A stretch of DNA of 64,000 nt, from positions 2,720,001 to 2,784,000 of the forward strand of contig OZ271854.1 of assembly GCA_965601925.1 (NCBI GenBank), given 5' to 3'. Shown piece by piece: positions 1 through 64,000 of the stretch. Position 1 is the stretch's first letter. Each line of letters opens with the position of its first letter. The notes under the pieces were generated by a model. The model saw nothing but the letters and a program-made list of their open reading frames with translations. It was not told the origin of the DNA and ran no database searches. The position numbers and the translations under genes were made by a program. Origin of the DNA: Alkalispirochaeta sp. (GTDB taxonomy: Bacteria; Spirochaetota; Spirochaetia; DSM-27196; Alkalispirochaetaceae).

Positions 1-854
1 GAATCGAGGTGATCGGCGGATGGCACATCACCGACGAGAACGCCTCACAGGTCGTCGCGCAGATTAAGGACGCCGGATTCGAGTTGGCGTGCGTCATCCC
101 GGAGATTTGGGCCAATCCCAAGTGGGGCTGGGGATCGTTCGCCTCTACCGATCCCGGTATTCGTCGCGACGCGGTGGAACGGGTCAAGGCCGCCATGGAC
201 GCTGCAGCGGCGGCAGGCTGCTCGATGATCAGTCCGTGGTTCGGCCACGACGGGTGGGACTACATCTTTACCATGGATTACCTCAAGGCGTACGACTGGA
301 TCATAGAAGGGTTGTCGGAGTGCGCGGATCACAACCCCGCGGTCAACATCGCCGTCGAGTTCAAGCTCAAGGAGCCGAGGACACACATTCTCGTCAGCAA
401 CACCGCCAAGACGCTCATGATGGTCAACGAGGTCGACAAGCCGAACGTGGGGATCAATTTGGATACCGGTCACGCCCAGTACGGGTACGAGAACCTCGCC
501 GAGAGCGTCGCTCTCATGCGCCGGTTCGGCGACAAGCTCATGCACATCCACCTCAACGACAACTACCGCTATTGGGACGACGACATGATTCCCGGTTCGG
601 TACACACCTTGGAGTGGGTCGAGTTCTTCTACTGGCTGGACAAGGTGGGATACGGCGGATACCTGAGCCTGGACGTCTTCGCCTTTCACGAACGGGACAA
701 GGCGGCGGTGGCGCGAGAGTCCCTCAAATGGCTCGATCTCTTTCAGGAGGCCGCCTCACGTCTCGACCCCGAGGAGGTAGAGGGCGTACTCGAGTCGGGA
801 GACGCAATGGCCGCGCAAGCGATGGTCCGCAGCGCGCTTTGGCCCGGCAAGTAG
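1..854 (+). CDS. Xylose isomerase-like TIM-barrel sugar isomerase/epimerase, 5'-partial
   Basis: The frame is open from the window edge. Metal-binding motifs EFKLKEPR, NLDTGHA and HIHLNDN...DDD resemble the xylose/rhamnose isomerase-like family. Confidence 0.8.
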   Translation, partial: IEVIGGWHITDENASQVVAQIKDAGFELACVIPEIWANPKWGWGSFASTDPGIRRDAVERVKAAMDAAAAAGCSMISPWFGHDGWDYIFTMDYLKAYDWIIEGLSECADHNPAVNIAVEFKLKEPRTHILVSNTAKTLMMVNEVDKPNVGINLDTGHAQYGYENLAESVALMRRFGDKLMHIHLNDNYRYWDDDMIPGSVHTLEWVEFFYWLDKVGYGGYLSLDVFAFHERDKAAVARESLKWLDLFQEAASRLDPEEVEGVLESGDAMAAQAMVRSALWPGK

Positions 855-965
855 CGGAGCTGCGCGGAGATCGGTGAGCGCACCGGCGCTTCGGGGTGCG
901 CTCACCGTAGGGACGATGCGTCACCAACAGGCTCAGCGACGGTCGCGTGAGAGACTACCGCGCCG

Positions 966-3242
966 TTACTCCTTCGCCGTCGATGCGTCGGTCGGCTCGT
1001 CGAATACGATCGTCGCACCCGGAAGCTCGATCACGTCCCCAGCCTCCAAGGTACGTTTTGTGTAGCGCCGGTTGTTGACCGTTACCGGCTGGGCGCTTAC
1101 GACGGTGTAGGTGCCGCGCTTCTCGTCGTGGACGATCGTGGCGTGGCGCTCCAACATGTCGGGGGAGCCTGCAATCGTCACGTCCGCCTCGGCACTCGCG
1201 CCGATGACCGTCTGCGGTCCCGACAGATCGAGCACCTTGGTCGAACCTCCCTGCGCGCCTAAGATTTCGAGGTTTGCCGCACTCCGCCCGCGGCGCGCCC
1301 GCAGAAGCGTCAACAACCACGCCAGGAGCGGAGCGGCGAGGATCGGAACGAGATAGATGAAGCCGAAGTCGTCGCGCGGAAGGCCGAAGATAGTACCGGC
1401 AAAGTAGCGCCGTTCGGCATCGACCGTCCGACCCGGCACCGCGACTTCGATGCGCACGGTCCGGAAATCGGCCGGCGAGATACCGGCGCGGTACCGGATG
1501 CGGTATTCGGTGAGGATCCGCTCGCGAATCAGGGTGTATACCGACTGGAGTTCCGCCGCATCGGCGGCGTCGAAGACCAACCCTCCCGCCGAGGCGGCGA
1601 TCTCTCCCAATAGAGGTTCGCCGCCGCCGGCGAAGTCTATCGCAAACACGCTTATCCCGGCGCGCTCGACAGCGGCCAACGTCTCCTCAATCGAGACCGA
1701 CCGGTCGCCGAACTCCGGATGGGGGCGACCGCTGTTGGCTGCAAAGGGGAAGTTCTCGCCGTCGGAGAGAATGATGAGCGCGCGACGTCCTCCTGCGTCC
1801 TCCAGATCGGCGGCGGCGGTCATAACGGCGCGAAAGAGTTCGGTGTATGCCTCGTCCGGTTCGGGGCGTTCGATCTCCTCAAAGATGAGATCGATCGTCC
1901 GCGGCGATTCCGTCGGCCCCGTGAGGAGGCGATAGCGCGTGTTGAAGGTCGCCAAAGCAAAGCGGTCGTTCGGCGTATCGATCTGATTCAGGAATTGCCT
2001 CATCGCCGATCCGACGGCGGCCATGCGGGTCGCTCCGCGCTCCTCGGTCGGTCTCCCGCCTATGGTGTCGTACATGCTGCCGGAGTTGTCGACCAGAAAG
2101 AAGAAGGTCACGCCGTCCTCTTCGTTGGCGCGTTCGTCCACCGAAATGAGCTCAACGGCGCCGAGCTCACCGCCGTCGGGTGCCTCGTACACCCGCATGT
2201 CGTCGGCGGTCAGCCCCGGTACGGGCCGCCCCGCGGAATCGGTAATCGATGCGTATAGGTCGATCTGTTGGTGGGTGACCAGGCGATCGATGTCGATCTG
2301 AGCGGGGCGGACGCTCTGTGCCGACAGGACGTCGACGCCGACGCCGCCCACCAACAGCGCTGCGGCCAGTATGAGCGGACGGAAGAGCAGCTTGGCGGAC
2401 CCGATCTGAAGCACATCGCCGAACTTGAGAAATCCCGAACCGTCTTCCGGTATCGCCTCGTCGTTGCGCTTGATCTCGTTCCCGTCGGCGGAGGGATAGA
2501 TTGCCAGTTCGCCTCCCTGCTCGCGAATCTCCGCGTGGCGTTCGGCGACTCGGCGATATCCCGGGATGCATACGTCGCTTCCCGCCCACTCGCCGATAAG
2601 TACGCGACGCTGGTTCAGAACAAACTCGGACCCCTTGCGCGGACCGTTGAGGAGACGGAGCATTCCCGTGGTCTGTCGATCCTCCACGAGGCTGTACATC
2701 GCGCTGACCAGAAGGCCGTAGACGACGACACCGATGGGACGCGCGTACTCTCGGGCGATGATGCGCGGCGCGATCTCGATCGCGAAGCCGCCGGCAAGCC
2801 CGCCGAGGAGTCCGCCTGCCAGCCCCCCGAAGGTGCGGCGCACGGAGCGGCGCCGCACACCCTCCGATCCGCCGACCGCCATCCCGAGTATCGCCCAACC
2901 GGCCGCGCGCGAGGCGGCGACTCCGACGGCGCCGAGCTGTGCGAAAAACAGGAGTGCTACCTGCCCCAGGACGAAACCGGCGGCACCCCCGACGGCACCG
3001 GTTGCCGCGCCGATGAGCGCGCCGCCGGCTACTCTGCGACGCACCCCGGCGACCATTCCGTCGATCGCACCGAAAAACGCGCCGAAGATGAGACCGAATG
3101 TGGCGCCCGAGGCGAGGCTGAAGGCGAGATACGATGGGAATCGCGACTGGAGCACGAGCATCGTCTCGAGGACGGGCCACGCCGCCGCACCGCCCAAGAG
3201 ACCCATTGCAAGGTAGACGAGTCGTCGCATTGCGTGTGACAT
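966..3242 (-). CDS. Membrane protein: multi-TM N-terminus, FHA, TM, VWA, TM, FHA
   Basis: Gly/Ala-rich hydrophobic helices in residues ~1-185. FHA-like segments RVLIGE...AERHAEI...GDVLQIG and TVIGA...LERHATI...GDVIEL. VWA MIDAS motif VDNSGSM plus ILSDG. Confidence 0.85.
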   Translation of the reverse strand: MSHAMRRLVYLAMGLLGGAAAWPVLETMLVLQSRFPSYLAFSLASGATFGLIFGAFFGAIDGMVAGVRRRVAGGALIGAATGAVGGAAGFVLGQVALLFFAQLGAVGVAASRAAGWAILGMAVGGSEGVRRRSVRRTFGGLAGGLLGGLAGGFAIEIAPRIIAREYARPIGVVVYGLLVSAMYSLVEDRQTTGMLRLLNGPRKGSEFVLNQRRVLIGEWAGSDVCIPGYRRVAERHAEIREQGGELAIYPSADGNEIKRNDEAIPEDGSGFLKFGDVLQIGSAKLLFRPLILAAALLVGGVGVDVLSAQSVRPAQIDIDRLVTHQQIDLYASITDSAGRPVPGLTADDMRVYEAPDGGELGAVELISVDERANEEDGVTFFFLVDNSGSMYDTIGGRPTEERGATRMAAVGSAMRQFLNQIDTPNDRFALATFNTRYRLLTGPTESPRTIDLIFEEIERPEPDEAYTELFRAVMTAAADLEDAGGRRALIILSDGENFPFAANSGRPHPEFGDRSVSIEETLAAVERAGISVFAIDFAGGGEPLLGEIAASAGGLVFDAADAAELQSVYTLIRERILTEYRIRYRAGISPADFRTVRIEVAVPGRTVDAERRYFAGTIFGLPRDDFGFIYLVPILAAPLLAWLLTLLRARRGRSAANLEILGAQGGSTKVLDLSGPQTVIGASAEADVTIAGSPDMLERHATIVHDEKRGTYTVVSAQPVTVNNRRYTKRTLEAGDVIELPGATIVFDEPTDASTAKE

Positions 3243-3243
3243 G

Positions 3244-4869
3244 TTACTCCTCCTGTGGGTCGAGCCCGACCTCGATGACGAGGCGGCTTTCCTCGGCCTG
3301 TATCATAAGGCTGAATACTTGCGTGGCGTACCCTTCGTGGCTGAACCGGAAACGGTGCACTTCGCCGCTACGCAGTTGAAATGAAAGCGCCGGCGTGAAG
3401 GCGAGCCAGCGGTCGCCGATCAGTATCGAAACGCGCGTACCGTCACCGATAAGGCGTCCGGTTTCGCGATCGACAACGGTGAAATCGACCTCCAACGGCA
3501 ACCTCGGGCGCTCGACGAACTCTGCCGTGACGTGGTACGCATCCACTCGGCGACCGGGAATCACCAGGCGGGTCGCGCTTCGCTCCCTCAACGAAGGGAG
3601 TGCGAACGACTCCCACCATACGATACTCCCGTTGGAAACCTTTACGCGGTAGGCGCCGGGGGTAAACTGGGCTCGGCGAGCGCGAAACACGTAGAACCGT
3701 TCGGTCTCTTCCTCCGGCACGATACGAAACGTCAACTCGCCCCCCGGTGCCTCGGGAATCTCCTCACCGTCGTCGACGAATACGGCGCCGGTTAGACGGA
3801 TCGCATCACGGTCGCGATCGGCCTTGAGCACGCGTGCGGTTACCTCGAGCGCTCCGTAGCGCGCGGGCCGGAAGAGTTCGCGATGGTACCCTCGGACAAA
3901 GAGGAGCCCGACGCCCAACGATAGGAGGAGCGCGGCCGCAACGCCCGCCGCGACGGCGAGTCTCGATCGGCGTTGCGGGAGTGCCTCCGCCTGTTCCTCG
4001 GTAAGATAACGACGGATCGTCTCGTCGCTGCGCTCGTTGGCTCCGATACGGTAGCGCCGATTGATGCGTGACGCGACTCGTTCCAGATGGGAGAATCGTC
4101 TGTCCGGTCGCGCCTTGAGCATCCGCGCCACGAGGCGCGCGACAAACGGTGAGACTTTGGGGTTGATGCGCCGCGGCGGCGTGTAGCGACCGCGTTGGAT
4201 ACGCGCAATTACCTCGGGAGTGAATGAACCGGGGTAGGGGCGCTTGCCGGTAACCATCTCGTAGAGTACGACGCCCAACGAGTAGATATCGGCGCGCTTG
4301 TCCACCGAGCGCGTACTACGAAACTGCTCGGGTGCCATATAACTCGGAGTACCGAGGGTCATTCCGTCGCGCGTCAGATCGGATTGCTCCTCGCCGCCGT
4401 GAATCGTGGCGATGCCGAAGTCGACGAGTTTTACCTCTCCCTCGTTGGAGATCAGGATGTTGGCGGGCTTTATGTCGCGGTGGACGACACCTTTATCGTG
4501 GGCGTAGGCCAGGGCGCGACACACTTCGCGCAGGATAAGAAGCGCGATTCCGTTCGGAAGATAGCGGCGCTGCCGGATCAGTGCGTCTAAGGACATCCCG
4601 TCGACGTACTCGAGCACGATGTAGTACGAAGAACCCTCGCGAAAGTGGTCGTATACGTCGACGATCGCGTCGTTACGCAGGTCCATCATGATCTGCGCTT
4701 CGCGACGAAAGCGCTCGCGAATATCGGCGTTACCCCGTAAGGTGAGCTTTTTGATGATGACCGTGCGTTCCAAGGTGGGATGACGCGCCGTATACACCGC
4801 GCCCATGCCGCCCTGGGCCAGGCGCGAGAGCACCTTGTACTTTCCGATCGATTCAACCGTCTTTGCCAT
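3244..4869 (-). CDS. Hanks-type Ser/Thr protein kinase with TM helix and C-terminal extracytoplasmic domain
   Basis: Motifs QGGMGAVY, IIKKL, HRDIKPAN, DFG, GTPSYMAPE and DIYSLG. TM segment LAVAAGVAAALLLSLGVGLLFV. Start placed at ATG 4869 (MAKTVE). Confidence 0.95.
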   Translation of the reverse strand: MAKTVESIGKYKVLSRLAQGGMGAVYTARHPTLERTVIIKKLTLRGNADIRERFRREAQIMMDLRNDAIVDVYDHFREGSSYYIVLEYVDGMSLDALIRQRRYLPNGIALLILREVCRALAYAHDKGVVHRDIKPANILISNEGEVKLVDFGIATIHGGEEQSDLTRDGMTLGTPSYMAPEQFRSTRSVDKRADIYSLGVVLYEMVTGKRPYPGSFTPEVIARIQRGRYTPPRRINPKVSPFVARLVARMLKARPDRRFSHLERVASRINRRYRIGANERSDETIRRYLTEEQAEALPQRRSRLAVAAGVAAALLLSLGVGLLFVRGYHRELFRPARYGALEVTARVLKADRDRDAIRLTGAVFVDDGEEIPEAPGGELTFRIVPEEETERFYVFRARRAQFTPGAYRVKVSNGSIVWWESFALPSLRERSATRLVIPGRRVDAYHVTAEFVERPRLPLEVDFTVVDRETGRLIGDGTRVSILIGDRWLAFTPALSFQLRSGEVHRFRFSHEGYATQVFSLMIQAEESRLVIEVGLDPQEE

Positions 4870-5899
4870 CGAAGATTCCCTCGTCGTAAGCAAGCTCCAC
4901 TACGTCACGCTCCGGGTCAAATCGGCGATTCGCCGGCGGGAGCGCGACGATCAAGCGCGAAGGATTATGAAACTGCACGTACCGGCCGCCGGCCCGCAAC
5001 GCGTAGCGTCCCGTCACCGGCCGGTGCCCTCCCAGATGGATCGCCTCGCCGTCGGCGCAGTGGGGAAGGAAATGGGCGAGCGTCGCCGCCACGCTCCCAT
5101 CCTCTGCGGCGTCGTTGTCCGTCCAGGTGAGTCCCTCGACGACCTCCGGCCGATCGCGATACTCGACGATCTCCTCGCTCAAAAAGGGGCGCATCGGTTC
5201 GGCGTGCGTCACCACGTAGCGCGTACCGACGGCCATGAGCGGTAACGACTTCTCGAACCGGTACACCGCCTCGGTCGCCTCGCCGCGGTAAAACCGTTGC
5301 ATATACGCGGCAACCATCGCACCCTCATACACAAACTTGCCGAAACGGTGGTTCCCGTCTCCCTCTTCGTTCGTAATATTCTCGTGATTTCCTTTGAGAC
5401 CGTGGACGCGGTCGGGATATGCCCTCTTGAGGAGCGCCACGGTCCTGAGGACCGCGAGACTCTCATACATCTCCTCATCCATCGCATCGTGAACGCGATA
5501 CCCATCGGTAAACTCCTCGAAGGCGCGTATCCATCGACGACGCGCACGCGCCTCACCGTGGACGTAATCGCCTACCATGACCAACTGTGCCCGGTCGGCG
5601 TCGATCGCGGACAGGAGCGGTGTGTCGATTCCGTGTTCGGGAAACGAGGTGGATAGCACCGTCGTGACGAGATCGATCCGCGCGTGGATATCGGGAAGAA
5701 CCACCGCCGGAAGCTCCGGCCGCAGGTGAACGAGTCCTCCGGGGCGGCCGTTCGTATCGCGGGGACGGAGCGAGGCGTCTTCCTCGGCAAGAGCAGTGCA
5801 CGCGCCTTCCATATCCGAGGTAAGTTCTTCGGCCGACGGAGGCGTCGTGTCGGCCGCGATGCGTTGTAACCGGTCGATGACGGCGTTCAGATCGCCCAT
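4853..5899 (-). CDS. Calcineurin-like metallophosphoesterase, putative protein phosphatase
   Basis: Ordered motifs DIH, GDYVHG, GNHE, THA and GH. Overlaps the kinase start by 17 nt. Confidence 0.85.
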   Translation of the reverse strand: MGDLNAVIDRLQRIAADTTPPSAEELTSDMEGACTALAEEDASLRPRDTNGRPGGLVHLRPELPAVVLPDIHARIDLVTTVLSTSFPEHGIDTPLLSAIDADRAQLVMVGDYVHGEARARRRWIRAFEEFTDGYRVHDAMDEEMYESLAVLRTVALLKRAYPDRVHGLKGNHENITNEEGDGNHRFGKFVYEGAMVAAYMQRFYRGEATEAVYRFEKSLPLMAVGTRYVVTHAEPMRPFLSEEIVEYRDRPEVVEGLTWTDNDAAEDGSVAATLAHFLPHCADGEAIHLGGHRPVTGRYALRAGGRYVQFHNPSRLIVALPPANRRFDPERDVVELAYDEGIFDGKDG

Positions 5900-6430
5900 C
5901 TACGATTGTACGATCGTCTTGTTGACCTCGATGAAATCGTCGGCGAGCACCTTGGTGACGTCGGTCAACAGCTCTTCTTCTACCTCGGGTTCGAGCTCGT
6001 CGATCGTTACGGCGATCATGTACACCGCCGAGCTGGATTTGATCGGTCCGTTCGTGAACGTCGCGACGGAGTCCACTGCAACGTCCTCTTTTAAGGCCGT
6101 CGCATCGGCGCTCGAATGGTCGGGCACGTCCCGTCGAATCCCGATCGAGGTGTAGTCTACCGTCCTCTTGTCGTCGACCAGCGGTCCGACCGTCAATAGC
6201 GAGCCCGAGTAGGTCAGAAAGAGCGCTCCGCGCTCCTCCGTGGCGCCGAACTCCTCGATCTCCTCCATCCCCTTCTCCGCGACACGCTGCTCGAAGATCT
6301 CCTTCTTCTCGAGCCACGCCGAAGCGAGACGCTCCATCGACTCCTCATTTTCGGGGAGTCCCGATGTCTTTGTTATATTCCGAATGTGATCCCGTACGGC
6401 GTCGGGAACCTTGTCCATGTGTTCGCCCAT
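5900..6430 (-). CDS. Acidic hypothetical protein (176 aa), paralogue of the N-terminal domain of 6508..7398
   Basis: AGGAG SD before ATG 6430. Its stop codon directly abuts the phosphatase ATG. Shares WLEK, RGA..LTYSGSL..GP and R.DVP with the divergent gene. Confidence 0.85.
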   Translation of the reverse strand: MGEHMDKVPDAVRDHIRNITKTSGLPENEESMERLASAWLEKKEIFEQRVAEKGMEEIEEFGATEERGALFLTYSGSLLTVGPLVDDKRTVDYTSIGIRRDVPDHSSADATALKEDVAVDSVATFTNGPIKSSSAVYMIAVTIDELEPEVEEELLTDVTKVLADDFIEVNKTIVQS

Positions 6431-6507
6431 AGAAACTCCTTTCTTGTGTGATACATTTTTCAACATGGCGCAGAATAGTCCCGAATTCCACAATCGAGAG
6501 GACGAGT

Positions 6508-7398
6508 ATGGCGAAGTTTGACGAATTGCCCGAATCGATACGGAGACACCTCGTTTCCTTGGCCGAAGAGACCGATATCACGCCCGCCGAGACGGCGCTG
6601 GAGCGCGTAACCGACAACTGGCTCGAGAAGCGTCGCCTGTACACCGAGCAAACCGAAGCCTTGGCGATGGTCGCCCAGACGCGCTTTGCCGCCGACGACC
6701 GGCGCGGAGCGATGCTCCTCACATACTCGGGATCACTCATTTCGATCGGACCCGTCGGCGATTCGGGGCGGCGGCTGGAGTACGCGAGCATCAAGCTGCG
6801 CACCGACGTACCGGGCCTTCTCAAGGGCGACGATGTCGGGATCGCGCAGGAGATCGTCGTCGATCGCCCGGCCGTGTTCGAGAGTGCGCCTCTCGCACGC
6901 AGCTCCGAAGTATTGTCGATCGTGTCCTTCGGACCGAAGGTGTCGGCCGGCGAACAGTCCGAGCGGCTCCGGCAGGCGATGCTCTTTCTTACCAACGGGT
7001 TCGTTCAGGCGAACCAGACGCTCTCGGTCGCCGGCGGCGCGTATCCCGACCAGTTTACGATGCGGGCGATGATCAAGAGCGTCGCGGCGCATAACGATAC
7101 GACGCAGACGGCGGCCAAAGCGATCATAGACGACTTTTTGGGTACCGTAGAGGCGGGCGTGCTCCTCGGCAAGCGCGTATCGATCGGCGGCCTCGGCCGC
7201 GTGGAGCTATCCGTCAAACCGGCCCGCAAGGCGCGCATGGGGCGCAACCCCGCCACCGGTGAGGAGATTCTTATCTCCTCGAAACCCGCCGTCTCCGCGC
7301 CTAAGATGAGTTTCGGGAGTGCGTTCAAAGAGCGGTCGTCCCACGTGCCGCCGGGGCGTATACGACCCGATCTCGCCGAGGATGAAAGCGGCTCGTAG
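6508..7398 (+). CDS. Unknown N-terminal domain fused to a C-terminal HU/IHF-family DNA-binding domain
   Basis: GAGGA SD before ATG 6508. The C-terminal ~95 aa contain VSIGGLG and ARKARMGRNPATGEEI, the HU arm signature. Confidence 0.85.
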   Translation: MAKFDELPESIRRHLVSLAEETDITPAETALERVTDNWLEKRRLYTEQTEALAMVAQTRFAADDRRGAMLLTYSGSLISIGPVGDSGRRLEYASIKLRTDVPGLLKGDDVGIAQEIVVDRPAVFESAPLARSSEVLSIVSFGPKVSAGEQSERLRQAMLFLTNGFVQANQTLSVAGGAYPDQFTMRAMIKSVAAHNDTTQTAAKAIIDDFLGTVEAGVLLGKRVSIGGLGRVELSVKPARKARMGRNPATGEEILISSKPAVSAPKMSFGSAFKERSSHVPPGRIRPDLAEDESGS

Positions 7399-7829
7399 GG
7401 GACGTGGCGGCGCCAGTGCACCCATAGTCCTATCGCACGAAAACGGAACATACGCCGTACGGGCGCCTTGTCACCATACATCCCTCGCCTGACCACACTG
7501 GTTACGGTTTGGCGCCCGTCGACGAGAAACACTTTACGAGCGACTCGCCGGCGTCGAGTACGATATCAATCACGTCGGTATCCACCATTGCCACGCCGTG
7601 CCTCGATCGAACGGCGGATAATACCGGCGTTCTTCGAGGTCGGGGAGCGGTGGGCCGAGCTCGCCCCGACGGTCGGCCTACCTCCTACACCGCACTATGC
7701 GTACCTCGCGCCCCATGTGCGTGCCAATAGCGTGCGCGAACCTTACCGCGCCGTCGATATGCGACATTGGAAAGACGCGTTTTCCCGGATCTCACATCCA
7801 TCGCGGCCCGTGGTATGGTACAGTGATAC

Positions 7830-9041
7830 ATGCAGGACCTTATGGGTAGTGAAGATCACGCCACCGTCTGTTACGGAACGTCTGCTCCCCACGCGTGGAA
7901 CGCGCACGTGGGATCCTATCGCGTCGAGCTCAATCACCATCCCGGCGACCCGCCGAATGTCCGTCGAATAACCGCGCGCTCGGGTGACGGCGGGTGTGTC
8001 GTCGAGATTGCGCCGTCGAAAGGGTTGTCGTTCCGTTCCGCGCGCTTCGGCGATCAGGAGCTGTTTTGGGAGCCTCCGCTTCCCAATTTGCCCGATCCCG
8101 AGGAGATCGATTTGGCCGGTACGGTCTGGATCGACGGCACGGAACACCGCGGCGCGGCGTGGGTGCGGTACTTCGCCGCCAGCGTCGAACTCTTGGGGCT
8201 GGACCATTGGGGTATGCACGACCGCCGCGGTGCGACGCTCCACGGCAACGCCTCGATGATTCCCGTTGAGCATGTGACATTTCGAGAGAGAGGCGACGAG
8301 ATTGAGATTTCGGGAGCGTTTCATATCGCCGACCCGGTGGATGTGCTCCCCGGACCGAATCGTCGACCGTACTACCGCGTCGCGCGGACGATACGTATCC
8401 ACGGGGCGAGGAGATCGCTGTATCAGCGCGACCGCATTACCAACCTCTCCGACGACCCCAAAACGCCCGATTGGGGGTATCACGTGCAACTTCGCCCCGA
8501 GCCGGGAAGTCGGTATCTGGTGCCGGCGCGCAGCACGCATCCGCGCCGCAGTCCCGGTGAGCCGCCGCCGGCGGACGCCGATACGTGGCGTCCCGTCGTC
8601 GATGCGACCACGCGCCGCGAACGCGGGTATGTACACCGCGATGTGTTGCGTGCGGCGGCGTTTCCCGACGGTTCGCCGGGGGTCGAGACGTTGCTCCTCC
8701 ACCCTCACGGCACCGGTGTGGCCTGTACTATCCCGCCGGCGTCCTACACGCTCTCGTGGTTTTCGTCGGGAGGTGCGAACGATCCGACCTTCTCGCTCCC
8801 GACGGGACCGAACGGAGAGCTTCTCCCCATCTTTGATCGTAACTGGGACGGAGTAGGACCCGAGATCGGTGCCAGCGCCCTCGACGGCGACGGCGATATC
8901 GACCCCTCCGTCGCACCGCACCGTCTGGAGCCCGGTGACTCCTTCGATCTGCAGCTTCTCCTGCGATTAGTCGATAAGGATGAAGCGGCGCGTATCGGCG
9001 ATCGGATTCTCCGTTATCGCGGGGGGACGACGGACCGATAG
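7830..9041 (+). CDS. DUF4432-like protein, aldose 1-epimerase superfamily
   Basis: Motifs LHGNAS, RDRITNL, YHVQL and GVGPE, in a sugar-metabolism context. Confidence 0.7.
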   Translation: MQDLMGSEDHATVCYGTSAPHAWNAHVGSYRVELNHHPGDPPNVRRITARSGDGGCVVEIAPSKGLSFRSARFGDQELFWEPPLPNLPDPEEIDLAGTVWIDGTEHRGAAWVRYFAASVELLGLDHWGMHDRRGATLHGNASMIPVEHVTFRERGDEIEISGAFHIADPVDVLPGPNRRPYYRVARTIRIHGARRSLYQRDRITNLSDDPKTPDWGYHVQLRPEPGSRYLVPARSTHPRRSPGEPPPADADTWRPVVDATTRRERGYVHRDVLRAAAFPDGSPGVETLLLHPHGTGVACTIPPASYTLSWFSSGGANDPTFSLPTGPNGELLPIFDRNWDGVGPEIGASALDGDGDIDPSVAPHRLEPGDSFDLQLLLRLVDKDEAARIGDRILRYRGGTTDR

Positions 9042-9111
9042 GGCGCCGTCGATACTCGATGTAACGGCATCCCACCCGCGGAGCAAGAGACTACGATTGT
9101 TCGCTTTGTGC

Positions 9112-9140
9112 TTGACCCGTGGAGTATTCCCCTGTACTGT
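9112..9140 (+). promoter_or_regulatory. Sigma70-type promoter of the ROK operon
   Basis: TTGACC (9112-9117), 17 bp, TACTGT (9135-9140). Confidence 0.6.
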
Positions 9141-9175
9141 TAGTTTATTCGTTGAATGAACTAACAGTACAGGGG
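9129..9175. promoter_or_regulatory. Palindromic ROK/XylR-type operator
   Basis: 22-bp inverted arms with one mismatch: CCCCTGTACTGTTAGTTTATTC-gtt-GAATGAACTAACAGTACAGGGG. The core resembles XylR operators and lies directly before a ROK gene. Confidence 0.75.
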
Positions 9176-9176
9176 G

Positions 9177-10211
9177 GTGCCCATCGATATGGCGGTGCAG
9201 GATCGTATCCGACGCACGAATCTATCTCGCATTCTCCACCTACTGCGGCGCTTCGGATCCGCGTCACAGGCGGAACTCGCCCTACGTACCGGACTACAAC
9301 CTTCGACCGTCTCGAATCTGGTACGCGAGTTGCGTCTCGGAGAGTACGTGGTCAGCCTGGGGCGCGGCGCATCGAGCGACCAAGGCGGTAAGCGTCCGAC
9401 GCTACTCGCCCTGAACGGGAAGCGCGGCGTCTATATCGGTCTGCTATGGGAGGCGGGCGTCGTCGCGTGGACGATAGTGGATCTTTCGGGCGGCATTGGT
9501 GCTTTGACGAGAGGGGCGGTGCGACACGAGACGCTCGACCCTTCACAGTCACGGACGCCCGAGGAGGTTCTCGCCGAGCTTGCCGGTAGCGCCGCGAATG
9601 ATCTCGGCGGCAGTGTACCGATTCTGGGAGTCGGGCTCGCCGTCGGGAGTGTCGTCGACCGCCACGGCGCGATTCGGCCTTCGGCGGACTTTTCGTGGGC
9701 TCTTCGGGAACCGGCCGCCGAGCTGAAGCGCCTCTTTGCCGTGGACGACTCGGTGCCGATAACCGTCGAGAATGATGCGAATTGTGTCGCCCTCTCGGCG
9801 GTCCGACGTCGAATTGGGTACGAAGACGGCTCGACGCCCGAGTCGCTGTTGGCGGTGCTCATTACCGATGCCCCGTTGTCGGCCGGGGTCGGGTTACTCA
9901 TCGATGATGAGCTCATTCGCGGGCGTACCGGGAGCTCGGGCGAACTCTTACCGGCGGGCCACGACCATGCGACGGACGATGTCGACCGGGCGCTCGCGGC
10001 GGCGCTGCGCCTCATCGATCCCGACGAGGTCGTTCTGGCGCGACCGGCGACGATATCCCTTTCTCAGCTGTCGCGCTCGCGCGTTGCGCTCGGCGATACG
10101 CCGTTGTACGAGGTCGATCCGGTGGACTCCATTCTCGACGGCGCCGTTGAGCTCGCCTTTCGAGCAAGCGTTCGTCATATCGTACAGGGAGATTTCACGC
10201 ATGCACGGTAA
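9177..10211 (+). CDS. ROK-family transcriptional regulator
   Basis: N-terminal HTH SQAELALRTGLQPSTVSNLV, linker GGKRP, ROK motifs VENDANC and G.SGE. Confidence 0.9.
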   Translation: MPIDMAVQDRIRRTNLSRILHLLRRFGSASQAELALRTGLQPSTVSNLVRELRLGEYVVSLGRGASSDQGGKRPTLLALNGKRGVYIGLLWEAGVVAWTIVDLSGGIGALTRGAVRHETLDPSQSRTPEEVLAELAGSAANDLGGSVPILGVGLAVGSVVDRHGAIRPSADFSWALREPAAELKRLFAVDDSVPITVENDANCVALSAVRRRIGYEDGSTPESLLAVLITDAPLSAGVGLLIDDELIRGRTGSSGELLPAGHDHATDDVDRALAAALRLIDPDEVVLARPATISLSQLSRSRVALGDTPLYEVDPVDSILDGAVELAFRASVRHIVQGDFTHAR

Positions 10212-11439
10212 TATCTTGGTCGGTCAATCCGGTGGACCCACGGCGGTGATCAACGCCAGTTTGGCGGGCGTGCTGCGGGCGGCGCGGACGGCGGGGTTCG
10301 GTGATGGTGACGGTTCGATCTACGGTATGCGCTTTGCGATCGAGGGGTTTTTGGAGGATCGCCTCCTCGATCTGGGAACGCTCTCACCCAACGACATCGA
10401 GCGGTTGCGCACAACTCCGGGTTCGGCCCTCGGCTCGTGCCGCTACAAGCTTGCCGATAAGGACCTTCCCCGGATTAAGGAGCGCTTGGAGCGTTGGAAC
10501 GTTCGCTATCTATTTTACATCGGCGGCAACGACACGATGGATACGATTCATAGGATCGTTGCGTACTGCGATCGGACCGGCTACACGCTGCAGGGTATCG
10601 GGATTCCCAAAACGGTGGACAACGACCTGTTTGCGACCGATCACACGCCCGGCTATCCGTCGGCGGCGCGATACGTCGTGCTGTCCGTGCAACAGGCCGG
10701 TCGGCTTGCGGCGGACATGCAACGCGTCGATCGCTTTGTAATCCATCAAACGGTCGGGCGCGACGCGGGGTGGCTCGCGGCCGCATCCGCAGTCGCGCGG
10801 CGAGCCCCCGACGAGGCGCCGCATCTCATCTACGTCCCCGAACGGCCCCTTACTCGCGAGGGGGTGCTTGCCGACGTGGAGCGGACGATCTCGGAGTACG
10901 GGTGGGCGTCAATCGTGGTCGGCGAGGGGATCGTCTGGGAGGACGGGACGCCCGTCTCCGCCGCCGCGTCAAGGGATCGATTCGACAACGTCGAGTTCGG
11001 CGCCATGAGCGGTTCGAGCGCGGCGGTCGGCCTCCACCGCCTGATATCCGAGAAGACCGGATATCGCGGTGAGTTTCAGATCCCCGAATCCATGGCAATG
11101 GCCGCCGCCGACCGCGTCGTGGAACTCGACCGAATGGAGGCGTACGGTTGCGGCGTCGAGGCCGTGTCTCGTGCCATGCGCGGAGAAAACAACGTGATGG
11201 TTACCATAGAGCGCGCGGAGTCCCGGCCGTATCGCGTGCGCTACGGCGCGGCCCCGCTCTCCGACGTCGCGGCCCGCGCCAAACCGATGCCCTCGGACAT
11301 GCTCGCCCCGGCGTGGGTGAGCGATCGATTTCTCGCCTATGTGCGACCCCTTATCGGACCACTCGATCGATACATCGATCTCGGCGCCCTTGCGCCGGCG
11401 GCGGTCGAGCGAGCGGCGGGACGAAGCGACGGAATATAA
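10201..11439 (+). CDS. pfp: PPi-dependent phosphofructokinase (PfkA family)
   Basis: QSGGPTAVIN, GGNDT and PKTVDND carry the Asp/Lys signature of PPi-dependent enzymes. Start at ATG 10201; the ORF-track extension from 9772 overlaps the ROK gene. Confidence 0.85.
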   Translation: MHGNILVGQSGGPTAVINASLAGVLRAARTAGFGDGDGSIYGMRFAIEGFLEDRLLDLGTLSPNDIERLRTTPGSALGSCRYKLADKDLPRIKERLERWNVRYLFYIGGNDTMDTIHRIVAYCDRTGYTLQGIGIPKTVDNDLFATDHTPGYPSAARYVVLSVQQAGRLAADMQRVDRFVIHQTVGRDAGWLAAASAVARRAPDEAPHLIYVPERPLTREGVLADVERTISEYGWASIVVGEGIVWEDGTPVSAAASRDRFDNVEFGAMSGSSAAVGLHRLISEKTGYRGEFQIPESMAMAAADRVVELDRMEAYGCGVEAVSRAMRGENNVMVTIERAESRPYRVRYGAAPLSDVAARAKPMPSDMLAPAWVSDRFLAYVRPLIGPLDRYIDLGALAPAAVERAAGRSDGI

Positions 11440-11451
11440 AGGAGCGCGAAG

Positions 11452-12462
11452 ATGAATACGCAGGATCGATACGGACGATTTGCGCTGTGTCGCGAGATGT
11501 TGGAGACGGTCGAAGTAGTGCGGCGATTCGACGCCAAGCGGATAGGGCGGACCGAGCTCGCCTCCGATACGGTCCTTCTCACCGGCGAAGGATCAAGCCG
11601 TATTTTTCCCGCCAAGCGTGCGATCGCCCACTCCTTACGAGAAGGGTGGCCGCAACAGATCGTGACCGAAAGCGCAACCCAGGCGTTGGAGTACGATTTG
11701 TCCGGATATCACGTGTTCATAGCCTCCAACTCGGGAAAGACCGCCGAAGGAGTGCATCTCATACGCGCGCTTCGTCGCGAGGGGGCGAAACCCATCGCCG
11801 CTATGACCGGTGTGGTCGCCCACGGTGGTACGCCGATCGCGGAAGAGGCGGACGACGCACTCGTCCTGGATTGCGGCGGCGAAGACGCCGTCGCGGCGAC
11901 CAAGTCGGTGGTGGAGCAAGCGCTCGTATACGATACGCTGTTCAGAGCCGCCAACGGGAGCCCGGGCGTCGATCGCGACGAACTCGCCGACGCGCTGCAC
12001 GCGGCACTGACGATGGATTTGAATACCGACCTCGTGAGGCGGATTGCTTCGTCCCCCGTACTCTATTTTTCGGGGCGTAACGACGGGGTGGCCGAGGAGC
12101 TTACACTCAAGACGAATGAGATCACACGCAAACGGTCGGATTTCCTCGAAGGAACGTACGCCGTGCACGGGATCGAGGAGGTCATGCAGCGTGACGAGAC
12201 GGTAATCGTCATCGATCCGTTTCCGCACCAGGAGGAGAAGTTTGCGTCGGTTCTCAAAGAGGGCGTCGGGATGAATGTGGTGGCCATCGGTCCGCGGGAG
12301 ACGATATTCCCCACCATCACCGTGCCCGACGCCGGGACGCTCTTGCCGTATGTGCTGCTTGCCGCCGGATGGAATCTGTTGGTCGAGGTCGGACTTTCTC
12401 TCACCATCGACCTGGATACTCCCCAGCGGGCGCGCAAGGTAGGTAACGAGTTTGTCGGGTGA
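11452..12462 (+). CDS. Double-SIS-domain protein, GlmS isomerase-like without glutaminase domain (putative sugar-amine-6-P deaminase)
   Basis: GEGSS, SNSGKT, VAATKS, ELTLKTNE, and C-terminal DTPQRARKV like the GlmS C-tail. AAGGAG SD. Confidence 0.8.
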   Translation: MNTQDRYGRFALCREMLETVEVVRRFDAKRIGRTELASDTVLLTGEGSSRIFPAKRAIAHSLREGWPQQIVTESATQALEYDLSGYHVFIASNSGKTAEGVHLIRALRREGAKPIAAMTGVVAHGGTPIAEEADDALVLDCGGEDAVAATKSVVEQALVYDTLFRAANGSPGVDRDELADALHAALTMDLNTDLVRRIASSPVLYFSGRNDGVAEELTLKTNEITRKRSDFLEGTYAVHGIEEVMQRDETVIVIDPFPHQEEKFASVLKEGVGMNVVAIGPRETIFPTITVPDAGTLLPYVLLAAGWNLLVEVGLSLTIDLDTPQRARKVGNEFVG

Positions 12463-12478
12463 CCGAAAGGAGCGATGA

Positions 12479-13327
12479 GTGACGACCTACCAGCTTTCCC
12501 GACGGCTCACAACCGGAGAGATACGTCGCGGTTTGTTTCCCGATGTGCTGCCGGAGTACAGCCCCGGCGAGCGATGGCTCCTATTGAGTCCCCACGACGA
12601 CGATCTTGCGATCGCCGGCGGACTATCCATCGCCGTGGCCGACGTCGAGGGTGTCGAGATGCGCGCCAGAATCGTTACCGACGGCGCAATGGGGTACACA
12701 TCGGTCGTCGGCGCCGATCGGATATGCGTCGTGCGACGAGAGGAGACCGCAGCGTGCTTTTCGATCCTCGGTATCGACGACTACGACTGGTACGACTATC
12801 CCGACGCGGGACTCGCTCCGTGGCAGGGGCGTAAAAAGGTATCGGACGGGGCGGCCTCGCCGCATACCGTCGCCGGATATACGGGGCTTCAGAACAGCAT
12901 TGTCGCCGAGCTGCGCGCGTGGCGTCCCCACCGCATGATCCTGTTGTCGCCCCAAGATTATCACCCGGATCACAAGATGGTGCATCAGGAGGCGCTGATC
13001 TCCATGTTTCACGCGCGCGGCGACATCTGGCCCGAGCTGGGTCCCCCGCTGGAGGCCGATCCGATCGTTCACGAGATAGCCGCGTACAGTCCCTTCGTCG
13101 CACCTCCGGACTTGGAGCTCCGGTGCCGAGAAGATCTGTTCCGTCGCAAGCTCGACGCCATCGCGGCGTACGCCTCGCAACGGCAAATAGCGCGGTTGGT
13201 CGAGTCCGTTCGCGCCGCCGGTCCGGTAGAGTACCTACGCACCATGCCGTTCGAGTTTTACCACGCCGCGGCCTACGCCGGATACTTTCGCCCCGGACCC
13301 TCCGGCGACGGCGCAATCGATGTTTAA
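12479..13327 (+). CDS. PIG-L/LmbE-family deacetylase
   Basis: SPHDDD, TDG, RREE, HPDH and AYASQ motifs. Confidence 0.85.
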   Translation: MTTYQLSRRLTTGEIRRGLFPDVLPEYSPGERWLLLSPHDDDLAIAGGLSIAVADVEGVEMRARIVTDGAMGYTSVVGADRICVVRREETAACFSILGIDDYDWYDYPDAGLAPWQGRKKVSDGAASPHTVAGYTGLQNSIVAELRAWRPHRMILLSPQDYHPDHKMVHQEALISMFHARGDIWPELGPPLEADPIVHEIAAYSPFVAPPDLELRCREDLFRRKLDAIAAYASQRQIARLVESVRAAGPVEYLRTMPFEFYHAAAYAGYFRPGPSGDGAIDV

Positions 13328-14333
13328 CGAGCGTCTCTTTACGCTCCGCCACCCTGCGGGCTCGACGGCTCTCATCGACGCTCGCTGCGGCGGTACGGTG
13401 CATCGCGTATCCCTCATTCCGGCTCCGGAGAGCGTTTCACAGACCGATCGGGCCGAGGATCGAGAGAACCCTTCGGCGGAGGCTATCCTCAAAGGCGACG
13501 ATCCGATCGTCGCGGACGGTCAAACGGAGTGCGATCCCGGCCTCTTTCGCGGCAGGATACTGGCGCCCTTCAACGATCGCGTCGCCGACGGAGTCTACCG
13601 ATGGCGAGGCAGACAGTTCAAGCTTCCGACCAATGATCTCGATACGGCCGACGCCATTCACGGATTTCTGTATCGTACCGAGCTCCACCGATCGGCCATA
13701 CCGGCGCCGGGCGGCGGGAGGCGGGCGAACGGGGCGACACTGGAGTTGTGCGGCGCATTGCCGGCCGACGGGCCGGATGGCGGCGGCTATCCCTTCCTCC
13801 TCGCCGTATCGATCATATACGTTCTTCGGGCGAGCGAGTTTGAGATCACCGTGCGGCTTACCAACCTCGGAGAAGACGAGGCCCCGGTCTCCATGGGGTG
13901 GCACCCGTACATCCTCCTCGCCGCGGTGGATTATGCGCCCGACGAGTATCGCTTAACGGTGCCTGCGGAGCGTTTCATCGAGGTCGACGAGCGTCTTCTT
14001 CCCACCGGCCGGACACCGACGGTCGCCGGTACGACGTTCGATTTCCGGTCACCGACTACGATAGGCGGTCGTGCCCTCGACGTGGGGTTTCCTCTCGTCG
14101 GCGACCGTCCTACCGTCTCGCTGGCGGCGGGAGACAGGATCGTACACGTGACGATGGAAGACGCCTTTCGTATGGCTCAGATTTTCGTGCCCGACGACCG
14201 CGACTCGGTCGCGATAGAGCCCGTCTCCGCTCCGGCCGACGTCTTCAATCGTCCGGAACTCGGCGTTATCGCACTGGCCGCCGGAGAGAGCGTTCGTGGG
14301 AACGCACTGGTGCGCTACGTGCGGCGCCGTTGA
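13320..14333 (+). CDS. Aldose 1-epimerase (mutarotase) family protein
   Basis: LAPFNDRV, AIHGF, GWHPY and AIEP motifs. Confidence 0.85.
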   Translation: MFNERLFTLRHPAGSTALIDARCGGTVHRVSLIPAPESVSQTDRAEDRENPSAEAILKGDDPIVADGQTECDPGLFRGRILAPFNDRVADGVYRWRGRQFKLPTNDLDTADAIHGFLYRTELHRSAIPAPGGGRRANGATLELCGALPADGPDGGGYPFLLAVSIIYVLRASEFEITVRLTNLGEDEAPVSMGWHPYILLAAVDYAPDEYRLTVPAERFIEVDERLLPTGRTPTVAGTTFDFRSPTTIGGRALDVGFPLVGDRPTVSLAAGDRIVHVTMEDAFRMAQIFVPDDRDSVAIEPVSAPADVFNRPELGVIALAAGESVRGNALVRYVRRR

Positions 14334-14403
14334 TTCCTATCGTTCGGTATCGTCCGCGCTGCGGGAGCCGATTGCCGCAGCGGTGAGTTGCAGGGCGTGC
14401 GCG

Positions 14404-15069
14404 TTACAGCTCCTTGTGGATGATCTCCCACTCCCACATGGTGCGATCTTGGCGATGGAGCGTTAGATAGTGTTCGGCAATTGCCGCCCCGTCGTAGTCT
14501 GAGTCCGGCGTGACCGGGCGGGTGATCGTTACCGTCCCGGCGTGGATGCCCTCATCGCGGAGCTCCATGTAAAGATTCTGTACCCAGTTGCGAAGTGCCG
14601 CCTTGCCGACCGAATGCGAAGCCGCGAATTGTGCGGGAAGGATTCCAAATCCGCCGCCGGTATACAGGAGCGTACCGCTCCCGCGTCGACGCATCCCCGC
14701 CAGTACCGCCTCGGTCGCGTAGAGCGCGCCGAAGAACATCGCCGGTAACGTCCGCTCCATCTCCTCCGAACCCAGTTCGCTCGGCGGCGTCTTTACCATA
14801 GTCGCGATGTTGTAGATAAGCACGTCCGGCGTTCCCATCGTCCGTTCGAGAGTCGCAAATCGATCCAACACGTCCTCACGGATCGTCGCGTCGACGCGTA
14901 GCGTCTCGACACGAGCCGATCCGAGGCGTCGCGCCTCGTCGGCGACCGCGTCCACCGTCTGGGTGGAGCGCGAGAAGAGGGCGAGGTCGAATCCCGCGCC
15001 GGCGAAGGTCCGCGCGATGTGACTGCCCATAGTGGGGCCGCATCCGACGATTGCGCATAATTGAGCCAT
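14404..15069 (-). CDS. SDR-family oxidoreductase
   Basis: Rossmann motif IVGCGPTMG, DVLIYN, TGGG, and HSVGKAAL in place of YxxxK. Confidence 0.85.
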   Translation of the reverse strand: MAQLCAIVGCGPTMGSHIARTFAGAGFDLALFSRSTQTVDAVADEARRLGSARVETLRVDATIREDVLDRFATLERTMGTPDVLIYNIATMVKTPPSELGSEEMERTLPAMFFGALYATEAVLAGMRRRGSGTLLYTGGGFGILPAQFAASHSVGKAALRNWVQNLYMELRDEGIHAGTVTITRPVTPDSDYDGAAIAEHYLTLHRQDRTMWEWEIIHKEL

Positions 15070-15129
15070 GACGGAATTGTACCAAGGAGGCGGCACCTTG
15101 TCCTCCTGCCGGTGCGACGATAGACTTAT

Positions 15130-15900
15130 GTGATCGTGGCAACGTTGGAACTCGAACCCCTCCAGATAGTCATTCTCTTGGGCGCGGGCGCGGCGGCGGG
15201 ATTCATCAATACTCTGGCCGGCGGCGGCTCGCTTCTTACCATTCCCGCATTACTCTTTGCCGGCATTCCTTCGACGGTCGCCAACGCCACAAACCGTGTA
15301 GCGGTAGTGATGCAAAGCGCCGTCGCCGCCGCTCAGTTTCGACGGCAAAACGTATTTGAGCTTCGCGAATCGCTCCCGATGCTTCTTCCCGCATTCGCCG
15401 GCTCGATCATCGGAGCCTTTATCGCCGCCGAGATCGACCCCGCCGTGTTCGATGTCGTCCTGGCGGTCGTGCTGGTGCTCATGCTCGCGACACTCTTTTT
15501 TCGGCCCGCCGATATCGCCGCCTCCGCGGCCCGCCGTTCACCTCCCCGGTGGCTCGTGATTCCGGCGTTTTTCGTCATCGGATTGTACGGCGGGTTCGTC
15601 CAAGCTGGGGTCGGCTTTCTGCTCATTCTGGGAATCAACCTCCTGTTCGGGTTCGATTTAGTCAAAACCAACGCCCTCAAGGTGCTCATCGTGGCGCTGT
15701 ACTCGCTCTTCGCCCTGGCGATCTTCGCGATATACGGACAGATTTTGTGGCTCCACGGCGTTGTCCTCGGTGTGGGAAACGTCGTCGGGGCGCTCGTGGG
15801 AGTGCGGTTGGCCGTCAAACGGGGTGCCGCCGCGGTCCGGTGGGTCATCGTCGCTGCGGTCGCCCTCACGGTGCTAAAGCTCTTCGGCGTCATCGGATAG
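15130..15900 (+). CDS. TauE/SafE-family membrane protein (sulfite exporter-like)
   Basis: AGFINTLAGGGSL, ANATN and GLYGGFVQAGVG; about 8 hydrophobic helices. Confidence 0.9.
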   Translation: MIVATLELEPLQIVILLGAGAAAGFINTLAGGGSLLTIPALLFAGIPSTVANATNRVAVVMQSAVAAAQFRRQNVFELRESLPMLLPAFAGSIIGAFIAAEIDPAVFDVVLAVVLVLMLATLFFRPADIAASAARRSPPRWLVIPAFFVIGLYGGFVQAGVGFLLILGINLLFGFDLVKTNALKVLIVALYSLFALAIFAIYGQILWLHGVVLGVGNVVGALVGVRLAVKRGAAAVRWVIVAAVALTVLKLFGVIG

Positions 15901-15950
15901 TGCTTTTGAAATACAGTTGCAGTTCGCTGAAAATGGGTTGCAATTTTTTG

Positions 15951-15978
15951 TTGACAACCGGCTGATATAGCATACCAT
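15951..15978 (+). promoter_or_regulatory. Sigma70 promoter of the PTS operon
   Basis: TTGACA (15951-15956), 16 bp, TACCAT (15973-15978). AGGAGG SD downstream. Confidence 0.55.
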
Positions 15979-15996
15979 TGTGTGCAGGAGGCACAC

Positions 15997-17382
15997 ATGG
16001 CTGCAATACAAGGTATCGTCCAGTTTTTTCTGGACCTCGGCGCTAGCGTGTTTTTGCCGGTGGTCATCTTCATCCTGGCGGTCGCATTCGGCGCCAAACC
16101 GGGAAAGGCCACTCGCAGCGCGCTCATGGTCGGCGTCGGCTTTATCGGTATCGGGTTGGTGCTGGGGGTACTCTTTGACAACCTCGGACCCGCCGCTCAG
16201 GCGATGGTCGAACGGTTCGGCATTGAGTTGAGCATCATCGACGTAGGGTGGCCCGCCTCCGCGGCGATCGCCTTCGGGTCGGACATCGCGGCGTTGATCA
16301 TACCGACGGGGATTCTTCTGAACGTCGTGCTGCTTCTCGCCAAGATCACCAAGACGATCAATATCGATATCTGGAACTTTTGGCACTTTGCCTTTGTCGG
16401 CGCCATGGTGCAGGCGATAACCGGCAACATCTGGCTGGGACTCATCTCGGCGATGATCTTTGCCTCGGTCATGCTCTTTTTTGCCGACTGGACCGCGCCG
16501 GCGGTACAGAAGCTCATGGGGATGCCGGGCATCTCGCTGCCTCACGGGTTTTCCACGGTCTTCGTCGTTCCGGCGATGATCGTCAACAAGATCATCGATG
16601 TGATTCCGGGTCTCAACTCGGTAGAGGCCGATCCCGACGCCATTAAGAAACGTTTCGGTGTCTTCGGCGAGCCGGTTCTGCAGGGCGTGGTAATCGGTGG
16701 GGTCATCGCCCTCATCGCCTATGCCGGCAACGGACCGTTCACGAGTTGGATTACGCAAGTTCTGCAGGTCGCCGTCGCGCTCGCCGCAGTCATGGTGCTC
16801 ATGCCGCGTATGGTGGCGCTCCTTATGGAGGGTCTGATACCTCTCTCCGAGGCGGCGCGGGAGTTTCTGCAAAAGCGCGCCGGAGATCGTGAAATCTACA
16901 TCGGTCTCGACTCGGCGATCGCGATCGGGCACCCGACCTCCATCGCGACGTCGCTCGTCATGGTTCCGATTACGCTGCTCTTGGCCGTGATCCTACCGGG
17001 TAATCGTGTCCTGCCGTTCGGCGACTTGGCAACAATTCCCTTTATGGTGGCCATGATGGTGCCTATCGTGCGCGGCAACGTCGTCCGTGCGACCATTACC
17101 AGCACCGTCGTAATGATTCCCACTCTCTACATTATGAACGGGATCGCCGGCGTACATAGTCAAGTGGCGCGTATGGCGAACTTTGAGTTTCCCGAGGGAG
17201 CGACGCTGATTACCAGTATGGTCGACGGCGGGAATTGGCTTGCCGGACTCTTCACGTGGGCCGCCAATAGCTTCTGGCTCGGTAACGGGCTCATTCTCGC
17301 GGCGCTGATCGTCTTTTGGGTGATGTTCAAGAAGAACACCGCCGCCTGGCACAAAATCGCCGGACTCAACGAAGACGAGTAG
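15997..17382 (+). CDS. gatC: PTS galactitol-family IIC component
   Basis: IDVGWP, INIDIWNFWH, LMPRMV..LMEGL, IGLDSA and PGNRVLPFGDLA are GatC signatures. Confidence 0.9.
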   Translation: MAAIQGIVQFFLDLGASVFLPVVIFILAVAFGAKPGKATRSALMVGVGFIGIGLVLGVLFDNLGPAAQAMVERFGIELSIIDVGWPASAAIAFGSDIAALIIPTGILLNVVLLLAKITKTINIDIWNFWHFAFVGAMVQAITGNIWLGLISAMIFASVMLFFADWTAPAVQKLMGMPGISLPHGFSTVFVVPAMIVNKIIDVIPGLNSVEADPDAIKKRFGVFGEPVLQGVVIGGVIALIAYAGNGPFTSWITQVLQVAVALAAVMVLMPRMVALLMEGLIPLSEAAREFLQKRAGDREIYIGLDSAIAIGHPTSIATSLVMVPITLLLAVILPGNRVLPFGDLATIPFMVAMMVPIVRGNVVRATITSTVVMIPTLYIMNGIAGVHSQVARMANFEFPEGATLITSMVDGGNWLAGLFTWAANSFWLGNGLILAALIVFWVMFKKNTAAWHKIAGLNEDE

Positions 17383-17415
17383 GTCGGTCGCATCGGATTC
17401 GGAATCGAATGCCAT

Positions 17416-17444
17416 GGAGCGCCTCTCGTTTGCCGAGGCGCTCC
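17416..17444 (+). other. Intergenic GC-rich hairpin between gatC and IIA
   Basis: GGAGCGCCTC-N9-GAGGCGCTCC: perfect 10-bp stem with no U-tract. Confidence 0.5.
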
Positions 17445-17485
17445 GTATTCGATCTCACGGAATGAGACTATCGTAAGGAGTATGC

Positions 17486-17977
17486 ATGAGCGCTACAGCC
17501 CTGCAGTTTAGCGACTTGGTACAGCCCGGATTTGTCCTCGATAATCTGCAGGCCGATTCCCGAGACGACGCGTTGACTAAAATGGCGCGTCTGCTCGTCG
17601 AGCGTAACCATTGCGAAAAGAGTTTCCCGGACGCGATTCTCGAGCGGGAGCGTATCCATCCATCGGGACTGCCCATGCCGGGACACAAAATCGCCATTCC
17701 TCATACCGACTCGCACCACGTCAGGCGGTCGATCATTCTGTTTGCGCGGCTCGCCCGGCCGGTCGAGTTTCGCTCCATGGGCAACCCCGACGAGACGATA
17801 TCGGTTCAGATGATCTCCATGTTCGCCCTGAAGGAGAAAAAACTTATCGGCGACATGCTGGAGACGCTGATTACGGTGTACCAGCACGACGAGATTCTCG
17901 ACGCGATCCTCAAAGCGGCCGACGCGGAGCGCATTTTCTCGATCTTACGTAAGGCGGTAGAGACCTTTGGGAAGTGA
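17486..17977 (+). CDS. PTS IIA component (Fru/Mtl/Gat-type)
   Basis: ILERERIHPSGL and IAIPHT (phospho-His); AAGGAG SD. Confidence 0.9.
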   Translation: MSATALQFSDLVQPGFVLDNLQADSRDDALTKMARLLVERNHCEKSFPDAILERERIHPSGLPMPGHKIAIPHTDSHHVRRSIILFARLARPVEFRSMGNPDETISVQMISMFALKEKKLIGDMLETLITVYQHDEILDAILKAADAERIFSILRKAVETFGK

Positions 17978-17981
17978 CACG

Positions 17982-19712
17982 ATGCACTTGAAGGGTATTG
18001 CGGCGTCTCCCGGGATCGCCACCGGCAAGGCGGTGGTTTTCGTACAACCGACATTGCCCGTGGTCGAGGGGACCGCGGGCGACGTCGAGGCCGAAATCGC
18101 TCGGTTGGATGACGCGGTGCGTGCGACGATCGATCAGCTGGTCCTGCTCAAGGAGAAGATGCGCGGTAATCTCGGGGACGAGTTCGCCCACATTTTTCGC
18201 TCCCAACAGACGATCGCGGAAGACGAAAGTATCCGCGGCGAGGTAGAAGCGGCGATTCGCGAGACGTCGATCTGTGCCGAGGTGGCGCTGCGAAGCGTCT
18301 TCGACTCGTATCGCGCACTCTTTGACGAACTCGACGATAGCGACTACAACAAGAGTCGCGCGGCGGACATCGACGACGTCTATAAGCGTATCCTCAGAAA
18401 TCTGCTCGGCGTTCCCGAGGTCAGTCTCGCTCATCTCGACCCCGACAGCATCATCATCGCCGAGGAGTTGTACCCGAGCGATACCGCCATGATGGATGCC
18501 GAGGCGGTGGGCGGTATGGTGACCGAACGCGGCGGTGCGACCTCCCATGTAGCGATCCTCGCGAAGAATCTGGGCATTCCCGCCGCGGTTCGCGTCGAGG
18601 GGGCGCTCACCAAAATTCGCGACCGCGATGCGATCGTGATCGAGAGCGTCGAAAACGAGGACGCGCGCGTGTTCGTCAACCCCGACCGTCGGACGGTCGA
18701 GGAGCTTCACGAGAAAGAGCGCACGTTGCGCCGCCATCACGAGCGTGTAGAGCGGTTTCGCGGCAAGGACGCGGTGACCACCGACGGGGAACGAATCGTG
18801 CTGTCGGCCAATGTCGGTTCCACCGCCGATCTTGAGCCCGCTCATGAGGCCGGCGCGACGAGTATCGGGTTGTATCGTAGCGAGTTCCTCTTCATGAACT
18901 CGCCGGCTCCTCCCGACGAGGAGCAGCAGTATTTGGCCTACCGTCGCGCCGCCGAGCGCTTCGACGGAGGGTTTGTCATCGTCCGCACCTTGGACATCGG
19001 CGGTGACAAACACGTTCCTTCGATTCCTCTGCGCGAAGAGGACAATCCGTTTCTCGGTAACCGCGCATTGCGATTGTGTCTTTCGCGGCCCGAGCTCTTT
19101 CGTAAGCAGTTGCGCGCCATTTTGCGCGCCGGAGCGCACGGTACCATAAAGATCATGTTTCCCATGGTGGGAGGCGTTCCCGAACTGGACCGGGCCCTCT
19201 CGGCGCTCGAGGAGGCCAAGAGAGAGCTCGAATCCGAAGGTCTCTCGTATGATCGCGAGATGGAGGTCGGTATCATGGTGGAGGTGCCGTCGGCGGTGTG
19301 GGTCGCCGACGCGCTGGCGGAGCGCGTTTCGTTTTTCAGCATCGGCACCAACGATCTCACACAGTACTTAATGGCTGCCGATCGGCTCAATGGGGATATC
19401 GAGGAGTACTATCGCACGTTCGATCCGTCGGTGTTTCGCTCGATCCACGAGGTGGCGCGCGCCGCCGACGTTCACGGACGGTGGGTCGGCGTATGCGGCG
19501 AGCTCGCCGGCAATCCCCTGGCGATCCCCGTGCTCGCGGGGCTGGGTGTGACGGAGCTGAGTATGAGTCCGCGCATGCTCGCCGAAGCGACGTGGCTCCT
19601 CCGTCGAACGTCGATGGACGAGGCCCGCTCACTCGCCGGCGAGGTGCTTGCTCTGGACTCCCACATTGAAATAAAAGCATTATTGCGGCGACATTATTCG
19701 TCGAAGGAGTAG
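17982..19712 (+). CDS. ptsI: PTS enzyme I (PEP-protein phosphotransferase)
   Basis: GGATSHVAI (phospho-His), GLYRSEF, RTLDIGGDK, NPFLG.R, SIGTNDLTQY and GVCGE. Confidence 0.95.
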   Translation: MHLKGIAASPGIATGKAVVFVQPTLPVVEGTAGDVEAEIARLDDAVRATIDQLVLLKEKMRGNLGDEFAHIFRSQQTIAEDESIRGEVEAAIRETSICAEVALRSVFDSYRALFDELDDSDYNKSRAADIDDVYKRILRNLLGVPEVSLAHLDPDSIIIAEELYPSDTAMMDAEAVGGMVTERGGATSHVAILAKNLGIPAAVRVEGALTKIRDRDAIVIESVENEDARVFVNPDRRTVEELHEKERTLRRHHERVERFRGKDAVTTDGERIVLSANVGSTADLEPAHEAGATSIGLYRSEFLFMNSPAPPDEEQQYLAYRRAAERFDGGFVIVRTLDIGGDKHVPSIPLREEDNPFLGNRALRLCLSRPELFRKQLRAILRAGAHGTIKIMFPMVGGVPELDRALSALEEAKRELESEGLSYDREMEVGIMVEVPSAVWVADALAERVSFFSIGTNDLTQYLMAADRLNGDIEEYYRTFDPSVFRSIHEVARAADVHGRWVGVCGELAGNPLAIPVLAGLGVTELSMSPRMLAEATWLLRRTSMDEARSLAGEVLALDSHIEIKALLRRHYSSKE

Positions 19713-19719
19713 GACATAG

Positions 19720-20001
19720 ATGAAAAAGAGGATCCTAGTTGCCTGTGGTACCGCCATCGCCACCTCCACGGTCGTCGCGAGAAAGATCGAGGAAGAGCTC
19801 TCCAAGCGCAATATCGACGTCGAGACGACGCAATGCAAAGCGTCGGAAGTACCATCCAAGGTAGACGGCCACGATTTGGTCGTGACCACGACGTTTGTAT
19901 CCGGAACCGGAGACGTCCCGGTGATCCACTCCGTCTCCTTCCTCACCGGCGTCGGCATCGAGAAGGATATCGAAAAGATCGTCGAGTACCTCGACGAGTA
20001 G
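19720..20001 (+). CDS. gatB: PTS IIB component (Gat/Lac family)
   Basis: ILVACGTAIATST phospho-Cys loop; FLTGVG. Confidence 0.85.
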   Translation: MKKRILVACGTAIATSTVVARKIEEELSKRNIDVETTQCKASEVPSKVDGHDLVVTTTFVSGTGDVPVIHSVSFLTGVGIEKDIEKIVEYLDE

Positions 20002-20011
20002 GGAGGGTCGC

Positions 20012-20356
20012 GTGCCCCGCGTGGAAGAGTTGACGTTTGCCAAGCTTTTGGCCGACGGCAAAGTATATCGAGCACCGTGCCTCGTCTTTCGCACGTCGGT
20101 GGACGGAAAGTGGTGGCGCGCGGACGGCATGTCGTTTTCGCCGGAGGATTTCGACTCGGTCATCGCTGCGGAGCCCGACACGGTGATCCTGGGCGTCGGC
20201 ATCATGAACAAGGTCACCGTACGTGATGGGTCGCTCGAGCGCTTTGCCGAGGCCGGCATTGCGTGCGAAGTGATGGACAGTCAAGCCGCCGTCGAGCGCT
20301 TCAACGCACTGTTCGACGCGGGGGCGAACGTCGTCGGTGCGTTTCACCTCATGTGA
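20012..20356 (+). CDS. Mth938-like (DUF498) protein
   Basis: PDTVILGVG, AAVERFN.L and the C-terminal GAFHL pattern. Confidence 0.75.
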   Translation: MPRVEELTFAKLLADGKVYRAPCLVFRTSVDGKWWRADGMSFSPEDFDSVIAAEPDTVILGVGIMNKVTVRDGSLERFAEAGIACEVMDSQAAVERFNALFDAGANVVGAFHLM

Positions 20357-21129
20357 TGTTCAATAATAGGCAGCGGCGAATCGATTTGTTGCTCAACAAG
20401 GTCAAGGTCGAGCAGCAGACGTCGATCGAGGATCTATCGAACTATTTCAACGTCTCGACCGCCACCATCCGCCGTGATATCAAGGAGCTCGAGAAGCGCG
20501 ATTCGGTGGTACAGACCGTCGGCGGCGGTGTCATTTATCAGACCGAGTATACCGGTGCGGTCGATCCCCGCAACAACGGCCACGCCATCGCCGAGAAGAT
20601 TCGTATCGCCGAGTACTGTACCGAGTTGGTACGCGACCACGACGATATTCTGATCGGTCCGGGAACGACGACCTTTCTGGCCGGGAAGATCATGAGCGGC
20701 ATCACCGACCGCAGCTTTCGTATCGTCACCAACTCCCTCGAGTTGGCCGTCGAAACGAGTGTGGCTTCCAATATTCGGACCGTTATCGTGGGCGGGGAGG
20801 TGTGGAACAAGCACACCGTCGTCCCCACCTCGGGCCACGAGTACTTCGCGACCTGTCACCGCCGTCACACTCTCGTAATGTCGGCCGACGGGGTGGATCG
20901 CCACCAGGACATCACCGTCTTCGAGACGCGCCTGGTGCCGGTGATCGAACAGATGATCGCCGTCTCCGATCGCATCATTCTCGCAGTCGACTCCAGCAAG
21001 TTCGACCAGGCGCGCTTTAATCACGTGTGCGGGTGGGATCGCATATCGCTGGTCGTCACCGATACCGGCATGCCGGAGGAGTACGCGACGTTCTTCCGAG
21101 AGCGCGGGGTCGAGGTGGCGCTGGTATGA
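20356..21129 (+). CDS. DeoR/GlpR-family transcriptional regulator
   Basis: HTH FNVSTATIRRDIKEL, EKIRIA, GTTT, VTNSL and DSSKF. TGATG overlap with the upstream gene. Confidence 0.9.
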   Translation: MFNNRQRRIDLLLNKVKVEQQTSIEDLSNYFNVSTATIRRDIKELEKRDSVVQTVGGGVIYQTEYTGAVDPRNNGHAIAEKIRIAEYCTELVRDHDDILIGPGTTTFLAGKIMSGITDRSFRIVTNSLELAVETSVASNIRTVIVGGEVWNKHTVVPTSGHEYFATCHRRHTLVMSADGVDRHQDITVFETRLVPVIEQMIAVSDRIILAVDSSKFDQARFNHVCGWDRISLVVTDTGMPEEYATFFRERGVEVALV

Positions 21130-21488
21130 CCGGGCTCTACTTTGCCTTTCTCGGCGACTACGCGATGCGAATCGTAGATTTCTACCGCGCCAATCAGGCG
21201 ATCCTGAACGGCGTAATAGTCGCCTACGGGCTTCTTCTCGCCGCCGCTCACCGCAACGTCGTACGTATCGAACGAATGCTGCGGGAGCGATTGGACGAAT
21301 CGGATATGCATCGTCTATGGCGTCGATTGGAGGCCGAACCGCTGGACGACGAGGAGTTACACACCCTGCGCAAGCGTTTGCGCATCCCGGTGCTCGCCTC
21401 ACCGCTGCATTTTTTCTTTTATCCCGTTTCCCGAGAGACGATACTGCGCATTCTACGCAAGAAATACCCAAGGAGTAACGCATCATGA
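21126..21488 (+). CDS. Small hypothetical protein with one probable TM helix
   Basis: ATGA overlaps at both ends (with DeoR and HPr). Hydrophobic stretch ILNGVIVAYGLLLAA. Confidence 0.7.
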   Translation: MTGLYFAFLGDYAMRIVDFYRANQAILNGVIVAYGLLLAAAHRNVVRIERMLRERLDESDMHRLWRRLEAEPLDDEELHTLRKRLRIPVLASPLHFFFYPVSRETILRILRKKYPRSNAS

Positions 21489-21769
21489 CCGATATTACCC
21501 TCACCGTACAGAACGAAACGGGACTGCACAGTCGCCCCGCCGACCTGTTCGTACGTACCGCCAAACTCTATGAGAGCAGCATCACCGTCCACAAGAATGA
21601 GAAATCGGCCGATGCCAAGAACATCATTAAGGTGATCCTTCTCAACGTCTCTCAGGGCCATGAGATCAAGATCGAAGCCGAAGGTGCGGACGAGGCGGAG
21701 GCGCTCGAAGACCTCGCAACCCTCATCGGGTCGAACTTCGAGACGGTGAACCCCAAGGTTAAGATCTGA
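21485..21769 (+). CDS. ptsH: HPr phosphocarrier protein
   Basis: GLHSRPA (His15), ADAKNII and AEGADE. Confidence 0.9.
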   Translation: MTDITLTVQNETGLHSRPADLFVRTAKLYESSITVHKNEKSADAKNIIKVILLNVSQGHEIKIEAEGADEAEALEDLATLIGSNFETVNPKVKI

Positions 21770-21860
21770 CTTTTCGAATCCGACACTACGATCGCGCGGC
21801 ACGCCCTCTCGGCCCCGCGTGGTCGATCCTTACACTTTGTTTGTATAATTATTCGCGAGT

Positions 21861-23690
21861 ATGAAACGATTTTCCTTCGGCGGAGTTGGTCTACCACTGT
21901 TAGTCGTCTTCACCCTTACCTCCTGCGGCGGCGCGGAGGAGGTGACCGTAGAAGAGGCCGCAGCACAGCGCGAGGCGGGCCGCAGCGAGCTTTTGGAGCG
22001 TACCGTATCGCGTCCCGGGCCCGGCGAGTGGGAGCCGGGAGAGGTCGGTGGTACCTGGACGACCAGTATCACCAACGATCCGCGAACATTTAACCTCGTC
22101 AATGCGTCCGACGTCGAGACTTCGAACATTATCGAAGCGCAGTACGATATGCTTGCGGACTACGATCCGTACGAGCGCGTCTGGATACCGAATCTAACCT
22201 CGTGGGAGATCGAGGTTGACGAGGCGAACGATACCCTGCGGGTGGTGTTTACGCTACGCGACGATCTGTACTGGACCTTGCCGGGGCAGTCGCTGGAGGA
22301 GGGCATCAAGGCGACGAGCGACGATGTGGTCTTCTGGTACAACGAGATCGCCGGCGATCCGGCGTTTCAAATGACCTCCAATGCGCAGCAGTTCGTCCGA
22401 ATGCCCGACGGGAGCGAGGCTCGCATTACCGCGGAGCGAATCGATGAGCGACGCTTTGCGCTGAACTATCCGCGTATCGTCGCCAATCCGATTCTTTCGT
22501 CCAACATGGTCTTCGGCCCGCGCCACATTTTCGAGCCGGCCAAACGGGAAGGCGGCGTCGAGGCGGTGCTCAACCTCCTCAGCGTAGAGACCGACGTGAC
22601 CCAAATGCCCTCGATCGGCGAGTACCATATCGTCGAGTACACTCCGGGGGTGCGTCTGGTCATGCAGCGAAATCCCAACCACTGGAAGCGCGACGAGGCC
22701 GGAACGTCTCTCCCCTATATCGAACGCGTCGTCTATCGTATCGTGCCCGACGTCAACACCAACTTTCTGCTCTTTCGCGAGGGAACGCGCGACTCCTACG
22801 GTGCGCGTCCCGAGGATTTGGAGGAGCTTCTCGGAGTCGAGAATCCCGACTATACCGTGTACGACGGTGGTGAGAGCCTTAACGCCTCATTTATTTCGTT
22901 CAATCAAAACCCGGCCAACATAGATCCGGTGCGATACTCCTGGTTCATTCAAAAGGAGTTTCGTCAGGCGATGAGCTCATTACTCAACCGCGAGCGAATC
23001 ATCCGACAGGTATATCGCGGCCTCGCCTCCCCGGTACGGTACTTCTTCATCGCCGCCAACCCGATGTTCAACCCCGAAATAACGCTCGAGTACACCTACG
23101 ACCCAGAACGGGCCGTGGCGTTGTTGGAAAGCATCGGCTTTTCGCAGGGCGAGGACGGATTGATGTACGACGAGGACGGGAATCATATCGAGTTTTCGAT
23201 CAATATGGGCGTCGAGGGCACCATCGGCGTCGATATCGCCACCATCTTCGCCGATGAGTTGGAGCAAGTTGGAATCACGCTCAACGTTCGCCCCATCGAT
23301 TGGCAGGCGTTGGGGGAGCGTCTCACGAGCACCTACGATTGGGAAGCGGTTATTATGGCGTTCGGCGGTGCGAACTACTGGCCCTCGGGAGGTTCCAACG
23401 TGTGGCCCTCGTGGGGCAACCTCCATATTTGGCACCCACTCCAGGAGGAACCGGCGACCGAGTGGGAGGCGCGCGTAGACTTTCTCTACAACGAAGGACG
23501 GTTCACCTTCGACGAGGCGCGACGACGGGAGCTGTACGACGAGTACCAGCGGATCATTTTGGAGCAACTGCCGCTCATATACACCGTGCACCCCTTTTCC
23601 TTTCTTGCGGTGCGCGATCGGTGGCGGAACGTCTACTTCGATACTTTAGGCTCAATAGAGACGCAGCGCCTCTTTTTAGGGAGCGAGTAG
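21861..23690 (+). CDS. ABC transporter substrate-binding lipoprotein (family 5, peptide/nickel/oligosaccharide)
   Basis: Lipobox LTSC, DPRTFN, FTLRDDL.W, FRQAMS and YDPERA. Confidence 0.9.
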   Translation: MKRFSFGGVGLPLLVVFTLTSCGGAEEVTVEEAAAQREAGRSELLERTVSRPGPGEWEPGEVGGTWTTSITNDPRTFNLVNASDVETSNIIEAQYDMLADYDPYERVWIPNLTSWEIEVDEANDTLRVVFTLRDDLYWTLPGQSLEEGIKATSDDVVFWYNEIAGDPAFQMTSNAQQFVRMPDGSEARITAERIDERRFALNYPRIVANPILSSNMVFGPRHIFEPAKREGGVEAVLNLLSVETDVTQMPSIGEYHIVEYTPGVRLVMQRNPNHWKRDEAGTSLPYIERVVYRIVPDVNTNFLLFREGTRDSYGARPEDLEELLGVENPDYTVYDGGESLNASFISFNQNPANIDPVRYSWFIQKEFRQAMSSLLNRERIIRQVYRGLASPVRYFFIAANPMFNPEITLEYTYDPERAVALLESIGFSQGEDGLMYDEDGNHIEFSINMGVEGTIGVDIATIFADELEQVGITLNVRPIDWQALGERLTSTYDWEAVIMAFGGANYWPSGGSNVWPSWGNLHIWHPLQEEPATEWEARVDFLYNEGRFTFDEARRRELYDEYQRIILEQLPLIYTVHPFSFLAVRDRWRNVYFDTLGSIETQRLFLGSE

Positions 23691-23699
23691 TTTCCGGCG

Positions 23700-24815
23700 A
23701 TGAATGATCGCGTAAAAGAGACCATCGCGATATCGCGATCGTTAGCGCTCGCGGTATCCTCCGTCATGCGTACGTACCGCTCGCTCAAGCGGAGGTTCCC
23801 GTTGGGGACGTTCATCGCCGCGCGCGTCGTCTCCATGGTGGCGACGCTCTTCGTGCTCGGATTCGCCGTCTTCGGTCTTATGGCGCTCTCTCCCGGCGAC
23901 ATTGTAGAGAATTACGTGCGCAGTCAGATGTTGACCCAGGACGAGTTCCGCCAAGCCGACAACGTCTACACGGAGGAGGCGATCGCCGAGGCACGGGCGC
24001 GATTGGGGTTGGATAGACCGTTTTATGAGCAGTACATGCGCTGGTTGCGACAGGTTTTTGTCGAACGTGATTTGGGGCGCACGCTTATCAGCCGGGCGCC
24101 GATCCTCTTTTTGATCCGCGATCGGATGGTTAACTCACTCGTACTCAACCTCATCTCGCTCTTTTTTCTTACTATCATAAGTTTTGCGTTGGGTATCTAC
24201 TTCAGCTCCAAGGTCGGAACGAAGATCGACCTTGCCGCAACGCTCTTTGCGCTCTTTTTGCACGCCTTTCCCGGTGTGCTGCTTCTGATTCTGTTGCAGC
24301 TCTTTGCCGCCATATCGGGGTTGTTCCCCGTGACTGCGTATCCCGACTTTCCGCCGGCCGAAGCGCCGGTGCGTTTTGCGTTCAGTTATCTCTATCATGT
24401 TCTGGTGCCGCTGATCGGCGCCTTTCTCGGCGGCATCGGCGGCACGATGCGGATGATCCGCGCGACGATGCTCGACCAACTGGGCCAGCCATACATCACG
24501 AGTCTCCGGAGTCGCGGCGTAGACGAGCGCCGCGTATACTTCGCCCACGCCTTTCGCAACACCTTGAACCCGTACATCACCTCGAGTGCCAATCTCTTCG
24601 CCGGCCTTTTCTCCGGTTCGCTGATTCTCGAGATCATCTTCTCGTACCCCGGCATCGGGCGACTGATGTACGAAGCGGTGCGTCAGGAGGATATCAATCT
24701 CGTTCTGGCGAATATGATGTTCATCAGCTTTCTGGTGCTCTTCGGTATGATCGTGAGTGACATTCTTCTGGCGGTCGTGGATCCCCGGATTCGATTTGGG
24801 GCTGAGCAGCGATGA
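23700..24815 (+). CDS. OppB/DppB-like ABC permease
   Basis: LSPGD, LGLDRP..QY, EAA-loop YITSLRSRG, EIIFSYPGIG and VDPRIR. Confidence 0.9.
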   Translation: MNDRVKETIAISRSLALAVSSVMRTYRSLKRRFPLGTFIAARVVSMVATLFVLGFAVFGLMALSPGDIVENYVRSQMLTQDEFRQADNVYTEEAIAEARARLGLDRPFYEQYMRWLRQVFVERDLGRTLISRAPILFLIRDRMVNSLVLNLISLFFLTIISFALGIYFSSKVGTKIDLAATLFALFLHAFPGVLLLILLQLFAAISGLFPVTAYPDFPPAEAPVRFAFSYLYHVLVPLIGAFLGGIGGTMRMIRATMLDQLGQPYITSLRSRGVDERRVYFAHAFRNTLNPYITSSANLFAGLFSGSLILEIIFSYPGIGRLMYEAVRQEDINLVLANMMFISFLVLFGMIVSDILLAVVDPRIRFGAEQR

Positions 24816-24852
24816 GTAGTCCGAACACCGACAGAGCGCAGGCGGGTACGCT

Positions 24853-25959
24853 ATGAGAAGATTCCGGCGCGCCATCTTTCGACGCCCCGTTGCCGGTATC
24901 TCGTTCGTCGTGTTGGTGGCGCTGTACGGTGCGATGGTGTTCGCCGAGTTCCTCGCCCCCTATACGCCGACGACCGTCTTTCGCGAGAGCGCATACCATC
25001 CGCCCAATCTCAGGCTATGGTCGGATGAGCTGGGACTTCGTCTACAGGTGCAGGAGTACGCCCTCGTTGACGACATCAACTGGCGCTACGCTCCGGTCCG
25101 GGGCGCCTACATTCCCGTGCGCCTCTTCGCGCGCGGCCCCGAGTACCGCATGTGGGGCCTCTTTTCCGGCCGTGCACACCTCTTGGGTACCGAGGCACCG
25201 TACGACGGCGAGCTACGAGGATGGGATGCCGGCGGACGCACGCACCCGGTCTTCTTGATGGGGGCGGACAGTCTGGGACGCGACCTCTTCTCGCGCATCC
25301 TCTACGGAAGTCGTATCTCGCTCACGATAGGTTTCATTGGGATTACGATCTCCCTGGTGCTCGCGATCACCCTCGGAGGATTGGCCGGATACTTCGGCGG
25401 CGGGATCGATTGGGTCATCATGCGTTTCGCCGAGTTCGTGATTCTCATTCCGGGGCTCTATCTTATTCTCTTTCTCAGGAGCTTACTCTCCCGCGAGATG
25501 GATTCCGGGCAGGCCTTTATTCTGATTACGGTTGTGCTTTCGTTCGTCGGATGGCCGGGGAGCGCGCGGATGATTCGCGGTCTGGTGCACAGCATTAAGC
25601 GCGAGGACTTCATCGTCAACGCGCGGTTGGAGGGTATACCGGCGTTGGTGATCGTCTTTCGCCACATCATTCCCCAGATGTCTTCAATTCTCATCGTGAG
25701 CGTAACGCTCGGTATTCCCGGCTTCATTCTCGGCGAGACGGTGTTGAGCTATCTCGGCCTCGGCATCATCGATCCGGCGGTGAGCTGGGGGAGTCTCCTC
25801 AATCGCGAAGTGACGACGCTGTCCAACTTGCGCAACTTCCCGTGGTTTCTCTATCCCGGTCTCTTCCTACTTCTTACGACACTGTCGTTCAACTTTCTCG
25901 GCGATCTGTTGCGCGACGTCCTCGATCCCTACCATAGAGAAAGGAAGCTCGGATCATGA
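24853..25959 (+). CDS. OppC/DppC-like ABC permease
   Basis: GADSLGRDLFSRILYGSRISL, LSYLGLG, SWG and GDLLRDVLDP. Confidence 0.9.
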   Translation: MRRFRRAIFRRPVAGISFVVLVALYGAMVFAEFLAPYTPTTVFRESAYHPPNLRLWSDELGLRLQVQEYALVDDINWRYAPVRGAYIPVRLFARGPEYRMWGLFSGRAHLLGTEAPYDGELRGWDAGGRTHPVFLMGADSLGRDLFSRILYGSRISLTIGFIGITISLVLAITLGGLAGYFGGGIDWVIMRFAEFVILIPGLYLILFLRSLLSREMDSGQAFILITVVLSFVGWPGSARMIRGLVHSIKREDFIVNARLEGIPALVIVFRHIIPQMSSILIVSVTLGIPGFILGETVLSYLGLGIIDPAVSWGSLLNREVTTLSNLRNFPWFLYPGLFLLLTTLSFNFLGDLLRDVLDPYHRERKLGS

Positions 25960-26972
25960 TCCTCTCCGTCGATCGTCTTTCGGTCAACTTCACGACCTCC
26001 GGGGGTATACTCCAGGCGGTGCGCGACGTCGGTTTCTCACTCGACGAGGGCGAGATCCTCGGTATCGTCGGTGAGTCCGGTAGCGGAAAGAGCGTTACCG
26101 CCCATTCGATCCTGCGTCTGCTTCCGGCAAACGGTGAGGTCGCCGCAGGGTCGATTCTATTTCGCGACGCATCGGTTCTCGACATGGATAAGGAGACGTT
26201 GCGCGCCTTTCGCGGCCGTCGCGTCGCGATGATCTTTCAGGAGCCGGGGCGCTCCTTCGATCCGATCTACTCGATCGGGAAGTCGCTGGCGGAGACCCTT
26301 CGCGCCCACCGTCCCGAGCTCGACGAGGAGGCGGTGCGCAAGCGGTCTATCGAGCTGTTGGAGGAGGTGCACGTCACGCATCCCGCCGACCGGTTGGGTA
26401 ACTTTCCGCACCAGTTCTCCGGCGGATTACTCCAACGCATCATGATTGCTCACGCCCTCGCAAGCGATCCCGAGGTACTCATCGCGGACGAACCGACGAC
26501 AGCCCTCGACGTCACGATTCAGGCCGGTATCATAAACCTCCTTCTGGAGTTGCGATCACGCCGCAACCTCGCGATCGTCTTCATTACCCACAATCTGGCG
26601 CTCATCTCTTCGTTTGCCGACCGGCTCCTGGTAATGTACGGCGGGCTGGTGATGGAGGAGGGGCCGACCTCTGAGGTCTTGTCGCGACCGCGTCACCCGT
26701 ATACCGCGAGTCTCATGGCGAGTCTGGTGCCCTTTGGAGCGCACAACAGTGAGCAGCCTCTGTATATCCTGGCCGGCGCGCCTCCCAACCCCTTAGCACC
26801 GGAACCGGGATGTCCCTTTGCGCCGCGCTGCCCCCTCGCGACGCCTGAGTGTAGGGCGGCCGTACCGGCTCTGCGAACGGAGGAGTCGAGCACATTTCGC
26901 TGTATTGAGGACGGTGTTAAGCGCTCGTCGGTCGCGGTGCGCGATGCCGGCGGGTCGGGAGAGCGCCCATGA
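25956..26972 (+). CDS. OppD-like ABC ATPase
   Basis: GESGSGKS, FSGG, IADEPTTALD, HPYT and GCPFAPRC. Confidence 0.92.
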   Translation: MILSVDRLSVNFTTSGGILQAVRDVGFSLDEGEILGIVGESGSGKSVTAHSILRLLPANGEVAAGSILFRDASVLDMDKETLRAFRGRRVAMIFQEPGRSFDPIYSIGKSLAETLRAHRPELDEEAVRKRSIELLEEVHVTHPADRLGNFPHQFSGGLLQRIMIAHALASDPEVLIADEPTTALDVTIQAGIINLLLELRSRRNLAIVFITHNLALISSFADRLLVMYGGLVMEEGPTSEVLSRPRHPYTASLMASLVPFGAHNSEQPLYILAGAPPNPLAPEPGCPFAPRCPLATPECRAAVPALRTEESSTFRCIEDGVKRSSVAVRDAGGSGERP

Positions 26973-27934
26973 TCGAGCTTGACGCCGTCTATAAGCGGTA
27001 TCCGCTCCACGCCGGGTTTTTCGCCCGCGAGGATGAGTGGGTGTATGCGGTGAACGGTATAACGCTTCGGATCGAGCCGGGCGAAATCTACGGCCTGGTC
27101 GGAGAGTCGGGGTGCGGCAAGACGACCACGGCGCGACTCATGGTGCGCATGGAGCGCCTCACCGACGGTAATATCCGCTATCGGAGCCGCGACGGGCAGG
27201 AGTTCTCCCTCGCCGGCATAGACAAGCGCAGCCTCAAACGGCTCCGGGGCAAGATTCGTTACATCTTTCAGGATCCGGCGCGCTCACTCAACCCGCGCTT
27301 GAGTATTCGCGAGGTTTTGCTCTCGGGGTATCGCTACTCGCCGGCGTGGCCCGGGAGGGTCAGAGCCGAAGAGGAGGCGCGCGAGCTCCTCGTCGACGTC
27401 GGACTCCAACCCGGCGACCTCGACCGGAGGCCCGCCGACTTTTCCGGAGGCCAACGACAACGGATTTCGATCGCCCGCTCCCTCATCACCAAACCGGAAG
27501 TGCTTATTTGCGACGAGGTGGTGAGTGCCTTGGACGTCTCGATTCAGGGCCAGATACTTAACCTGCTGCTGAGGCTGCGGGAGGAGCGCGACCTTACCAT
27601 GATCTTTATCGCTCACGATTTGGCCGTGGTGGGATACGTGAGTGATCGTATCGGCGTCATGTATCGCGGAGTCTTGGTCGAGGAGGCGTCGTCTCGTGAC
27701 TTGGTTAGAGGGCGACGGCATCCTTATACGCGCTATCTTTTCGACGCCATACCGTCCCTTCCCTTCGAGGGAGCGGATGGACACGCGAGAGCCGAAACGC
27801 GCGCCGATATCGCCGTCTCCTATGCCGCGCAGGCAAACGCCACGGTGAACCCGGTGCCCGACGCCGGCCTCCTGCACATGGACGAACCGCAACCGGGACA
27901 CCGCGTCAGCCGGCTGTTCGCCGGCGACGAGTAG
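26969..27934 (+). CDS. OppF-like ABC ATPase
   Basis: GESGCGKT, FSGGQRQR, CDEVVSALD and HPYT. Confidence 0.92.
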   Translation: MIELDAVYKRYPLHAGFFAREDEWVYAVNGITLRIEPGEIYGLVGESGCGKTTTARLMVRMERLTDGNIRYRSRDGQEFSLAGIDKRSLKRLRGKIRYIFQDPARSLNPRLSIREVLLSGYRYSPAWPGRVRAEEEARELLVDVGLQPGDLDRRPADFSGGQRQRISIARSLITKPEVLICDEVVSALDVSIQGQILNLLLRLREERDLTMIFIAHDLAVVGYVSDRIGVMYRGVLVEEASSRDLVRGRRHPYTRYLFDAIPSLPFEGADGHARAETRADIAVSYAAQANATVNPVPDAGLLHMDEPQPGHRVSRLFAGDE

Positions 27935-27990
27935 TTACCTACGGTGTCGTCCGGGCAACCGGAGCGGATGTGCGTCGTACCGGGGCGACG

Positions 27991-28293
27991 TTACGTCTCC
28001 AACTCGGGGTACAACACCTCCAAGTCGAGCCCTTCGCGCGGTTTCTCCATCATCTCTTCAACCGTTGAGCGCCACGCTTTGTAGTGATCCGTCTCTTTGT
28101 GCGCAAGCACCGCTTCGGGATTCGCGTATACCTCATACAGCACATAGGTTCCCGGGCTCTTCTCGTCGCGGAGCACGTCAAAACGCAGTACGCCGGGTTC
28201 TTCCAAGGATCCTCGATGATTCTTGTATGTCGCGGCTTCAAAGGCTGCGTAGAACTCCGGTTTGACCATTATCGAAACGACACGAGCGATCAT
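27991..28293 (-). CDS. ABM-family / LsrG-like small isomerase-monooxygenase fold protein
   Basis: EPGVLRFDV, YEVY and HKETDHY pattern; 100 aa from ATG 28293. Confidence 0.85.
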   Translation of the reverse strand: MIARVVSIMVKPEFYAAFEAATYKNHRGSLEEPGVLRFDVLRDEKSPGTYVLYEVYANPEAVLAHKETDHYKAWRSTVEEMMEKPREGLDLEVLYPELET

Positions 28294-28307
28294 AGTATAA
28301 TGAGCAT

Positions 28308-30047
28308 ATGGCAAAGTGGCCGCCCGCGGCAATCGTATACTGTTTGCTGCCGGCCGTGTTTCTATTCCCCATCGATCTGGAGCCGAAACGTGTATTAGTC
28401 GTCCACTCGTACGGTACGGATTTTCAATGGACCCGGGAGCTCGACGAAGGTATACGATCGGTCCTGTACTCAGACCCGGCAAACTATCGCATCGTGTTCA
28501 CCGAGTACCTGCACGCGAAACATCACAACTCGGAAGAGTATTTCGCCGAGACCGCCGGACTCTTTGCGGAGAAATATGCGGGATGGCATTTCGACGTCAT
28601 AATCGTCTCCGACGATCTCGGTTTCGCCTTCATGCAGCGATATCGCGACGCGGTCTTCGGGCCGGTGCCGACGGTGTTCGTCGGTATCAACGACTATGAG
28701 CCGTCCCTTACCGAGGGGATGGCCAACGTCACCGGAGTCGCCGAGGCTGTGAGCGTCACCGAGACGATCGATCTCGCCTTTCGACTCTTCCCCGACGGTT
28801 CTTTGGTCGTTTTAGGCGACGGTACCCACACGTTCCGGCTGAATGCGGACCTCGTACGCCGAGACTTGGCGCTGCGTGAGACGGATCGGCCCATTCGGTT
28901 CTATCCCACGATTCGTGTATCCGAACTCGCCGCTCTGGCCGCCACTCTTCGTCCCACCGATGCGGTTCTGCTCATTTCCTCCGTGTTGGAAGACGACGGC
29001 ACGGTCGCCGACTATTGGCGCGCCGGCGGGTTGGTGAGCACCGTGATGCCCACACCGGTCTTTTCGCTCTGGGACTTTTTCATCGGGACCGGTGTGGCCG
29101 GAGGGCTCCTCGTAAGCGGTCGGGATCAGGGAACCGCCGCCGCTGAGCTCGCGACGCAGATTCTCGCCGGCGATCCCGCAGACTCGATTCCCGTGATTAC
29201 GGACAGTCCGAACCGCTGGGTCTTCGATATGGGCGCGCTTGGGCCCGCTGGAGTCAGAGCGTCCGATCTACCGCGCGGAGCGCGCCTCGTCAACCGTCGG
29301 TTGATGATTTGGCACGCCTACCGTGCGGCCGTGCTGGTCGCCTCGTTCATTCTCGTTTCGATGGCGATCTTGATATCGCTGCTCATTATGAATATTCGCA
29401 AGCGGTCACAGGTGGCCGGGAAGTTGCGGGAGTCGCTTTTGGAGAAGGAGGTCCTCCTCAAGGAGATTCACCACCGAGTGAAAAACAACCTGCAAGTGGT
29501 GTCCAGTATGCTCAACATTCAAAGCGGTCTCGTTCGAGACCGGCGCTCACTCGACTATTTCAAAGATTGCGAGTCGCGGGTCTATTCGATGGCCCTGGTC
29601 CACGATCAACTCTACCAGTCCGATACGCTCACGCGAATCGCTATGCGGGACTATATGGAGGACCTCGTGACCACGCTGTACGGAGTCCTGGCGATTCCCT
29701 CCGATAGGCTTATCGTCAACCCTCAAGTGGTCGATCTTTTTTTGGATATCGATCGAGCGATACCGGTGGGACTTGTGGTGAACGAGCTCCTGTCCAACGC
29801 TCTCCGGTACGCATATCCTGCGGGGGAAGGTGAGGTGCGGTTAACGATAGAGCGCTCCGATGATATCGTGCGCATCGTGGTGCGGGACTGGGGCGTTGGA
29901 ATGCCTGAAGGGTGGGAGCGCGGGGAGACGTTGGGACTCAATCTGGTTCGCGCTTTGGCCCAGCAGATCAGCGGCGTCGTGGATTTCTATGACGCCGGGC
30001 CCGGGCTCGAGGTGCGTGTAAGATTCCCCGCGGTTGATCCGGCGTAG
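28308..30047 (+). CDS. Sensor histidine kinase (HisKA_2 type) with substrate-binding-protein-like extracytoplasmic domain
   Basis: EIHHRVKNNLQ H-box, NELLSNA and D.G.G. N-terminal VLVVHSY...VFVGIN sensor followed by a TM helix. Confidence 0.9.
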   Translation: MAKWPPAAIVYCLLPAVFLFPIDLEPKRVLVVHSYGTDFQWTRELDEGIRSVLYSDPANYRIVFTEYLHAKHHNSEEYFAETAGLFAEKYAGWHFDVIIVSDDLGFAFMQRYRDAVFGPVPTVFVGINDYEPSLTEGMANVTGVAEAVSVTETIDLAFRLFPDGSLVVLGDGTHTFRLNADLVRRDLALRETDRPIRFYPTIRVSELAALAATLRPTDAVLLISSVLEDDGTVADYWRAGGLVSTVMPTPVFSLWDFFIGTGVAGGLLVSGRDQGTAAAELATQILAGDPADSIPVITDSPNRWVFDMGALGPAGVRASDLPRGARLVNRRLMIWHAYRAAVLVASFILVSMAILISLLIMNIRKRSQVAGKLRESLLEKEVLLKEIHHRVKNNLQVVSSMLNIQSGLVRDRRSLDYFKDCESRVYSMALVHDQLYQSDTLTRIAMRDYMEDLVTTLYGVLAIPSDRLIVNPQVVDLFLDIDRAIPVGLVVNELLSNALRYAYPAGEGEVRLTIERSDDIVRIVVRDWGVGMPEGWERGETLGLNLVRALAQQISGVVDFYDAGPGLEVRVRFPAVDPA

Positions 30048-30097
30048 TGCGTCGCGTCGGCCGCATCGTGAGGCCGGCTCGCCCCTCTCCGCCGCCG

Positions 30098-30676
30098 TCA
30101 CCACCGCTCGTGGAGCCACCAGTCGAAGTTGACCGCCTCGCGGCTGTCCAGATCGTGCTCCGGCGGCATCACCCATAGGCTTTCCGCGCTGTCGCCGATC
30201 GCCTTCGCCATGCCGACGTACGGTAGTGCCGCAAGCGGTGCGGCGAGACGCGGGCGGAGCGCCGACGGCTCCTTCCATTGGTCGCGTCGCGGAATCGGAA
30301 CGACCGCCTGGTGCGTCGGCGGTGTCGAGGAGCGTCCCAGGATCCACCATAGCCAGTGGCCCTCGATTCGCGAACCCTCCTCGACGGGTAACACGATGCA
30401 GCGCGCGTCGTCTATGGCGTGCGTCGCGGGCGGCGCCGCGCCGTCTCGCGGTACATGGAACACCGTGGTCGCGTAGCCCATACGCTCTAAAAAGAGGTGG
30501 AGTCGTGTCGTCGTTGCGCGTGTGCACCCCGGCGCGACGACGATAGTCACGTCGTGTCGCGGAGCGGCGACTGATTGCCGGCGCGCCGGCACCGACGCGC
30601 CTTCCGCTCCACGCCGGTCGGCAGTACGTATGTCGGGTATCTCGCTCTGCAGATGGTGTGCGGTAACGAGTATCAT
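30098..30676 (-). CDS. Hypothetical protein
   Basis: Fills the gap between the kinase and the aminopeptidase; no motif recognised; start uncertain. Confidence 0.45.
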   Translation of the reverse strand: MILVTAHHLQSEIPDIRTADRRGAEGASVPARRQSVAAPRHDVTIVVAPGCTRATTTRLHLFLERMGYATTVFHVPRDGAAPPATHAIDDARCIVLPVEEGSRIEGHWLWWILGRSSTPPTHQAVVPIPRRDQWKEPSALRPRLAAPLAALPYVGMAKAIGDSAESLWVMPPEHDLDSREAVNFDWWLHERW

Positions 30677-30716
30677 ACGCTCCACACAGTAGCACGGGTT
30701 CAATACACTATGCATC

Positions 30717-31796
30717 ATGACGCGTATCATTGTCCTTCTAATCCTCGGCGTAACGATACTTACGCTGAGTTCGTGTTACGTCACCACACAGGGGTACCAC
30801 TTGGTCGCTCAGCAACTCAACGCGCGCCCGATAACGCGCTGGAAGGTCGACGAGAGCCTCACCGAGGAGGAGGCCCATCTCTTCCACCGCGTCGAGGAGA
30901 TTCGCGAGTACGCACGCTCGACGTTGGAGTTGGAGGCCGGCCGCAACTACACGACGTTCCTGCGAGTTGAGCGCGATCATCTCGTCGATGTCGTCTCCGC
31001 CGCGGGCGAACTCTCGTTCGAGCGTAAGGAGTGGTGGTTCCCGTTTTTCGGCCGCTTTCCGTACAAAGGATTCTATCGTCCGCGGCCGGCGGAGCGCCTC
31101 GCCCGACGCCTCCGAGACGACGGTTGGGACGTCATTATTCGGCCCGTCGAGGCGTTTTCCACACTGGGCTATTTCCGCGATCCTTTGATCTCGTTCATGA
31201 CCGATTACGACGACGCTCGCTTGTCGGAGCTCATCATTCACGAAATGGCGCACACCACGCTGTGGATATCCAGCGAGGCGCAGTTCAACGAGGAGTTTGC
31301 GACCTTTGTGGGACGGACAGGGGCCGACGACTACCTGAGGGCGCGTTACGGCGCCGATTCTCCCGAGCTCGCCGATTTGGCGGCGCGCAGAGCGGACTCC
31401 GAGCAGTTTCGCCACGACGTACTGGCGTTGAAGGCGCGCCTGGATGCCTTTTATCGGTCCGTGGAGGCCGACACCGCGACGCGACGCGACGAGCTTCTCG
31501 CCGAAAAAGCGGCCATTATCGGCGAGTACCAGCGAGAGTTTGCCGCGCGCTACGACGAGGCGTACCGATCCGACCGGTACCGTTTCTTTGCCGAAGCGGC
31601 TATAAACAACGCCTACCTCGATCTGTTCGATACGTACACCGGGAACCTGCCGCTCTTTGAGTCGTTCCACCACCGCGTCGGCGGCGGTGAACTACGCATC
31701 ACCGTGGCCGAGCTCGTCCGACGTGCCCGAGAGTGGCGCGATATCCCGCGCCGCCGTCGGCCGCCGATCCTCTCCGTGCTCACCGACGGCGAGTAG
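30717..31796 (+). CDS. Putative zinc aminopeptidase lipoprotein (DUF2265-like)
   Basis: Lipobox LSSC, W.FP..G..PYKG, AFSTLG.F.DP, HEMAH...FNE..A and NNAYL. Confidence 0.85.
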   Translation: MTRIIVLLILGVTILTLSSCYVTTQGYHLVAQQLNARPITRWKVDESLTEEEAHLFHRVEEIREYARSTLELEAGRNYTTFLRVERDHLVDVVSAAGELSFERKEWWFPFFGRFPYKGFYRPRPAERLARRLRDDGWDVIIRPVEAFSTLGYFRDPLISFMTDYDDARLSELIIHEMAHTTLWISSEAQFNEEFATFVGRTGADDYLRARYGADSPELADLAARRADSEQFRHDVLALKARLDAFYRSVEADTATRRDELLAEKAAIIGEYQREFAARYDEAYRSDRYRFFAEAAINNAYLDLFDTYTGNLPLFESFHHRVGGGELRITVAELVRRAREWRDIPRRRRPPILSVLTDGE

Positions 31797-32023
31797 AGGT
31801 GTGACGGAGATACGCCGTTATGTGCGCGTGTACATCGGATCCGGATACGGCTGCCGCCGGTGCTCCTCGCGATCCGACGCGTGCTCGGTGAGCGTCTGAT
31901 CAACGCTTCGAAGCGCCCGGGGGAGGAGTGCCGTTTGGTATCCGTTTTGCGCTGAACGAGGATAGATCCGAGCCGACCCGCGACCCTTGACAGCACGCCG
32001 ACTCGTGCGCCACCTTTCAATCC

Positions 32024-33310
32024 ATGGACTGCGTCGCCATCAGGGCCGGACTTGCGGGGCTCAAGTTCTCGCCGACCCTACTCATCAACGAAGAGGTGGC
32101 CGCGTATCGTCGCGAGGGACGGACCGTCTACCATATGGGATTCGGCGAGTCGCCCTTTCCCGTGCATCCGATCATTCAACGCGCGATATCGGGATACTCC
32201 GGGAAGAATCAATACTTGCCTGCATCCGGTCTCCAGGAGCTGCGGCTCAAAGCCAAGCGGCATATTCTCAAGAAGCACGATGTTCCGAGTTCTGAGTTCG
32301 AGGCGCTCATCGGTCCCGGCAGCAAGGAGTTGATTTTCGATATTCAACTCGCCGTGGAGGGAGACCTCCTTTTTCCCGCTCCCTCATGGGTGAGCTACAT
32401 TCCGCAAACCTTGATTACCCGCGACGAGGTCGTGCGAATCCGGCTCGAACCGGAACACTGTTACAAGCTCACCGCCGAGACGTTGGAGCGGCGCATCGTC
32501 GCGAGTCGGAACGAGGGATACAATCCGACCAAATTGATTCTCAATTATCCTAACAATCCCACCGGTATGACCTACCAACCGCAAGAGTTGGAGGCGATCG
32601 CGGACGTATGTCGCCGTCGGGGAGTGCTTATCATATCCGACGAGATTTACGCCCAGGTGGCGTTTCGTACGCCCCATCGGAGCATCGCGTATTACTATCC
32701 GGAGGGGACGATCGTCACGACGGGGCTCAGTAAACACCTCTCCTTGGGTGGATTTCGCCTCGGGGTAGCATTGGTGCCTCGGGGGCTCGAACGCGTGTTT
32801 CAGGTCCTTCGATCGATCGCGAGCGAGACCTTTTCTGCGGTCTCGACGCCTATTCAGTACGGCGTGCTCGCGGCGTTCGAAGGGCACGCGGAGATCGAAC
32901 GCTATATCGAGGAGTGTACCGAGATTCACGACACGGTGACGCGCTACGTGTGGCGCACCTTGGTCGATCTCGGGGTGGACTACGCCGAACCTCAGGGAGG
33001 ATTCTACCTGTACCCGGATTTCGAGCGGTATCGAGACCGCCTCGGCGCACGATACGGTGTTGCCGGAAGCGAGGAACTGGCCGCGGCCTTGCTCAGAGAG
33101 CGTTCGGTGGCTACGCTTCCCGGAACCGCCTTCGGAGATCGGCCCGAGGCGTTGCGATTACGCCTTTCCACCGTCGACTTCGACGGGGTGGACGCCCTGG
33201 CGCACTATCGCGACGGCGGTATCGACCGGGGGAATAGTTTTGTCGAGACGGTATGCCCGCGAGTCGCAGCGGGATCTCGCAATCTACGAGAGTTTTTCGA
33301 AAGGGCTTGA
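32024..33310 (+). CDS. PLP-dependent aminotransferase class I/II (aspartate aminotransferase-like)
   Basis: NYPNNPTG, SDEIY, GLSK...GFRLG, PGTAFG and LRLS. Confidence 0.9.
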   Translation: MDCVAIRAGLAGLKFSPTLLINEEVAAYRREGRTVYHMGFGESPFPVHPIIQRAISGYSGKNQYLPASGLQELRLKAKRHILKKHDVPSSEFEALIGPGSKELIFDIQLAVEGDLLFPAPSWVSYIPQTLITRDEVVRIRLEPEHCYKLTAETLERRIVASRNEGYNPTKLILNYPNNPTGMTYQPQELEAIADVCRRRGVLIISDEIYAQVAFRTPHRSIAYYYPEGTIVTTGLSKHLSLGGFRLGVALVPRGLERVFQVLRSIASETFSAVSTPIQYGVLAAFEGHAEIERYIEECTEIHDTVTRYVWRTLVDLGVDYAEPQGGFYLYPDFERYRDRLGARYGVAGSEELAAALLRERSVATLPGTAFGDRPEALRLRLSTVDFDGVDALAHYRDGGIDRGNSFVETVCPRVAAGSRNLREFFERA

Positions 33311-33313
33311 GTT

Positions 33314-33880
33314 ATGAGACTTGATGTAATGCAAAGATTCCGACACCGCGTCCGTCGCCCGACGGTGTGCCTCGCTGTAGCCGCCGTGTGTCTCCTCGGC
33401 ATCGGTGTGGAGATTGCGGCGCAGGCCAACAATCAGGCGGAGGAGAGCGATCGCATCGATCTGGGGCGCCTATCGGAGGGTCCCGCGATTGTCGGAGGCG
33501 GCATCGTCTTCGGCGAGCCGACCGGTATTACCGCAAAGTTATGGTTTCCTGAAACGGGATTCGGGCTGGATGCGGCCGTCGCATGGTCATTTCAGGACGA
33601 TACATCGCTCCATCTTCACGCGAACGTCATAGCCCATCTCGCCCTTATCGAGACTCAGGGCGGCCGCTATATCGTGCCGTATGTCGGGTTGGGTATCACG
33701 AACACGTATGGCGACGACACCAGTTTCGGTCTTCGCGTGCCGGTCGGTCTCTCGTTGTTGCCGTTTCCGACCTTTCCGATCGAGTTTTTTGCCGAGTTGG
33801 CTCCCGGTATCGGATTGATTCCCGAAACGGATGCCGAGTTCGGCGCGGGGATCGGGGTGCGCTTTTATGTACCGCTGTAG
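33314..33880 (+). CDS. Outer-membrane beta-barrel protein (DUF3996/BAPKO_0422-like)
   Basis: Signal peptide, G.G...GEPTG...K.W, GLRVPVG, E.F.E.APG and terminal G.G.RFY. Confidence 0.75.
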   Translation: MRLDVMQRFRHRVRRPTVCLAVAAVCLLGIGVEIAAQANNQAEESDRIDLGRLSEGPAIVGGGIVFGEPTGITAKLWFPETGFGLDAAVAWSFQDDTSLHLHANVIAHLALIETQGGRYIVPYVGLGITNTYGDDTSFGLRVPVGLSLLPFPTFPIEFFAELAPGIGLIPETDAEFGAGIGVRFYVPL

Positions 33881-33891
33881 CGGCTCCGCGG

Positions 33892-34242
33892 TTATCCTAT
33901 GATGCGTACCATCCCTTTGACGGCGACAATGAGTAATATGCTCCCCTTGATGAACAGATGTATGTTCGCCGTCGTGCGCCTAAGGCGTCCGATTCCCAGA
34001 CGGCCGAAGAGATGAAAGAAGAAATCGTCGTCCGGGTGTGAGTGTCCGCGTATTTTCTGAATCCGGCTGAGTAGACAGTCTCCGACGATTCGTTCATGGA
34101 CGGCGTGAGTAACGATCATCGCCGCGCCCCAGTACCACTCCGTCGCGACGGCAAACGCGTAGGAAAATGCGATGAACAGCAGATGGAGACTCGCGAGATA
34201 GACCTCTTCCGGAGGCGCTCCGACGGCGCTACTCGTATCCAT
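33892..34242 (-). CDS. Small hypothetical membrane protein
   Basis: 116-aa ORF with hydrophobic segments and GDCLLS..Q; fills the intergenic gap. Confidence 0.55.
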   Translation of the reverse strand: MDTSSAVGAPPEEVYLASLHLLFIAFSYAFAVATEWYWGAAMIVTHAVHERIVGDCLLSRIQKIRGHSHPDDDFFFHLFGRLGIGRLRRTTANIHLFIKGSILLIVAVKGMVRIIG

Positions 34243-34282
34243 CGATCCTTAATATAATCCTCGTGACGGAAGGAGAAAACAG

Positions 34283-35236
34283 ATGATGAACGCAGTACAG
34301 TTCGACAGACACGGTGGACCCGAGGTGCTCCAGTTTCGTGATACCGAACGTCCGACTCCTTCGGGAGACGAAGTCCTGGTGCGCGTGCACGCCGCGGGAC
34401 TGAACTACATCGACACCTACCACCGCTCGGGATATTATCCCGTGCCGTCTCTCCCCAGTGGGCTGGGCGTCGAGGGTGCCGGTGTGGTCGAAGGTACGGA
34501 TCGGCGCGTCGCGTTTGTCGTTCCCTCGCCCGGCACGTATCAACAGTATCGTACCGTTCCTGCGAGTCAACTCGTCGATCTTCCCGACGACATCGACTTT
34601 GACCAAGCTGCCGCTATGATGCTCAAAGGCATGACGGCGCGCTATCTCCTGCGTCAGACCTTTCCGGTCAGTGCGGACCACACGGTCCTCGTTCACGCGG
34701 CGGCCGGCGGGGTCGGTCTTATTCTCTGCCAATGGGCGTCGTATCTCGGTGCGAGAGTCATCGGAACCGTCGGAAGCCCGGAAAAGGCGCACCTGGCCGC
34801 CGAGAATGGATGCGCGTATCCGATTCTCTATCGCGAGGAGGATGTGGTCGAGCGCGTCAGGGAGATAACCGCAGGAGATCTCGCGGACGTCGTGTACGAT
34901 TCGGTCGGCAAAGATACCTTCGAGAAGAGTATGCAGTGTCTTAAACCCCGGGGCCTCATGGTTACCTTCGGCCAGAGCTCCGGAGCCGTCGAAGGGTTCG
35001 ACCCGGTGCTGCTTTCGCGCCACGGTTCGCTCTTTTTGACGCGCCCCACGCTCTTTCACTACGTCGCCGAACGCGAGGAGTTGGAAGAAAACGCCCGCGA
35101 GCTGTTTGAGGTGGTTCGCGACGGCCGCGTCTCGATTCCCGTGCGGCAGCGATTTCCTTTGTCCGGTGCGGCCGAGGCGCATCGTGCGCTGCAATCCCGA
35201 TCTACCACCGGCTCCACGGTGTTGGTCGTGGACTGA
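34283..35236 (+). CDS. qor: NADPH:quinone oxidoreductase (zeta-crystallin/MDR)
   Basis: GGPEVL, GLNYIDTY.RSG.YP, HAAAGGVG, YDSVGKDT and GSLFLTRP. Confidence 0.92.
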   Translation: MMNAVQFDRHGGPEVLQFRDTERPTPSGDEVLVRVHAAGLNYIDTYHRSGYYPVPSLPSGLGVEGAGVVEGTDRRVAFVVPSPGTYQQYRTVPASQLVDLPDDIDFDQAAAMMLKGMTARYLLRQTFPVSADHTVLVHAAAGGVGLILCQWASYLGARVIGTVGSPEKAHLAAENGCAYPILYREEDVVERVREITAGDLADVVYDSVGKDTFEKSMQCLKPRGLMVTFGQSSGAVEGFDPVLLSRHGSLFLTRPTLFHYVAEREELEENARELFEVVRDGRVSIPVRQRFPLSGAAEAHRALQSRSTTGSTVLVVD

Positions 35237-35263
35237 TCGAAGAACGCGTGGTATACCTGGCCC

Positions 35264-37000
35264 ATGCATCGCAGTGACATCCAGATAGCGCAAGAAGCCC
35301 GGGCGTTGCCCACCGGCGAGATCGCGAAGCGCGCCGGACTCAAAGACCACGAATGGCTTCCGTGGGGGCGGAACATCGCAAAAGTCGACCCGGACGTCGG
35401 GAAACGATCCAGGCACCGGGACGCGCGGTACGTCGACGTCACCGCTATCACGCCGACTCCTCTCGGGGAGGGCAAGACAACGACTACCGTCGGTCTCACC
35501 CAGGGATTGGGACTGATAGGCAAGCGCGCGATGTGTGCGATCAGACAGCCGTCCATGGGCCCGACCTTCGGCATAAAGGGGGGCGCCGCCGGCGGCGGAT
35601 ATAGTCAGATCATACCGATGGAAGAGTTCAACCTCCACCTCACGGGAGATATTCACGCGATCGCGGCCGCGCACAACCTTATCGCCGCGGCGATCGACAA
35701 CCAGATGTACCACGAGTCCCGGTGGTCGCCGGCATTTTTCGAGAAACGAGGGCTACGAACGTTCGATATCGACCCGTACACGATCAGTTGGAACCGTGTC
35801 GTCGACCTCAACGATCGATCGCTTCGCTCCGTGGTTACCGGGCTCGGCGATCTCGCCGATGGCCCGATCCGTCAAGGAGGATTCGACATCGCGGTGGCGA
35901 GCGAGCTCATGGCGATACTCGCCCTTTCGGCCGATTTGGCCGATCTTCGCGCGCGAATCGGGCGTGTCGTCGTCGCGGAGGATCGTAAGGGACGCCCCGT
36001 TACCACCGAGGATCTCGGCGTGGCGGGTGCCGCAACGGTGCTGTTGAAGGATGCCCTGTGGCCCAATGTGTTGCAGACGATCGAAGGACAGCCGGCCTTT
36101 GTCCACGCCGGGCCGTTTGCAAATATCGCCCACGGCAACTCGTCGGTGATCGCCGATCGCATCGCCCTTGCGCAGGGGGGATTCTTGATTACCGAGAGCG
36201 GTTTCGGTGCCGATATCGGCATGGAGAAGTTCTTCGACATCAAGTGCCGTGTGAGCGGTCTCTTTCCGGACGCGGTCGTACTGGTCGCCACGGTGCGCGC
36301 GTTGAAGATGCACGGCGGCGGACCGCGCGTAACACCGGGCCGTGCGCTTGCTCGGCAGTACCGTGAAGAGGACGTGGAGCTCCTCGAGCGCGGGCTCGAC
36401 AACCTACGTGCTCACATACGCATTATCGGCGAGTTCGGCGTGCCGGCGGTGGTGGCTATTAACGCCTTCGATACCGACACGCCGCGCGAGTGGGAGATGA
36501 TTCGTAATGCGGCCGCCGGAGCCGGAGCCTACGGCGCCGTTGTGACGCGCCACCACGCGGAGGGGGGCAAAGGGGCGGAGGAGCTTGCAACGGTCGTCGC
36601 CGAGGCGGCGGACTCACCCGCGTCGCCGCGATTTCTCTACGATCTGTCCGCACCTCTGGTCGAGAAGATACGCATCGTCGCCACGCGCATGTACGGAGCG
36701 CGCGATCTCGACCTCAGTCCCAAAGCGGCTCAGCAGATCGAGGCGTTCGAGGAGCGCGGCTACGGAGATCTTCCCGTCTGTATCGCCAAGACGCACCTTT
36801 CGATTAGCCACGATCCTGAGCTGAAGAACGTGCCGCGCGACTTTTTGTTTCCGATTCGGGAACTGCGAGCGTCGGTCGGTGCCGGTTTCATCTATGCGTT
36901 GGCGGGCGACGTGCGGACGATGCCGGGCCTTCCCAGCCGGCCCGCGTATCACGATATCGATATCGACACCGCGACGGGACTGGTTCGGGGACTCTTTTAG
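35264..37000 (+). CDS. fhs: Formate--tetrahydrofolate ligase
   Basis: TPTPLGEGKTT, GIKGGAAGGGYSQ, HAGPFANIAHG, VATVRALK.HGG and TMPGL. Confidence 0.97.
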   Translation: MHRSDIQIAQEARALPTGEIAKRAGLKDHEWLPWGRNIAKVDPDVGKRSRHRDARYVDVTAITPTPLGEGKTTTTVGLTQGLGLIGKRAMCAIRQPSMGPTFGIKGGAAGGGYSQIIPMEEFNLHLTGDIHAIAAAHNLIAAAIDNQMYHESRWSPAFFEKRGLRTFDIDPYTISWNRVVDLNDRSLRSVVTGLGDLADGPIRQGGFDIAVASELMAILALSADLADLRARIGRVVVAEDRKGRPVTTEDLGVAGAATVLLKDALWPNVLQTIEGQPAFVHAGPFANIAHGNSSVIADRIALAQGGFLITESGFGADIGMEKFFDIKCRVSGLFPDAVVLVATVRALKMHGGGPRVTPGRALARQYREEDVELLERGLDNLRAHIRIIGEFGVPAVVAINAFDTDTPREWEMIRNAAAGAGAYGAVVTRHHAEGGKGAEELATVVAEAADSPASPRFLYDLSAPLVEKIRIVATRMYGARDLDLSPKAAQQIEAFEERGYGDLPVCIAKTHLSISHDPELKNVPRDFLFPIRELRASVGAGFIYALAGDVRTMPGLPSRPAYHDIDIDTATGLVRGLF

Positions 37001-37179
37001 GCGTGGTCAAAACGCGTCGCTCGTACGACCCTAATGCGCCCTTTTGACCCACATGGCGTATTTTGGAGATCACGGCGGGCGAAACATGTGATACCGTGTC
37101 AGTATGTCTTTTCCTTGAAACGATATACGGCTTAGGTGATTTCTTCACGGATGGCATGTGAATTGCTTCACTATGGGTA

Positions 37180-38058
37180 ATGATTGTGTCAAACGAGTAT
37201 CTTAGACAGAGACGATTGCGTCTCCTACAGACCATCGTTCTTGCGGTGGTCATGATATATCTCGCCGCCCGGGCCGCCGCAGTAGTGTTGGGACCCGTCG
37301 GCGGTCTAGTGGCCCTGGCTCTAATCGCGACGGTGACTCTTGCCGGTGTCGGCAGTCGACGCATACTGTTGCCTAACGGTACGCGGAAACTTGCGTGGTA
37401 CGATGCGCCGGAGTTCTACGACCATCTCCGCGATTTGAGTGAGCGGGCAGGCCTCGAGGCGGTACCGCCGATCTTCATCCTCCCCTCCGACCGGGCCGAG
37501 GCGATGACCACCGGAGTCGGTGGAAATACGATGATCCTGCTCTCCCGCGGTCTCCTCGCGACGCTCTCCATGCGGGAGCTTCGCGCCGTCGTAGCGCACG
37601 AAATCGCCCATATACGCAATCGCGACCTTCCGCTGTTCGCCGTCGTCGCGGCGATGCAGCGCGTCACTCGCTTGGTGGCGGGGGCGCTGGGCGTCATCCT
37701 TGTCGTCACGTTTCCACTTCTTTTTTTCGGGACGACCCTTCTCCCGCCGGCGGCGTTGCTCTATCTCGGCGTAGTACCCGTTATCAGTCTTCTGGCGCAG
37801 TTCGCGCTTCTGCGGACGCGCGAGTTCCAGGCCGACCTCGGCGCGGTAGAGCTTACCGGCGATCCGGCCGCGTTGGCGAACGCTCTGGCGCGCCTCGATC
37901 ACGTACACCGCCCACTGTGGAGCGTCATCGTCATGGGCGGAACGCGCCGCAGTGCCCTCTCGGAACTTCTCAAGACGCACCCGAGCACGACGGAACGGAT
38001 CGAGCGTCTTCGCGATCTGGCCCGCGACGCCACAGGAACGCACACACGTCGATTCTAA
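37180..38058 (+). CDS. HtpX-like M48 membrane zinc metalloprotease
   Basis: HEIAH, REFQAD and THPST.ERI; TM helices. Confidence 0.88.
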   Translation: MIVSNEYLRQRRLRLLQTIVLAVVMIYLAARAAAVVLGPVGGLVALALIATVTLAGVGSRRILLPNGTRKLAWYDAPEFYDHLRDLSERAGLEAVPPIFILPSDRAEAMTTGVGGNTMILLSRGLLATLSMRELRAVVAHEIAHIRNRDLPLFAVVAAMQRVTRLVAGALGVILVVTFPLLFFGTTLLPPAALLYLGVVPVISLLAQFALLRTREFQADLGAVELTGDPAALANALARLDHVHRPLWSVIVMGGTRRSALSELLKTHPSTTERIERLRDLARDATGTHTRRF

Positions 38059-38264
38059 CCGCCGGTAACGGTCGAAGACGTTCCGGTTCGTTCTGAATCG
38101 ACCGAGCACATCGAGTCGGACGGTGTATCGACGCACAATCGTGTCCCCTCGGTGTACGTGATGCGCGCGCTATATTTATTATTAGAAAAGTCATATATAT
38201 GTTGTCCCTATCGGGTATTCGCGGTATTTTCCGCCGTGTACTACCGAACCAAGGAGTGTTGGAA

Positions 38265-38744
38265 GTGATAAAGATATACCGCCTGTTCATTCCCTTCTTG
38301 CTGGTCGCAACCAGCGGCGTCCTCGGTGCACTTCAGCCCGTTGAACATCAAAATGTCGGAAGCGCCGGCGCTTCCCGGCGTATTGCCGTCGTTTCCGAAT
38401 GGAGTCGCTACAAGGCATCATTGATCGAGGCGTTGACGGAGGAGCTTGACGACGGAGAGACGAGCATCGCGGTACGCAGTTTTGACGATTTTTCAAATCT
38501 TGATGCGCGCGATTTCGATGCGGTAATCGTGATTAACGCCGGTGTGGGAAGCGAGGTACGACGTCCGGTGGTCGATTGGCTGAATCGACAAGATTCCGAC
38601 GACAATATTGTCGTGCTTACGACGCAGATCTCCAACTGGACGCCGCAGATCGAGGTCGACTCGGTGACATCGGCGTCGCGTAACCGTAACATTCCGGAGG
38701 TGAGTCGCGAGTTGGTGGAGATCGCCCGCTCATATTACCGGTAG
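38265..38744 (+). CDS. Hypothetical exported protein (flavodoxin-like alpha/beta pattern)
   Basis: AAGGAG SD before GTG 38265; signal-like N-terminus; FDAVIVI and VDSVTSAS. Confidence 0.6.
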   Translation: MIKIYRLFIPFLLVATSGVLGALQPVEHQNVGSAGASRRIAVVSEWSRYKASLIEALTEELDDGETSIAVRSFDDFSNLDARDFDAVIVINAGVGSEVRRPVVDWLNRQDSDDNIVVLTTQISNWTPQIEVDSVTSASRNRNIPEVSRELVEIARSYYR

Positions 38745-38801
38745 CGACGACCGGCGGCGGCGCATCGTGCCGTCGCCGTCGTTTCCATGTATAATCGTCG
38801 C

Positions 38802-40505
38802 ATGAGCGTCGATTGGGATGAGATACGAGCCGACATTGTAGGATGTGATGCGACGATCGCCACCCCGTACGGGGATCGCCGGATCGCATATGCCGACTTC
38901 ACCGCCTCCGGGCGGGCGCTTCGCAGTTTTGAGCGCTACGTCGAGCACCTTCTCGAACACTATGCCAACACGCACACCGAGGACGACACGACCGGACGGG
39001 TGACGAGTCGCCGCCTGGCGGCCGCGGAACGGATCATCAAGGATCGCCTTAACGCGGACGAGCACTACAAACTCATAGCCGTCGGCGCCGGCGCCACGGC
39101 GGCGATCAATCGTCTTCAACAGATTCTCGGTGTCTATATTCCCCCGGCGACCCGCGATCGTCTGGAGTGCATCGGGTGCCTTGACGCCGCCGACCCGGCG
39201 GTGCGTTCGCGCTTGCCGGTCGTATTCGTAGGACCCTACGAACACCATTCCAACGAAATTTCGTGGCGAGAGGGACTGGCGGAGGTGGTCGAAGTCGAAC
39301 TCGACGCGATGGGGCGGTTGTCTTTGGACGATCTGGAAACTAAGCTCGCCGATTCCGCGTGGGACGGTCGCCAGAAGATCGGCTCGTTTTCCGCCGCGTC
39401 GAACGTGTCCGGCGTACGGACCGACGTGTACGCCGTCGCGCGTACGCTCCATCGTCACGACGCGCTCGCCTTTTTCGATTTCTCGGCGTCGGCGCCGTAC
39501 GCCCGTATCGATGTGCGGCGTGACGAGGAGGCCTACTTCGACGGCGTCTTCTTCTCGCCCCACAAGTATTTGGGAGGTCCCGGAGCGAGCGGCGTTTTAT
39601 TGGTGCGCGACACGCTCTATCGCGACGACTTGCCCCCGTCGGTGTCGGGGGGCGGAACGGTGAGTTTCGTCAACGCTGCGACCCAGGACTATCTCGAGGA
39701 TATCGAGGAGCGGGAGAAAGCGGGAACGCCGGGCATCATACAAACCATGCGTGCCGCCCTGGCCATCGACCTCCAACATCTCATCGGAGTCGAGGCGATC
39801 GAGGAACGGGAGCGCGAGCTCATCGGGCGCGCGTTAGACCGGTTGGGCGCGGTGCGCGGGATCGAGATCGTCGGCGACGCACCGCCGGCCGAGAGACTCG
39901 CGATCTTTTCGTTTAACGTACGAGCGGGTACGGGATACCTCCACCCTCGGTTTGTCGTACGGCTGCTTAACGATCTATTCGGGATTCAATCGCGCGCCGG
40001 CTGCTCGTGCGCCGGCCCCTACGGCCATCGATTGTTACACATCGACCTGGAGACCTCCGAACGCTATCGCGACTATATCCGGCGCGGGGAGCACGGGGTC
40101 AAGCCGGGCTGGGTCAGGCTCAATTTCCATTATTTGACGACCGACGAGGAGTTCGATTTCATCTGTTCCGCCGTCGAGTTTATCGTACGCCACGGGAGAC
40201 TCTTTCTGGCCGATTACCGATTCGATCTCAAAAGCGGCGCATGGGTGCACCGTGACGAGGTCGAAGACGACGAACGTATGGGCGCAGAGGTCGCGTTGAC
40301 GGCGGGACGGATCGGCGGAACGCTCGATTCCCTCAAGGGTCGGTCGCGCGCGGACGATGCTGACGCGGTGCGCGCCGAACGAGCGAGATACTTCGCCGAG
40401 GCGGCTCGGTGCGCGGAGGAGCTTGCAGGTCGGTTCTCCGACGAGGATCTCAGGGAAACGGCCGACGAGTTGATCCCCTTCTGGTACCTGTCCGCGGTAC
40501 GGTAG
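38802..40505 (+). CDS. Aminotransferase class V / cysteine desulfurase-like PLP enzyme
   Basis: YADFTASG, EHHSN, SPHK.LGGPG, GGGTV, GTP and RAGCSCAGPY. Confidence 0.9.
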   Translation: MSVDWDEIRADIVGCDATIATPYGDRRIAYADFTASGRALRSFERYVEHLLEHYANTHTEDDTTGRVTSRRLAAAERIIKDRLNADEHYKLIAVGAGATAAINRLQQILGVYIPPATRDRLECIGCLDAADPAVRSRLPVVFVGPYEHHSNEISWREGLAEVVEVELDAMGRLSLDDLETKLADSAWDGRQKIGSFSAASNVSGVRTDVYAVARTLHRHDALAFFDFSASAPYARIDVRRDEEAYFDGVFFSPHKYLGGPGASGVLLVRDTLYRDDLPPSVSGGGTVSFVNAATQDYLEDIEEREKAGTPGIIQTMRAALAIDLQHLIGVEAIEERERELIGRALDRLGAVRGIEIVGDAPPAERLAIFSFNVRAGTGYLHPRFVVRLLNDLFGIQSRAGCSCAGPYGHRLLHIDLETSERYRDYIRRGEHGVKPGWVRLNFHYLTTDEEFDFICSAVEFIVRHGRLFLADYRFDLKSGAWVHRDEVEDDERMGAEVALTAGRIGGTLDSLKGRSRADDADAVRAERARYFAEAARCAEELAGRFSDEDLRETADELIPFWYLSAVR

Positions 40506-40558
40506 AGAGTTGCCGGGCCGAAGAGGCGGTAGTACCTTGGCGTCAAGGTTCAACCGTA

Positions 40559-42073
40559 ATGAAGCGAGCACTTGTTATCGGCAGCGGTTTCGGCGGGCTG
40601 TCCGCTGCAGCGTTTTTGGCCCGCGACGGCTATCGCGTAGAGGTCCTGGAGAAAAACGACTGGGTAGGCGGCCGCGCCCGCGTACTGGAAAAAGATGGAT
40701 ATCGGTTCGACATGGGGCCGAGTTGGTACTGGATGCCCGATCAGCACGACCGCTGGTTCGAGCAGTTCGGGGAATCACGCAGCGATTTCTACGATATTCA
40801 GCGCGTCGATCCGAGTTACCGCGTCTACTACGGCGACGCCGTACCCGGTGAGGAACGGAACGTCGTCGACATTCCCGCCGATCGGGAGGGTGCGCGCGCG
40901 GTATTCGAGCACTACGAGCCCGGTGCCGGCGAAGTGTTGGAGCGCTACATCGCCGACTGTCGTCGCAAGTATCGCTTTGCGATGGACTCGTTCATCTACA
41001 AGAACTACTATTCGGTCTTCGATTTGGTGAACTGGCGAGTCATATCGAATCTGCCGGGATTGAATATGTTCCAGAGCTTCGGTGGGCGGGTGCGTCGTCG
41101 ATTTCGCCACCCGTACCTGAGGCGGATTCTCGAGTTTCCCGTTGTCTTTCTCGGAAGTAGTCCCAAACAGACGCCGGCGATCTATACACTGATGAATCAC
41201 ATCGACTTCGATCTGGGTACGTGGTATCCGCACGGTGGCTTCGGCGCGGTAGTCGGCTCGATGCAAAAGGTCGCCGAACGTCAGGGCGCCGTATTCCGAT
41301 TCAACCACGAGGTAACCGAGATCGATGTCGAGCGTGTCGGCCGAAAGGCTCGCGCAGTCGGGGTGCAGGTAAAAACCGCTGATGGAGCCACGAGGCGCAT
41401 CGAGGGTGACGTCGTCGTCGCCAACGCCGACTATCACCACGTCGAAACCGACCTTTTGCCGCACGCGTATCGATCGATTTCGCGGCGACGATGGAAGAAT
41501 GTCTCCCTCGCTCCGGCGGTCGTGAACTATTATCTCGGATTCGATCGTGAACTCGACGAGTTCGTACATCACACCTTCTTCTTCGACGCCGACTGGGAGA
41601 CCCACTTCGATGCCGTGTACGGCCGCCGTCGCTGGATAGACGAGCCGCTGTTTTACATTCACCTTCCGTCCAAGACCGACCCGTCGAGCGCTCCGGCGGG
41701 ACACGAGGCGATGTTTCTCCTGATACCCGTCGCGCCGGGACTCGAAGATACGCCCGCGCGACGCGAGCAGTACCTGGAAGCCGCATTGTCGCGTATGGAG
41801 AGCCTTACCGGACGGCCGTTGAGACGCCATCTGGTGTTTCAGGAACGCATGTCGCTCTCCGATTTTGAGCGCGATTACCACGCCTTTCGGGGAAATGCCT
41901 TCGGCCTCGGACAGACGCTCCTCCAAACGGCGTGGTTCCGGACGGCGAATCGATCCAAGCGGGTCGAGAACCTCTACTTTGCCGGGCAGTACACCGTGCC
42001 CGGTACGGGAACGACTATGAGTATGATCAGCGGCGAGGTGGCGGCGATGCGTATCGGCGCGGAACAACCCTGA
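40559..42073 (+). CDS. crtI: Phytoene desaturase-family carotenoid oxidoreductase
   Basis: VIGSGFGGL, LEKN..VGGRA, FDMGPSWYWMP, GNAFGL.QT..Q and NLYFAG..T.PG.G. Confidence 0.88.
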   Translation: MKRALVIGSGFGGLSAAAFLARDGYRVEVLEKNDWVGGRARVLEKDGYRFDMGPSWYWMPDQHDRWFEQFGESRSDFYDIQRVDPSYRVYYGDAVPGEERNVVDIPADREGARAVFEHYEPGAGEVLERYIADCRRKYRFAMDSFIYKNYYSVFDLVNWRVISNLPGLNMFQSFGGRVRRRFRHPYLRRILEFPVVFLGSSPKQTPAIYTLMNHIDFDLGTWYPHGGFGAVVGSMQKVAERQGAVFRFNHEVTEIDVERVGRKARAVGVQVKTADGATRRIEGDVVVANADYHHVETDLLPHAYRSISRRRWKNVSLAPAVVNYYLGFDRELDEFVHHTFFFDADWETHFDAVYGRRRWIDEPLFYIHLPSKTDPSSAPAGHEAMFLLIPVAPGLEDTPARREQYLEAALSRMESLTGRPLRRHLVFQERMSLSDFERDYHAFRGNAFGLGQTLLQTAWFRTANRSKRVENLYFAGQYTVPGTGTTMSMISGEVAAMRIGAEQP

Positions 42074-42175
42074 CGTTTTGCACCGCGCATACGTCCTTTT
42101 TTGCGGGGTGCCGCGTCCGCTCGAGCGATGTCGGCCCATCTTGTCGCGACGATACGGGAGGAATAGACTGCTGCC

Positions 42176-43027
42176 ATGAGTTGGTTTGGAAAGATGATCG
42201 GGGGAACGATCGGAATGATGATCGGCGGCCCCCTGGGAGCCATCGCCGGCGGTGCCATCGGGCATCACCTCTTCGATAAACAGAGCGGCGGCGCGCGCAG
42301 AGTGACCGGAGGTCCCTTCAGCGGCGCGGCGAGAGGTGCGTATCGCGATTCCGGCGGAGCCCGCTCCACTCGCAGCTCGGGCGCGCGTACCGGCTCCACC
42401 GGGAGCACGGCGCGAACGAGTCCGACGGAAGAGCGGCAGGCGGCCTATTTTCTCGCCCTTTTTTCGATTCTCGGCAAGATTGCCAAGGCGGACGGCCACA
42501 TCACCCGTGAAGAGGGCGAAATGGTCGTCTCCTTCCTCGATCGGATGCACATCACCGGAGATCAGCGACAGTTTGCGATTCGCATCTTCAACGAGGCGAA
42601 AAACTCGCAGTACGGTCCCGAAGATTTCGCGCGCCAGTTTGCTCAGATGACGATGGGGCAAAGCGACTTGCGCTCGAGCATGGTCGACATGCTCTTTCAA
42701 ATCGCCCTCGCCGACAAGGAGCTCCATCCCGCGGAGGAGCGGATGATCGATGCGGTCGCCTCCATTCTGGGCGTCACGGGAGCGGAGTTCGCCTCAATTC
42801 GCAACCGTTATGTGGGAAACAGCGAGCACGCGTACGCCGTACTCGGCCTTTCGGAGGACGCGAACGACGACGAGGTGAAGGGTGCGTATCGGCGCCTCGT
42901 TCAAGAGTACCACCCGGATCGCATCGTATCGCAGGGCATGCCGGAGGAGTTCGTCGAGTATGCGACCCAGCGCTTTCAGGAGATCCAGTCGGCCTGGGAG
43001 ACGATCAAAACGCGTCGAGGTTTTTGA
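42176..43027 (+). CDS. djlA: DjlA-like co-chaperone (TM, TerB-like, J domain)
   Basis: MSWFGK..GG..G...GGP.GA..G...GH..D, AKADG, and C-terminal J domain with HPD. Confidence 0.88.
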   Translation: MSWFGKMIGGTIGMMIGGPLGAIAGGAIGHHLFDKQSGGARRVTGGPFSGAARGAYRDSGGARSTRSSGARTGSTGSTARTSPTEERQAAYFLALFSILGKIAKADGHITREEGEMVVSFLDRMHITGDQRQFAIRIFNEAKNSQYGPEDFARQFAQMTMGQSDLRSSMVDMLFQIALADKELHPAEERMIDAVASILGVTGAEFASIRNRYVGNSEHAYAVLGLSEDANDDEVKGAYRRLVQEYHPDRIVSQGMPEEFVEYATQRFQEIQSAWETIKTRRGF

Positions 43028-43047
43028 CTCCGCGTCCACCGGCTGAC

Positions 43048-44280
43048 CTACAGTGTCGCGGTGATTACACCCTCATCTCGAATGTGCAACTCCATGACAG
43101 AGTGCTCCCCGAATATCTCGGTCATCATAGTGCGATACTCTTCGAGGCGGTCGGTCGGTATCGCCGCGAGGATCGTACCTGCGAAACCGCCGCCGTGGAC
43201 GCGGCATGCCCCCGTCGATCCGTATCGATTCAAAAAGGCGCGCGTTGCGTAGAGCGCCACGGCGAGCGGTTGCTCCCGCTCGTATCCGTCGGGATGGATG
43301 TTCTGCAAGAGCATCCAGCTCGAGTCGCCGCTCGCGTTCATAATCTCCAACACCCGGTCGAAGCGGCGGTCTTCGGCCGCTTTTGCCAACTCGGATACGC
43401 GATCCTGCTCGTCGAAAAAATGAAAGGCCCGTAGTACCGCCCGGTCGCCCACCTCGGTGCGCACGTCGTTGAGGCGCAAGGACAACGCCTCGCGACTCGT
43501 CTCGACGAGATTTGAGGCTCCGACGGCGGCGGCAACGGCGCGCATTTCCCGCGGAATCGCGGCGTAGTGACCCGTCAGATCGGCGTGGCTCCCGCCGCTG
43601 TTGACCACGACCAACGTGTTGCCGGTGGCACCGATATCGAGCTGTAGGCGCGTGTAGTGCGGCTCGGAAGAGTCGGCGAAATCGATGGCTACAGCGCCGC
43701 CCACGGCGCTTGCCGTCTGGTCCATGAGGCCGCTCGGCTTGTCCATATAGTGGTTTTCGGCGTACTGGCCGGCGCGAGCGATATCGAGCGCGGACGGTGA
43801 TTGACCGGAAAGGACGGCGTGAACCCCGGCGAGCCCGACCACGAGGGCCGCCGAAGAGCTGAGTCCGCTTCCGGGCGTGACGCGGCTGTCCATGACGGCG
43901 CGATAGGGCGGCGTTGCGAACCCCGCGTCGACGAGTCCGGCGGCGACACCGCGCATCAGTCGCTCGGTGTCGTGTGTGTCTACGACGCGATCCGCTTCGT
44001 AGTCTACCTCGAATTGCCGAGGCCACCCTACGGACTTGAGAGAGCTACGTGACTCGTCGGCCGGTGAGGCGACAATGAGGGCGTCGAGGTCCACGGCCGC
44101 GGCGACAACTCGACCGCCGTTGTGATCGGTGTGGTTTCCGATAATCTCGGTGCGTCCCGGAGCACTGACAACGACGGTCGGCTCCGCTCCATAGGTGGCG
44201 ACGAACTCCTCGCGGAGCGTTTGCAGGCGAGCAGCGCCGTCGGTGACGGCGTGCAATAAGCTGTCGAGTCGGTGGTGCAT
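43048..44280 (-). CDS. galK: Galactokinase (GHMP kinase)
   Basis: APGR.E..GNHTDH, PGSGLSSSAA, GLMDQ and RVHGGGFAG. Confidence 0.88.
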   Translation of the reverse strand: MHHRLDSLLHAVTDGAARLQTLREEFVATYGAEPTVVVSAPGRTEIIGNHTDHNGGRVVAAAVDLDALIVASPADESRSSLKSVGWPRQFEVDYEADRVVDTHDTERLMRGVAAGLVDAGFATPPYRAVMDSRVTPGSGLSSSAALVVGLAGVHAVLSGQSPSALDIARAGQYAENHYMDKPSGLMDQTASAVGGAVAIDFADSSEPHYTRLQLDIGATGNTLVVVNSGGSHADLTGHYAAIPREMRAVAAAVGASNLVETSREALSLRLNDVRTEVGDRAVLRAFHFFDEQDRVSELAKAAEDRRFDRVLEIMNASGDSSWMLLQNIHPDGYEREQPLAVALYATRAFLNRYGSTGACRVHGGGFAGTILAAIPTDRLEEYRTMMTEIFGEHSVMELHIRDEGVITATL

Positions 44281-44527
44281 GTCAATGCGTTATCACGGTG
44301 CCGGGGCGCTGTCAAGCGGCGCGGCGCGTCCTTGATGGCGCGTGTAGTAACTATTTGCTGACCCGGGGACCGCGTCTCCGGACTCAGTAGACGCAGACGT
44401 CTGGAATCGCCCGGCGCCACGCCCCGCCCGGTCGCTATTGATATCATTCACGCTCGATGGTGGTTGGTGCATTGGTAAGGGGAGGGGAGAAGGGGGCGGA
44501 GCGGCGGCCCGATCTTGGACCGTGACG

Positions 44528-44968
44528 TCAGGACGCGCCCTGCGCGTCCTCGTCGAAGAATCCCTCTTCGAACATGCGCTCATCGATGATCTCTAAGAGT
44601 CGTAGCGAGAGTACGCGCGGCCATTCGGGGAGCATGCCCGTCTCGTCTTCCTCATATTTCCAGAGGATCGCCTCGAAGAGCGCTATCGATTCACGGTACT
44701 GCTCTTGCTTATAGGCGATGAACGCGATCTCGTATTCCGCCTCGACGATCGCGCCGCGTTCGTCCGGAAACCGGCGTATGAACTCTTCATAGTAACGAAG
44801 GGCGAGCTCCCAGCGCTCTACCTCTACCGCTTCCTGAGCGCGCTGGAACATCTCCATGCGACTCAGCCCCTCGGGTATCTCTTCCGGGACCGTCTGGCAA
44901 GCTGCGGTGAGCGCTGCGATTCCCATCGCGAGCGCTACGGTGACGATCCGATGCATATGACGCTTCAC
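44528..44968 (-). CDS. Small TPR/BamD-like lipoprotein
   Basis: Lipobox TAAC; helical repeats A...YEEFIRRFP...AEYEIAF..YK. Promoter TTGAAC-17-TACGTT lies 6 nt upstream of the GTG. Confidence 0.8.
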   Translation of the reverse strand: MKRHMHRIVTVALAMGIAALTAACQTVPEEIPEGLSRMEMFQRAQEAVEVERWELALRYYEEFIRRFPDERGAIVEAEYEIAFIAYKQEQYRESIALFEAILWKYEEDETGMLPEWPRVLSLRLLEIIDERMFEEGFFDEDAQGAS

Positions 44969-45070
44969 ATCGGCAACGTACCACGTATGTATGGTCGGTT
45001 CAAGGCTGCGTGACGGCCGCTGACGCCGACCGAGAGCTTCGTCCGCTCCCGATCGGCGACGCGATACGCG

Positions 45071-47614
45071 TCATGCGTTCCAGCGTAGGAGTCCCGGGAC
45101 GTAAGGATGGACCAAATCCTGATTGGCCGGGATGACGCGCACCGCGAATCCCTGCCGCCCCGCGTGTCGGCATCGCACGCGGGCGCGAAAGACATGCCCT
45201 TTCTCGTCTCGCTCGCTACTCTTCATGACGACGATTTGCGGGTCCCGTAACGCTCCCTCGGCGTCGATCCTCCCGGTATACACCTGCACTGATACCTCCG
45301 ATGGGGCGATCTCGCCCAGGTGGACGCGGCATTCGACTGAGAAGGTATCGCCGACTTTGAGGCTGCGGTGTTCGGCTCCCGCGATATCGAAGACCGAGAC
45401 GTGGGCCCATGCTCCTTGGAGGCGCTCGATATACTTCGACAGACCCCTTGCAACCTCGAAGTCGTTCTTGGTAATCCGCTCGGAGTTCTTGAGCGCCGGA
45501 AGATAGAACTGCTCGCAGTACTCGCGGAGCATTCTGCTGGTGGAAAACTGTCCGCCCAACCGTTGCATCGACGCTTTCATGCGGGCGATCCACTCTCTGG
45601 GGAGTCCGTCGCGCCCCCGTTCGTAGTAGGTGGGGATGATTTCGCGCTCCAGGAGGTCGTAAAGGAGCGTACTCTCTATCTCGTCCTGCATCTCCTCGTC
45701 GGCGTACTCCTCGCCGGCGCCGATCGCGAAGCCGACCTCCGGATTGTACCCTTCGGCCCACCAGCCGTCGAGAATCGAGCAGTTGAGGACGCCGTTAATC
45801 GCCGCCTTCATCCCGCTCGTGCCGCTCGCCTCCATCGGTCGCCGCGGCGTGTTGAGCCAGATATCGCTCCCCCCGACCAGATGCTTCGCGATCTCCAGAT
45901 CGTAGTTCTCCAGGAAGACGATCTTACTGCGGATTTCGGGATCGTCCGAGAAGTGCACGATCTCTTTGATGAGATTCTTTCCCGGAATGTCGTGCGGATG
46001 CGCTTTGCCGGCAAAGATGATCTGCACGGGGCGATCGGGGTTCGTCAAAAGGCGGCGCAAGCGATCCAGATCGCGAAAGAGGAGAGTCGCACGCTTGTAG
46101 GTGGCGAAGCGCCGCGCGAAGCTGATCGTGAAGGTGTACGGTGAGAGCACCTCGTCGGCGTGTACCACCTGCGATTGGCTCGCGCCGCGCCGGGTAAGTT
46201 GGCGTTTGAGTCGCTCGCGGGCAAAGGAGACGAGTTGGTTCTTGCCGACCTCGTGGGTGCGCCACAGCTCCTCGTCGGAGATGCGGTCCATACGATCCCA
46301 AATCTGCGTGTAGGTCGGCTCATCCTGAAAGCGCGGACCGAAGTACCGATCGAGAAGATCCTTCATCTCGCGGCTGAGAAAGCTGCGGGAGTGCACTCCG
46401 TTGGTGATATGGGTGATCGGGATCTCGTCCTCCGGGAGGTCGGGCCAGATCTGCTTCCACATCGTACGCGAAACCTCGCCGTGGAGTCCGCTCACGCCGT
46501 TGTTGTAGGCGCTCAGACGGATCGCGAGGACCGTCATGCAGAAGGGCTCCTGCGGATCGGCGGGGTTTTCGCGACCCAGGGCGATGAACTCGTCCCAGCT
46601 GAACCCCGTGCCGTCGGTGATCGCGTGAAAGTACTTCTGCATCATATCGACGCCGAAACGCTCGTTGCCCGCGGGCACGGGGGTGTGGGTCGTGAAGATA
46701 TTGGTGGGCCATACGGTCTGTATCGCCTCGCGTCTCGACAAGCCGTCGTTTTGGATGTACTCGCGGATACGTTCAAGTGCCAAAAAGGCCGAATGTCCCT
46801 CGTTCATGTGGGTAACGGCGGGGTTAATGCCCATAGCCCGGAGCGCACGAATACCTCCGATACCGAGGACGATCTCCTGTCTCATGCGCATTTCCCGATC
46901 GCCGCCGTACAGCGTCGAGGTGATGGCACGATCGTCTTCGTCGTTTTCGTCGATGTTGGTATCGAGTAAGTACAAGCTGACCCGTCCGACCGTTACCTCC
47001 CACACCCGCGCGACGACGTGCGACTCCGAGAGTTCGATCCCGACCTTGACGTCGTTGCCGTCTTTGTCGGTGACGCGTCGAACCGGCATGTTGTACCAAT
47101 CGTTTTCCGGATAGCTCTCCTGTTGGAACCCGTCGGCGTTGAGGTATTGTTGAAAATATCCCTGCTGGTACAGAAGACCGACACCGACTAGGGGGAGTCC
47201 GAGGTCGCTGGCCGATTTCATGTGATCTCCCGACAGCACACCGAGACCGCCGGAGTAGATCGGAAGACTCACGTCCAGGCCGTACTCCATCGAGAAGTAG
47301 GCGACGACGTTCTTCTTGTTCCCCCGGTACCACGTCTCCTTTCCGGCCTTGTACTTGCGATATTTTTCCACCACCGCATTGAGCGATGCGAGATACGAGT
47401 CGTCGGTCGCAAGCGCTTCAAACCGTTGCTGCGGAACCATACCGAGCATGCGCACCGGATTCTGATTGCTCTGCATCCACGTATCGAAGTCGAGACGGGT
47501 GAACAGCGACTGCGCGTCGTGATTCCAACTCAGCCACAGATCGTGGGCGAGCTCTTCCAGCGGTTTAAGCGCTCGAGGGATCTGCGGGTTCACGGTATAT
47601 TCAATGAATTTCAT
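45071..47614 (-). CDS. glgP: Alpha-glucan (glycogen/maltodextrin) phosphorylase
   Basis: YSGGLGVLSGD, HMNEGH, ARRFATYKRA, FAGKAHP and EASGTSGMKA (PLP Lys). Confidence 0.96.
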   Translation of the reverse strand: MKFIEYTVNPQIPRALKPLEELAHDLWLSWNHDAQSLFTRLDFDTWMQSNQNPVRMLGMVPQQRFEALATDDSYLASLNAVVEKYRKYKAGKETWYRGNKKNVVAYFSMEYGLDVSLPIYSGGLGVLSGDHMKSASDLGLPLVGVGLLYQQGYFQQYLNADGFQQESYPENDWYNMPVRRVTDKDGNDVKVGIELSESHVVARVWEVTVGRVSLYLLDTNIDENDEDDRAITSTLYGGDREMRMRQEIVLGIGGIRALRAMGINPAVTHMNEGHSAFLALERIREYIQNDGLSRREAIQTVWPTNIFTTHTPVPAGNERFGVDMMQKYFHAITDGTGFSWDEFIALGRENPADPQEPFCMTVLAIRLSAYNNGVSGLHGEVSRTMWKQIWPDLPEDEIPITHITNGVHSRSFLSREMKDLLDRYFGPRFQDEPTYTQIWDRMDRISDEELWRTHEVGKNQLVSFARERLKRQLTRRGASQSQVVHADEVLSPYTFTISFARRFATYKRATLLFRDLDRLRRLLTNPDRPVQIIFAGKAHPHDIPGKNLIKEIVHFSDDPEIRSKIVFLENYDLEIAKHLVGGSDIWLNTPRRPMEASGTSGMKAAINGVLNCSILDGWWAEGYNPEVGFAIGAGEEYADEEMQDEIESTLLYDLLEREIIPTYYERGRDGLPREWIARMKASMQRLGGQFSTSRMLREYCEQFYLPALKNSERITKNDFEVARGLSKYIERLQGAWAHVSVFDIAGAEHRSLKVGDTFSVECRVHLGEIAPSEVSVQVYTGRIDAEGALRDPQIVVMKSSERDEKGHVFRARVRCRHAGRQGFAVRVIPANQDLVHPYVPGLLRWNA

Positions 47615-47649
47615 GGTGTAAGCTCCTTTGTTGCAGGCGATGCATCGTG

Positions 47650-47678
47650 ACGGTACTCGGCGGTCATGGTCGTGTCAA
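47650..47678 (-). promoter_or_regulatory. Sigma70 promoter of glgP
   Basis: Minus strand TTGACA (47678-47673), 17 bp, TACCGT (47655-47650). Confidence 0.5.
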
Positions 47679-47777
47679 TTGCAGTGTAGTGTGTGGGCGC
47701 CGGAGAAAACAACGATTTCACGGAAAACTAAAGTACAATCATTGCAGATAAAGGAATGTAGTTCCATAATTGCAAGG

Positions 47778-48956
47778 ATGTTGTTTCGAAGGTCATCGTA
47801 CTACCTCTCACGTCTCCTCGACGAGAAGGAGATCGTGATTTTGATAGGGCCGAGGCGGGTGGGTAAGACCACGCTGGCGTTGGCCGCGGGGGAGGAGCGC
47901 GACGCGTTGTACATCGACCTCGAGTCCCTCCGTGACCGAGCGAAAGTGGACGATCCCGAGCTCTATTTTTCTCGCCGTCGGGATCGACTCGTTATCGTGG
48001 ACGAGTTCCACCGTCTTCCCGGGCTATTGAGTATCCTCCCCCGCCTCCTGGAGCGGACCGGCGGCGTACAACGCCCGAAAGGACGCTTCCTCTTGATCGG
48101 GTCAGCGGCGATCGAACGTCCGGCGAGCTCCGACAGTGCCGGGGACGAACGCCTCGGCGTACTTGAGATGTCGTGCCTGTCGGTACTCGAGACCAAGGGT
48201 ACTCTCGAGGAAGAGACGTCACTCTGGGTTCGGGGCGGCATGCCCGAGAGCTTTCTCGCCGCCAATGACCGGCGAAGTATGAGATGTCGCGAGGAGCTCA
48301 TACAAGCCTATCTTGAACGCGAAATACCCCTCGCCGCGCCACGCCTCTCCGCACAGACGTCGTGGCGGCTCTTAACGATGCTCGCACATCTCCAAGGCAC
48401 CGCGCTAAACGTGGCGCGATTAGCGCGTAATCTCGGAGTGGACGCCAAGACGGCGGCGGCGTATGTGACGCTCTTCGCCGATCGACTTCTCGTGCGAATG
48501 CTCCCTCCGTGGGATGGGGCGGCGGGAGCAAAACGGATCGCGAAGAGGCCTCGTGTGTATCTCCGCGATAGTGGGTTCCTGCACGCCCTGCTCAGGATAG
48601 ACGATGAGGAGTCGCTTCTCTCCCATCCGATCGTCGGTGCAAGTTGGGAAGGGTTTGTCGTCGAAAATGTATTGTCTGCCGGTCCCCCCGGGAGCCGCGG
48701 ATACTACTACCGGGCGGCGGGCGGCGCGGAGATCGATCTTCTGGTGGTGTTGCCCGACGGTAAGCGGTACGCTATCGAGGTGCAGCGACGACTACAGCCC
48801 GTGCCGACGCGCGCCTTCGTCTCGGCTTGTAACGACGTCGAGCCGACCGACGCCTTCATCGTGTACCCGGGCCGCGAGACCTATCGTCTCGCCGAGCGCG
48901 TTACGGCGGCCTCGCTCGCCGACGTAGCCGAAGCGCTGAGCGAGGGCGGCGCGTGA
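47778..48956 (+). CDS. AAA_14 ATPase with DUF4143 domain
   Basis: GPRRVGKT, IVDE, GGMPE, KRPRVYLRDSG, GASWEG and EIDL. Start ATG 47778. Confidence 0.88.
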   Translation: MLFRRSSYYLSRLLDEKEIVILIGPRRVGKTTLALAAGEERDALYIDLESLRDRAKVDDPELYFSRRRDRLVIVDEFHRLPGLLSILPRLLERTGGVQRPKGRFLLIGSAAIERPASSDSAGDERLGVLEMSCLSVLETKGTLEEETSLWVRGGMPESFLAANDRRSMRCREELIQAYLEREIPLAAPRLSAQTSWRLLTMLAHLQGTALNVARLARNLGVDAKTAAAYVTLFADRLLVRMLPPWDGAAGAKRIAKRPRVYLRDSGFLHALLRIDDEESLLSHPIVGASWEGFVVENVLSAGPPGSRGYYYRAAGGAEIDLLVVLPDGKRYAIEVQRRLQPVPTRAFVSACNDVEPTDAFIVYPGRETYRLAERVTAASLADVAEALSEGGA

Positions 48957-49032
48957 GTCGAAGTGGCGCCGCTGTGTGTCGGCAGGTACACTTGTCGGTA
49001 TCCGGTCTTCTCGACCGAGAAGAGGAGTGGGT

Positions 49033-50019
49033 ATGGCGAACATTCACGATATCGCCGCGCACAGCGGTCTCTCCACCGCCACGGTTTCGCGGTATCTCAA
49101 CGGGCGACCCTATGTCTCGGAAAGGGCGCGACTCGCTATCGAACGTGCGATGGACGAGCTCGATTACCATCCGAACTCGGCGGCCCGCACGCTCCGCAGC
49201 GGCAAAACGCATCGGGTAACGGTAGTGCTCGATACGGTAGATCATCCCTTTTACTCGGTGCTTCTTGCGGGATTCAGCGACGCCGCGCGCAGTCGATCGT
49301 ATGAGATACTCGTGCAACAGAGCCAAGCGCCCGATTGGTCGGCGACGCTCCTTCTGGAACAAGCGGCGACCCACGCGATGGACGGCGTTATCGTCGCCAC
49401 CGAGACCGAGGACCGCGAGGCGCTCCGTTCTCTCATCGGCACGATTCCGCTCGTCGCCTGCGACCAAGCGCTGTTCGACGCCCCGTGTCCGCAGGTCTAC
49501 ATAGACCACTACCAAAGCGCGCTTGACGGTCTCGCCTATCTTCACCGACGCGGCGCGAAAACGATCGCCTGCATCAACGGGGCGAGCGACGTCTGTCCGA
49601 CCGACCGTTTCCGTCGTCGCGCATACGCCGACTTTGCCGAAAAACGCGGTGCACCGGTCGTACACGAGATTCCCTACCGCGAAGATACGATCAAGGGCGG
49701 GTACGAGCTCTTGGAACCCATCTTGATGCTCTCGCCGAGGCCCGACGCGGTCTTTACCGGTTCCGACGATATCGCCGCCGGGCTTTTGGCCGCGGCCCGC
49801 GAGATCGGCGTAAACGTCCCGGCGGATCTTGCGATACTCGGATTCGACGACCTTCCCATCGCCGAGGTGTTCGGCATTTCCACGATTCGGCAACCGGTAC
49901 GTCAGATGGGGCGATGGGCGATGGAAATCGTAATGCGTCTCATCGAACGGGGACCCGACGCCGCAGTCGGAAAGCGCGCCAAGATAAAGTACCACCTCGT
50001 ACCACGGTCGACGGCGTAG
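49033..50019 (+). CDS. LacI-family transcriptional regulator
   Basis: NIHDIAAHSGLSTATVSRYLN, YHPNSAARTL, VPADLAILGFDD and STIRQP. Confidence 0.93.
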   Translation: MANIHDIAAHSGLSTATVSRYLNGRPYVSERARLAIERAMDELDYHPNSAARTLRSGKTHRVTVVLDTVDHPFYSVLLAGFSDAARSRSYEILVQQSQAPDWSATLLLEQAATHAMDGVIVATETEDREALRSLIGTIPLVACDQALFDAPCPQVYIDHYQSALDGLAYLHRRGAKTIACINGASDVCPTDRFRRRAYADFAEKRGAPVVHEIPYREDTIKGGYELLEPILMLSPRPDAVFTGSDDIAAGLLAAAREIGVNVPADLAILGFDDLPIAEVFGISTIRQPVRQMGRWAMEIVMRLIERGPDAAVGKRAKIKYHLVPRSTA

Positions 50020-50109
50020 CGAACCGGAGAACGGTCTCGCGACGGTCGGCCGTCGTCCTATCTCGACTCCCCGTCAACCGCGCGGTCGCCTTGAGGAGTC
50101 GCCGGTGCG

Positions 50110-51441
50110 TCATTCGCTTTCGTGGATTTCGGGATGCTCATCCACGATGGGGAGGCACACGGTCGCGTCGCCGGTTACCGACAGCGCATCGAGCCCGGCC
50201 AGCGCGTCGCGCACCGCGCGCTCTTTACATACGTGGGTGGTGACGACTACCGGTACGAGCTCGTCGCGTTTGGCTCGTTCGTCCTGGCGCAGACTGGCGA
50301 TACTGATGCCGTGGTCCCCGATAACCGCGGATATCGAGGCCAGCACGCCCGGTCGATCTTGAGCCATGATCCTGAGGTAAAAGCGGCTCGACGACTCCTC
50401 GACCGGCAGCCTAAGATCGCTTTGATTGCGGTCGGGCCAGAAGCTCGTGTGCGCAAAGATCGCCGGAAGAACGCCGGACGCGATCCCCGCGACATCGGCG
50501 ACGACCGCTCCCGCCGTGGGCGCGCCCCCCGCGCCACGGCCGTAGTATAGAGTGTGGCCGGTCACGTGGCCGTAGACGCTCACGGCATTGAACGGACCGT
50601 TAACCCGCGCCAAGGGATGCTCCTCGGAGATGAAGGCGGGCCGGACCCACGTCACGACACCGTCGTCGACGCGATACGCGACCGCGAGAAGCTTGACGAC
50701 ATATCCGAGCTCCCTACCGAACGCGACGTCCCGCTCGTCGAGCCGGTCGATGCCGGCTACCGGAATCGACTCCAAGTCGACGATGGTGCCGAAGGCCAGG
50801 GCGGTCATTATCGCGATTTTGTGCGCCGAATCGACGCCCTGCACATCGAGACTGGGATCGGCCTCGGCCAACCCCGAGCGCTGCGCCTCGGTGAGCGCCT
50901 CGCGGTAACTTTCACCTTTTTGGATCATCTCAGTCAGAATGAAGTTACACGTTCCGTTCACGATGCCGTAGATCGCGTCGATGTGGTTGGCGACCAATCC
51001 GTCGGTGATCGCTCGGATAATCGGGATGCCGCCGCCGCAGCTCGCCTCAAACCCGATCGTCAGCCCTTTGGCGCGGGCGTGGGCGAAGAGTTCCGCCCCG
51101 TGGTGCGCGAGGAGCGCCTTGTTTGCCGTCACCACGTGTTTTCCCGCATCCAACGCGCGTTTGATCACGTCTCGGGCAAACTCCAGACCGCCGACAAGCT
51201 CTATGACGACGTCGATCTCGGTGTCGTTCAGCACCTCGTCCAGGTCGGTGCGAAAGAGCGTTTCGGGTAGTCCCAACATCTTGGCGCGCTCGAAGGTGCG
51301 ATCGACGATCGCGGCCAGCTCGATGTCGACGCCGCCGCGCTCGGCAATGAGTGCGCGATCTTGGAACATCAGCTCCGCGGCCGCGCCTCCGACGGTTCCG
51401 CACCCGACTAAGGCTACACGGACGAACGTATGTGCGTTCAT
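50110..51441 (-). CDS. hom: Homoserine dehydrogenase with C-terminal ACT domain
   Basis: GCGTVG, VTANKA, EASCGGGIP, NGTCNFIL, EADP..DV.G.D...K and ACT motif DRPGVLA. Confidence 0.95.
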   Translation of the reverse strand: MNAHTFVRVALVGCGTVGGAAAELMFQDRALIAERGGVDIELAAIVDRTFERAKMLGLPETLFRTDLDEVLNDTEIDVVIELVGGLEFARDVIKRALDAGKHVVTANKALLAHHGAELFAHARAKGLTIGFEASCGGGIPIIRAITDGLVANHIDAIYGIVNGTCNFILTEMIQKGESYREALTEAQRSGLAEADPSLDVQGVDSAHKIAIMTALAFGTIVDLESIPVAGIDRLDERDVAFGRELGYVVKLLAVAYRVDDGVVTWVRPAFISEEHPLARVNGPFNAVSVYGHVTGHTLYYGRGAGGAPTAGAVVADVAGIASGVLPAIFAHTSFWPDRNQSDLRLPVEESSSRFYLRIMAQDRPGVLASISAVIGDHGISIASLRQDERAKRDELVPVVVTTHVCKERAVRDALAGLDALSVTGDATVCLPIVDEHPEIHESE

Positions 51442-51448
51442 GGCGGGC

Positions 51449-51477
51449 ATGGTACGGTCGAGGGAGGGCGTTGTCAA
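51449..51477 (-). promoter_or_regulatory. Sigma70 promoter of hom (likely leaderless)
   Basis: Minus strand TTGACA, 17 bp, TACCAT, 7 nt, ATG 51441. Confidence 0.65.
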
Positions 51478-51524
51478 CGCGTCGGAGATTCTGCTACGCT
51501 GGCACCGTAACTCCCGGAGTATCT

Positions 51525-52496
51525 ATGTCGTATCCTCTCCTGCGCGCTTCAATGGTCTCATCGGATCTCCTCTACGATCTTGCATCTCGTGAGGCGACGA
51601 TGGACATCTTTTCCTCATCGGTCGACGAGGTCGACTCGTCCTCGTTGGATGCGGCGATTATCGAGTCCGCCGTGCGCCCGCCGATCGTCGTATGTGCCGA
51701 TGCGTCGTCCTCCGCGCGCGATCCCGCCGGTGAGCCACATCGTCTCGTGTGGGGCTTTCGGTACCGTCGATTGTGGAGCGCGATCGACGACCGATCGTGT
51801 CCCGTTCTCGCGTGCTCGCCCGCCTCCGAGATCGAGCTTCTCGTGTGCGCCCTCGCCGCGGAAAACCGAGTCGGAGCGTTTCGGTGGTCGGAGATCGATC
51901 GAATCGTTTCGGCGTGTGAGGCGGCCGTGAAAACCGACGACGATACGGAGTCATGGACGGCCGTGTTGCACTACTTGGACCGGGACAACGACGTGCGTCC
52001 TGCTTTGGAGCGCTACCGCCGCCTTCCGCAACACGCCGCCGCGGCACTCGACCGAGGGGCGATCGATTTTCGCACCGCAGAGGCTATCCCGGCGGAGCTC
52101 GACGCCGCCGTGGCCCATCTGTTGCCGCCGGTCGAGCGATTCTCATTCAGCAATCGACGCCTTGCTCTGCGCCTTTCGATCGAACTCGTACGGCGCGACG
52201 GCCTCGACGCGATGAGGTTGGCCGACACCTTGCGTGAGCGTAGCCCCGCTGAGGCGCTGCGATGGTTACGGCACCGGCGTTACCCCCGTCTTACGGCCAT
52301 GGAAGACCACCTGGCGGACGTTCGGCGGCGACGGCTCGCCGGAACGGGCGTCGAGATCGACCCACCGCCGAACTTCGAAGGCGACTCCTACCGCGTCAGC
52401 TTTCGTTTATCATCGCCGGAAGAGCTCCGGCGGCGCTTGTCGGCCGCCGCCACACTTACGGAGGACCTCGATGGACTGCTGGACCTACTATTCTAA
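51525..52496 (+). CDS. Hypothetical protein with degenerate ParB/Srx-like N-terminus
   Basis: PPIVV...RLVWGFRYRR...CPV...ENR resembles the ParB N-domain; overlaps the next gene by 26 nt. Confidence 0.6.
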   Translation: MSYPLLRASMVSSDLLYDLASREATMDIFSSSVDEVDSSSLDAAIIESAVRPPIVVCADASSSARDPAGEPHRLVWGFRYRRLWSAIDDRSCPVLACSPASEIELLVCALAAENRVGAFRWSEIDRIVSACEAAVKTDDDTESWTAVLHYLDRDNDVRPALERYRRLPQHAAAALDRGAIDFRTAEAIPAELDAAVAHLLPPVERFSFSNRRLALRLSIELVRRDGLDAMRLADTLRERSPAEALRWLRHRRYPRLTAMEDHLADVRRRRLAGTGVEIDPPPNFEGDSYRVSFRLSSPEELRRRLSAAATLTEDLDGLLDLLF

Positions 52497-53559
52497 GACG
52501 ATCGATCGTATCGTCTGGCTCGAGGAAGTCGCCAGCTCCCCGGTACGGCGCCGTGTAGAACGGCTTTTAAAAACGCGCGAGGAGCTGCGGTCGATCGAGT
52601 CCGTTACGATTGCCGCCGCCGACGGGCTCAAAGAGGAGCACAATACGCCGCGCACCATCCTCGTCCGTCGCGGCGCCGCCGACGACGTGGGGCGCTGTCC
52701 GGGAACGCATGGGTATGTCTGCTGCAATTACCGAACGTTCAACGTATACGTGGGATGCACCCTGGGGTGTACCTACTGCATCATGCAATCGTATTTGAGA
52801 AATCGGACCTTGGAGGTGCGGCTTCCCGATGAGGGCGCCGTGGAGGCGACTCGCGACCTTGCGGCCGCCCACCCCGATCGCGCGGTCCGCGTCGGGACCG
52901 GAGAGGTCGGCGACAGTTTGCTGTTCGATCCGCTGTTCGGCGTCTCGGCCGATCTCAGCGCCGCATTTGCCGACCGGTCCAACATACGGCTCGAACTCAA
53001 GTCCAAGACCGATTATGTGGATCACCTCCCGGATGTGGCACCGCGTGGGAGTACCGTCGTCGCGTTCTCACTCAATCCGCCGCCGATTATCGCATCGGAG
53101 GAGGGGGCGGCGGCCGGTCTCGACGAACGCTTGTCCGCGGCGGACCGCGCGTGGGAAAAGGGGTACCGACTCGCCTTCCACTTCGATCCTATGGTCCACG
53201 GTGCGTCGTGGCGCGACTGGTACGTCGCGCTCGTCGACCGATTGGCGCGATTCCGCACGCGGGCACCGGAGTGGATTAGCCTGGGCACTCTGCGATACCC
53301 CGGCACGCTTCGACCGTGGATCGAACGACGGCCGTACTCCCTGGACGAGTTTGTCGCCACCGGGGACGGCAAAATGCGCTATCTGCAGTCGGTTCGCGCC
53401 GAGATGTACCGAACAATCAAGACGCGACTCCGGCGCGTAGTACCGGACACGCCCGTCTACCTCTGCATGGAGAGCCCGGCTATGTGGCGACACGTTCAAC
53501 GGACCGTACCCGATCCGCCGCGCCGTCTCGTCCACATCATGCGTCCGGTCGCACCGTAG
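52471..53559 (+). CDS. Spore photoproduct lyase-like radical SAM protein
   Basis: GCTLGCTYC (CxxxCxxC), GTGE..DSL, ELKSK, FHFDP and YLCME; GGAGGA SD before ATG 52471. Confidence 0.85.
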   Translation: MDCWTYYSKTIDRIVWLEEVASSPVRRRVERLLKTREELRSIESVTIAAADGLKEEHNTPRTILVRRGAADDVGRCPGTHGYVCCNYRTFNVYVGCTLGCTYCIMQSYLRNRTLEVRLPDEGAVEATRDLAAAHPDRAVRVGTGEVGDSLLFDPLFGVSADLSAAFADRSNIRLELKSKTDYVDHLPDVAPRGSTVVAFSLNPPPIIASEEGAAAGLDERLSAADRAWEKGYRLAFHFDPMVHGASWRDWYVALVDRLARFRTRAPEWISLGTLRYPGTLRPWIERRPYSLDEFVATGDGKMRYLQSVRAEMYRTIKTRLRRVVPDTPVYLCMESPAMWRHVQRTVPDPPRRLVHIMRPVAP

Positions 53560-53578
53560 CGGCGTTCTCGGCGTGCGG

Positions 53579-55648
53579 CTAATAGTCGACGCGCAGCGCG
53601 TTTAACGGATAGTAGTGAGCAAGGATCTCCTCGGCGGAGTATCCGGCTCCCGCCATGCCCGCTGCGCCGGTCTGGTCCATACCGACACCGTGGCCCCAGC
53701 CCGCTCCCTCAAAGAGGAAGTATTCCGCCGCTCGATCCTCGCCCAGAAGCGGCGAGACGGTGAACAAGTTGCTCCGGAGTCCGCCGAGGCGCGACCTGAT
53801 GACATCTCTTCTGACGACCGCCTCACCGCGACTCCCTTCGATGCGCACCCATTCGACCCGGCCCGTTATTCCGCGCTCCCCCGGAAGGACCACTCGGACC
53901 GTGCCTACGTCATACCCCGCCGTCGCGAGGCGGCGCTCGATAGTCTGGCGCGGTACCAAGAGCTGCCAGCGGTAGGCACTGGCCGAGGCGTATTGTCGAT
54001 CGCCCGAGTGGCTTTGCGGGCGGCTCGCGATCCAGCCGTACAACTCCGACGGCCGGCGTCGCGTTTCCAGCGGCGGTAGAAGCGGATCGGAGACCGCGAC
54101 GAGGGAGGTCCGATGGCCCCAGACGCTCTCGCTCGACTCGGTATAGCCGGCACTGTTAGCGCTGTACACGGCGTCCAACGTTCCTTCACCGTCGGCGAGC
54201 ACCACGCCGCGCGTGGAGCGAACCGCACGGGTCGTGAGAGGATGCTCTCCGGTAACTCCGCGATAGAAGGCCGAGGCGACCGAGCTGACGAGGTCGAATC
54301 CACGGTCGTGGAAGCGCGTTCGGCGGTGGAGCGTATACGAACGGGCCGCGATCGCCTGCGCCTTCAGCGCCTGCGTCGGCCAGTACGAGGGCATCTCAGA
54401 CGGCACCACCGAGTAAAGGTACTCTTCGACATTGAGATCGTTGACCAGGGTGAACGAGTTACCGCGGGGCAGGATCTCTATGTGCCCTCGATAGCTGCGA
54501 TCTTCTCTGCCGGCGGAGAATTGCCCCGCACCGAACGCGAGATCGAATACGATCGTCGTGTGACCCGGGTCGTCATACACCAGGCGCAGCGGCCCGTCCC
54601 CTGCGGCGATTCGTGAACCCGATTCGTCCTCCACGATCACCCTTTGTCCGTCGGAGAGCACCCGGAGGATTGCGCCGCCCGCTCCGGTCGCCGCCGGCTC
54701 GTCTCCCAACGCAGATCTCAGCGCGGCCAAGCGCTCCTCGGATGAGCGAAAGACGAGATCGGCGGGGGTTTCAAACATTTGAAAGTCGCCGCCGGTCTTG
54801 AGATAGACCGAAGAGAGCGATTCGGCAAGACCGACTCGCAGTCTGGGTATCGTCTCGCGCTCTTCCAAAACCACCTCGACGGTCGGAGGCTCGGCGATTT
54901 CGCGACGACGCTCGGTCTCCTCGGCCTGTCGGGTTACGAGCTCCGGCCGTTGCCGCTCCCACCGCGCGCGGAGATTCGGTATCGCGTCGTTCCAAGGGAG
55001 GGCGATCTCGGCTCGGCGCAGGAGCGCCACCGCATCCGCTTCCTCTCCCAGAGCGAACCGCGCCTCGGCGAGGGGCACAAAAGCTGCGGTGAGGTTGGGC
55101 TCCTGGCGGCGAGCGATCGTCAGCCACTCGACGGTTTGCTCCCACTCCCGCCGCTCGCGCGCGATGAGGCCGAGGAGTAGGTAGGCGTAGGGCATGTGGG
55201 TCGTTCCGTCGGCGAGAGATAAGAGAAGCTCTTCCGCACGCTCGGCGTCGCCGTCCAAGTATCGTCCCGCCGCTTTCCACAAGAGATGGCGAGCGTCGGC
55301 GCCGCGGTCTCCGGCGGACTCCTTCGCGGCGGCAGGGCTCGCGACGCCCGCGAGAACGGTCGTCATGAGTGTCTCCGATGATCGCCCGGGGTCTAGATGC
55401 TTCGTTAGTTCGATCGCCCGTTCCAGATCTCCCGTCTCTCGCAGGAGTACCAAAAGGTCGAGGCGTATATCATCGTTCTCAGGGTCGGCGGCGAGGAGTC
55501 GCTCGAACTGTGCTATCGCCTCGGCTCCGTCGCCGTCGTACCACGCCGAGGTCGCCGTCTCCACCGTCGGCAGCTCTCGAGCCGAGGCCTCGCACGCAGC
55601 GGTAAGAGATACCACTGCGGCACCAAGGATCATTGCGGTTCGATTCAT
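53579..55648 (-). CDS. TPR-containing SpoIID/LytB-domain lipoprotein (lytic transglycosylase-like)
   Basis: Lipobox TAAC; TPR helices; YRG...VN.L.VEEYL.SVVPSEM, ALKAQAIAARSY and GWGHGVGM.Q.GA. Confidence 0.88.
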   Translation of the reverse strand: MNRTAMILGAAVVSLTAACEASARELPTVETATSAWYDGDGAEAIAQFERLLAADPENDDIRLDLLVLLRETGDLERAIELTKHLDPGRSSETLMTTVLAGVASPAAAKESAGDRGADARHLLWKAAGRYLDGDAERAEELLLSLADGTTHMPYAYLLLGLIARERREWEQTVEWLTIARRQEPNLTAAFVPLAEARFALGEEADAVALLRRAEIALPWNDAIPNLRARWERQRPELVTRQAEETERRREIAEPPTVEVVLEERETIPRLRVGLAESLSSVYLKTGGDFQMFETPADLVFRSSEERLAALRSALGDEPAATGAGGAILRVLSDGQRVIVEDESGSRIAAGDGPLRLVYDDPGHTTIVFDLAFGAGQFSAGREDRSYRGHIEILPRGNSFTLVNDLNVEEYLYSVVPSEMPSYWPTQALKAQAIAARSYTLHRRTRFHDRGFDLVSSVASAFYRGVTGEHPLTTRAVRSTRGVVLADGEGTLDAVYSANSAGYTESSESVWGHRTSLVAVSDPLLPPLETRRRPSELYGWIASRPQSHSGDRQYASASAYRWQLLVPRQTIERRLATAGYDVGTVRVVLPGERGITGRVEWVRIEGSRGEAVVRRDVIRSRLGGLRSNLFTVSPLLGEDRAAEYFLFEGAGWGHGVGMDQTGAAGMAGAGYSAEEILAHYYPLNALRVDY

Positions 55649-55701
55649 CGGAGAGAACAATACTCCGTCACGTGCCGGTATGGAAGCGATCCGCTAAGAA
55701 A

Positions 55702-56664
55702 TCAGGTCACTCTGTTTGCCGTTTCTCCGGCAAGGAACGCGCGGACGTTGGCGACCGCCGTGTTCAGGAGTCTCGATCGCGCCTCTCGCGTCGCCCACGC
55801 GATGTGCGGTGTAATGGTGATGTTGGGCGCCGAGTACAACGGGTTGTCGGCCTCGGGCGGTTCGCGTTCCAGAACGTCTATTCCCGCGCCTGCGATGACG
55901 CCGTTGCGCAGGGCATCGGCAAGGTCGGCATCCACCACCAGCGGTCCGCGAGACATGTTCAGGAGAAAAGCGCTCCTCTTCATCGCACGGAGGGCGCCGG
56001 CGTCTATCATTCCCGTGTTCTCCGGCGTCAGCGGGCAGTGAAGAGAGACGAAGTCCGCCTCGGCCAACAGCTGGTCCATCCGGCGCCACGCGAAGTGAGG
56101 CCAGTTCGGCGCGTCGGTACGACGGAGGTCCTGCGCGACGACCCGCATCCCAAAGGCGTCGGCCAATGCTCCCACACGACGTCCTATTCGACCGAATCCG
56201 ATAATGCCCATGGTCTTCCCCGCGAGCTCCACGAGGGGTGCATTCCAGAAGCAGAAATCCACCGAGCGCGCCCACGCCCCCGAGACGACCTCGCGGGAGT
56301 GTTCGACGACGCGGTTGGAGAAGGTGAGGATGTGTGCGAAGGTCATCTGAGCGACCGAGTCGGTGCCGTAGGTCGGAATGTTCGTCACCGGAATCGCGCG
56401 CGTAGCCGCCGAGGCGACGTCAACGACGTTGTAGCCGGTTGCCATGACGCCGATATAGCGGAGCTTCGGCAACGCGTGTATCGTTTGGGCCGAAAGCGGC
56501 GTTTTGTTCGTCAACACCGCGTCGGCCTCTTTTGCTCTCTCGACGATCAGCGCTTGATCCGTTCCGGTACGGTCGTGAATCGTGACCGTTCCCAGTCGTT
56601 CAAGAGGCGACCAATCCAGATCGCCGGGATTCAGTGTGTATCCGTCCAGCACGACAATATTCAT
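55702..56664 (-). CDS. D-2-hydroxyacid dehydrogenase (glycerate dehydrogenase-like)
   Basis: MNIVVLDGYTLNPGDL, GIIGFGRIG, LHCPLT, N.SRG, EP and TPHIAW. Confidence 0.92.
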   Translation of the reverse strand: MNIVVLDGYTLNPGDLDWSPLERLGTVTIHDRTGTDQALIVERAKEADAVLTNKTPLSAQTIHALPKLRYIGVMATGYNVVDVASAATRAIPVTNIPTYGTDSVAQMTFAHILTFSNRVVEHSREVVSGAWARSVDFCFWNAPLVELAGKTMGIIGFGRIGRRVGALADAFGMRVVAQDLRRTDAPNWPHFAWRRMDQLLAEADFVSLHCPLTPENTGMIDAGALRAMKRSAFLLNMSRGPLVVDADLADALRNGVIAGAGIDVLEREPPEADNPLYSAPNITITPHIAWATREARSRLLNTAVANVRAFLAGETANRVT

Positions 56665-56880
56665 GTACCCTCCGGTGCTCATACGATTTGAATGCTCCGT
56701 ATACCATACCACCATTCGACCGTCAGATGGTCACCGCCGTCGACGGGGCGCTGTTCCGCGGGGCGTGATATACGCTATCCTTAGGACGTGACGGTCAGGA
56801 GAGATACTATGGTTTTTCCTTTCACGGTCGATTTCGACGCTCAATGTGCGCCGGACCGCGTTGCGCGGACCGGATGGAGG

Positions 56881-57837
56881 ATGAATCGGGTGGTGCGGTC
56901 TTGGGTGCCCCTGGTCGCCGCGTTGTGGAGCGTGCTCGGCTCCATCTTCCCCCTCGCCTCACAGGACGTCGTGGACGAGGCGACGTCTCTCAGGCGCGAC
57001 GCGTCCGATCCGCCGCCGCGCCTGGCCCCCGCCGTGCCCTTCGAGTCGCGGGAGCTCGATCTGTTGGTCGTGGAACGGGGAGGTCCCGCTGCGGGCGAAC
57101 GCCCCTTGGAGATCGTGCGCTACGGGCAGAGGGGATCTCTTAGGCGACCGGTCGCGCTCGATCTCCCGGTCGAGGGACAGGCAATTGTGCTCGAGGAGTG
57201 GGATTGGCTGCGACTCACCGATCGCGCGCTCGCCGTGATCGATTCCGGCGACTACGGGCAGTGGCTGCACCTCGATCCCGGAACGCAGGGCCTCGTGCTC
57301 TCCGAACGGCGGTTCGAACTCTTTCGCGGCGCACTGCATTGGTTGGGAGAGAGCGAGGACGTGGTCCGATCTACGGTTACCTCCGGAGACCTTACGGTGA
57401 CCGGGCGCGGACGCGCTTGGATTCGGCGCAACGGCACGGAGGTCGAGGTGGCGGTGGAGCGGGGGCGCTTCGAGATCGAGCGCGGAGCTACGCTCGTCGC
57501 GGTCGCCTCAGCGGGGCAGGAGCGGACCGTGGCGGTAGACGGCGCCTTTGCGGCGGTCGAACGGGGCGGCGTCGATCTGTTCAGCGAGCGCCGCGAAGCG
57601 CTTATCGGAGAGCTGGACGCAGCGCTTCTGGCGCTCCTCGCCGATGGAACGCTCGACGGCGACACGCTGGTGCGGCTGTGGGAGGCGGTACTGCGGTTCG
57701 GTCCCGTCTTCGCCTCCGCGGAGGCTATGCGCGCAGCGTGGGTCTCAACTCCCGAGGTTGCGCGCTCGGATATCGGCGAGGCGCTGCGCCTCTTGCGCGC
57801 CTACGGGTTTCATCCTCCGCCGGCCGCCGGCATGTGA
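56881..57837 (+). CDS. Hypothetical exported protein, possibly FecR-like
   Basis: Signal peptide from MNRVV. Beta-rich pattern ELFRGAL...VTG...VAVERG loosely resembles FecR. Start uncertain (56788-56881). Confidence 0.55.
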   Translation: MNRVVRSWVPLVAALWSVLGSIFPLASQDVVDEATSLRRDASDPPPRLAPAVPFESRELDLLVVERGGPAAGERPLEIVRYGQRGSLRRPVALDLPVEGQAIVLEEWDWLRLTDRALAVIDSGDYGQWLHLDPGTQGLVLSERRFELFRGALHWLGESEDVVRSTVTSGDLTVTGRGRAWIRRNGTEVEVAVERGRFEIERGATLVAVASAGQERTVAVDGAFAAVERGGVDLFSERREALIGELDAALLALLADGTLDGDTLVRLWEAVLRFGPVFASAEAMRAAWVSTPEVARSDIGEALRLLRAYGFHPPPAAGM

Positions 57838-57872
57838 TCGGACGGTGCCGAGCGAAAACGCTCGACGTCGCG

Positions 57873-58472
57873 TCAGAAGAACAGCGGTTCGTTGGGATCG
57901 TTTGTTTTGCGCTTTTTGATTTTGGAGAAGTACTTCTGCTCCTCGCGTTCCACCGATACTGCGGACCTGCCGGCGAAGCGTTTGACCAAAACGCGCGCGG
58001 TGGCCGCAAAGAACAATATCTTGCGCGCCGAGGTGCCGCCCACGTCGTGACTCAGGATAGGAATCGCCTCCGTCTCGAGAAAGTCGCGCGCGAAGAGAAT
58101 ATTGCTCTCCGGGATTCGACCCGACGTGTTGTCCAGCACGTGGCCGCCGCCGAATACTTTCGCGACGAGTCTGTTCTTCCGTGCCCCGGCTTTGAGCATG
58201 TCATTGATGAGCAGTTCCATCGCAAACATTCCGTATCGTCCGCTCTCTTCGGCAAAGAACCTGCGGCTGTGTAACTCCCCGGGAAGCATGAAGTGGTTGA
58301 GTCCCCCGAGGTTCACTACGGGATCGTAGAGGGCTACGGCGATGCAGCTGCCGAGAACCGTCGATATGATGATGTCCTCGTCGGTCGAGAAGTACTCACC
58401 GGGATGAAGAACGGCGACGTCCTTCTGAAATCGTTGGTTGTGATGTCGGTTTATTCCACCGGAGGCAGGCAT
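57873..58472 (-). CDS. cheD: Chemoreceptor glutamine deamidase CheD
   Basis: TVLGSCIAV, GLNHFMLP, RYG..AMELLIN, AKVFGGG and DVGG...RK. Confidence 0.95.
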   Translation of the reverse strand: MPASGGINRHHNQRFQKDVAVLHPGEYFSTDEDIIISTVLGSCIAVALYDPVVNLGGLNHFMLPGELHSRRFFAEESGRYGMFAMELLINDMLKAGARKNRLVAKVFGGGHVLDNTSGRIPESNILFARDFLETEAIPILSHDVGGTSARKILFFAATARVLVKRFAGRSAVSVEREEQKYFSKIKKRKTNDPNEPLFF

Positions 58473-58473
58473 C

Positions 58474-60267
58474 TTAGAACAGCGTAACTTCCCCGGCCTC
58501 TACACTCTCGCCGATATCGACGCCGCTCAACTGTCCGACGCGCTGTTTGTCGGAGAAGATCGTAAAGCGCTCAATGATCTCTCGGAGTCGATCGTTTTCG
58601 ATCGTCCACGAATCGAGGCCGCGACGTGTGAGGACCTCGGTGTAGCGCGTCTCGATCTCCGCCTCCATCTTTTGCAAATCGACCTTGAGATTGCGAATCT
58701 CTTCGCTGAGCGACGAGAGGCGACGGCCGTTCTCCTTGCTCTGTTCAAAGACGCGATGAAACCCGTCGGTGAATAGTGAGAACTCCGCCACGTTCCGGGC
58801 CACCGCCTCGCGGCTCTCCGAGAGGGCTTGATATCGCGATCTCATCTTCGAACTGAAGTGCTCGACGAACTCGTGCTCTTCCTCTACGTGGTTCCGATGG
58901 CCGACGATCACGACGCTGACGGACTTGATGAAATCCCGCGTTGAACGGAGTGACTGGTCGACGTCGCTTTCGATCTGGCGCGTGAGTGCAGTCATCTGTT
59001 CAGCGGTGCTACCCATCGACCGGAGCACCTCCTGCTTGGCGACCTCGATGCGACTGGCGATATCGATGCTGTGAAATCGAGTTACCAGCGTATTGAAGCG
59101 ATGGAATTGCTCCTCCAAGCTTTCGACGTTTCTCGTAATGGACGTCGATCGATCGACCAAGCTCTCTTTGTTGCGCATGTTGCGGTCGAGGTCGGCGATT
59201 AACTCCTGCAGGACGGCCGACGCCTTCTCGAAGAGCGTGTCAAGGGATTGCTCTTCGATCCCGAGGGCATCGGGCAGTTGTCCGCGGGTGAAGCGCCGTT
59301 GGTTCTCTTCCAGCTGCGCGCGCTTCTGTTCGGCCTCCTCGGTAAGGCGGAGGAACGTGCTGATGCTCCCGTCGATCTGTTCCGCGACATCCTCTATGAG
59401 CGACGAGGCGAGGGCCGGAATCTGACGTGTAAAGGCCAGTTCGTCGAGAAGCTTGTCGTCGTTCTCGACCTCATCCTCGGAGCGGATCTTTTCCAGCGCC
59501 AAGATGATGTGGTCGATCGACTGGCGTATCAGATCCTGAAGCTGGATCGCCTCCATCATGCCGTTCACCGGTTCGCGAAGTTGTTCGGACTCGCTCCTCA
59601 GAGCGCGTAAGCCCTCGACGGTCGCCTCGACTGCGGTCTGTACCTCGTGAAAACTCGAGAATATTCTATTCTCGAAACTGTCGATGAGTTGTTGTTGGAA
59701 GCCCCTTGCATCGGTCAACAACGTCTCGAGGTTGCGAAAGCTCTCGATGAGCTCGCGGCCTTGGGCGGCGATATTCCGCGAAAGGTCGATCGTCCGGGCT
59801 GCGAGGCGCTGCAACTCTTCGGTAATGAAGCTGAAGGCGCGTCCCGCGTTGCCCGCTTTCAACGCCACGGTCATCGCGTTGAGGGAGACCAGTTCCATAT
59901 CCTCGCTATCGACGGTGATATGCGTGATCGAGTGAGAGATCTCTTCCAGTTGGCTTATACCGGACTGAATCTGCTCGAACAGTTCGCCGTCGTGCTCCGA
60001 AATCTCGCGAAATCGGTCGGCGCCGCTGCGCATCTCCTTGCTTGCCTGGGCGACCAACGAGGAGATCATGAGTTGGTCCGTGCACCCCGCCTCGTGGTGG
60101 CCCATCGAGCAGATCGCCTCTTCCGACTGCTCGAAGCTCTGACGCATCTCTCGAACCAACGCCGGAAGGCTCTCGGCCAACGCTAAGAAGATTCGTTCCG
60201 TATGTCCTTCAATCTCTTTTAATGCGCCGATTAGCTGATTTCGCAGAGCGAACGAAACATAACTCAT
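58474..60267 (-). CDS. Soluble coiled-coil chemoreceptor-like protein
   Basis: LVSLNA...KAG.AGRAF..I.EE..RLA (degenerate MCP hairpin), IQLQDLIRQ.IDHI and C-terminal GEVTLF. No TM helices. Start ATG 60267. Confidence 0.75.
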   Translation of the reverse strand: MSYVSFALRNQLIGALKEIEGHTERIFLALAESLPALVREMRQSFEQSEEAICSMGHHEAGCTDQLMISSLVAQASKEMRSGADRFREISEHDGELFEQIQSGISQLEEISHSITHITVDSEDMELVSLNAMTVALKAGNAGRAFSFITEELQRLAARTIDLSRNIAAQGRELIESFRNLETLLTDARGFQQQLIDSFENRIFSSFHEVQTAVEATVEGLRALRSESEQLREPVNGMMEAIQLQDLIRQSIDHIILALEKIRSEDEVENDDKLLDELAFTRQIPALASSLIEDVAEQIDGSISTFLRLTEEAEQKRAQLEENQRRFTRGQLPDALGIEEQSLDTLFEKASAVLQELIADLDRNMRNKESLVDRSTSITRNVESLEEQFHRFNTLVTRFHSIDIASRIEVAKQEVLRSMGSTAEQMTALTRQIESDVDQSLRSTRDFIKSVSVVIVGHRNHVEEEHEFVEHFSSKMRSRYQALSESREAVARNVAEFSLFTDGFHRVFEQSKENGRRLSSLSEEIRNLKVDLQKMEAEIETRYTEVLTRRGLDSWTIENDRLREIIERFTIFSDKQRVGQLSGVDIGESVEAGEVTLF

Positions 60268-60303
60268 ATAGGTGAAAGCATAGTGCTTCCCATGGTGAGG
60301 CGC

Positions 60304-60344
60304 AACTGAAATGGGCCGCCCATATGAGGCGGCCCGTTGCAGTT
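60304..60344 (-). terminator. Probable intrinsic terminator of the MalK-type ATPase gene
   Basis: GGGCCGCC-N7-GGCGGCCC stem extended by AACTG/CAGTT, about 20 nt past the stop at 60363; weak U-tract. Confidence 0.55.
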
Positions 60345-60362
60345 CGTTACCGAATCCGAACG

Positions 60363-61481
<1,119 letters not shown>

Positions 61482-61603
61482 GTAACTCCTCCTACAGAGT
61501 TTATTTTATGTCGGTCCAGTGTAGGGGCAGTTACTGCTCCTGTCAAACGGCATTCGTGCGCGTCTCCGGGGTGCCGCTGCGATCCCTCGCGCATCATCCT
61601 GTG

Positions 61604-61633
61604 GTAGCCGTAGCCGTAGCCGTAGCCGTAGCC
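61604..61633. repeat. Hexanucleotide tandem repeat (GTAGCC)5
   Basis: Five perfect GTAGCC copies in the ATPase-feoA intergenic region. Confidence 0.9.
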
Positions 61634-61877
61634 GTCGGCAAAGGAGCGCAAGCCTCCGCCGCCTACGATTAGCCGAGCGGCCTCCGGCGCGTCGGTCATC
61701 AGACGGACGGGTGACCGCGGCGCCGTGCGCGATCCCGCGGATCGCTGCTCGCCGCGAACGTGTGCCCCCGGCGGACGCGACCTTCCGACCCGGAACGGTC
61801 TGCACGAGCGGTCGACGCCGCCACCCGCCCGCATTCGTAGTTACAACACGCACCTACAAGGATACGCCGTTCCTCGG

Positions 61878-61943
61878 TTGACAGACCCCACGGGTGACGA
61901 TAGAATTAAGGCATACTTACTTAAATAGGCGAGGCTAATTTCC
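61878..61943 (+). promoter_or_regulatory. feoAB promoter with putative DtxR/IdeR-like boxes
   Basis: TTGACA (61878), 17 bp, TAGAAT (61901), followed by TAAGGCATACTTA and TAGGCGAGGCTAA. Confidence 0.55.
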
Positions 61944-62003
61944 CGCCCATCTCATGCATAGAAGGTGGAATGGGTGAGATTTCCTGTGCGCATCGGAGGA
62001 TAT

Positions 62004-62249
62004 ATGGATAAGAGACGTGTTCGCGATCTGGCCGTCGGCGAGACCGCCCGGGTGGCGGGGTATGAGGGGGGACGTACGCCGTACCGCGCCAAGCTCCTTT
62101 CGATGGGACTTACCAGGGGCACGGAGCTTAAGGTGCTCCAGTTCGCTCCCCTCGGCGACCCGGTGGAGATTGAGGTCAGGGGCTTTAGCCTCTCTCTCAG
62201 GCGCGAGGAGGCCGACGCACTCATTCTCGAAGACGGGGTAGGTGCATAA
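62004..62249 (+). CDS. feoA: Ferrous iron transport protein A
   Basis: KLLSMGL..G, APLGDPVEI.VRG..LSLR..EA; GGAGGA SD. Confidence 0.95.
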   Translation: MDKRRVRDLAVGETARVAGYEGGRTPYRAKLLSMGLTRGTELKVLQFAPLGDPVEIEVRGFSLSLRREEADALILEDGVGA

Positions 62250-64000
62250 TGGCGGTCGCCACACACCCGATCACCGTCGCCGTCGCGGGAAATCCCAATA
62301 GCGGCAAAACGACGCTTTTCAACGGTCTCACCGGGAGCCGGCAGCGCATCGGAAACTGGCCCGGCGTCACCGTCGAGAAGAAAGAGGGTTCGGTCAAGTT
62401 CGATGCCTACAGCGAGCTGCTGGTGTCACCCTTCGTACCGTCTCCGGGACACACCGATATCGCCCACGAGGGAGACGTTTCGACTTCGGAGGGCACGGTT
62501 CACCTGGTCGATCTGCCGGGCATCTATTCCATCGCCGCATCGTCTGAGGACGAGGTTATCGCCCGTGACTATCTGCTGAGCGGTGAGGCCGACATGGTCG
62601 TCAATATCGTCGACTCTACCAATTTGGAGCGCAATCTCTATCTGACGTTGCAACTCATCGAGATGCGCGTGCCGGTTCTGGTGGTGTTGAACATGAGCGA
62701 CTTGGCGGAGAAGAGGAGTATCACGATCGACGCGGAGCACCTATCGGAACACCTCGGCGTACCGGTCGTTGCGGTAAGCGCGGTCCAACGCGAAGGCGTG
62801 CGCAAAGTCAAAGAGGCTCTCGCGGAAGCCCTTCGTTCGCGCAAGATCTCCGATACGGCGATCACCTATCCCGACCCCATCGAGCGTCAGATCGGTACCT
62901 GGGCGCCCCTGTTGACCTCCGTCGCCGGCGAGCTCGGCGCGCAGGAGCGTTGGGTCGCGGTCAAGCTGCTCGAGATCGATCCGTGGGTCACCGATCGAGT
63001 CGTCGCCGCCGGTGCGATCGAGCGAGACGAGATCGCCGCCACGATCTCCGGGATTGAAGCGGAACTCGACGAGGAGGCGGACGTGCTGTTGGCCGACGCC
63101 CGCTACGGATTCATTCACGGGCTCAGTCGCGACGTTATCAAGCGTAAGCTCGACCGCCGACAGGCGACCAACGCCGTCGACCGAGTGGTTATGAATCGCT
63201 TCCTCGGTATTCCCATCTTTCTCGGCGTCATGTATCTCGTCTTTTGGTTTACCATTTCCGTCGGCGGTGCCTTCATCGATTTTTTCGATATCTTATTCGG
63301 CGCCGTTTTTGTCGACGGGTTTGCTGCGCTGTTGGACGGGATCGGCTCTCCCGGCTGGCTCACGGGTATCCTGGCAGGGGGTATCGGCGCCGGTATTCAG
63401 ACCGTCGCAACCTTCGTACCCATTATCTTCATGATGTTCTTGATGTTGGCGCTCCTCGAGGATTCCGGCTATATGGCACGAGCCGCCTTCGTCATGGATC
63501 GCTTCATGCGCTCGATCGGACTTCCCGGAAAGTCCTTCGTGCCGATGATGGTCGGGTTCGGTTGTACGGTACCGGCAATCATGGGAACACGTACCCTTGA
63601 GAGCGAAAAGGATCGCTTCATGACGATTTTTATGTCGCCCTTCATGAGCTGCGGCGCCCGTCTTCCGGTGTATGCGCTCTTCGCGGCGGCATTTTTTCCC
63701 CGAAGTGCCGGCGTGGTGACCTTCTCGCTCTATGTCGCCGGTATCGTCCTCGCGATTCTCACCGGCCTGTTTTTGAAGTTGACGATCTTCAAGGGGGCGG
63801 CCTCACACTTTGTGATGGAGCTTCCGCCGTACCACGCGCCGCGTGTCGGGCACATCCTACGCCACGCCTGGCACCGGCTGCGCGTCTTCGTCGTTCGTGC
63901 CGGTGTAACGATCATCATCGCCGTCTCCGTACTCGCGTTCTTCAACTCTCTCGGTACCGACGGCAGCTTTGGGAACGAGGACAACGAGCTGTCGGTCCTG
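62249..64000 (+). CDS. feoB: Ferrous iron transport protein B, 3'-partial
   Basis: My translation from ATG 62249 (TAATG overlap): GNPNSGKT, NWPGVTVE, DLPG, LEDSGYMAR, GFGCTVP and MSCGAR. Runs off the window, so it is absent from the ORF track. Confidence 0.95.
   Translation, partial: MAVATHPITVAVAGNPNSGKTTLFNGLTGSRQRIGNWPGVTVEKKEGSVKFDAYSELLVSPFVPSPGHTDIAHEGDVSTSEGTVHLVDLPGIYSIAASSEDEVIARDYLLSGEADMVVNIVDSTNLERNLYLTLQLIEMRVPVLVVLNMSDLAEKRSITIDAEHLSEHLGVPVVAVSAVQREGVRKVKEALAEALRSRKISDTAITYPDPIERQIGTWAPLLTSVAGELGAQERWVAVKLLEIDPWVTDRVVAAGAIERDEIAATISGIEAELDEEADVLLADARYGFIHGLSRDVIKRKLDRRQATNAVDRVVMNRFLGIPIFLGVMYLVFWFTISVGGAFIDFFDILFGAVFVDGFAALLDGIGSPGWLTGILAGGIGAGIQTVATFVPIIFMMFLMLALLEDSGYMARAAFVMDRFMRSIGLPGKSFVPMMVGFGCTVPAIMGTRTLESEKDRFMTIFMSPFMSCGARLPVYALFAAAFFPRSAGVVTFSLYVAGIVLAILTGLFLKLTIFKGAASHFVMELPPYHAPRVGHILRHAWHRLRVFVVRAGVTIIIAVSVLAFFNSLGTDGSFGNEDNELSVL

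What the first reader, a model, noticed from the sequence alone, without database searches (positions are those of the whole stretch)
966..7398. Candidate undescribed Ser/Thr phospho-signalling system linked to an HU-domain protein
Seen: four minus-strand genes are translationally coupled. They are unknown protein X (6430-5900, 0-nt gap), a metallophosphoesterase (17-nt overlap), a TM Hanks kinase (1-nt gap) and an FHA-VWA-FHA membrane protein. A divergent gene 77 bp away encodes an X paralogue fused to HU. Known: kinases, phosphatases and FHA domains write, erase and read pThr; VWA domains bind partners through a MIDAS site; mycobacterial HupB is regulated by Ser/Thr kinases. Inference: an envelope-sensing circuit whose output is nucleoid or transcription control through X and X-HU. 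I know of no characterised system with this composition.
Basis: partly seen in the sequence, partly recalled or inferred. Interest (0 to 1): 0.85.

Follow-up and report, generated by a model that had tools for sequence, protein, structure and literature searches.

The report
Spirochaete kinase module with HU adaptor
Many environmental spirochaetes keep a membrane protein kinase, a likely phosphatase and membrane scaffold genes together with an uncatalogued protein domain that also occurs fused to a DNA-bending HU domain, which likely gives them a route from the cell envelope to the chromosome that nobody has yet tested.

Summary
In detail: five genes, stated spacings, X and X-HU 30% identical. 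The cluster is conserved. In 80 genome loci the kinase follows X in 70 of 72 with room, the TM-FHA and VWA genes in 53 of 54, and X-HU is divergent in 47 of 71; 80 metagenome loci repeat this. X has no Pfam family and only spirochaete relatives were named.

Three corrections. (1) The membrane FHA domains have mostly lost the Arg and Ser that bind phosphothreonine (both kept in 4 of 59 and 0 of 61). A small GarA-like FHA protein is the likelier reader. (2) FHA-VWA-FHA is a lineage-specific fusion (10 of 57). (3) The kinase-phosphoesterase pair is the wider core. X-HU is an optional layer, not found in 13 of 42 operon genomes.

Best reading: acidic X pairs with X-HU and couples the kinase module to DNA binding. 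This link is inferred; no binding or phosphorylation is shown. The parts list resembles Sulfolobus ArnA/ArnB/ArnC/PP2A, TerY-P and Esr, but the cluster fails their defining features. This scan reported the same module four times before on other genomes. New variant of a known kind.

The parts
5900..6430 (-). X: 176-aa uncatalogued, strongly acidic domain (helical hairpin, beta core, C-terminal helix); first gene of the operon
   Evidence: pLDDT 86.9; net charge -20
4853..5899 (-). Divergent PPP-like metallophosphoesterase; D70-x-H72, G110-D111-x-x-H114-x-E116, G170-N-H-E, H232, H292 invariant; likely the cognate phosphatase
3244..4869 (-). Single-pass membrane Hanks (RD) kinase; kinase domain 4081-4839, TM 3898-3954, C-terminal region with no Pfam family, predicted periplasmic
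966..3242 (-). Fusion of two usually separate genes: Gly-rich multi-TM region (about 2682-3221) + degenerate FHA-like 1 (2379-2657); TM 2319-2375; VWA with intact MIDAS (1536-2102); TM 1302-1358; degenerate FHA-like 2 (about 999-1280)
6508..7398 (+). X-HU: X paralogue (6508-7029) fused to an HU/IHF domain (7063-7335) with a basic, intact arm
6431..6507 (.). 77-bp AT-richer spacer with candidate overlapping divergent sigma70-type promoters: -35-like 6485-6490 and -10-like 6462-6467 on the minus strand (17-bp spacer); extended -10-like 6449-6457 on the plus strand
   Evidence: the stock consensus scan did not call either site

Best explanation
This is a conserved spirochaete gene module in which a membrane Ser/Thr kinase and a likely cognate PPP-type phosphatase are predicted to work with a VWA/FHA-like membrane scaffold, while the acidic X protein likely pairs with the X domain of X-HU so that the kinase state would control an HU-type DNA-binding protein. 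Shown: composition, synteny, co-occurrence, intact kinase, MIDAS and HU motifs, degenerate FHA pockets, charge asymmetry of X versus X-HU. Inferred step 1: the VWA domain and the kinase C-terminus face the periplasm and sense or bind there. Inferred step 2: the FHA-like domains are phospho-independent scaffolds or kinase substrates, and the small canonical FHA protein with an N-terminal Thr motif (elsewhere in this genome, beside the cluster in some relatives) is the pThr reader. Inferred step 3, the weakest: X binds X-HU through the shared domain and tethers or restrains it until phosphorylation changes the pairing. X-HU is an optional output layer on an older kinase-phosphatase core.
For: Synteny in genome loci (best 80 of 141): kinase 70 of 72, phosphoesterase 61 of 72, TM-FHA 53 of 54, VWA 53 of 54, divergent X-HU 47 of 71. 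Metagenome loci (best 80 of 108): 46 of 47, 42 of 47, 22 of 25, 22 of 25, 29 of 55. Genome co-occurrence: 43 of 301 genomes have a strong TM-FHA match (one weak genome dropped) and all 43 have an X-family gene (41 a strong solo X). All 29 genomes with full-length X-HU, of 48 searched, carry TM-FHA. X-HU stays linked in two layouts, divergent upstream and convergent downstream, and HU-only paralogues lie 0.2-3.4 kb past the operon end in 3 genomes. Phosphoesterase is next to a kinase in 8 of 10 loci from genomes without TM-FHA; its best solved matches are PPP phosphatases. The HU domain matches IHF (Z 8.8, rmsd 2.9, 95 aligned) and HU (Z 8.6, rmsd 2.1, 87 aligned). Solo X is more acidic than its X-HU partner in 51 of 51 paired loci (median -21 vs -5; last 30 residues -7 vs 0). 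One protein cluster fuses VWA-TM directly to an X domain (P0252). The operon kinase is the best of three Pkinase matches in the genome.
Against: No experiment or computation shows X binding X-HU or any phosphorylation. X-HU was not found in 13 of 42 operon genomes, some 94-96% complete, and in some genomes it lies on another contig or far away. The X domain is also fused to other outputs: an unknown helical domain (13 rows) and DUF2442 (P0205). The phosphoesterase replaces the PPP GDxxDRG motif (recalled) by GDxxHxE in all 32 aligned, its PPP matches are weak (best E 0.0013, about 30 residues), and it is missing from 11 of 72 loci. The wider solo-X family is not always acidic (-26 to +5). Kin are not independent, the loci are the best-scoring hits, and metagenome loci may overlap the genome set. 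Topology rests on hydropathy alone.
Confidence: 0.4

Rival explanations
1. The kinase-phosphatase-small-FHA core is a general envelope or metabolic regulator (PknB/GarA-like). X is a generic adaptor of the membrane complex, and X-HU is a side branch rather than the main output.
For: 26 genomes have a strong phosphoesterase match without TM-FHA; kinase adjacent in 8 of 10 of those examined and a small FHA upstream in 2 of 10. 14 of 19 small FHA proteins aligned have an N-terminal acidic-Thr motif, like the GarA ETTS site (PMC12321487, passages). X-HU not found in 13 of 42 operon genomes.
Against: X-HU was never found without the operon's TM-FHA gene (29 of 29), and it stays adjacent in two different layouts. 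The small FHA lies beside the cluster in only 14 of 80 and 10 of 80 loci.
Confidence: 0.25
2. X is a DNA-mimic-like inhibitor that covers the basic arms of the HU domain directly, like DMP12, rather than pairing through the shared X domain.
For: X pI 4.39 and charge -20, HU domain pI 10.2; more acidic than its partner in 51 of 51; DMP12 binds HU as a DNA mimic (PMC3643605, abstract).
Against: The invariant X residues are shared with the near-neutral X-HU copy, so the conserved function is not acidity. Distant solo X proteins are neutral, and X persists in genomes without X-HU.
Confidence: 0.12
3. The module is a threat-sensing pathway of the Esr or TerY-P kind that switches on defence genes.
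For: Esr uses vWA, kinase, phosphatase and FHA proteins with DNA-interacting outputs (PMC13622651, passages). TerY-P triads are tied to defence systems (PMC10542128, passages). The kinase C-terminal region is variable.
Against: A MoxR-like motif was found in 1 ORF among 160 loci, and the three MoxR genes of this genome are far away. No effector, beta-propeller or defence gene recurs among neighbours. TM-FHA has one strong copy in 42 of 43 genomes, is family-wide in some families (14 of 17) and X, X-HU and kinase distances track each other (r 0.79-0.87). PADLOC hits only the generic kinase domain.
Confidence: 0.12
4. X is an enzyme or small-ligand sensor, and the phosphoesterase is a nucleotide phosphodiesterase, so the module handles a small-molecule signal.
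For: Invariant polar set in both X and X-HU: K42, S75, S77, Y93, R99, D101, S134. Altered PPP motif in the phosphoesterase.
Against: The phosphoesterase stays beside the kinase without X, and X stays beside the kinase without the phosphoesterase. No cyclase or nucleotide-synthase gene recurs.
Confidence: 0.1

Closest known systems
Sulfolobus archaellum regulatory network: ArnA (FHA), ArnB (vWA), kinase ArnC, phosphatase PP2A (PMC6509490, PMC7472852; abstracts seen)
   Same: Same four domain types: Hanks kinase, Ser/Thr phosphatase, FHA fold and vWA, with gene expression as output.
   Different: ArnA reads pSer/pThr and binds the phosphorylated ArnB C-terminus. Here the FHA pockets are degenerate, and vWA is predicted to lie across the membrane from the FHA domains. 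X and X-HU have no counterpart in the abstracts seen.
TerY-P triad (as described in PMC10542128, passages; original 2012 paper not seen)
   Same: vWA + phosphatase + Ser/Thr kinase encoded together.
   Different: TerY-P has a PP2C phosphatase and a zinc-ribbon or OB-fold kinase, with restriction or ter neighbours. Here the phosphatase is calcineurin-like, the kinase is transmembrane, and FHA-like and X genes are added.
Esr threat-sensing pathway of Actinomycetales (PMC13622651, passages) and MoxR-vWA ternary / GAP1-N2 systems (PMC7159879, passages)
   Same: vWA, kinase, phosphatase and FHA relay a surface signal to transcription.
   Different: No linked MoxR, beta-propeller sensor, transglutaminase, Esx or GTPase recurs here, and the output candidate is HU.
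GarA/OdhI FHA switch (PMC12321487, passages)
   Same: The small FHA partner has intact GR and SxxH motifs and an N-terminal Thr motif.
   Different: Its target is unknown, it lies outside this window (G000:C1:1898929-1899123), and the motif is not ETTS.
Phosphoregulated HU proteins: M. tuberculosis HupB (review PMC4754617, passages), Deinococcus HU Thr37 (PMC9900698, passages)
   Same: Precedent that Ser/Thr phosphorylation alters HU DNA binding.
   Different: Those are the main HU proteins. X-HU is a second HU with a 175-aa N-terminal domain beside a canonical HU gene elsewhere.
Non-canonical FHA domains of secretion systems (MxiG-N; PMC3162421, passages)
   Same: Membrane-anchored FHA fold without a working pThr pocket; best Pfam match is Yop-YscD_cpl.
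   Different: No secretion apparatus genes recur near the cluster.

Membership tests
Hanks-type Ser/Thr kinase | Catalytic Lys, helix C Glu, HRD, DFG, activation-loop Thr | tested here: met
   K40, E57, H130-R-D, D150-F-G, T166 at 100% and T171 at 92% of 76 homologues; Pkinase 2.7e-56
PknB/Stk1 PASTA kinase | Extracytoplasmic PASTA repeats | tested here: not met
   NF033483 278.5 bits vs cut-off 450, kinase domain only; no PASTA in this or 12 related kinases
Canonical FHA pThr reader (operon FHA1, FHA2) | GR arginine and SxxH serine (motifs as in PMC3162421) | tested here: not met
   This protein has GE/AERH and GA/LERH. Both residues in 4 of 59 and 0 of 61 (sets hold a few cross-hits); 1 of 24 and 0 of 22 in filtered metagenome loci
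Canonical FHA pThr reader (small unlinked FHA) | GR arginine and SxxH serine | tested here: met
   G, R, S invariant in 19 of 19 aligned; PF00498 1.4e-18 in G000
VWA with MIDAS | DxSxS, T, D | tested here: met
   D385, S387, S389, T467, D494 at 100% of 57
PPP protein phosphatase | Metal ligands and catalytic His (DxH, GD, GNHE, two later His) | tested here: met
   Invariant in 32 of 32; all 60 rows shown are PPP-type chains, best E 0.0013
PPP protein phosphatase | GDxxDRG Asp-Arg pair (motif recalled) | tested here: not met
   GDxxHxE in 32 of 32
PPP protein phosphatase | Activity on pSer/pThr protein | not testable with these tools
   Needs an assay
HU/IHF family | HU fold with basic beta arm | tested here: met
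   PF00216 4e-14; Z 8.8, rmsd 2.9, 95 aligned; arm K241, R243, N247, P248, T250, G251 at 93-100% of 120
TerY-P triad | PP2C phosphatase | tested here: not met
   Metallophos, no PP2C
Esr / MoxR-vWA ternary systems | Linked MoxR ATPase | tested here: not met
   1 MoxR-like ORF in 160 loci by motif; own MoxR genes 0.7 Mb or more away
Arn network | FHA binds phosphorylated vWA protein | tested here: inconclusive
   Pocket residues missing and predicted topology differs, but the cytoplasmic tail of the VWA protein could still be a substrate; binding not testable here
PH-like / NucS N-terminal fold (for X) | Structural match over the domain | tested here: inconclusive
   2vld_B Z 4.5, rmsd 3.7, 82 aligned and Z 4.4, rmsd 3.0, within background

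The most novel reading that the evidence does not exclude
X is a new phosphopeptide-binding domain that took over from the decayed FHA pockets. Its invariant Ser/Lys/Arg set reads the kinase's phosphosites, so X-HU is a one-protein relay that docks at the membrane complex or on DNA according to phosphorylation, with free acidic X as its competitor.
Probability: 0.15. Interest if true: 0.85.

Novelty: new variant of a known kind. Interest (0 to 1): 0.6.

Why it matters
It defines a conserved Ser/Thr signalling module in free-living spirochaetes, for which my literature searches found no description. It adds an uncatalogued domain family with several fusions and a divergent PPP-like family. If the link holds, it is a dedicated genetic route from a membrane kinase to an HU-type protein, where known cases are general kinases hitting the main HU. 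Cultured carriers exist (Alkalispirochaeta alkalica DSM 8900, L069; Spirochaeta africana, P0037), so it can be tested.

Tried and rejected
Fold of X: Foldseek PDB and viral gave nothing at E <= 0.001. VIA wide gave best Z 5.0 (3g6i_A, rmsd 4.3, 91 aligned). Sequence searches for X: PDB best E 0.025; no Pfam family in more than 3 of 39 members at E <= 10; ESM Atlas best 0.85-0.86, unnamed, with MJ1278, DUF2299 and YbjN as sub-0.9 leads, not pursued. Complex prediction of X with X-HU was not available, so there is no verdict. No RNA holder listed. No X in viral contigs or plasmids; no TM-FHA in plasmids. The search for longer X fusions found none, weak evidence. The context of the VWA-X fusion P0252 could not be fetched. 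The stock promoter scan did not call the spacer sites; my patterns were drawn from the first set (30 and 16 of 45 vs shuffle means 5.1 and 1.0), so only the metagenome test counts (15 of 27 vs 3.9; 5 of 27 vs 0.8). The X tree is the quick one and supports only the helical-fusion clade strongly. Distance correlations fit shared descent and do not show binding. Conservation of the HU arm Thr250 was rejected as evidence of phosphoregulation because that Thr is general to HU (recalled). Literature: searches gave 0 papers, two unrelated, seven listed of which one was read in passages. Most subscription papers and all supplements (for example source data of PMC7159879) were not seen.
Full report
Observation. 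X and the N-terminus of X-HU are 30% identical over 169 residues. Pfam confirms kinase, calcineurin-like phosphoesterase, VWA, two FHA-fold stretches and HU, and gives nothing for X. Named relatives are spirochaetes, apart from one record labelled Magnetospirillaceae and one unclassified, so the genome is taken to be a spirochaete.

The cluster is a conserved unit. An X-family gene is in 49 of 301 genomes of the phylum. Among the best 80 of 141 genome loci, X is followed by the kinase in 70 of 72 with enough sequence, the phosphoesterase in 61 of 72, and TM-FHA and VWA in 53 of 54 each; X-HU is divergent in 47 of 71. The best 80 of 108 metagenome loci give 46 of 47, 42 of 47, 22 of 25, 22 of 25 and 29 of 55. 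These sets are top hits, may overlap and are kin. TM-FHA matched 44 of 301 genomes, 43 strongly; all 43 hold an X-family gene, 41 a strong solo X. Full-length X-HU was found in 29 of 48 X-positive genomes, all with TM-FHA, and not in the other 13 of 42 TM-FHA genomes. No outside gene recurs except a small FHA and, less tightly, a cNMP/HD-type protein (label from its sequence, not a scan).

Layers. The phosphoesterase matched 68 of 301 genomes, 66 strongly; 26 of these lack TM-FHA. In 8 of 10 such loci it sits directly before a kinase, twice with a small FHA in front. So kinase plus phosphoesterase is the wider core, and the scaffold, X and X-HU are additions. The 758-aa protein is a fusion seen in 10 of 57 loci. 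The X family splits into solo, HU-fused and helical-domain-fused groups in a quick tree. One cluster has VWA-TM fused to X (P0252) and one has X-DUF2442.

Anatomy. The kinase keeps all catalytic motifs and activation-loop threonines, has one TM and is the best of three Pkinase matches in the genome. The VWA MIDAS is invariant in 57 homologues. The phosphoesterase keeps its metal ligands and its closest solved relatives are PPP phosphatases, weakly, but it has GDxxHxE in place of the PPP Asp-Arg motif. The main correction concerns the FHA domains. The GR arginine and SxxH serine needed for pThr binding (PMC3162421, passages) occur together in 4 of 59 FHA1 and 0 of 61 FHA2, and 1 of 24 and 0 of 22 in the second set. 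A few lineages keep a canonical FHA1. The genome's only PF00498 match lies 0.8 Mb away. It is 52% identical to the FHA gene right after X-HU in A. alkalica, and 14 of 19 such small FHAs carry an N-terminal acidic-Thr motif reminiscent of GarA.

X and X-HU. Both model confidently (pLDDT 86.9 and 88.9). The HU part matches IHF and HU, is basic and keeps its arm; a canonical HU exists separately. X and X-HU share invariant K42, S75, S77, Y93, R99, D101, S134 and F166 but differ in the last helix, where X-HU has conserved arginines. Solo X is the more acidic in 51 of 51 pairs. The spacer carries recurring promoter-like elements on both strands that overlap, which suggests joint control.

Mechanism. 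I favour (0.4) an envelope kinase module whose FHA-like domains are scaffolds or substrates, with a small FHA as reader and X pairing with X-HU to gate DNA binding. That the genes act together is well supported. The X:X-HU contact, every phosphorylation and the signal are inferred. Rivals: X-HU as a side branch of a general regulator (0.25), X as a DNA mimic (0.12), threat sensing (0.12), a small-molecule role (0.1).

Known systems. It works like the Sulfolobus Arn network in parts list (abstracts; lead taken from earlier scan notes) and like TerY-P (passages) and Esr (passages). It fails their tested features: no PP2C, no linked MoxR, degenerate FHA. PMC7159879 (12 of 16 passages) describes no such spirochaete system in what I saw. 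HU phosphorylation has precedent (passages). Searches found no description of this cluster; the library lacks most subscription journals and I saw no supplements.

Verdict. Real, conserved and apparently undescribed in print; a new variant of the kinase/phosphatase/FHA/vWA kind with a new domain family. The scan has noted it on four other windows, which is not independent support. Interest 0.6.

Noticed in passing
G000:C1 about 4745300-4752700 (L154:5475-12676): A second, unrelated phospho-cluster: PPP-like phosphoesterase, a PI3K/HipA-like kinase (motif read by eye), a degenerate Hanks kinase with a long low-complexity tail, and four paralogous helical proteins.
   Followed up: no
G000:C1:1898929-1899123 (L111:1474-1884, minus): The genome's only canonical FHA match; small protein with an N-terminal Asp-Thr motif, 52% identical to the FHA gene beside X-HU in L069.
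   Followed up: partly
L118, L120, L121, L128; proteins P0287, P0289, P0252: X fused to an unknown, conserved helical domain of about 120 aa with no Pfam match, encoded away from the operon; in P0252 also joined to VWA-TM.
   Followed up: partly
L157:4522-4905, L158:12334-12717, L159:5837-6169: HU-only paralogues close to the HU domain of X-HU lie convergently just past the operon end.
   Followed up: partly
L122:8092-10023: A distant solo X is followed by a 374-codon frame with an N-terminal HU domain.
   Followed up: no
L071:1713-10026: A second kinase and phosphoesterase pair lies convergent to the operon end.
   Followed up: no
G000:C1:2307378-2308106: A kinase domain inside a 2262-codon open frame.
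   Followed up: no
window 3-854 and 7830-14333: Flanking genes look like sugar metabolism (isomerase-like, ROK regulator, phosphofructokinase-like, sugar isomerase, deacetylase, epimerase; labels by eye) and do not recur beside relatives.
   Followed up: no

Follow-up and report, generated by a model that had tools for sequence, protein, structure and literature searches.

A conserved spirochaete domain, free and fused to HU, encoded with a Ser/Thr kinase-phosphatase cluster: a possible envelope-to-DNA signaling system

RESULTS

Divergent genes encode a free domain and its HU-fused paralog

Two genes face away from each other in the window (the whole 64,000-nucleotide stretch of Alkalispirochaeta DNA that was analyzed). 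The gene at 5900..6430 on the minus strand, defined by its open reading frame (ORF) and translation, encodes an acidic protein of 176 amino acids, here called X. The gene at 6508..7398 on the plus strand encodes a 296-amino-acid fusion, X-HU, recognized from its ORF, BLASTP, and a profile match. Residues 1 to 176 of X-HU (6508..7035, plus strand) form a second X domain, assigned by alignment and profile-profile comparison with X, and are followed by an HU/IHF DNA-binding domain (PF00216; 7063..7335, plus strand) with an RNPxTG arm motif, assigned by profile, motif, and structure matches. By the ORF coordinates, 77 bp (6431..6507) separate the two start codons.

A preliminary description of this locus had reported a gap-free alignment of the two X domains with about 51 identities (~30%). 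BLASTP returned 51/169 identities (30%), 93 positives, and 0 gaps (E value of 2e-32), and all four sequence blocks quoted as shared are present in that alignment. The local alignment score of 266 lies far above those of 1,000 shuffled sequences (mean of 32, standard deviation of 5.4, maximum of 58), and the X and X-HU family profiles match each other over 173 columns (probability of 100%, E value of 9e-63). The strong acidity ascribed to the free copy was also borne out: it has a net charge of -20 and a pI of 4.4, and the median charge of 67 relatives is -23. Fused copies are less acidic, with a median charge of -9, and their clade conserves R153, R155, L161, T162, N163, and G164 at positions that are acidic in free X; no clade-specific position came out of a strict search.

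X is an undescribed domain of ~175 residues that is conserved in spirochaetes. Pfam and NCBIfam hold no family for it, in agreement with the earlier view that a domain outside known families occurs here both free and fused to HU, and a literature search that covered few subscription journals returned no paper describing X or its gene cluster. The predicted structure is a seven-stranded beta core between two N-terminal helices and a long C-terminal helix; structure comparison, in which NucS N-terminal, PH-like, and Sm-like folds were considered, gave no clear match. The LTYSGS and SS motifs had been singled out earlier as conserved; TYSGS and S134 are invariant or almost so in free and fused copies alike, and fourteen residues are invariant in every X clade. 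The genome, a single 5.05-Mb contig, carries exactly two copies of X, and the domain is found in the cultured species Spirochaeta africana and Alkalispirochaeta alkalica, the latter (strain DSM 8900, locus L076) having the complete gene cluster described below.

The C-terminal part of X-HU is, by sequence and predicted structure, a genuine HU domain far removed from housekeeping HU and IHF. PF00216 matches residues 186 to 276 with 53.1 bits (cutoff of 22.4), and Foldseek aligns the domain with HU structures at a probability of 1.0 and a target TM score of 0.73 to 0.77, the best matches being HU-DNA complexes. Against the NCBIfam equivalog models for HU-alpha/beta and IHF-alpha/beta, X-HU scores 25 to 37 bits, well below the cutoffs of 111 to 162. 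The HU part is basic (median charge of +7 in relatives). Its arm motif with the intercalating proline, [RKH]NPxTG, is kept in 106 of 120 HU-fused sequences; across the same 120 sequences, conservation of K241, R243, R246, and the arm proline ranges from 88 to 99%. X-HU has no membrane segment, and the genome encodes one other PF00216 protein.

Inspection of the intergenic region by eye picked out candidate overlapping promoters that a consensus scan does not list: TG-A-TACATT at 6449-6457 on the plus strand, and GTGGAA at 6491-6486 with CATGTT at 6467-6462 on the minus strand. ATTCCA/TGGAAT is present in 21 of 45 intergenic regions from related loci (the top count in shuffled sequences was at most 12; these loci share ancestry), and a TRTAnCAC-like motif also recurs. 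To the eye, both motifs fit overlapping divergent sigma-70 promoters.

An old, single duplication with a variable gene order

The pair had been interpreted as an old inverted duplication. Its age held up; a local inverted event did not: the duplication took place once, in a common ancestor, and the head-to-head order is not fixed. The two copies in the window are only 48.5% identical at the DNA level (40% at third positions), which indicates that the duplication is old. A FastTree phylogeny was built from 103 domains, with every second paired locus and a selection of other loci represented; in it, the 41 HU-fused domains fall into a single clade beside the free copies (FastTree support of 0.975), which points to a duplication that was single as well as old. 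Median identity is 37% within a locus versus 53% between free copies, and family distances of free X and X-HU correlate (r of 0.88), as expected under joint vertical descent.

The survey of gene order covered the 80 top-ranking of 204 matches in GTDB to the profile of free X, a sample biased to close relatives. X and X-HU are head-to-head in 61 of the 80 loci, of which 51 were called by script, 5 had been scored as convergent while their coordinates are head-to-head, and 5 have a divergent X that is cut or without an in-frame HU. In two of the remaining loci the second copy lies at the end of the operon in convergent orientation, and in 17 the fetched DNA contains no further copy; X-HU copies that are in tandem or unlinked also exist among relatives. 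The head-to-head order is thus common but not fixed. Some genomes keep X and its cluster where X-HU was not found, such as G179 (94% complete, 2 contigs). X is therefore more than a titrator of X-HU, a role that had been suggested for the free domain along with heterodimerization with the fusion, and X-HU cannot be the sole output.

A kinase, a phosphatase, and membrane FHA-like/vWA proteins lie downstream of X

Three further minus-strand genes follow X. A PPP-like metallophosphoesterase (PF00149; 4853..5899), whose ATG abuts the X stop codon, has conserved DxH, GDxxH, GNHE, and HxE motifs. A Hanks-type Ser/Thr kinase (3244..4869) with intact catalytic motifs has one membrane segment (residues 307 to 325), and its C-terminal domain is probably extracytoplasmic. 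The kinase HRDIKP, DFG, and VxK motifs and the phosphatase DxH, GDxxH, and GNHE motifs are conserved in 79 and 66 sequences, respectively, and both enzymes are predicted to be active. A search for a small gene suspected to lie between those for the kinase and the FHA-like protein came up empty.

The last gene (966..3242), assigned by profile matches and membrane prediction, encodes a membrane FHA-like/vWA/FHA-like protein. In order, it comprises a Gly-rich multipass region, a degenerate FHA-like domain, a membrane segment, a vWA domain with an intact MIDAS that is conserved in relatives, a membrane segment, and a second degenerate FHA-like domain; most relatives split it into two genes. The vWA domain sits between membrane segments 285 to 303 and 629 to 647, and in the split genes behind a signal-like segment, and presumably faces outward. 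The two FHA-like domains lack phosphothreonine-binding sequence motifs: GR is present in 12/67 and 10/63 sequences, SxxH in 1/67 and 0/63, and [ST]NG in none. The motifs do survive in another, small FHA protein (GR in 8/8, SxxH in 7/8, [ST]NG in 6/8). Its gene is present in 23 of the 80 loci and is unlinked to the cluster in this genome, where it is the only PF00498 match (G000:C1:1898905-1899348, minus strand).

Among the same best 80 of 204 matches, the phosphatase or kinase gene comes next after X in 78 of the 79 loci with enough downstream DNA, and kinase, membrane FHA-like, and vWA genes lie downstream of X in 58 of the 59 loci with at least 6.5 kb. Elsewhere in the genome, a distant metallophosphatase adjoins a weak kinase-like match (G000:C1:4746334-4748838, plus strand), and a kinase domain lies within a 2,262-codon frame (G000:C1 2307378-2308106, minus strand). 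Around the cluster, positions 7830-16000 and 17967-60582 of the window encode a DUF4432 protein, a ROK-type regulator, sugar genes, PTS enzyme I, an ABC transporter, formate-THF ligase, a phosphorylase, homoserine dehydrogenase, and a SpoIID/TPR protein, along with three long frames that have no Pfam match at an E value of ≤1e-8.

X co-occurs with the membrane scaffold genes

X and the FHA-like/vWA protein coincide exactly among 41 close genomes, both being found in 24; the phosphatase turned up in 23, with 22 in common. In a phylum-wide sample of 401 genomes, X was found in at least 56, a lower bound because distant copies turned up in six more. All 50 genomes with the membrane FHA-like protein fall within those 56, and the phosphatase, present in 87, occurs in 51 of them; the sampled genomes, many of them incomplete, are related, so these co-occurrence counts overstate independence. 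Family f12 departs from this pattern: X is absent from its 5 genomes, and all 6 fetched loci (L163-L167 and L171) carry a reduced operon of small FHA, phosphatase, and kinase genes without X, the scaffolds, or X-HU. Taken with the association of X and the scaffolds and with the genomes lacking X-HU, this core suggests nested layers: the core, then X and the membrane scaffolds, then X-HU.

X occurs in other architectures

X is also fused to Y, a helical domain of ~120 amino acids that occurs alone as well. Y is strongly conserved and has no Pfam match (L121:7442-8464, L149-L160, and proteins P0245-P0289); the idea that Y is a degenerate HU was rejected (profile-profile probability of 0.25%). 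Alone, Y is encoded downstream of a Mur ligase gene in 3/3 loci. X-Y is head-to-head with a Hanks kinase gene in 2 of 6 metagenome loci and upstream of a tyrosine-phosphatase-family gene in two loci; the remaining X-Y loci, which are most of them, have no adjoining kinase or such neighbor. One 701-amino-acid protein, P0254, found on 5 contigs, runs signal peptide, vWA, membrane segment, X, and Y, so that X occupies the usual place of the second FHA-like domain. A search for fusions of 343 to 2,000 amino acids returned none and was a weak test, as it missed P0254. The 276-amino-acid P0205 (X, then DUF2442) comes from one short contig and may be an assembly artifact.

A distant clade of stand-alone X lies among housekeeping genes in 7/7 loci (L102-L108), with a pterin-binding (methyltransferase-like) gene nearby in 4 of them; in L104, the gene next to X encodes an HU protein that matches LysM weakly. 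Family f52 has up to 5 X matches per genome. There is no credible copy of X in the phage and plasmid sequences searched, which gave one phage match with an E value of 8 and no plasmid match.

DISCUSSION

We propose, with a probability of about 0.5, that X is a coupling adaptor and that X-HU is the phospho-controlled DNA-binding output of an envelope signaling system. The genomic context suggests how such a system might run. Outward-facing vWA and kinase C-terminal domains would detect an envelope cue, and free X would dock at the inner face of the membrane on the FHA-like scaffolds and the kinase. There it would hold X-HU through an X-to-X contact, possibly with the acidic C-terminal helix of free X set against a helix of X-HU in which Arg and hydrophobic residues are conserved. 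One of the two proteins would then be phosphorylated, with T172, T159, S75/S77, and S134 as candidate sites and the small canonical FHA protein as the putative reader, and this would free X-HU or alter its DNA binding; the phosphatase would reset the switch. That X is fused to a vWA membrane protein and nested within the scaffold genes suggests that it works at the inner face of a membrane complex, and the HU fusion would supply the DNA-binding end of the relay. The adaptor model is favored by several features of the sequences: X travels with the cluster genes, the 41 fused copies form one clade, the HU part is basic and keeps its arm motif, P0254 exists, and X-Y can lie beside a Hanks kinase gene.

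Parts of this arrangement have counterparts elsewhere. The archaellum regulatory network of Sulfolobus, as outlined in PMC6509490, consists of ArnA (FHA), ArnB (vWA), the kinases ArnC and ArnD, and the phosphatase PP2A. The spirochaete cluster resembles it in combining a Hanks-type kinase, a PPP-family phosphatase, and FHA and vWA proteins, and in its proposed outcome, control of gene expression. It differs in that its genes form one cluster, that its linked FHA-like domains are membrane bound and without the phospho-binding Arg/Ser, and that its vWA domain is probably outside the membrane, unlike the cytoplasmic, FHA-bound vWA protein of the Arn network; X and X-HU have no counterpart named in the portion of PMC6509490 available to us. 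Control of an HU protein by Hanks kinases has a precedent in Mycobacterium tuberculosis HupB, whose DNA binding is lowered by Ser/Thr kinase phosphorylation according to the review PMC4754617. HupB, however, is the main nucleoid protein and is phosphorylated directly, whereas X-HU is an additional, dedicated HU that has an extra domain of its own and whose gene sits beside that of its kinase. In carrying a true HU fold with an extra domain, X-HU also resembles HU-CCDC81 and HU-HIG (PMC5499826), but the domain joined to its HU part is N-terminal and cytoplasmic and has a free paralog. The main text of that HU/IHF survey contains no occurrence of kinase, FHA, vWA, or phosphatase, and its supplement may list the fusion.

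The closest analogy for the adaptor role itself is with the EADs of vWA-MoxR and GAP1 ternary systems, for which like-to-like contact has been proposed as the coupling (in the account of PMC7159879). Like an EAD, X is a small domain repeated in neighboring genes and fused to different partners; a copy fused to an effector or signaling domain is often adjacent (X-HU in 61/80 loci), and X-Y exists as well. An EAD copy is always fused to a core part, whereas the window and the 80 loci encode X as a free protein, and X is vWA-fused in one case, P0254. Adjacent EAD copies are each other's closest relatives; the 41 fused X copies stand apart from the free ones by architecture, through a single old duplication. 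Neither a MoxR nor a GTPase core was seen with X, and the X-HU output is conserved.

Several observations bear against the adaptor model: X-HU was not found in some genomes that keep X and the cluster, the kinase-phosphatase-FHA core of f12 exists without X, the distant X clade stands alone among housekeeping genes, most X-Y loci lack an adjoining kinase, and the fourteen invariant residues suggest a ligand pocket rather than the surface of a plain adaptor. The main rival is that X itself is a ligand-binding or catalytic domain, with a pocket of invariant Lys/Arg/Ser/Thr residues that binds a phosphopeptide, nucleotide, or nucleic acid, so that X and X-HU would answer the same ligand separately and would not need to touch. 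We regard this as a serious if minority possibility. Equally tentative is a bolder form of our proposal, in which X has a new fold and, through a pocket of invariant Lys/Arg/Ser residues, reads phosphorylation in place of the degenerate FHA domains, X-HU is a dedicated Hanks-kinase response regulator, and the cluster is a eukaryote-like relay from periplasm to nucleoid.

Three other readings seem to us improbable to differing degrees. X-HU might hold the chromosome and be connected through X to the vWA/FHA-like complex in the membrane, as a phosphorylation-controlled tether that is structural rather than regulatory. Such a role has been proposed for bacterial HU-CCDC81 membrane proteins (in PMC5499826), and both the fusion of X to a membrane vWA protein and the HU protein with a weak LysM match beside X in L104 would suit it. 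The patchy distribution (24/41 close genomes) and the apparent loss of X-HU alone speak against a core segregation role. X-HU also has no membrane segment, and HU-CCDC81 matches, seen in some relatives, are weak and below the cutoff. We consider a tether unlikely. Rather less probable still is an anti-phage conflict system in which X, as an EAD-like adaptor, recruits HU or Y as effectors. Several architectures, the 5 matches per genome reached in f52, patchy presence, the joining of one X copy to a core component in P0254, and a kinase resembling the PD-T4-6 and MAD6 kinase models would fit, but the copies group by architecture and not by genome (37% within loci versus 53% between free copies), the opposite of the EAD pattern. 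Moreover, PADLOC, which covers known anti-phage systems, gives no system-specific component match in the cluster (none for X, X-HU, the phosphatase, the vWA protein, or Y, and a generic kinase domain only for the kinase), the output is nearly always HU rather than a variable toxin, the phage and plasmid sequences searched contain no credible copy, and the window neighbors are metabolic. Least probable, and in our judgment very much so, is an HU domain that has given up DNA and serves solely in dimerization or protein binding. Its divergence, far below the NCBIfam cutoffs for housekeeping HU/IHF, and the proposal that HU-CCDC81 relatives moved away from DNA (again in PMC5499826) lend this some plausibility; the basic charge, the retention of K241, R243, R246, and the arm proline, and top structural matches that are HU-DNA complexes count against it.

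If the adaptor model is correct, the cluster encodes together a sensor, a kinase, a phosphatase, scaffolds, and a predicted DNA-binding output. To our knowledge, bacterial Hanks kinases seldom have a named, dedicated route to DNA. X is small, looks soluble, and is present in cultured species, so that its structure, phosphosites, and DNA targets lend themselves to direct tests. If X does prove to be a new fold for reading phosphorylation or for coupling, it would add to the few phospho-signaling domains of bacteria.
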